Shown piece by piece: positions 1 through 32,165 of a DNA stretch of 32,165 nt. Position 1 is the stretch's first letter. The number at the start of each line of letters is the position of its first letter. The stretch is from Octopus bimaculoides. Lineage: Eukaryota. The stretch lies in assembly GCF_001194135.2 (NCBI RefSeq), contig NC_068988.1, forward strand, positions 67,490,647 through 67,522,811, given 5' to 3'. A program made the translations under genes and the position numbers. The notes beneath the pieces are model-generated. The model was not told the origin of the DNA. It worked only from the letters and a program-made list of their open reading frames with translations, and did not search any database.

Positions 1-57
1 ATATATATATATATATATATATATACATACATATGTATATATATATATATATACATA
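1..57. repeat. (TA)n microsatellite
   Basis: Direct reading; a few CA/TG interruptions. Confidence 0.95.
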
Positions 58-2131
58 TATATTTCAAACATTTATTAATATGATTAATCATGGAAATATT
101 TCAAAGGCCTGTACATAATATATACATAGATTGAAATAATTATATTGCCATTAATATGCAATTGTTCACACGCTATGCAAATACTATACTTATTATCTGG
201 CAAACTGCCGACTACAATTCACCCACCCATTCAAAGATTTACTTATCACATTAGACTGAACGGGATCATTGAAATTTGGCAAAAACCTACTCATTGACGC
301 TAATCATGTCGGAAAGCTAAGTATGCTCAATTTAGTATTGCAGTGGTCCATAATTTCTTTTATGAAACGAAAAGAGCGGAATTTTAATATCTGCCGACAT
401 TTCTAAATGAAGCGTTGAACAGAAGCAAAATGCGTTTGTACCTTACAGATTCCACTATTTGGTAGAGCTGCTAGTTTCTCGTATGGTTAAACAAGCATCA
501 TCGAGATGGGTGGATTATGTATTGCATATCCATACGATATTCTTTCCAGTTTCTTGAGTGTAACAACAAGCAATCAAAATAATATAAATATCTCACTGAT
601 ATGGAACTGCAAAATTGCTTTCTCCGAAACATGAGGCCACAAATTTGAAAGTGCATGCGATAATTACTTACATAGACTCCAGTAAAACACAGTAAAACAC
701 AGTATTTATTTACGGACCAGGGAGAGCGATAAGCAAATTTCACCTCTTCGGAATTTGATCTCACAACATAAAAAATGTTGGCTAAATAATTATCTACATA
801 GCAATATTCCTATCACATAATTACTACTAGTTAGCATTTTGACGCTTGCATCTAACGTCTACATTAACTCAACTACATTCCTATATGTCAGTGTATTTCA
901 TCACTTGGTTATTTCTTGCTAGACTTTAATGCTTTCTGTATTCAATCTTTTAACACTAACTTAAGTATCTTCTATCCACCTGTATGCATGTTTTTACGTC
1001 AAGCACTCTATCTCACTACAAGTTTCTTTCTAGTTAGCTATTTAATATTCCATGTATTCTATAATGTTAACCTTAGCTTAACTATTCAGGTCTTCGTAGA
1101 TTAAATCACTGTGTTATTTGCTACTTATGCTAGTGCAAAATGCCGTGGATTAAAATTGCATTCTATTTTAAGTAAATGTACGCTATGGGTCACATAATTA
1201 ACTTGATGTTGTGATTCTGTTAAATATTGATACATTTACGACAAGCTGTAATTCTCTTAGATGTGTGGTTGCTCAGAAATATTCTTTCATTAATATGAAA
1301 GGAGAATATTTATTTACCATTTTACGATAATTACGCTATGTGTGATACTAAAATGACATTAGAACATTTTATATGACAAATATCTTGTCGATTATATTGA
1401 TCATTTTAACTGTCTCTAATTGTATCGATGTTATATTATATGTAAAGTTAAAATCGGCGACGGGATATGAACTCCAAACGCTAGCTTATATCCACACTGC
1501 TTAGCCGATTCGGACTATGCAATGTTAGTACTAAGTCCACTATCTTCATAAAGTTTATGTCAACTTCTGTCTAAAAATAAAATCATAAAACAAATATTTC
1601 TACTATTGGTGATAGCTACCATTCATGTATTATATTAGAGATTCGATAGTTTAATATAACATTAGAAATAAGAGCGAGAACACTAAATCTGTTTTAGAAA
1701 ATACAACAATGTCGATATTGTAAATCAACCCAACTAGGGTACCTCGTTCTGGTCACTTGATATACCAATCACAACAGACAGCATTTACTTGGAAGCATAA
1801 CCTAACCGCTTAGACGTGGATGGACATACTAAATGATATAGTACTCTGGGTAAAAAAAACAGGATATTCACAGTTAGACTACTTATTAGCCCAGGTTTCT
1901 TTCATTGGGTATTGCTTGTGCTAAGCAACAACAACAAGAATATTTGTAAGAACCATTGATGGAAGATGTATCAGATCTAGAAATACAGTCATATATATAT
2001 AAATGTTGGCGTGGGTTCCCATCCCGGCATCCGAAACTCGGAGTTTTATCATGGCTACCGAATAAGTGTCACATATTTTTACAGATACATACATACATAC
2101 ATACACACAGACACACACACACACACACACA

Positions 2132-2321
2132 NNNNNNNNNNNNNNNNNNNNNNNNNNNNNNNNNNNNNNNNNNNNNNNNNNNNNNNNNNNNNNNNNNNNN
2201 NNNNNNNNNNNNNNNNNNNNNNNNNNNNNNNNNNNNNNNNNNNNNNNNNNNNNNNNNNNNNNNNNNNNNNNNNNNNNNNNNNNNNNNNNNNNNNNNNNNN
2301 NNNNNNNNNNNNNNNNNNNNN
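2132..2321. other. Assembly gap (N run) between (CA)n and (TA)n
   Basis: Run of N flanked by microsatellites. Confidence 0.99.
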
Positions 2322-2607
2322 TATATATATATATATATATGCATATATACATGCATATATATACATATATATATACACCCACAGTTGTATACATATATAT
2401 ATAAAATTAATATATTCTAAATGACCTGAGATGGTGTCATAACGTGACTTTGCTTTCCTTTTCCTCTAGTCTATACTCACAGACTAGGAAGCTTACTACG
2501 GATCCGTAATTCCAGCCTCAGTTGTGAACATGGAACCCAACAGATTACCAACATTTTCACTTACGCAACGTCCCTATCGGTTTAGATCATCAGTCAACTA
2601 AACCCTG

Positions 2608-2646
<39 letters not shown>

Positions 2647-2648
<2 letters not shown>

Positions 2649-2884
2649 TCTTTAATCTCTTTTACTCTTTTAGTTGTTTCAGTCGTTGCAGTCATTTGAC
2701 TGCGGTCAGGCTGGAGCACCGCCTTTAGTCGAGTAAATCAACTCCAGGAGTTATTCTGTGTAAGCCTAGTACTTATTCTATCGATCTGTTTTGCCGAACC
2801 GCTAAGTTACGGGGACATAAACAAACCAGCATCGGTTGTCAAGCGATGTTGGGGGGACAAACACAGAGAAACAAATACATACAG

Positions 2885-2915
<31 letters not shown>

Positions 2916-3081
2916 TACGACGTGCTTCTTTCAGTTTCCGTCTACCAAATCCATTCACAAGGCTTTGGTCGGCCCGAGGCTATATTAGAAGACACATGCC
3001 CAAGGTGCCAAGCAGTGGGACTAAACCGGGAACCATGTGGCTGGTAAGCAAGTCACTTACCACACAGCCACTCCCGCGGCT
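2647..3081 (-). mobile_element. Near full-length tRNA-derived SINE, family 1 (octopus-type), with internal microsatellite
   Basis: Minus strand has an A-box-like TGGCTGTGTGG (3060-3070) and a B-box-like GGTTTAGTCCC (3017-3027), then a body, an internal (CA/TA) tract at about 2870-2915 and a 3' module ending in AAAGAG-type repeats. The same sequence recurs at 3836-4030, 4658-4749 and 28968-29339. Confidence 0.9.
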
Positions 3082-3835
3082 ATGTGTATATATATATATA
3101 TATATGTGTGTGTATGTGTGTGCGTGGGGGGGGTTTGTATGTATGTATGTATGTATGTATACAAATTACAGTATAGCGAGTTTAAAGTGGTGTACATCTG
3201 TGCCACAGATTAGCGCGTTTATTTATAATATACTATGCAAAACACAACAAATATTCACATTATGGAATGGTTTTCAAATATATCTCCTATAAGGACGCAA
3301 TTTTTTCTCCATTTCATCCTACTTAATCAGATGTTAATTGTTTCTAATAATTTTTTGATTCAGCTGTAACTGATTGTGATATAGTTTTTTTAACAATCTA
3401 TTATCGTTAGGAATATTTTTTATTGTCTGCGCTAAGACAATCCAAAAAAAAAAAGAGAAAAAAAACCCAATACACAGAAGTGTAACGCTTCTGGAGTGCC
3501 CCCTTTAATAGAGATATAGCTAATAAGATGTAAAAAAATCGTTATACTTAATATGAAATCTGCCCTTACTGGTGAATTAAGTGGATTATGTAAAAATGAT
3601 TTGGGTAGTAAATTAAAAGGTTTTAAGTGGTTTAGATCATTTAGAGTTCCTATTATGCTGCAGAGAATTAATGTGAAAACATTGTAGTTATCTAAACAAT
3701 AAGTCAAGCAACTGTATTTAGATTTTTGTTAAATGCATAAATATTTCGTGAGTAGGGAGTATACGATTTAACACTTATCGTCTGCCATGCCTCTTCTTTC
3801 AAAGTAATGCCTAATTCCAAAACAAAGGAAAAATA

Positions 3836-4041
3836 CCCTTTTACATGTTTCAGTCTTTTGACTGTGGCCATGCTGGAGCACCACCTTTTAGTCCAGCAAA
3901 TCGACCCCAGGACTTATTCTTTAGAAGCCTAGTACTTATTATATCGATCTGTTTTGCCGAACCGCTAAGTTACGGGGACATAAACAAACCAGCATCGGTT
4001 GTCAAGCGATGTTGGGGGGACAAACACACACATACAAACAT

Positions 4042-4092
<51 letters not shown>
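3836..4092 (-). mobile_element. SINE family 1, 3' module plus internal microsatellite; head lost in the gap
   Basis: Close match by eye to 2660-2870 (gactgtggccatgctggagcacc...gccgaaccgctaagttacggggac...gcgatgttggggggacaaac). Confidence 0.9.
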
Positions 4093-4624
4093 NNNNNNNN
4101 NNNNNNNNNNNNNNNNNNNNNNNNNNNNNNNNNNNNNNNNNNNNNNNNNNNNNNNNNNNNNNNNNNNNNNNNNNNNNNNNNNNNNNNNNNNNNNNNNNNN
4201 NNNNNNNNNNNNNNNNNNNNNNNNNNNNNNNNNNNNNNNNNNNNNNNNNNNNNNNNNNNNNNNNNNNNNNNNNNNNNNNNNNNNNNNNNNNNNNNNNNNN
4301 NNNNNNNNNNNNNNNNNNNNNNNNNNNNNNNNNNNNNNNNNNNNNNNNNNNNNNNNNNNNNNNNNNNNNNNNNNNNNNNNNNNNNNNNNNNNNNNNNNNN
4401 NNNNNNNNNNNNNNNNNNNNNNNNNNNNNNNNNNNNNNNNNNNNNNNNNNNNNNNNNNNNNNNNNNNNNNNNNNNNNNNNNNNNNNNNNNNNNNNNNNNN
4501 NNNNNNNNNNNNNNNNNNNNNNNNNNNNNNNNNNNNNNNNNNNNNNNNNNNNNNNNNNNNNNNNNNNNNNNNNNNNNNNNNNNNNNNNNNNNNNNNNNNN
4601 NNNNNNNNNNNNNNNNNNNNNNNN
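4093..4624. other. Assembly gap (N run)
   Basis: Run of N flanked by (TA)n. Confidence 0.99.
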
Positions 4625-4657
<33 letters not shown>

Positions 4658-4663
<6 letters not shown>

Positions 4664-4749
4664 GCTGTGTTGTAAGGAGCTTGATTCCAAACTACATGGC
4701 TCCGTGTTCAGTCTCACGGCGTGGCACCTTAGGAAAGTGTCTTCTACTA
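4658..4749 (+). mobile_element. SINE family 1 tRNA-like head, interrupted at a TA
   Basis: gtggctgtgttgtaagg...gtgttcagtctcacggcgtggcaccttaggaaagtgtcttctacta is the reverse complement of the head at 2985-3080. Confidence 0.85.
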
Positions 4750-4985
4750 CGAGGTGGTATCGAAAGGTTCCCAGACTGGTTCTGTAGCGAGCCAACAAGT
4801 GGTAGCACACGGTTACGTGCGGAATGAGATCTAGCAGTGATCTTCAGGATGCAGTGTGTCGTGTGACATTGCTGTTTTCATTTCGCAAGTTATGAAATAG
4901 GTGTTTTGTGATCACGTGTAGGCTGTATTTTGAGATTTTTGTAACGGACAGGATGTTGGGAGAAACTGTCAGACAAAAGGTCAAA
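4750..4985 (+). mobile_element. Mariner-like DNA transposon, 5' fragment
   Basis: Starts TA|cgaggtggtatcgaaaggttcccagact, a mariner-type terminal repeat (TA-CGAGGG...AAAAGTT). It is followed by decayed sequence resembling the start of a transposase. Confidence 0.6.
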
Positions 4986-6249
4986 GAAACCTGTTTATAT
5001 ATCTATATATATACTTATATAGATATATAGATAGATATATATATATATATATACAGTTGGTGGGGGGGGGGCATGTGCTTATGTGCATGTATGTTTGTGC
5101 GGATGTGTATCAAATACCATTTATGTTATATATAGTATACTATAATTTTCATCGTTCGAATAATGTATTTTCCTATTATCCGCATACGAAACCTTTCGTA
5201 ATATTATATGGCTAGATATCAGATGAAATCTACATTTGTTTCTAGCAATGAAGATTTACACGTAATAAAATAAAAATAAAAATATGTATGTAGATAAAAG
5301 GCAGTAACACATTGTCCACTTCCCTTTAGTTATGCAAGTTATACGTTTGCTTATATTCATACGCACCTTCATCTAATATATATTTTCTTCGCAAGTATTC
5401 CTATAAATATAGAGAAGCTTAAAAAAGGATTTAGAAATAGGGGATATAATCACAGTATGATGACAGATGTTACAAAGTACAGAAGGACGGTTGGCTCCCC
5501 TCCGTTGCAACGAAATGGCTATAATGTAGTAGAAAATGCTTATACTTTCACTTATTAAGATTTCGAGAATAAAAGCGATATATTCCACAAGCACAAACTC
5601 AGAAAAAGCCTTTTCCTTTGATGTGATGAAGCTAATAAAAATATATTAAAAAGAAGAACAATGAATCAATTACAAGAGGCAGTGAAGAGGCTTGGTCCAC
5701 TGGCTACACTGTTATTCGTATGCCAACATTATGCAACATATTGGTATCGTTATCTATTGATTACACTAATGTTGTATAAATTAGTATAAATATCTGAAGG
5801 AGCAATGACACCAGCTAGCTACGTTGATGAAAGTACTTTTATCATTGTATATTAGGAATGGATATCAAATCCACATATAGTTTCTTAAAAAAAAAACAAA
5901 GCACGCACATATATTTTGTCTCATTATCACCCCTCTCAATTAGCACACATGCTTATGTATGTGTGTATATGTTCGTATAAGGTTTCCATACGTACTATCA
6001 ACAATATAAGATGAAGGAGTAATTCCAATACATAATTATTACTAAAGTAGTAATCTATTTCAAGTTTCAGTGTTTATGATATCTACGATTTAAATAAATA
6101 GCAACAAACATACAAACAGAGAGAGTATTGCATTCCTTCTGTATTACTTTATTTTTTTTTTTGTGACGTCTACGATGATAGAACATTTTTAGTATTAGCT
6201 TATAGCAAAATCCTAGCTGTAGCCTCACACAGCACCCTGCCATATTTCC

Positions 6250-6250
<1 letters not shown>

Positions 6251-6296
<46 letters not shown>
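6251..6296. repeat. (AAT)n microsatellite
   Basis: Direct reading. Confidence 0.95.
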
Positions 6297-6298
<2 letters not shown>

Positions 6299-6745
6299 CA
6301 GTTATAAAAGGTATTTTTCCATCGAGCGATCTCTGGTTAAAAAGCTCTAGATGTAAATAATGCATTCATACATTTGTGAATTTAGTCTTCCATTGAAAGG
6401 ACGACTATATCATATTGTTTAAAGAACCGAAGGATTAGATGCACGATATCTCCCTTATTTAATTATATCTGCCATTATTTTCTCTCCACATTTCCAGTCA
6501 ATCAATACACTCATTAATCGGTGTAAAAGGTGTAATGTAAAAATCGATAACTTGTTGCTGCCATATTAACGCCAGTCAGGTTTCTAGATTCGAATTTGAA
6601 ACAATTGCCAGTAATTCAAATAAACAAAATTGTAACGAGGTGACAAACATCAAAGAGCTCCAACAAATTGTTTATACAAGATGTTATTAGCACATATGTT
6701 CTGAAGGTATGAGAATCATGCTTGCTCATAACTACTTTACGTTTT

Positions 6746-6792
6746 TCATGAATTCATATGAATCAAATGAGGAAATATGTAAGGTATATCAC
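6746..6792 (-). CDS. Candidate terminal coding exon of an unidentified minus-strand gene (GDIPYIFPHLIHMNS*)
   Basis: Acceptor cctctctttttcgttcag| closes a 100-nt GTGAGT...CAG intron (6892-6793), and the phase fits the upstream candidate exon. No homology recognised. Confidence 0.3.
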
Positions 6793-6892
6793 CTGAACGA
6801 AAAAGAGAGGCTCGACATGAATATTCTGTTTAGAGACATGTCTCGATCAATCTGTAACTTAACGTCTAGAAAACAAAAGCAATCCTACTCAC

Positions 6893-6957
6893 CGGGATTC
6901 CTAAACAGACTGAATAGTGACGGATATGGCGTCTGAGTATAACTATGCCCGTCTAAG
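6893..6957 (-). CDS. Candidate internal exon (LDGHSYTQTPYPSLFSLFRNP)
   Basis: Long pyrimidine tract with a CTAAT branch-like motif, acceptors TGAAG| (6958) or CTTAG| (6953), and donor CCG|GTGAGT. The frame is open. Confidence 0.4.
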
Positions 6958-7039
6958 CTTCATTACGAGAAAAACAAGAACAAAAACAAATAAAGAGCAT
7001 TAGAAACAACAGAAAGAGCAACAGGAGAACCTGCTTTTT

Positions 7040-8175
7040 TGTGCTTTGGGGATACTGGAAGGGAATCTTAGATGTATGCTTACATTGTGTGGCGCTAGCT
7101 GATAGACAACATATGTAGTGTTGCTGTTGGGTTGCTGCTCAGAAATTCTGATAAATTGATTGGCAAAATGATAGCTAAGAAGGCAGTGCTTCTCGTCGAT
7201 ACTATGGTAGATGAGGCACAAACATGTGCCATTGCAAGCATATCTATTCTCGTTAGACCCTACTTCACACGATAAATTTCAAACGGGATGTTTAAAGAGC
7301 TTGGCTTGAATGAAATTCTGATCAATTTAGATAACAAGAAAGCTTTCGATAGAGTGAATCGTTGATAGTTGACGGCTGCCAGACTTGTGGCTGGTTTAGG
7401 ACGGGTTTCCAGAAGTTGGATCGCTGACTGCAATGTAGAGCAACATATGCTTGGTGGTCAGATTAAATGGCCAGCAATTACAACTGTTCAGTATAATGCG
7501 TTCGGTTGGTAAGGGTTGGCGCCTCTCTCCACTTTAGTACATATGCCTAGGAAATACAACTGCAGAATTTGAAGGTTTTTCGAGGCATTCTTACAATACC
7601 AGAATCCAGAAAATCTGTGCTTGCATATACAGGCGGCGGGATACAGGTCCATGCAGTTCAACAGTGACTTAGGGCGCTGGATAGACGGATCGGCTAAACT
7701 GACCGGAGTAAAGAATTGGGAAGGGAAGAAGAACAAGGTGGCTACTCTCACGCAATGATGAGCCAATTGGGAACTATTCCTGAAGGGTTTGATCGACCTG
7801 GGGAATGCATATATCGAATCCGCCATTTGCTTTTTACCTCTTCGACATGTCTTGCTCTGTTTCAGAGCTGGGCTAGCCACTCTGGTTTCTGTAGAGGGAA
7901 CGACTTATCTTGCAGTTCACTTGCTATGTGCATCAATTACGTAGACAACAGGATATGTTGTGCTATGATTCAAAAACATGCGAAGTCTGCGAAATCTCCA
8001 GCATCCTTCTGACGGTGTGGGGATTAGATCTCGGTGTTTTAAATGCACTTTTCCACCTATCTTTGGCAGGGATGCAATCCTTTGTGAAGCGTTCACTGAG
8101 GCAAGGCACCTGACACCTTAAGTGCTCTCTGGATTTATGGCAGTCGGATAATACGGTAAATGGATATTCCAGCAT
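7040..8175 (+). mobile_element. Degenerate Tx1/L1-type LINE: RT fragment plus C-terminal region, internally deleted
   Basis: Decayed RT motifs: DEAQTCAI, ILINLDNKKAFDRVN, SWI, and FSIMRSVGKGWRLSPL (the QG.PLSP motif). Many stops and frameshifts; similar to 15600-15990. Confidence 0.75.
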
Positions 8176-11100
8176 AGCATTCTATTTCCCCGAAATTGCT
8201 GGCCTTATATCAAACTTTGAGATATCATCATCGTCATCATCATACGAAATATAAATTCTACTTCTCCGTCGTGAAAGTATCTCCCATTCCGTTACCGGAC
8301 ATACATATATTTATATATACGTATGCTTGTGTGTGCGTGCCTGTATATATATGTGTGTGCGTGTGTGTGTTTGTGTGTTTGTGTGGTGTACATATATATC
8401 AGTAGGAAATTCTTGAGCATATGTGAAATAGCCCAGCCACAAAGATGACCGATATAAGTGCTTATCATCCGTGTCTAACTTCGAATATATTTACTAATAT
8501 GTTTTGGACGAGTAATTATTCTGCTGATTATATCTTCTGGGAATATAATTGAATAGAACTTTTCAGCTTTGCTCCAATGATGAAAAATATAACTATAATT
8601 ATAGTGCAGTTTATAATTATTATTGCTGTTATTGATGTAGTGAAAAAGGCGAGTTTTCATTCAGTTTGGTTAGAGCGGAGTTTGACAGAAATGTTCATAA
8701 ATTGATCTATGATTTGGAATATCTTGTTAATTAGAGTAGATATTTGATATTACTCCGAGATCTATTTGATATCAATGATTGAATATTTCATTCAAATCTT
8801 ATTTTTAATTTATTTTTATCATTTGATAATGCAGTTTTCATCTGAATATCACCAATTCAGTAAATATGTAATTCAACAGTTGGAGCTTAATATCTTTGTG
8901 AATGAGGAGAAGGTTTTAATAACATTTATATGTTGAAGAAACTTCAATGAAAAACAAGTATTTTGATATTAGTCACGCATTTTTGATCTACGACATGTCT
9001 AGTTTTACACATTCGCCTATGCATTTCTTTGTTATATATACACTTGTAAACCATTCTAGATTATTAATGAGCTCGTGGCCTTCAACCGTAAAGTGACTGT
9101 AATATATTATTTCATAGCAGCTGGCTGCATATATACGATACCATTTATTTACGTTACTCTACTTGCTTTTTTACTATTAACTTCAAAGTATAAGTTAATC
9201 TTAAAATCATTAGATCTTACATAAAGACATTTTTGGCACATTATGTTTATGTGAAGTTGTGTCTATCAGTTATTAAAAGTTTGAAGAAATGTCATACAAA
9301 AGACAATGTTAAAAGTTTTGGGATTCTATTCTATTTAAACATTATACTTTGCTGAATATCAAATGTTTGTTTCGCAAGTCCTTATTCTTTATCTTTCATA
9401 CTCTGCTCGGTCACGTTTCTTATCAGTCGGATAAACGAACAAGGAAATATACAGTGTCAATATATACATAAAACGACTTTTGTTGTCAATAAAATTATTT
9501 TCGTGACAGTGTTAATCTTCTTGTATTGTTAGACAATATTTACCAAGCCAAAACACACGTACACAACAAAACCTCTTCTATTTTCTATTGAAACTATATA
9601 TTCATATTAATTTTCAGGCAATTTATTATCATCAAGTATTATTAAGATAAATCTATGCCTCTCTTTTTCAGTTGTGGTGGAGTGCTCTAACCCAATACAC
9701 TATAACAGCTCACTTCGAAAACGCTATTTCTTTCGGACGTGTTTTTCAATATGTTCTAAAAATAGCATATCAAAGTTTTCCGCTTTGAAGTTGTATTCCA
9801 TGATTGTCAGTTGTGCAATCACTAATATCGAATAATTTCCATATGTCTGTGTATGTCTGATTAATATCTATTCAAACAAAAACAGCTGTCATTTTATTTG
9901 ATAACAAACAAAACACTTCAATATTGAATTTTACATTTTACTTTTCTGCTTTCAATTATGTGAATTGCTATGAAATCTATTCATACGCTTATTATAAGTT
10001 TGGGTGGACTGTCTGTATAGTTAATCTGTTGGTAATATGACGTTGTTCCTAATATATTTCATGTAGATAACACTCGAATGGCAATTAAAAATATAAGTAG
10101 TGAAATATTTAAGTGGTGAAGAACATACGTTACCTCGATGACACGTTATCTAAAATCCTTCCAGCAATCGTAGAACACTCTACTGGGGGTGCTTTAGCCC
10201 GCTTTGACCTCGTCAAGGAAGTATAGTCTTATACTTAGCATAGTAATGATGAGATAATTAGTTCGATATTTTATAGGAGTAAGCATTAACATTTACCGTA
10301 TTTCAAAGCTTTCCCTATCAGCAATTATTAATAGACACCATCTCCATGAATAACAATAACACAGTTACTGTTGACATATTTACTGCACAATGAATAAAAA
10401 TATGAATAAAAGTTAATCTTAATTATAATTTTGAAACTTCATACATTAATTATGTTAAATATGTTAACACTAACTAACCAACATTTCTAATGAAGACAGC
10501 ATGTGAATACTTTCATTAAAAATGCCTGTTTCGTTGATGAAATCATAATAATTCAGAAAAGAAGAGGGGATTATTGTTTTACTTGCTGAAATGATAAAGA
10601 AATATTGGTTATTTATGAATATTATGTTTAATCACTTGTTAATTATTTGTAATTTTAGTTTTAATAGTTCGGCAGTAAATAAATTTATAGTGGATACTTT
10701 TAATTAACTGATATTAGGAACATCAAAATATGCCTTTATATTCATTTTTTCTTTATCTGAAAAACATGTAGGAGAGCTTTTTGTATAAAATAATTTCAAA
10801 ATTATCTGAAGTATGAAAGTATTAAAAAACGAGATTATCTTAATTAGCTGAATCAATCAATCGAAAAAGCCGCAATTAAATAATTGTTTCTAATGCGTAT
10901 GTAAAAATACTTGATGCAAAAAGGACTAATACTTATTTACAATGACTTATAAAATTTCTTCTCCATCTCTGAAATATCCAATATTGATTACAAATAATAT
11001 CAAGGGGCAGATAGGAAGATATATGCTTTAAATTTTCATCCTCACGTAGCAAGAAAGTATATAGCCTGATAAAAGCGCTTCCTTTACAATGCTAATCAAA

Positions 11101-11354
11101 TATACGAGCAGAAAGAAGTAATGATATAAATATTGAATCTACAGTCAGCCTCTCAAGAGAGCTAACGCCATATTGCCCAATTCCCATGATCGCTCATTTA
11201 TTAAAAAAAATAATTGATACAGCTATAAATAGCTGAAATATTTTGATAATTGCATTATTCCTACCTTCTGCAATATTCGTAACGTTGCTTTAAAAAATAT
11301 TTCTTCTTTCTGTTTTCTTTTCTAAGAAACTTGTATGTCTTCTTTCAGACTTAC

Positions 11355-11425
11355 CTCTGTGGAGTGGAAATGTTGATTGGTAAATAACTTCCGGTTTCAC
11401 CCGCATATGTAAAACGGTATGACAT
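11355..11425 (-). CDS. Candidate first coding exon (MSYRFTYAGETGSYLPINISTPQ)
   Basis: Strong donor GAG|GTAAGT at 11355/11354, ATG at 11425 with an upstream in-frame TAA, and a possible acceptor tatttcag| at 11583. The phase-2 end matches the 6957 acceptor. Confidence 0.3.
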
Positions 11426-12399
11426 TTCTTATGATATTGTTCAATTAATTTTGATATATCATTTAAATATATTTTTAACATTGACATCTTCATAGAATTT
11501 GTAAATTAATTTCCTGGCATGTTACCTTTCGGTTAAAAGTAACCGAAATATTTTGATATTTTCCGATAGAAGAAACAGAAATCTGAAATACACTTATTCA
11601 ATGAGAAGTCCCATAACTGATTAGAAAAATTCTTACTACTTTAGCATAAAATCTCTAGTATGAAGTACGAAAACATGAACCTATACGTGATTCCTATGTC
11701 TGCTACATGCTGTATAATCACCAGAAAACATAGCTTACTATTTGAATAAAATATATAATCACTTTAATAATTTGTATTCTAACATTTAAAAAAATTATTA
11801 ATCTCATATTCGATATTTAAAAAACCTAATTTCTATCTTTTACTTTGCTTTAGTTCTCTTTATATAATCTTCTTTTTATCTTTTCTAATTAAAAAGTTTT
11901 ATGTCACTTTTATATTTTCTAATTGTTATACCTGCGTGTCATAATTTCAAATAACACTCACATTAATATCATATTTATTAGTTTCGGTAGTTTTTGTTTG
12001 TATACTACATATAAACCAAATATCCACAAATTTGTCAGTTTTCTCTGAAGAGATGAGAGTTGATAACATCTGGCCATGATGTAAGAAGAAAAGGCACGCC
12101 AAGAATGTATGCTTATGTATGTGCATAGGCATTGCACATAAAATGGTATTAGATATTAAGCTGTCCAATCGCAAAGAGAAAAGAAAACACATTCATTATG
12201 AATATACGTTTGAGACTTTTACATATTCTTTCTTTGTCGCTGTGTGTTTTCATATAGAACAGATTTTCTCTAAAATTCCGTGTTTTTGTTTCAAGGTGTA
12301 AAACCCTTTGCAAATTCCCTTTCAAGAATAATAAATGTTTTGTTAATCAGGCATAACATTAGCGCCGAACACATTATTTTCCCGTTGTGATTATTATAA

Positions 12400-12503
12400 C
12401 TTTTCGGGGTCGATTAAATTAAGCAGCAGTCAAATACTAGGCTCAATGTAATCGACTAAACTGCTACCCTTGAAATTGCTAGCATTGTACCAAAATTTGA
12501 CAC
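12400..12503 (+). mobile_element. SINE family 2, core/tail fragment
   Basis: ttttcggggtcgattaaattaagcagcagtc...aatcgact is the reverse complement of the core in 17456-17886. Confidence 0.65.
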
Positions 12504-12506
12504 ACA

Positions 12507-12539
12507 GTTGTTGTTGTTGTTGTTATTTGTTGTTATTGC

Positions 12540-12630
<91 letters not shown>

Positions 12631-12631
12631 T
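12507..12631. repeat. (GTT)n followed by a long (ATT)n
   Basis: Direct reading; explains the poly-Ile ORFs. Confidence 0.97.
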
Positions 12632-12906
12632 TATGTTTGACTTTTGTTTTGCATTTGTACAAGTTGTCTCCAAGTCTCACCCAGAAACCTCAAGAGACAA
12701 CAAGCTAGAAGTTCATGTAGGTGTTATGCCTAGGGTACCATTTATTTGGTTTTTTACATAGTGTTGTTCTAGAGAATGTTTAAGAAACCATAAGAACATT
12801 ATGTGTTTGTTTTAAAATCTGAGATCACATAGACAGTATTTTACGTAGGATATGGGCAGTTCCCATGAGCACTATCTTTTGAACTTCATCATTTTGGGGT
12901 TTCCTG

Positions 12907-12908
<2 letters not shown>
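12632..12908 (-). mobile_element. 5'-truncated R4/Dong-type non-LTR retrotransposon: ORF C-terminus plus 3'UTR
   Basis: Minus strand reads IPGNPKM/(frameshift)EVQKIVLMGTAHILRKILSM*, with the stop at 12825-12827. This is the QK..L.GTA.ILRK.L end typical of R4/Dong proteins. Flanked on both sides by (AAT)n. Confidence 0.8.
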
Positions 12909-12947
<39 letters not shown>

Positions 12948-12957
12948 GTCATTATTA
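12909..12957. repeat. (ATT)n microsatellite between two R4/Dong remnants
   Basis: Direct reading. Confidence 0.95.
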
Positions 12958-13565
12958 TTCGATTTGACACAGGTTTGTTCTTATTTCGAGTAGAATTTAT
13001 GCGAGTAGCGTATTGCTACGTGCAATCTTAGACATCCACAAGTTTTCAACAATCTTTCAAGTACTCAAAACCTTTCGGATAGTCTTTCCTAGCGCTTAGA
13101 CTCAACCTTACTTTAGAAGCTCTACAGGATATTCTGTTTCAATCTTCTTCACCAATTTGCCCATATCATTATTCACAGTTCCTATTGCACCAATTATTAC
13201 AGGCGCAGCCTTTACAGATTTCATATTCCAAACTCGCTCAATCTCAAATTTTATTGGATTGTGTTTCTTTACATTTTTCATCTTTTTTCTTTATAATCAT
13301 GGAACTAAACAGACACCCAGGATTAATTAATAAGAAACTTCGTTTTTCCTTGTCTATTATTATTATTATGTCTGATTTATTATTTTCTAGCTTCTTGTCC
13401 CTTTGAATAGGAAAATCCCATAAATTCTTACAGTGATCCAAATCAATCACTCTTTCAACCTGATGAAAGTACTTCCAGCTTCAAATCCCTAATTCCGATA
13501 GTTTGGTATTTGCTGATTTTCATGCCAGAATATTGCTTTCTTTGAGGTGGTCCCAAGTGAACCGA
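12958..13565 (-). mobile_element. Degenerate R4/Dong-type element: REL endonuclease domain plus 3'UTR
   Basis: HQVERVIDLDHCKNLWDFPIQRDKKLENNKSDIIIIIDKEKR (a decayed LWDF..TD..HNRPDI motif), then FEIERVWNMKSVKAAPVIIGAIGTV...IRKVLST*, stop at 13057-13059. Confidence 0.8.
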
Positions 13566-13714
13566 TAACGATAGGTATCACGCTCACGTTTGAGGCTCTA
13601 CGGGGGCGTTTCTCATCCACTTCCAAGTCTTGTTACTTTTCATTCTCTGTCTACACAATATTCCGAGTTGCAGGTATAGCAACGTCAATGAAGGTTCATT
13701 CTATGAATTCCTTC

Positions 13715-13763
13715 ATCGATCCAAATATTCGACTATTGCTTAATTTAATCGACCCCCAAAAGG
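13715..13763 (-). mobile_element. SINE family 2 core fragment
   Basis: atcgatccaaatattcgactattgcttaatttaatcgacccccaaaagg resembles the core at 17729-17780. Confidence 0.45.
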
Positions 13764-14189
13764 TGTAGGAACCACGGCGAAAAATATATGTTCGTTCACT
13801 TTTGATATTATGCATGCTTGACAGAGACATACCAGCACCACCTTCAACAACCCCAACATTAACAACACCATCATGACCATCACTACTACTATTATTCAGC
13901 CAACAGCACATACACCAGCAAATACATCATGCTCACAAAACGAAAACAACACCAAAAACAAACTTCACAAAGTATAACGCACTAGTGGAATACATACATA
14001 ATCACACAGACATCGCTCAGAGTCATTTCATAACACTAACATATAATACACTAACATACATAAAAATCATACAAATAACATAAAAACCATTAAACACCAT
14101 ACAAACACAAATACTGTGAAGAGGGTACGAATTTTAGAAAAAGCATTAACAAAACATTTTAAAAGCATAGCCTTGCTCAAAATAAGCAA

Positions 14190-16510
14190 GACATTAGCAC
14201 CCTAAATATGGATATTAGGACACTAAATATGGATGTCGTGGCTATCAGTGAGACCAGACTTACCAATCGGTAAGCGTTCGTCCCCATTTTCGATGAATAC
14301 TAGGTTAACTTATCTCCATGTCAAGTGGAAATAAGGGATGGAATTGCAGTTTTATGTAAGCGTCTGGACTTCAAGATAAGAGTTATCTATCCTAGATTTG
14401 AACAGCAACGACGGAGTTGCATCCAAACTGGTGGCTGTTTATGCTCCGTCACTGGCAGTCAAATTTCTTCAGACGTCTGGAGTTTTTCAGGAGAACGTAT
14501 GACATTTAGTGTCAATGGGTGACTAGAACACCATCTTGGGCGCAGGTTTAAACTGCTTGGGGCTAGCTGTTAGCATGTTGGATACAAATGCCTCACAAGT
14601 TTGCTCAGACGTTTTCAGCTGTCTGATAACTACCGAACGGATTTCCGAGATGTGTCAGTTTGAACATGGACGAACTGCAACGGCTCATCTTCGTCCTATT
14701 TAGATAGAATTGTTCGTGGACCAGATCATAAGGACAGCATGAGTTGTCCACATTTTAAAATCGACAGCTACAAATTTGTGACTTAGGCTTCGTAGACAGG
14801 GACCTGGCTATTGAAATCTGAACAAGTCATCCCAGGTGTGGCAAGTATACAGCGTAATAGTTTAGCAAGTGTTGATGGGAATGACCTTCAGCAACAAAAA
14901 GCTTGCCTTTAAAAGGACAATTAGGGTAGAGTCGATTAAGTTTGGTAAAGGCATCAGAGATAGAAACATATAGAAAATAAGATAACATAAAATCTTAGAA
15001 GAAGTGCTTAGGAAAGTTATCGCAATCGACTTACTGGCGACGTGATTGACCCTGGACCACTTCTTTCACGCTACGTTCGAAGGCTGCATTGTTAGAGCTA
15101 AAGCACGAGCTCTAAGAAACGAAGGAACGAAAGCTGCTCGATAAGTCCATGTGACAGAGGTGTAACGTGAAAACAAAGTCACAATCGTGTTTTGTTGTGA
15201 ACCAAACTGGGTGAATGGCACTTGAACCAGAGCACATGTGAGCGGCATTTCAGCAACTCTTCGTTTGACTATTTGTGGGGAATGGCAGTTCTGAATGCAG
15301 GATGAACCTCAGTGTTTACTTCTACAACTCTCAGAAAGGGAGGCGGATCGTTTCTTGAAGCCGATAATAGGCGCAAAAATTTGGAATGCGACGATGGGCT
15401 TCCCTGGGTAGAACTCCTGGTTTAAATGGTTTGCCATACGAGAGTTACGTTTGTATGCCAGACGTGTTCGGCGCTCACTTAACAAATGTTTACCGCAACT
15501 GGCTGCAAAATAGGGAGACTCTACTTCTCTGAGTCGAGGAGAGGTAGCACTGCAATGAAAGCTCCAGACAAGGAGACACAAGTAGAAAATGTTAGACGCA
15601 TAACGCTGCTGAACGTAAATTTCAAAATGTTGGCCAAGGGTGTTGGAGAATAGGTCGGGGATTGTAATCGAGGAGCTTATTGGTGATGTGAAAACGTTCA
15701 CCATCCTAAACAGATCCATCCACCTCATGCGATACATCATAATCAGGGTGGTTGAAGAAGCTGTGAGTGGTGGGTGCTGATCAATTTGAATAATGTGAAA
15801 TCATTCGATAGGATAGACAAATGATGATTGGCGACAGTTCCCAGGGCAGCCGATTTCTCACCTGTTTTCCGTGTGTGGATCGCTGCGATATACAGCAACA
15901 TGTGCTTTGTAGCTCAGGTGAATAGTTACCCATGGCATCTATTTTGCATCATTCGCTCGATCCATCAAGGGTTTCCCTTTTCTTCTGTTACGTCTGTGAC
16001 TAGAGCCACTATTGCGGAAATTGGAGATACTAAGATGCGAATTAGAGCATGGAAGGACCGTGTCGCCATAAATTCGAATACCAGAAACATCGATCTGATC
16101 TGAACTTTTCGACGAGACGGTGACAGTAACAAAACTAACCAAAATTGTCAGTGGGAGTGCAGCTCGGAACATGGCGAGGGAGGTCCATGCTGCATTATAA
16201 CATCATGGGGTGCTGGACTGATAGATCGGTTAATGTGCCTGATCTCCAGGTAGAGAAGAACTGCGACGAGGTGACGATGCATACATCACCACTGTCATAT
16301 ATCACTGCATGTCCGCAATGCTTCTGCCTCATTTTAAGTCTCATTAAACTGGAGCACATAGTCTTCAGCTTTCTGTGGAGGGGACGTGTTACACTGGTCA
16401 GGCGTCCCATTCCTTGTTAACATCCGCCGAATGGAGGAGTTGGAATGCCGCTGTTGCTGACGCGATGACACGCACAGAGAATACTAAACCTGTAGGGCTT
16501 ACTTCATGGT
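14190..16510 (+). mobile_element. Degenerate Tx1/L1-type LINE ORF2 (APE endonuclease plus RT)
   Basis: APE motifs: DVVAISETRL, GIAVL, LVAVYAP, MGD*N and WTNCNGSSSSYLDRI. RT motifs: GRTPGLNGLPYESY (about 15407-15448), RRITLLNVNFKMLAK, LINLNNVKSFDRID, RSIHQGFP and LEPLLRKLE. Then FLWRG...HPPNGGVGMP. Many stops and frameshifts; the YADD motif appears deleted. Confidence 0.85.
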
Positions 16511-16519
16511 GAAGAGATG

Positions 16520-16710
<191 letters not shown>

Positions 16711-17455
16711 ACAGGAAAGATACGCATGTATGGATATCATGGAGTGGAGTCTACTTGAAATTTCGATATAATAATCGTAAACATATTTCATGACACCTCA
16801 GAAGCCAAATCGATAGGTTTTTTCCCCCCAATAACACCTGATAGGCGTTCGAAATATACACAATGCGTTGTTTTTGCACGTGTAGTATCTTTACCAATTT
16901 TTCAATATATTCGTAGCATGACAACATTTTTAGTCAAATCTTGTTTAAATGTCACCAAAATTAACGGAATAACTGTTAATGAAACCAACTGTAGACTATA
17001 AGTCGCTACTAAATATATACATGAGCATATTCTTTCCCAATGACTTTGTCTAAAATTGTGTAGTTGGAACTTTGTCTCATTTTCAGTTAGCCGATTATTG
17101 AAAATTTCTATAGTCTCATATTCCTTTTCCAATTATTTTAGTCGTTCCTCATGCGGTTTGCAAACTACTTATACGCAGAAAAACTGCATCATCCGAACAA
17201 TAGACTAACCTGAAAAAGTTGTGTGGTAACAGATGGAGACTTGTTTGATACACATGAATGAGATTGCCTTTGTGAAGTAATTTGGTCTACAAGATATATC
17301 AGCCACATATTCTTCAACCACTTTAATTATGGAAAACGTAGGCATATTTATGTTATGCATACATACAAAATCACCAAAGCTTGGATGCATTTCGCTTCAG
17401 TTTTCTTCAATTACAGACACAACACAAACCACCAACCAAAACGTTCTAGTTTATT

Positions 17456-17886
17456 CTTTTCTACGCTAGGCACAAGGCTCGAATTTTTTGGGGACGTGGC
17501 CAGTCGATTAGATTGGCCCCCAGTACGCAACTGGTATTTAATTTATCGACTTCAAAAGCATAAAAGGCAAAGTCGACCTCGGAAGAATTTGAACTCAGAA
17601 CGTAAAGACAGACGAAATACCGCTAAGTATTTCGCCGGTGTGCTAATGTTTCTTATTTCTTTGTTGCCCACAAAGGGATACACACAGAGGAGACAAAGAA
17701 GGACAGACGAACGGATTAAGTTGATTATATCGACCCTAGTGCGTAACTAGTACTTATTTAATCGACCCCGAAAGGATAAAAGGTAAAGCCGACCTTGGTG
17801 GAATTTGAACTCAGAACGTAGTGGCAAGCGAAATACCGATAAGTATTTAGCCCGGTGTGTTAACGTTTCTGCCAACACGCCGCCTT
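17456..17886 (-). mobile_element. Dimeric tRNA-derived SINE (family 2) with 16-bp target-site duplication
   Basis: Two related monomers (17456-17652 and 17653-17886) share gaatttgaactcagaacgta and the atcgacccc...aaagtcgacct core. Flanked by AACGTTCTAGTTTATT (17440-17455) and AACGTTCCAGTTTATT (17887-17902). Confidence 0.9.
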
Positions 17887-18924
17887 AACGTTCCAGTTTA
17901 TTAAATTTAACTGATAGCTGCATCTTGAGATACAAGCATAAATAAAAAAAAAATGCATATTGACAGATAAGTGTAACGACGAGAATCTAGGATCTAGTAT
18001 CACTTGTATAGTTGGTGATTATTAGTAATACACTAATACCAAAGAATATGCGACGGTATCAGTAAAAAGCTAAGCTAAAATATATATCTTATTTCTTTGC
18101 TCCACGCAAAGAGAATGAAACCAGAGATCACATGGTTGCAAAGAAGTTTCTAAATGACCGAGCCATTTTTTCACCGATGCCGTATCTACGCCTTTGGCAG
18201 CATTTAGTAATGTTTGTGTCTGATTTCGAATCCCATTTAAGCTGATGAGTGTGTAAATAAATGATGGTATTTGAAGTAACGTCGACCTCGTTCACTATCA
18301 TTCTCCCATACGCAATTACGCGGATGTTTATCTAAATATAATCAATATACAGTAAAATGCAACCAAATTATCAATAATCCAATATGATTTACAAGTGAAT
18401 ATATACAAGGTCGGATGTGTTGAATACGGTATGACCTCTCATAGATCACAAATGAATGGCTTCCATTAAAGCATTTGTGCATTTATTTCATAGATGTTTC
18501 GATGACATGTGAATACTGTTCGAACATTTCGTTCATTCAAACAGACATTATACGGCATCTATTGAAACATAACTTTTCTGATGTGAGGATATCTATCATC
18601 TCTATGGAATCATTTCTATGAAAGATACGAGGCGATATTATCGGGTAAACCTTCGTTTCAAAAGTAATTCTGCCCAACGCTAAAAACAGAACTAAACGTA
18701 CAATATTCAAATATAGATAGTAAATCTAAAAACATGGAGTGTATCAAATATCAATCAGATTTAATATGGGGAATATTCATTTTATAGCAAAAACAGCTTA
18801 AATACATAAGTCAATATAAAGATTATCTATGTTGTCGTGTAACTGCGGCATATGACTATGGCAATTTGAGCAGGTCTTTATCGTTGTATAATAATGTAAA
18901 ACGATACCAATGTCTCAAATATTA

Positions 18925-18925
18925 C

Positions 18926-18984
<59 letters not shown>

Positions 18985-18994
18985 NNNNNNNNNN
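18925..18994. repeat. (CA)n microsatellite ending in a 10-N gap
   Basis: Direct reading. Confidence 0.95.
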
Positions 18995-20149
18995 TACATA
19001 CAAACATTTGAATCACATTATAACTAATATAGGCTCATAAAAATACATAAAACGAAGCAATATACGATATTGTAAGATGATTAAGTATGCCCCCTTTAGT
19101 ATGAAGAACCTAGTTACCTGTGGGTTAGCATGTTTCAAGTAGTGGGCTAAAAAATAATGTTTGATTAACTGAAATGATATCCTAAACAAAAAGATAAGGA
19201 AATTAGCTTTAATTATAATTCCCTCGGGGAAGCAAGGGAGAGAACTCAGAAACTTAAATTGAATAAAAGTTATATGGTGACATGCAATGGGAAATTTGTT
19301 TAAACTTTGATGAATACAGTGATTTAACTCAACATATTTGAAATTATATAAAATTACTAAATGATCAATAGAATGAACGTGATAAACTAATTTGCAGTCG
19401 ATTGTTTGATTTATTTGCATTGAATACAATTATTAGCGCATCAGAAACACGGACTTATTACGTGTATTGCTGAAGGCTGTTTATTTATCTAAAGAGAAAA
19501 AATACTCACAACAAAATAAGCCTTATCAAGCTGGAATACAGAGAAAGAAATATCTTTCAATTATTGTCAATATTGACCTATTATCTTCCCAGCTTGTTTT
19601 GCAAAACACGACATATCATACGTTGTAGACGAGATCATCATCAGGTAACATGTGTTTGCTTTATGCCATCGAGTAAACATAAAGTTCATTGTTTGTATTA
19701 GCTAGTCAACGAACAAGAACAAGTAGTATAATTCTAGGCACTTAAACATTGTATTAAAACCCATTTACTGCCATGACAGTTAAATGAGCTGTGCTATACT
19801 TTCCAATCGGTATCTCAGTTTGTTCTATATCTATGTCCCCTGTTATTTGTGCGACTTCGACCAGTCTAGGTACGTTGTGGGTAATGGAAATTTTATCGCA
19901 TAGTTTCGCTAATTTTTAACCATACATGCTCTATTTCTCAGTTTCGTCTCTTTACGGAGATGTCCTATGAGGTGTGGCTTTGGTTTTAACTCTCACTACA
20001 TGTGTTATTTGCTAATCCTATCATGAGTATATGGGGAGCAATAAAAGCTATGTTTCAAATTATCCAGTTATGAAATGTATTAGGTCAAATGAGGCACAAA
20101 CACGAATGAAAAGCAAACACAAACGAGGTACATACAAAACATATTTTTT

Positions 20150-21650
20150 TGGCTCTTCAACGCTGATCTCGAATAATTTATCTGCATATTTAGTATCTTA
20201 ACGCTTTGTTCTTGAAGAAGAGCGCTGCATCTATAGCCCTGGATAGGCCATGTGGAATTCACGAGTTTGATGTCCTACTTCAATATTTTCAAGTTGACAT
20301 ACTAGCAGTAAAACTAACAGGGGATCTCGAAAGCTAACATCATACAGAAGAAAGGAACTCGGACAGGGTTATTAATATTGGCGGCTTGGGTATAGACACA
20401 ACGTAAGTGAGAAGAACAGGGGCTGGTAAAGTTGGGAGGGCCTAACTGGTAGTGGGATAAGAACTTGTAAATCTGTGGTACAGAATCAGTAAAAAATGCC
20501 GAGTGAAGAGATAAAGGGTCTGGGGTTTTAATAAAGAGGTGGGTTGGTGATCAACTTCATATTAGCCTGTTCAAAGGTTCAAAATATTTGAATATATTAA
20601 TACATATGCAGTTCTGCAGAATGATGGAAATATGATGGAGGTCTGATCATAAAATTGTGGAAATATAGCAAATATTAATGTTAGACAGATTTTGTAGATT
20701 ATGAAGTGTAATACAGTATGAAAATATTTGGAGAACAATATGAAATTATTTCAAGCAATTAAGCGGGCAATACGCTTACGTTTTATGCAGAAATTCAAGA
20801 AATTCACAATACAGGAATTTATGATATGACTTCGGGAAACTAGCCGTCAAACACTCAGAATGTGTGAAAGTAATAATCAAAATATACAATAAATGTCATT
20901 TTTAGAGTTCCTGTTCAGAACTTAATTTAAATGATAGATTATATGACCACTATTTCATTGATATATATTTTGCATGAACAAGTCAATCATGATTTCATTT
21001 CCTCATTTATCATTTTGCAATTAAAACATATGATCTTATCTAGAATACAAATGAATCAATATTTGTACTCCAGAGTAGATATGCATCTATTAGCAAATGC
21101 TCCGATGTAACATAAATGTATCGATCTTTAATGTATAGCAAAACGATTTATCTTCTGACACGATGACGTAATTACTAAAATGTCTGCAGTTTCATGTTGA
21201 AACGTGATATAACAATATATAACAATATAACAATATATAGTAATGTATATATTGGAAGAACACAAGAGTATTAACATGTAAAGGCTTGCATTTGTCCCCT
21301 GCTGGTTCTCCAATACCGAGTTGATTGTCGTATTTAACATTTTCTCTTGAAATCAACGGTTGAAGGAGAAATTAAAGGATGTGAGGTACTAAAGGCCTAC
21401 ATACTTAGACGGTGGTGGGAAAAAGGTGAGTAGGGACTGGTGAAAGCCTTGAAGTTAGACACGATATTGGTAATGATGGACCGAGACATTAGTGGGATAT
21501 GTATATCAGGTTTTAGGCAGTATGAGACAAGCAAGCGCCGAATAATAAACACCATTTAGGTAGGTGTAGAAGAGGTATCCAGTTCATCAACAGGGTTTTG
21601 TGCAAAGGATTGAAAATGAAGTAACAAGATGAGTGGGAAAAAAATATTGT
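20150..21650 (-). mobile_element. Highly decayed CR1/L2-like LINE pieces (about 21330-21650 and 20150-20580)
   Basis: G-rich plus-strand patches. The minus strand gives DELDTSSTPT and SRSIITNIVSNFK (resembling the APE C-terminal S-SDH region), then YVVSIPKP and ITLSEF (resembling RT V..IPK and PI.L.S) in the expected order. Confidence 0.4.
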
Positions 21651-21846
21651 GAAAGAAATTCAACGCTTACGGAGAAAAATATTTACAAATATATTTATGT
21701 TTTATAATTTTAGCAGCAAGTTAACTTACACGTCTTCAAAATGACATAATGAAAATTTCAAGAAAAATATGACCAAAATCGTCTCCACAAGTACATCTCT
21801 TCTCAGCAAAAATTCGTTGAACGTTTTATAAAATAAAACGAAGCTT

Positions 21847-21880
21847 ACCTGCAAAAGAAAGAAAAGAGGAATTTAGTCAA
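21847..21880 (-). other. 3' splice site immediately followed by a 5' splice site (candidate recursive splice site)
   Basis: Minus strand reads tgactaaattcctcttttctttcttttgcag|gtaagc, junction at 21849/21848. Confidence 0.5.
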
Positions 21881-21989
21881 AAGACAGACGAAAGTACAAT
21901 TACAAAATATATATGCTTCTAAGAAATTAGGTCATACCTACACACGCTCACATACGCACACATTAGCATATACAAATACGAAACTGTTA

Positions 21990-22046
21990 CACGCAGGCAC
22001 GCACAAACACACGCACACGCGCACGCAACCTTATGCATATATGTAA

Positions 22047-22087
<41 letters not shown>

Positions 22088-22372
22088 GCTAAAATTAATA
22101 GAGGGACAAAAGACGAAGACAGCTGTATGAACAAGCGGATGTATTAGTTTGACGCTATATATGTGTTAGACGTGAGAAGGTTCATATATACATACCGAGA
22201 GAGAAGAGAGAGAGGTAGGCAGGTTGATAGATACACGCACGCATACATACATACAAATAGAAACATACATACATACAAATACATACATACATACATACAA
22301 ATACATATATACATACATACATACATACAAACATAAATGCATACATACATACATACATACATACATATTTAC
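21990..22372. repeat. Compound microsatellite cluster: (CA/CG), (TA)n, (GA)n, (ACAT)n
   Basis: Direct reading. Confidence 0.9.
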
Positions 22373-23012
22373 CCACGTTTCAATATGATGTGTATAGGTA
22401 CTTGTTTACTATTTTCAGCTGGTCAGTCCTCCACATAACTGTTCCTTTATAGATTTTTAATTAATTTGTTTTCTGTGTTGCTGTTTACTCCGATTTCAAA
22501 CCAAATGGGACAGATTTATGACGGAAAAAACACCAAGAAAGACAACTCCGTCTTTTCATTTCTATTTATGGCTTCACTAGCTGATTTCTCAACTAATTAT
22601 TTTCAAAGCAATAGGGATCTCAAGCTTCGTCCTTGCTATATTTATAACATTGATTTCTCTGTCGAGATTCCCTTATTTGATCTTATTTAATTAAGCCAGA
22701 CAACGATTTATCTAATGGCGAATATAATCAATGATAATTAATCTTGTGTGAGATTCAAGAATCAAATTTGAAGTTACATACAAGGTTATTGGTAAAACAA
22801 CATACTTGTGAAGACATCTTTATTGGAAACTGCCGATATCACAAGAAACTTAAATCCTTGCTATTTATATGTATATATATATATGAGCATATATGTATGT
22901 GTCTGTGTGCGTTTGCACATACACACTTACAGACATATAATTATATGTATACAGGTATATAAATGTAAATATAAAGAATGTTTTCAAGCACAACGCCAGC
23001 AATATCTAAGAC

Positions 23013-23190
23013 GGGGCTAAGTCGATTACGTCGAACCCTGGATGCAACGGGTATTTATTTTATCAACTCTGAAAGGATGAAAGCTAGAGTTAACCTCTAA
23101 GTGGAATTTGAACTCAGAATCTACAGACAACAAACGAAATGCCGCTAAGTATTGAGTCCCGCGTGCCAACGGTTCTACCAGTTCGCCGCG
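23013..23190 (-). mobile_element. Diverged monomeric SINE, family 2
   Basis: gtggaatttgaactcagaa...gaaatgccgctaagtatt...gccaacggttctaccagttcgccgc matches 17720-17886. Confidence 0.8.
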
Positions 23191-23244
23191 CAAAATACAA
23201 ATATAAATACAACCACATATCAAGGATATGTATTTCTTCCTATC

Positions 23245-23553
23245 CTCTTACCTGCCTACCTACCTACCTACCTGCCTACCTACCTACTTGTCTGTCTGTC
23301 TGTCTCCAAATATTTATAGGGATACATAGGTAAATCATTAGAAAGAGAGAGAGAGAGCGAGAGAGAGTGACAGACAGATATTCGGACTGATAGATGCATG
23401 GATACATAGGTAGATTGACACAGGGATAGATAGATAAATAGGTAGATAAATACATAGATAAATGGATAGATAGATAGATACGTACATACATGCATGAATA
23501 CATGCATGCGTGCATACATACATACATACATACATACATACATACATACATAC
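23245..23553. repeat. Compound tetranucleotide cluster: (CTAC)n, (GTCT)n, (GA)n, (GATA)n, (CATA)n
   Basis: Direct reading. Confidence 0.92.
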
Positions 23554-23846
23554 CTAGTGGCATTTGTACTTATATTGGCACCAGTTCCAGAAATGCTATA
23601 TGTGCTGTATAACAACAGGACTTCACGGAAATCCATATTGCGTATAATTATCTATTTACGAGGTATATATTCGCTCTGACAAGAATTTTGACCGACCGAT
23701 ATATCGTGTTAGCCAAGAACTTGGAGAGTACCTCCAAGTTGCGTCATATAATTACAGTTTATACTTGGCACCGATAGTAATATCTAGATTTATAATATCC
23801 TCGCTGTGTGCTTGTACATAGAGTATATATATATATATATATATAT

Positions 23847-24789
23847 NNNNNNNNNNNNNNNNNNNNNNNNNNNNNNNNNNNNNNNNNNNNNNNNNNNNNN
23901 NNNNNNNNNNNNNNNNNNNNNNNNNNNNNNNNNNNNNNNNNNNNNNNNNNNNNNNNNNNNNNNNNNNNNNNNNNNNNNNNNNNNNNNNNNNNNNNNNNNN
24001 NNNNNNNNNNNNNNNNNNNNNNNNNNNNNNNNNNNNNNNNNNNNNNNNNNNNNNNNNNNNNNNNNNNNNNNNNNNNNNNNNNNNNNNNNNNNNNNNNNNN
24101 NNNNNNNNNNNNNNNNNNNNNNNNNNNNNNNNNNNNNNNNNNNNNNNNNNNNNNNNNNNNNNNNNNNNNNNNNNNNNNNNNNNNNNNNNNNNNNNNNNNN
24201 NNNNNNNNNNNNNNNNNNNNNNNNNNNNNNNNNNNNNNNNNNNNNNNNNNNNNNNNNNNNNNNNNNNNNNNNNNNNNNNNNNNNNNNNNNNNNNNNNNNN
24301 NNNNNNNNNNNNNNNNNNNNNNNNNNNNNNNNNNNNNNNNNNNNNNNNNNNNNNNNNNNNNNNNNNNNNNNNNNNNNNNNNNNNNNNNNNNNNNNNNNNN
24401 NNNNNNNNNNNNNNNNNNNNNNNNNNNNNNNNNNNNNNNNNNNNNNNNNNNNNNNNNNNNNNNNNNNNNNNNNNNNNNNNNNNNNNNNNNNNNNNNNNNN
24501 NNNNNNNNNNNNNNNNNNNNNNNNNNNNNNNNNNNNNNNNNNNNNNNNNNNNNNNNNNNNNNNNNNNNNNNNNNNNNNNNNNNNNNNNNNNNNNNNNNNN
24601 NNNNNNNNNNNNNNNNNNNNNNNNNNNNNNNNNNNNNNNNNNNNNNNNNNNNNNNNNNNNNNNNNNNNNNNNNNNNNNNNNNNNNNNNNNNNNNNNNNNN
24701 NNNNNNNNNNNNNNNNNNNNNNNNNNNNNNNNNNNNNNNNNNNNNNNNNNNNNNNNNNNNNNNNNNNNNNNNNNNNNNNNNNNNNNNNN
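23847..24789. other. Assembly gap (N run)
   Basis: Run of N. Confidence 0.99.
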
Positions 24790-25115
24790 GCCCGTGAAAT
24801 TAACGTGCAAGTGGCTGAGCACTCCACAGACACGTGTACCCTTAACGTAGTTCTCGGGTATATTCAGCGTGACACAGTGTGACAAGGCTGGCCCTTTGAA
24901 TTACAGGCACAGCCGAAACAGAAAGTAAGAGTGAGACTGACAGAAAGTTATGGTCAAAGAGTACAGCAGGATTCGCCACCATCCCCTGCCGGAGCCTCGT
25001 GGCGCTTTAGGTGTTTTTGCTCAATAAACACTCACAACGCCCGGTCTGGGAATCGAAACTGCGATCCTACGACCGCGAGTCCGCTGCCCTAACCACTGCG
25101 CCATTGCTCCCCCAC
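24790..25115 (-). mobile_element. tRNA-derived SINE, family 3 (tRNA-Arg-like head, reminiscent of octopus OR-type SINEs); 3' end lost in the gap
   Basis: A box TGGCGCAGTGG (25093-25103) and B box GTTTCGATTCC (25049-25059), followed by a non-tRNA body. There is no paired acceptor stem. The family name is from memory and unverified. Confidence 0.85.
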
Positions 25116-25450
25116 GGCAATGACACAAATATCTGTAAAACATGCATCAAATCAGAAAGGGGAACGTCTATTACAGCCGTGAATTTCCAGGTACCAGTTC
25201 TTACACTTAAGATAATAATATGTAAATGTATACACAGATTCATAGATATTATAGTATAGAGAAAGTAATGAAACCTTTTATATTACAGACTGTTCAGTAT
25301 TATCACAAAAGGTGCAGTCGGCCTATGTACAGAGGCTCCTTGCCTTACTTTACCCTGGAGTTCTAAAAATGAAGAATCACTTTTGAGTATGTTTAATCAA
25401 CTGACTCCTTGCCCTCCATTCTGATGGCTTTTTATCTAATTTAGAAACTT

Positions 25451-25490
25451 TCTTTTTCTTCTTCTTCTTCTTCTTCTTCTTCTTCTTCTT

Positions 25491-25569
<79 letters not shown>

Positions 25570-25575
25570 GTATTA
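25451..25575. repeat. (CTT)n followed by (ATT)n
   Basis: Direct reading; explains the poly-Lys/poly-Asn ORF. Confidence 0.97.
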
Positions 25576-25739
25576 GTTTTAGTATTATCAATTTTATTTC
25601 TCTTTATCATGGCTGTAGTTATCCTCTCGCTAAAATGGGGCATTTTAAGGAAGAATATGTTGATGGGTTTTCTATGTTGTTCGGCGTGTTGGTCGTCTTG
25701 GATACTTAAGCCGATTTACAATGGATCTAGGATATCCGC

Positions 25740-26490
25740 TGGTTTTCAATATATCTAGGAAGCGTGTAGTGTAGCCATCCGAAGAGCCATAAGAAGAGAA
25801 GGGCTAGACATACAACTAGCCCACTCCCACCCCTCTCTGAGAGGACACCTCTCAAAGAAACGAATAAGGGACAACAATCAATGCATACTAACACACTCTC
25901 CCATTCGTGACACAGATTTATGCCAACGGGTAAATGTTGTGCATAAAATACAATGTAACAAATGCAACAAGTTCTATGTGGGAAGCACAACAAGACCGTT
26001 ACACGTCCGCATCAAAGAACATCTGAACACGAGAACCTCCTCCTTCAGAAAGCATCTAGACAGATGCAGGGGTAATTTAAGAATTAAGGAAGCTTTTCTC
26101 ATACACAGACTAGGACCCCAAATTAACAACAGGATGGAGGTTGGTAATCAATATATTATTTAGCTACATTTGGATGTGTGTAGGTTCATTCTTAATAACA
26201 TGCTCATGTATTGTGTATAACAAAAAAAAAAGAAGGGCAACAAAAAAAGAAAAGCTGCACGTATAACACATAACTTAGAAGCAGCGCTACAGATTTACCA
26301 ACACACACGAGATTGAAACATAGCCGACCTCACGCGCTTCTCATGAGGAATTCCGGAATAGGCTTCGTGAGACCACTACTGAGACGCTTCCGAAAAAAAA
26401 AGAAAACTGTTAGAAAACAGTTTATAGCAGAGACTCCATCTAAGAATATCTGAAGAAGGAATTGTAATTCCGAAATATCATCGGACTATA
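25740..26490 (+). mobile_element. Penelope-like element 3' fragment (linker plus GIY-YIG endonuclease, internally deleted) with its 3' region
   Basis: Stop-free frame 25759-26163: EACSVAIRRAIRREGLDIQLAHSHPSLRGHLSKKRIRDNNQCILTHSPIRDTDLCQRVNVVHKIQCNKCNKFYVGSTTRPLHVRIKEH...LRIKEAFLI...PQIN. This matches the PLE pattern V(Y).I.C..C...Y(I/V)G.T.R.L..R..EH. Confidence 0.88.
26448..26481 (+). ncRNA. Minimal type I hammerhead ribozyme motif (Penelope-associated)
   Basis: CTGAAGA-A-GGAAT-TGTA-ATTCC-GAAA-TAT-C: intact core, 5-bp helix II and palindromic ATAT helix III, with predicted cleavage after C26479. Helix I is only 2 bp. Confidence 0.6.
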
Positions 26491-26581
26491 GGAAACTAAA
26501 TTACAACAGGTATATAGACCATTTTTTTTGTATTATAGTGCATTGTTGTACCATTCAAAATATTTTATTCTTTATATATAT

Positions 26582-26679
26582 NNNNNNNNNNNNNNNNNNN
26601 NNNNNNNNNNNNNNNNNNNNNNNNNNNNNNNNNNNNNNNNNNNNNNNNNNNNNNNNNNNNNNNNNNNNNNNNNNNNNNN
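26582..26679. other. Assembly gap (N run)
   Basis: Run of N. Confidence 0.99.
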
Positions 26680-26994
26680 GTTTCTGTGTGTGTGTGTGTG
26701 TGTGTATACTTTTCTGAAGTATACAATCAACATTTTTTTTTTAATGGTACATAGTGGAAGAATAAACAGTGAATCTAACTTTCCTACATCTTTCGAGGCA
26801 GGCGTCATTGATACGTTAGATCTTCCGTTGAAACATCTGTCAAGTCGACATCTGCAGGATATAGTGGTGAAAAATTGAATTCAGGTGGCATAAATGCTGA
26901 CCTCGAATGGGGTTAGGGAAATACAATAGGGCTAAGACATCTAGATGCGTTAAATGTAGTTGAGTAGAACAACCGAATGTAACGAGTGGTTTTG

Positions 26995-27030
26995 TATTAT
27001 TATTATTATTATTATTATTATTAGTATTAC

Positions 27031-27078
<48 letters not shown>
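26995..27078. repeat. (ATT)n followed by (AGT)n
   Basis: Direct reading. Confidence 0.95.
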
Positions 27079-27759
27079 CATACGTGTTGTTGATTTTCCT
27101 TAAGGCAATTCTGCCCGTATTAAACAGAATCATCATCGAGAACATTCTAGTCGTGACTTTACGGTTTTCTAACGAATGTCTCGCATTAAATTATCTACTG
27201 AAGTGTTTCTTTTGTTTTTGCTTTAAAGGCAGTAAGGTATAATTTGGAAATAGTGCAGTTGTTATACCTAGCAACTCGAACAACCAGGTGAAAGTTTCAT
27301 TGTTGCTGGATGCCTGTATGTAAATCTCTAGACCTAACTTGGGAGTATTGGTTTATGAATCTCATTGGTGCTTTGTAGATCGGATGTATTTTGTGGTTCT
27401 TAAATGGTTTGTGATATTTTGCTTTTGCTATACTATGTTTTGGAGTTCGCAAAAATGTTTATCAATACTTCTACGACGTAGATTTGGTAGCGATTTAGGA
27501 GGTTTTCTTTACGTGTTATGCTTAACCAAGGATATATAAAGTATTTAATATGAACAATGGTGCAACTGTTATGCTGTTGCAAAACTATATCGTCCTTTTC
27601 TCCGTTATTTCATATTTCTCTTCATTAAGGCATTTCAAATTTGAAAGAGTATATCTCAGTTGGCTGACACCTTGGTATTGAAGAGAAAAGAATGACATTA
27701 TATTTCCGGCAATAGGCATTTTTGTAGGTTACAATAACCTGGGTATTGATTGGTATATA

Positions 27760-27976
27760 TGGCAGGGCGCTGAAAAGTCCCTGGCTTTAAGGGTATCGGG
27801 TCTGGTAGGAAGCCCGATATTCCGACTACTTTTACATTCAGATCTTGAATAACTGAAAGGAAAGATGCAATAAGTGTGTGAATCCGAGACAGGAATAGGT
27901 TGAGTAGAATCATAATTAACTGATCCTCCTGTATTTTGTTTTATTCGAAGCGAGGAACTTTTCAGAACCCCGCTCA
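27760..27976 (+). mobile_element. Mariner-derived MITE (217 bp) with TA target duplication
   Basis: Imperfect TIRs: tggcagggcgctgaaaagtccctggctt versus the reverse complement tgagcggggttctgaaaagttcctcgctt. TA at 27758-27759 and 27977-27978. The interior is a decayed mariner C-terminus (RCNKCVN.R.E.VE*). Confidence 0.8.
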
Positions 27977-28967
27977 TAGTTACACTTTAGTAGACATTGT
28001 ATTTTATAACGTGTGAACGAAAATGTACCACTTTAACAGTACGCGATACAATTATGGGACTTCAATTCGCGGTTAGATGTAATACATGAGACTTAAAATT
28101 CAGTGTGCGTCTGACTTGCATTAAGCTGGTGTCGACAAAATAAGTTTAAACATTTATCTGGCTGTTGAGTGTATAATATTAGAGAAGGTAATAGCTACCC
28201 AATTCTACATTATAGATTGTTGCTGTTGTCATTTGTTTTCATGGCTCCTGCATCTTATCAACTTTACATTCTCTCGTAAAATTCAAAGTCCCTACTTTAA
28301 TTTCACATGTCCAATTCCAAATTGTGGGATACCCAACCGTCAAATATGCTGTGTATGCTCACTCTTAATGAATACATCTTTATGTAATCTCATTAATGGC
28401 TTGCCTTGTGAGTCGAGAAGCTGAAGTCAGAAATCAACATTGCTGAGTAATATAAATCTGAATGTTGATAGACTTTTAACATATTCAGGCAGCTGAGATA
28501 AAAGTTTTCTCATTAGCTGTGCGTGATTAATTAAAATATCTTCTCTCCCGAAAATTCGTGTTTATCAACAAAAGTTGATTAAAGTGGAAAATGAAAGAAA
28601 TAGAAGTCTTATGAACATTAAATTTAACGATTAATTAGCGACTTTGCATATCAGACGAACACCTGTAAATAGACTTTATGTTATAATCTCCTATGCTCAC
28701 TTCTCCAGGGTTTTGTGTCACAAATAATCTCTTCTATTCATAATTTTGTTCTTCTGTGACATTCTAATAAATGCGATTATTTTAATAAAATTTTGCTATT
28801 TTAATGAAAGAAAGCACACTATTATAGTCTTTTCTCTATCTCTTACTCACACTTTTTTTTTGAGAAAGATTCATTGTTTAGAAATAATATCTTAAAATTA
28901 TAATTATCAGTAGCCGTTAGTGAAAAGAAGTGGAGGCACACATTCAATGTTGTTGTTTGGAAATTAT

Positions 28968-29339
28968 TACTCTTTTACTTGTTACAATCATTTGACTGTG
29001 ACCATGCTGGAGTACCTCCTTTAGTCGAGCAAATCGACCACAGGACTTATTCTTTGTAAGCCTAGTACTTATTCTATCGGGTTCTTAGGTCGAACCGCTA
29101 AGTTACGGGGACGTAAACACTCTAGCATCAGTTGTCAAGACATGTTGGGGGGTCAAACATAGAAGCACAAACATATACAGACACATACACACACACATAT
29201 ACATACATATATACGACAGGCTTCTTTCAGTTTCCGTCTACCAAATCCACTCACAAAGCTTCAGTCGCCCCGAGGCTATAGTAGAAGACACTTGCCCAAG
29301 GTGCCACGCCGTGGCAGTGAACCCGGAACCATGTGGTTC
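28968..29339 (-). mobile_element. SINE family 1, slightly 5'-truncated
   Basis: Matches 2647-3050 throughout, including the internal microsatellite at about 29160-29215. Confidence 0.9.
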
Positions 29340-29732
29340 ACGCCTATTAGTGGAATGTTTGAAAATTTATATTTTGTGGTATTTCAATAAACATTCTCAA
29401 AGAAATAATACGTTATTATAATCTGCATGAACTAGTTTAATGTCTATCACAAAGAAAATCGTTAGATCGGTGAGTATTGTTCTTGATCAACTCTTGACCA
29501 ATGATATGGGTTCTTACGGATGTATCAATACACTATAGAACACCTACTCTGTTAGCACTGCTCTCAACTGAATAGTTTACTAACTACTTTGAATGCTTTG
29601 TTAAATGTAGATTTCACACATAGGTTGATGTTTTTCAGATGCTTGTACTTCTAAAACATTTCCCAGATCCTAATGTTTCAGAAAATGTACATACTACTTT
29701 TTTCATTAATACAACATAGATTTGCATATACT

Positions 29733-29755
29733 TGTATGTATGTATGCATGCATGC

Positions 29756-29788
<33 letters not shown>

Positions 29789-29818
29789 TGTATGTATGTA
29801 TGTATGTATGTATGTATG
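29733..29818. repeat. (TATG)n microsatellite
   Basis: Direct reading. Confidence 0.95.
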
Positions 29819-31115
29819 TCATTGTTCAGTTTTATTTCAAGATTTCTTGCCAATAAAGAAAGTGATGGTTTCTAACCTAGATTCGAGGCTTCTTCATTGG
29901 AATTTCAACATCAAAAACAGGGTATTTTTATTCGTATATATATGAGAAGATTTGTATGTTTTACTTTATGTACGTATTCTCATGCATATAGTTGCATATC
30001 TAAACATGCGCCTATATATTTAAGTGATAAACTTCTGGAAAGTTTTACAGATTTTAACAGTTCCAGTTGATTGGATCTGTAGTCTTCGAATTAGCTTTCT
30101 CCTTTCTACTTTTGAAAAGCCTAATTTATCAAGATTGGTATTTAGGCAGTGTGTTACATATCCCTGGTCCCCAATAATTACAGGTACAAACCTGAATTTG
30201 TAATCTGGATAGGGCAACTCCTGATTTCTCATAGTTCAGCATAGATATTATCTTTTTCAGTGATCTTCAGTTTTATGTTAACATCCGTCGGGTAGCTAAT
30301 TTTCACAACTTTACACAATATCTCTTCTCTATCCCAAATCATTATATCAGGTCTGTTGTGCTTACGTTTTAGTGAGGTCTTCACTGGGATATTCCACCAG
30401 TACTCCCTTTTTTATTATAAGTGGCTATCGCTTCTAACATACTGTGGGTTCTTATTTCTTTGTCCTGGGGGTTATCTTTCCGACGGAATACATAATAAAG
30501 TGTCCTAGCTAGGATATCATGTCTCATCGGTAGATAATACCGTGACGACATTTTAGGATAACTGCCTATGATGTGGGTGTTATCTTCGGTGTCAACTCCA
30601 CAAAGTCTGCATCGGTTGTCACATTTTACTGTTTTTCCTGCTTCTCTATCTCTTTTATGCATTAGGTACTTGGTTGATATCTCTTGTTCCTGGATTACAC
30701 ATGCATACCCTTCAAAATGGGAGGTATTAATCCGGCTATTTGTCCATGATAGACTGCTTTGAGGATCAATATTATTATCACCTTGGTGCTTTCTACAAAT
30801 ATATCAATGCATAATCTTCTCCTCACACAGGCTCATACTTTCATCTGACGTTACGTTGCGGTAGAGTCGTGCGACTTCTTTGGACATGTATTCTAGTTTA
30901 TCAGACAAGGAATGTTACTCAAGGAGCTGCCTTCCAAATCTTATGACGTTATCAGCCTTATGTATGCAAACTTAGTGAAGGGATACACTTTGACACTTGG
31001 TGGTTAGAAGATGTTGCCGAAGGAATATGATACGAGATTCAAAGGCATTTTGGATCGATGTTAAGCCTCTGCTGCCGTGTTTTCGTTTTAGGCAGAGGCG
31101 GTCTATGTCACAGTT
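29819..31115 (-). mobile_element. 5'-truncated R4/Dong-type retrotransposon, copy 1 (post-RT region, CCHC knuckle, REL endonuclease, 3'UTR)
   Basis: DIDRLCLKRKHGSRGL (the RLY.PR..GGRGL motif), CRLCGVDTEDNTHIIGS (CCHC-like), MRHDILA, EYWWNIPVKT..KHNRPDIMIWD and VPVIIG...TVKICKTF. Frameshifted. Confidence 0.88.
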
Positions 31116-31167
31116 TATGTACGTATGTATGTATGTATGTATGTATGTATGTATGTTTGTATGTATG
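31116..31167. repeat. (TATG)n between the two R4/Dong copies
   Basis: Direct reading. Confidence 0.95.
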
Positions 31168-31752
31168 ACATTATTCAGTTTTATTTCAGGATTTCTTGTC
31201 AATAGAGAAAGTCCCAGTTTCTAACCCAGATCTAAGGTTCCTTCACTGGAATTTCAACACCCACTGGGTATTTTTGTATGTTTGTATGTATATGTGCAGA
31301 TTTGTGTTTTGTTTTTATGTATGTATTCTCATGCATATACTTTTATGTCTAGACATTCTCATATATAATTAAATAATAAACATCTTGAAAGTTTTACAGA
31401 TTTTTACAGTTCCACTGTTGGATTGGATTTCTAGTCTTCGAATCAACCATCTGCTTTCTGCTTTTGAGAAGCCTAATTTCTCAAGACTGGTATTCAGGCA
31501 GTGTGTTACGTATCCCAGTGCCTCAATAATTACAGGTATAAACCTGAACTTGTCATCTGGATAGAGTAGCTGTAGATTCCACAATAGTTCAGCGTTGGGT
31601 TGGTTTTTTTTCGCTGACCTTTAGCTCAATCCTAACATCCGGCGGGAAGCTGATTTCCACAACTGTGCACCATTTCTCTTCTCATTCACAAATTACAATG
31701 TCAGGTCTATTATGTTAAACAATTTATTGAGATTTTCACAGGGACGTACATG
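31168..31752 (-). mobile_element. 5'-truncated R4/Dong-type retrotransposon, copy 2 (REL domain plus 3'UTR)
   Basis: DVPVK...RPDIVI...VVEISFPPDV...LWNLQLLYPDDKFRFIPVIIEALG...TVKICKTF. The 3'UTR is homologous to 29819-30020 but visibly diverged. Confidence 0.88.
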
Positions 31753-31815
31753 TATAATTTATCTTTTATCTTTCACTTGTTTCATTCATTACACTGCGGC
31801 CAGGTACTGCCTTGA
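31753..31815 (-). mobile_element. Short SINE 3'-tail fragment related to family 1
   Basis: atcttttatctttcacttgtttcattcattacactgcggcca resembles the family-1 tail (ttttacttgtttcagtcatttgactgcggcca). Confidence 0.55.
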
Positions 31816-32165
31816 ATTTTTAGAAGTTTAGAATTTTTAGTTAGAGTTATGAACTCTAACTAAAAACACTTGTCTCCCCTTACACACACTTCCTGTTTTG
31901 ACACCACATTTCCTGCTTAACACAAACTTTTAACCCTTTTTTTAAACCTAACAAAACTCTCAACTCTCATGCATCATTATTTTTCCTACCAATTTATACA
32001 TGAACTACTATTGAACTACAAAAGCTCAAAGACAATATAATGTATGGGTATATTTATTTTTTTATATATTATTGTTTTATATATTATTTTCTTCATTTTG
32101 TACTTTTTTGTACTTCTTTGTAAAAAAACATTTTCATTCTCCTTCTTCTTGATAATTTGCTTCAT

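What the first reader, a model, noticed from the sequence alone, without database searches (positions are those of the whole stretch)
21843..21915. Candidate recursive-splicing ratchet point (zero-length exon) on the minus strand
Seen: the minus strand reads ...attgtactttcgtctgtcttttgactaaattcctcttttctttcttttgcag|gtaagctt. It has a branch-like GACTAAA, a long pure pyrimidine tract, about 65 nt free of AG, a CAG acceptor, and an immediately abutting near-consensus GTAAGC donor. Known: this AG|GT architecture defines ratchet points in long Drosophila introns (e.g. Ubx) and recursive sites in long vertebrate neuronal genes. Inference: the site is used to remove a very long octopus intron in steps. 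I am not aware of recursive splicing being described in cephalopods. It is the best composite site I found on either strand, and it lies in unique rather than repeat sequence.
Basis: partly seen in the sequence, partly recalled or inferred. Interest (0 to 1): 0.72.

Follow-up and report, generated by a model that had tools for sequence, protein, structure and literature searches.

The report
Candidate recursive splice site, unverified
A textbook splice acceptor fused directly to a splice donor sits on the minus strand of this octopus-like DNA and is too good to be a chance match in this window. Whether it is really used to remove a long intron in steps could not be tested, because no RNA data or related genomes were available.

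Summary
On the minus strand, a branch-like ACTAA (A at -25), a 19-nt pure pyrimidine tract, a 65-nt AG-free zone and CAG are followed at once by GTAAGC (junction 21849|21848). It is the best acceptor of 3,243 AG sites in the window and one of the two best donors. Its composite score is 29.5 bits against 18.2 for the next AGGT. No site reached 29.5 in 146 Mb of Markov-simulated sequence or in 100 shuffles.

It passes every sequence-level criterion of fly ratchet points: TT at -5/-6, branch position, strong regenerated donor, and a downstream donor (GTAAGT, +119) that defines a cryptic, out-of-frame exon.

The decisive features could not be tested: a minus-strand gene, a long host intron, junction, saw-tooth or lariat reads, and conservation. 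No annotated exon was found in the window, the putative exon has no protein homologue, and strand-composition signals are inconsistent.

My estimates:
- Real recursive-splicing unit, about 0.4.
- Acceptor of an ordinary or unannotated exon, about 0.25.
- Unused chance motif, about 0.35.

If validated it would be the first recursive splice site in a mollusc, a new member of a known kind.

The parts
21872..21878 (-). Branch-point-like GACTAAA; the likely branch adenosine is at 21873 (-25 from the 3' splice site)
   Evidence: Read directly. It matches 5 of 7 positions of TACTAAC and fits CTRA of the metazoan CTRAY consensus (own knowledge). The position lies inside the -36..-21 range of mapped fly ratchet-point branch points. 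It is a sequence match only; no lariat data.
21853..21871 (-). 19-nt uninterrupted pyrimidine tract TTCCTCTTTTCTTTCTTTT, with TT at -5/-6
   Evidence: It is one of 25 tracts with at least 18 of 20 pyrimidines in the window. TT at -5/-6 is found in 196 of 197 fly ratchet points.
21851..21915 (-). 65-nt AG exclusion zone upstream of the acceptor AG (the tract and branch site lie inside it)
   Evidence: The nearest upstream AG is at 21917-21916. The AG frequency in the window is 0.053 per position, so 65 AG-free positions have about a 3% chance. This is partly explained by the pyrimidine tract.
21849..21851 (-). 3' splice site CAG
   Evidence: Acceptor score 17.1 bits, the best of 3,243 AG sites in the window on both strands.
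21843..21848 (-). Abutting 5' splice site GTAAGC (the regenerated 'ratchet' donor)
   Evidence: CAG|GTAAGC scores 12.4 bits, in the top 2 of 3,495 GT sites. It has 8 contiguous potential base pairs with the U1 snRNA 5' end, -3 to +5 (own knowledge of U1 pairing).
21730..21848 (-). Putative cryptic recursive-splicing exon (or ordinary exon), 119 nt
   Evidence: It is bounded by the acceptor and the next good donor. It is the top-scoring acceptor-donor pair with an open frame in the whole window. Frame 0 is open (39 codons); frames 1 and 2 have stops. The length is not a multiple of 3. G+C is 30% and the composition is T-rich and intron-like. No protein homologue.
21724..21729 (-). Downstream donor CGT|GTAAGT, the candidate donor of the cryptic exon
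   Evidence: 6.9 bits, at +119 from the junction. Only 11% of AG sites in the window have a donor this good within 119 nt, and 9.5% have a donor within 200 nt plus an open frame.
21665..21670 (-). Second downstream donor-like TCC|GTAAGC at +178
   Evidence: 4.3 bits. This makes three GTAAG within 180 nt on one strand, where about 0.17 further copies are expected from the minus-strand density of 29 per 30.4 kb.

Best explanation
The site is a genuine exon-definition unit on the minus strand that works as a recursive splice site.

Proposed mechanism:
1. U2AF and U2 recognise the very strong branch, pyrimidine tract and CAG. U1 binds the GTAAGT 119 nt downstream. Together they define a short cryptic exon (21848-21730).
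2. An upstream exon is ligated to G21848. This removes the first part of a long intron and rebuilds a strong donor (exon end + GTAAGC).
3. The rebuilt donor out-competes the weaker downstream donor. The 119-nt cryptic exon and the rest of the intron are then removed in a second step, and nothing remains in the mRNA.

Shown: the sequence elements, their ranks and their improbability by chance. Inferred: transcription of the minus strand, the host intron, and every splicing step.
For: - The composite is far above chance for this window: 29.5 bits against 18.2 for the next site. None reached it in 146 Mb of simulation or in 100 shuffles.
- It meets the fly ratchet-point sequence criteria. These are juxtaposed AG|GT, a prominent pyrimidine tract, TT at -5/-6, and a branch A in the -36..-21 range.
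- A downstream donor gives a cryptic exon, as the current model requires. Its 119-nt length is out of frame and its composition is intron-like, as described for cryptic recursive exons.
- The regenerated donor (12.4 bits with a CAG exon end, about 8 with a neutral one) is at least as strong as the downstream donor (6.9 bits). The donor-competition rule then predicts skipping.
- The exon has no protein homologue among 5.8 billion proteins, a set that includes Octopus bimaculoides UniRef entries. This argues against an annotated coding exon.
- In every invertebrate tested by Shepard et al. 2009, ratchet-type motifs are 4 to more than 20 times denser in large introns than on the complementary strand. 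That includes a sea urchin (8.2 times). So such motifs are usually selected in invertebrates.
Against: - There is no evidence that the minus strand is transcribed or that the site lies in an intron. No exon of any annotated protein was found among 21 ORFs near the site or among the longest ORFs in the window.
- Strand signals are not consistent with one long minus-strand intron spanning the window. T exceeds A on the minus strand only at 16-24 kb and the skew flips elsewhere. Poly(A)-signal hexamers are symmetric, 61 against 58.
- The donor has C, not T, at +6.
- The cryptic exon is longer than the roughly 50 nt typical in flies.
- Vertebrates show little enrichment of such motifs. Octopus-like genomes are repeat-rich like vertebrates, so the prevalence of dedicated sites in cephalopods is unknown.
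- Tens to about a hundred chance sites of this quality are expected genome-wide.
- Conservation could not be tested.
- The weight matrices were approximated from memory, not trained on octopus.
Confidence: 0.4

Rival explanations
1. It is the acceptor of an ordinary expressed exon that merely happens to start with GTAAGC. This would be an unannotated coding, UTR, lncRNA or alternative ('poison') exon of 119 nt (or 178 nt). The exon is kept in at least some mature transcripts.
For: - It is the best acceptor in the window, and a consensus-like donor follows 119 nt later.
- One reading frame is open across the whole 119 nt, ending exactly at the donor.
- Purine-rich GAGAAGAG and GAAGAC motifs inside it resemble exonic enhancers (sequence; own knowledge).
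- About 0.3% of exons would start with GTAAG by composition alone (own estimate).
Against: - The 48-aa ORF shares no words with any of 5.8 billion proteins, a set that includes Octopus bimaculoides UniRef entries.
- G+C is 30%, and the peptide is rich in F, L and I. This is what translating T-rich non-coding DNA gives.
- An open frame plus a donor is found after 9.5% of all AG sites in the window.
- A length of 119 nt would shift the frame if it were a cassette exon.
- After ligation the exon's own 5' end would be a strong donor. Re-splicing would be expected unless it is repressed.
Confidence: 0.25
2. It is a chance, non-functional motif. A (CTTT)n-like microsatellite remnant in microsatellite-rich DNA happens to be followed by CAGGTAAG. 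It lies in untranscribed DNA or on the antisense strand of a gene, and is at most an occasional cryptic site.
For: - The window is full of tetranucleotide microsatellites and holds 25 strong pyrimidine tracts.
- The tract itself reads like degenerate (CTTT)n, and microsatellite-like sequence starts about 100 nt upstream.
- Tens to about a hundred such sites are expected by chance in a genome of gigabase size (plus own extrapolation).
- There is no gene, exon, transcript or conservation evidence.
- No strand-consistent composition signal and no unusual RNA structure (z = -0.23).
- The first stage picked the best site it could find, which is a selection effect.
Against: - The per-window chance is only about 1e-4 to 1e-3.
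- Every extra criterion that was not used to pick the site also fits: TT at -5/-6, branch position, the 65-nt AG-free zone, a downstream GTAAGT, and a further GTAAGC.
- The downstream donor plus open frame alone has about a 10% chance.
Confidence: 0.35

Closest known systems
Drosophila intronic ratchet points (Ubx, kuz, Bx, luna; Hatton 1998, Burnette 2005, Duff 2015, Joseph 2018/2021, Pai 2018)
   Same: [quoted passage not shown]
- An unusually strong pyrimidine tract with TT at -5/-6.
- A branch site about 25-30 nt upstream.
- A GTAAG-type regenerated donor.
- A downstream donor that defines a short, out-of-frame cryptic exon.
- A regenerated donor that is stronger than the cryptic-exon donor.

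   Different: - A different phylum.
- The donor is GTAAGC rather than GTAAGT.
- The candidate cryptic exon is 119 nt against about 50 nt in flies.
- None of the defining functional evidence is available here: a host intron over 11 kb, saw-tooth coverage, junction and lariat reads, ultraconservation.
Vertebrate recursive splice sites and RS-exons in long neuronal genes (Sibley 2015; Blazquez 2018)
   Same: A YAG|GT site followed by a recursive-splicing exon. Competition between the regenerated donor and a downstream donor decides whether that exon is included. Inclusion would disrupt the reading frame.
   Different: Vertebrate sites have weaker motifs and show little sense-strand enrichment. 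They were defined from brain total RNA and mostly lie in first introns of very long genes. The host gene here is unknown.
Computationally predicted RP-sites in large introns of other invertebrates (Shepard, McCreary & Fedorov 2009)
   Same: It is a motif-only prediction of the same kind. In sea urchin, bee, beetle, mosquito and fly, such motifs are 4 to more than 20 times enriched on the sense strand of introns over 50 kb.
   Different: That study covered no mollusc, and it used known intron coordinates and orientation. Here the orientation relative to a gene is unknown, so the enrichment argument applies only conditionally.
Cryptic pseudoexons and poison exons in long introns (for example DMD pseudoexons)
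   Same: A strong intronic acceptor plus a downstream donor flank a short, non-conserved, frame-disrupting segment.
   Different: Pseudoexons do not usually begin with a consensus donor. The abutting GTAAGC is what sets this site apart.

Membership tests
Drosophila-type intronic ratchet point (recursive splice site) | [quoted passage not shown] | tested here: met
   ttttgcag|gtaagc at 21849|21848 on the minus strand. It is the best composite of 174 AGGT sites.
Drosophila-type intronic ratchet point (recursive splice site) | More prominent pyrimidine tract than ordinary introns, with TT at -5/-6 (99.5% of fly sites) | tested here: met
   A 19-nt pure pyrimidine tract, with T at both -5 and -6.
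Drosophila-type intronic ratchet point (recursive splice site) | Branch point 21-36 nt upstream, usually an A | tested here: inconclusive
   ACTAA has an A at -25, which fits the range. This is a sequence match only; no lariat reads could be examined.
Drosophila-type intronic ratchet point (recursive splice site) | Strong regenerated donor that out-competes the donor of the cryptic exon | tested here: met
   CAG|GTAAGC scores 12.4 bits against 6.9 bits for CGT|GTAAGT, using rough matrices. The real upstream exon end is unknown.
Drosophila-type intronic ratchet point (recursive splice site) | Cryptic recursive-splicing exon: a short, poorly conserved, usually out-of-frame segment closed by a downstream donor | tested here: met
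   GTAAGT at +119 gives a 119-nt segment whose length is not a multiple of 3 and whose composition is intron-like. It is longer than the roughly 50 nt typical in flies. Conservation was not testable.
Drosophila-type intronic ratchet point (recursive splice site) | Located on the sense strand inside a long intron (over about 10 kb); segments of about 2.6-64 kb | tested here: inconclusive
   No annotated exon was found in the window on either strand, and no gene is on record for a nearby ORF. Strand skews are inconsistent. This is compatible with a very long intron and equally with intergenic DNA.
Drosophila-type intronic ratchet point (recursive splice site) | Junction reads from the upstream exon to the site, saw-tooth read density, and lariats to and from the site | not testable with these tools
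Drosophila-type intronic ratchet point (recursive splice site) | Sharp evolutionary conservation of the AG|GT core in related species | not testable with these tools
   No cephalopod genome is in the searchable collections. Metagenome scans gave no exact match and two motif-only matches of 20-29 nt.
Ordinary coding exon | An open reading frame across the exon that is part of a known or predicted protein | tested here: not met
   Frame 0 is open, but no protein shares even three 5-residue words with it. The database does contain Octopus bimaculoides proteins.
Ordinary coding exon | Presence in mature mRNA | not testable with these tools
   No transcript data.
Transposon-derived cryptic acceptor (antisense retroposon tail, as in Alu exonisation) | The pyrimidine tract is the complement of a retroposon's purine or A-rich tail, with target-site duplications or other copies | tested here: not met
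   There is no other copy in the window and no flanking direct repeats. ORFs around the site have no transposon protein homologues. Genome-wide copy number was not testable.
Known structured RNA (for example a U1 snRNA gene on the plus strand, which reads CTTACCTG) | Match to an Rfam covariance model | tested here: not met
   No Rfam family reaches its gathering score anywhere in the window. The local fold is no better than shuffles.

The most novel reading that the evidence does not exclude
Dedicated recursive splice sites of the fly type (strong AG|GTAAG with a skipped cryptic exon) operate in cephalopods, and this is one of them. That would extend ratchet-point splicing to Lophotrochozoa. 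It would suggest the mechanism is either ancestral to bilaterians or is recruited repeatedly wherever introns become very long, including in the large neuronal genes of octopus.
Probability: 0.35. Interest if true: 0.6.

Novelty: new member of a known kind. Interest (0 to 1): 0.38.

Why it matters
Recursive splicing has been shown experimentally in Drosophila and vertebrates, and inferred from motif enrichment in a few other invertebrates. The open-access literature I searched holds no report for any mollusc.

Cephalopods combine very large, repeat-rich genomes and long introns with an elaborate nervous system. That is the setting in which recursive splicing matters in flies and mammals.

A validated site would show that the mechanism exists in a third major bilaterian branch. 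It would also give a concrete locus for testing whether octopus handles long introns in the fly way (dedicated, conserved sites) or the vertebrate way (few or stochastic sites).

On its own, a single motif-level candidate is a lead, not a discovery.

Tried and rejected
1. **Protein homology of the 48-aa ORF that continues from the acceptor.** Nothing was found.
2. **Twenty further ORFs searched as one query.** These were all ORFs of at least 45 aa within about 3 kb of the site, plus the longest unique ORFs in the window. The aim was to find an annotated exon or a contig from a related genome. Nothing scored E <= 0.01.
3. **Exact look-up of the 138-aa ORF at 19013-19429(-).** It is not on record. 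So there was no route to orthologous loci.
4. **Transposon ORFs searched to identify the taxon or source contig.** The hits were only RVT_1 proteins at 38-55% identity and one Octopus bimaculoides GIY-YIG protein at 69%. A look-up of P0005 returned an unrelated 2.67-Mb ENA contig, which I did not use as background.
5. **Rfam scan.** No family matched, which also excludes a U1-like gene on the plus strand.
6. **Metagenome scans for the junction.** There was no exact match. Two hits to a degenerate pattern matched only the 20-29-nt motif.
7. **RNA folding of 21720-21915(-).** It is no more stable than shuffles, z = -0.23. An 8-bp AT-rich hairpin just after the donor is unremarkable.
8. **Retroposon-tail origin of the pyrimidine tract.** There are no target-site duplications and no second copy.
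9. **Inferring the transcribed strand from composition.** I tried A/T and G/C skew, poly(A)-signal hexamers and GTAAG counts. The result is inconsistent along the window.
10. **Six-frame Pfam scan by DNA reference.** I did not repeat it with pasted ORFs, since short exons are poorly detected by Pfam. An earlier Pfam scan of ten long ORFs gave only weak GIY-YIG, zf-RVT and DUF4722 hits, all below the curated cut-offs.
11. **By-eye reading of 14.3-16.4 kb(+) as a degenerate LINE reverse transcriptase.** No search confirmed it, so I do not claim it.

Full report
**What is there.**
- The acceptor AG is at 21850-21849 and the abutting GT at 21848-21847.
- Upstream lie a G at -4 and a 19-nt uninterrupted pyrimidine tract at 21871-21853, with TT at -5/-6.
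- Further upstream is the branch-like GACTAAA at 21878-21872. Its second A of CTAA is at 21873, position -25.
- No AG occurs for 65 nt; the nearest is at 21917-21916.
- Downstream the donor reads GTAAGC.

**Is it more than chance?** I scored every AG and GT on both strands with rough metazoan weight matrices. I wrote these from memory, so they are approximations and are not octopus-trained.
- The acceptor (17.1 bits) is the best of 3,243 AG sites; the next scores 13.8.
- The donor (12.4 bits) is one of only two at that level among 3,495 GT sites.
- The composite (29.5 bits) stands far above the next of 174 AGGT sites, which scores 18.2.
- In order-3 Markov simulations trained on the window, the mean best composite per window was 17.4. 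No site reached 29.5 in 300 windows or in a further 146 Mb. There, 195 sites scored at least 22, 15 at least 25, and 4 at least 27.
- A matrix-free check gives the same answer. YYYYYYYYYYTTNYAGGTRAG matches once in the window and never in 100 dinucleotide-preserving shuffles.
- Microsatellites could inflate pyrimidine tracts, so I also counted real tracts. There are 25 with at least 18 of 20 pyrimidines. Multiplying by four offsets and the composition probability of CAGGTAAG gives about 1e-3.
- Overall the chance expectation is about 1e-4 to 1e-3 per window. For a genome of about 2.7 Gb (my own knowledge of O. bimaculoides), that still allows tens to about a hundred chance sites.

**The thing itself and its surroundings.**
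- Downstream on the same strand the next good donor is CGT|GTAAGT at 21729 (+119, 6.9 bits). A weaker TCC|GTAAGC follows at 21670 (+178).
- The acceptor and the +119 donor form the best-scoring acceptor-donor pair with an open frame anywhere in the window.
- The 119-nt segment (21848-21730) is open in one frame (39 codons) and closed in the other two. It is 30% G+C and T-rich, like its flanks, and its length is not a multiple of three.
- A donor this good within 119 nt follows 11% of all AG sites in the window. A donor plus an open frame follows 9.5%. So this adds only modest support.
- The ORF that runs through the segment has no homologue among 5.8 billion proteins.
- Twenty other ORFs, covering everything of at least 45 aa within about 3 kb plus the longest unique ORFs, have none either.
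- The region is not repeated in the window and has no flanking target-site duplications.
- It matches no Rfam family and folds no better than shuffled sequence (z = -0.23).

**Context.** The window is AT-rich (about 33% G+C) and full of tetranucleotide microsatellites, assembly gaps and interspersed repeats.
- The only taxon clue is a Penelope-like GIY-YIG ORF at 25774-26160(+). It is 69% identical to a UniRef protein of Octopus bimaculoides. An octopod origin is therefore plausible but not proven.
- That hit also shows the protein database contains octopus proteins, which gives the negative exon searches some weight.
- I found no evidence for a gene on either strand.
- Composition gives no consistent direction of transcription. 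T exceeds A on the minus strand at 16-24 kb, but the skew reverses at 8-12 kb and 28-32 kb. Poly(A)-signal hexamers are symmetric (61 on minus, 58 on plus). GTAAG is somewhat commoner on the minus strand (29 against 16, p = 0.07).
- This picture fits either a very long intron or intergenic DNA.

- TT at -5/-6 occurs in 196 of 197 sites, and branch points lie at -36 to -21.
- Host introns span 11-133 kb, with segments of 2.6-64 kb and sharp conservation.
- Joseph and Lai show that the 'zero-nucleotide exon' is really a short cryptic exon of about 50 nt. It is poorly conserved, generally out of frame, and closed by a downstream donor.
- That exon is skipped because the regenerated donor is the stronger of the two.

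The present site meets all of these sequence-level criteria. It differs only in the +6 base of the donor and in a longer candidate exon. The vertebrate model has the same logic.

Shepard et al. found ratchet-type motifs 4 to more than 20 times denser in large introns than on the complementary strand in fly, mosquito, beetle, bee and sea urchin. In eight vertebrates the ratio was only 0.9-1.5. No mollusc was included. I found no open-access paper that reports recursive splicing in cephalopods, octopus or molluscs.

**Weighing the explanations.** Three readings remain.
- (a) A working recursive-splicing unit.
- (b) The acceptor of an ordinary, unannotated exon that happens to begin with GTAAGC.
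- (c) An unused chance motif.

Genome-wide, I expect roughly 10-100 chance sites of this quality, and about a tenth of them would also have a downstream donor and an open frame. I expect a few dozen real exons with so strong an acceptor and a GTAAG start. That number is reduced further because the segment looks non-coding and is absent from protein databases.

The number of true recursive sites could be anywhere from very few (vertebrate-like) to hundreds (invertebrate-like). That last unknown dominates. I put (a) at about 0.4, (b) at 0.25 and (c) at 0.35.

Readings (a) and (b) shade into each other. Any transcribed exon with this 5' end regenerates a strong donor, so it is liable to re-splicing unless that is repressed.

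**What could not be done.** No RNA-seq data, cephalopod genomes or annotation were accessible.
- A metagenome scan for the junction found no exact match, and the degenerate pattern found only two motif-length coincidences.
- Look-ups of window ORFs led to no related contig.
- The decisive tests are therefore left as next steps: host-gene annotation, nascent-RNA junction, saw-tooth and lariat reads, cDNA inclusion, cross-species alignment, and genome-wide sense/antisense enrichment.

**Verdict.** If true, it is a new member of a known kind in a phylum where that kind has not been reported.

Noticed in passing
window 6788-6808 (-), junction at 6793|6792: A second, weaker ratchet-like site lies on the same strand 15 kb downstream: tctctttttcgttcag|gtgata. 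It has 2 mismatches to the pattern, which is expected 0.13 times per shuffle. Its composite of 18.2 bits is within the chance range, the donor is weak (T at +5), and there is G rather than T at -6.
   Followed up: partly
window 25587-26160 (+): A fragment of a Penelope-like element. Its GIY-YIG ORF is 69% identical to an Octopus bimaculoides UniRef protein (A0A0L8GYC4). This is the only direct clue to the organism.
   Followed up: partly
window 30029-31115 (-) and 31372-31714 (-): The C-terminal part of a non-LTR retrotransposon reverse transcriptase, with frameshifts, is 38-55% identical to RVT_1 proteins. A partial second copy follows. At the DNA level, 29767-30389 and 31116-31744 are 80% identical direct repeats.
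   Followed up: partly
window 2677-3040, 3834-4080, 28968-29336 (+): Three copies of a SINE-like dispersed repeat of about 250-360 nt, 84-88% identical and all in the same orientation. Two of them run into microsatellites and assembly gaps.
   Followed up: no
window 17493-17653, 17719-17870, 23010-23189: Another repeat family of about 150-170 nt at 73-80% identity. Two copies are in tandem at 17.5-17.9 kb, inside a 162-aa ORF that has no homologue. A third copy lies 1.2 kb upstream of the site on the minus strand.
   Followed up: no
whole window: Donor-like motifs are asymmetric between strands. GTAAG occurs 29 times on minus and 16 on plus (p = 0.07); GTRAGT 15 against 6. Poly(A)-signal hexamers are symmetric (61 against 58). 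The A/T skew changes sign three times along the window.
   Followed up: partly
window 19016-19429 (-): A 138-codon open frame, unusually long for 33% G+C DNA (about 0.1 expected per window). It has no protein homologue and no gene on record. It contains an internal AG|GTAACT site at 19117.
   Followed up: partly
window 2132-2321, 4093-4624, 18985-18994, 23847-24789, 26582-26679: Five runs of N (assembly gaps, 1,773 bases in all), mostly flanked by (TA)n, (CATA)n or (GT)n-type microsatellites. The sequence is from a draft assembly.
   Followed up: no
window 21821-21839 (-): A perfect 8-bp AT-rich inverted repeat with a 3-nt loop (CGTTTTAT-TTT-ATAAAACG) starts 10 nt into the putative exon, just after the GTAAGC donor. 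The region as a whole folds no better than shuffles.
   Followed up: yes
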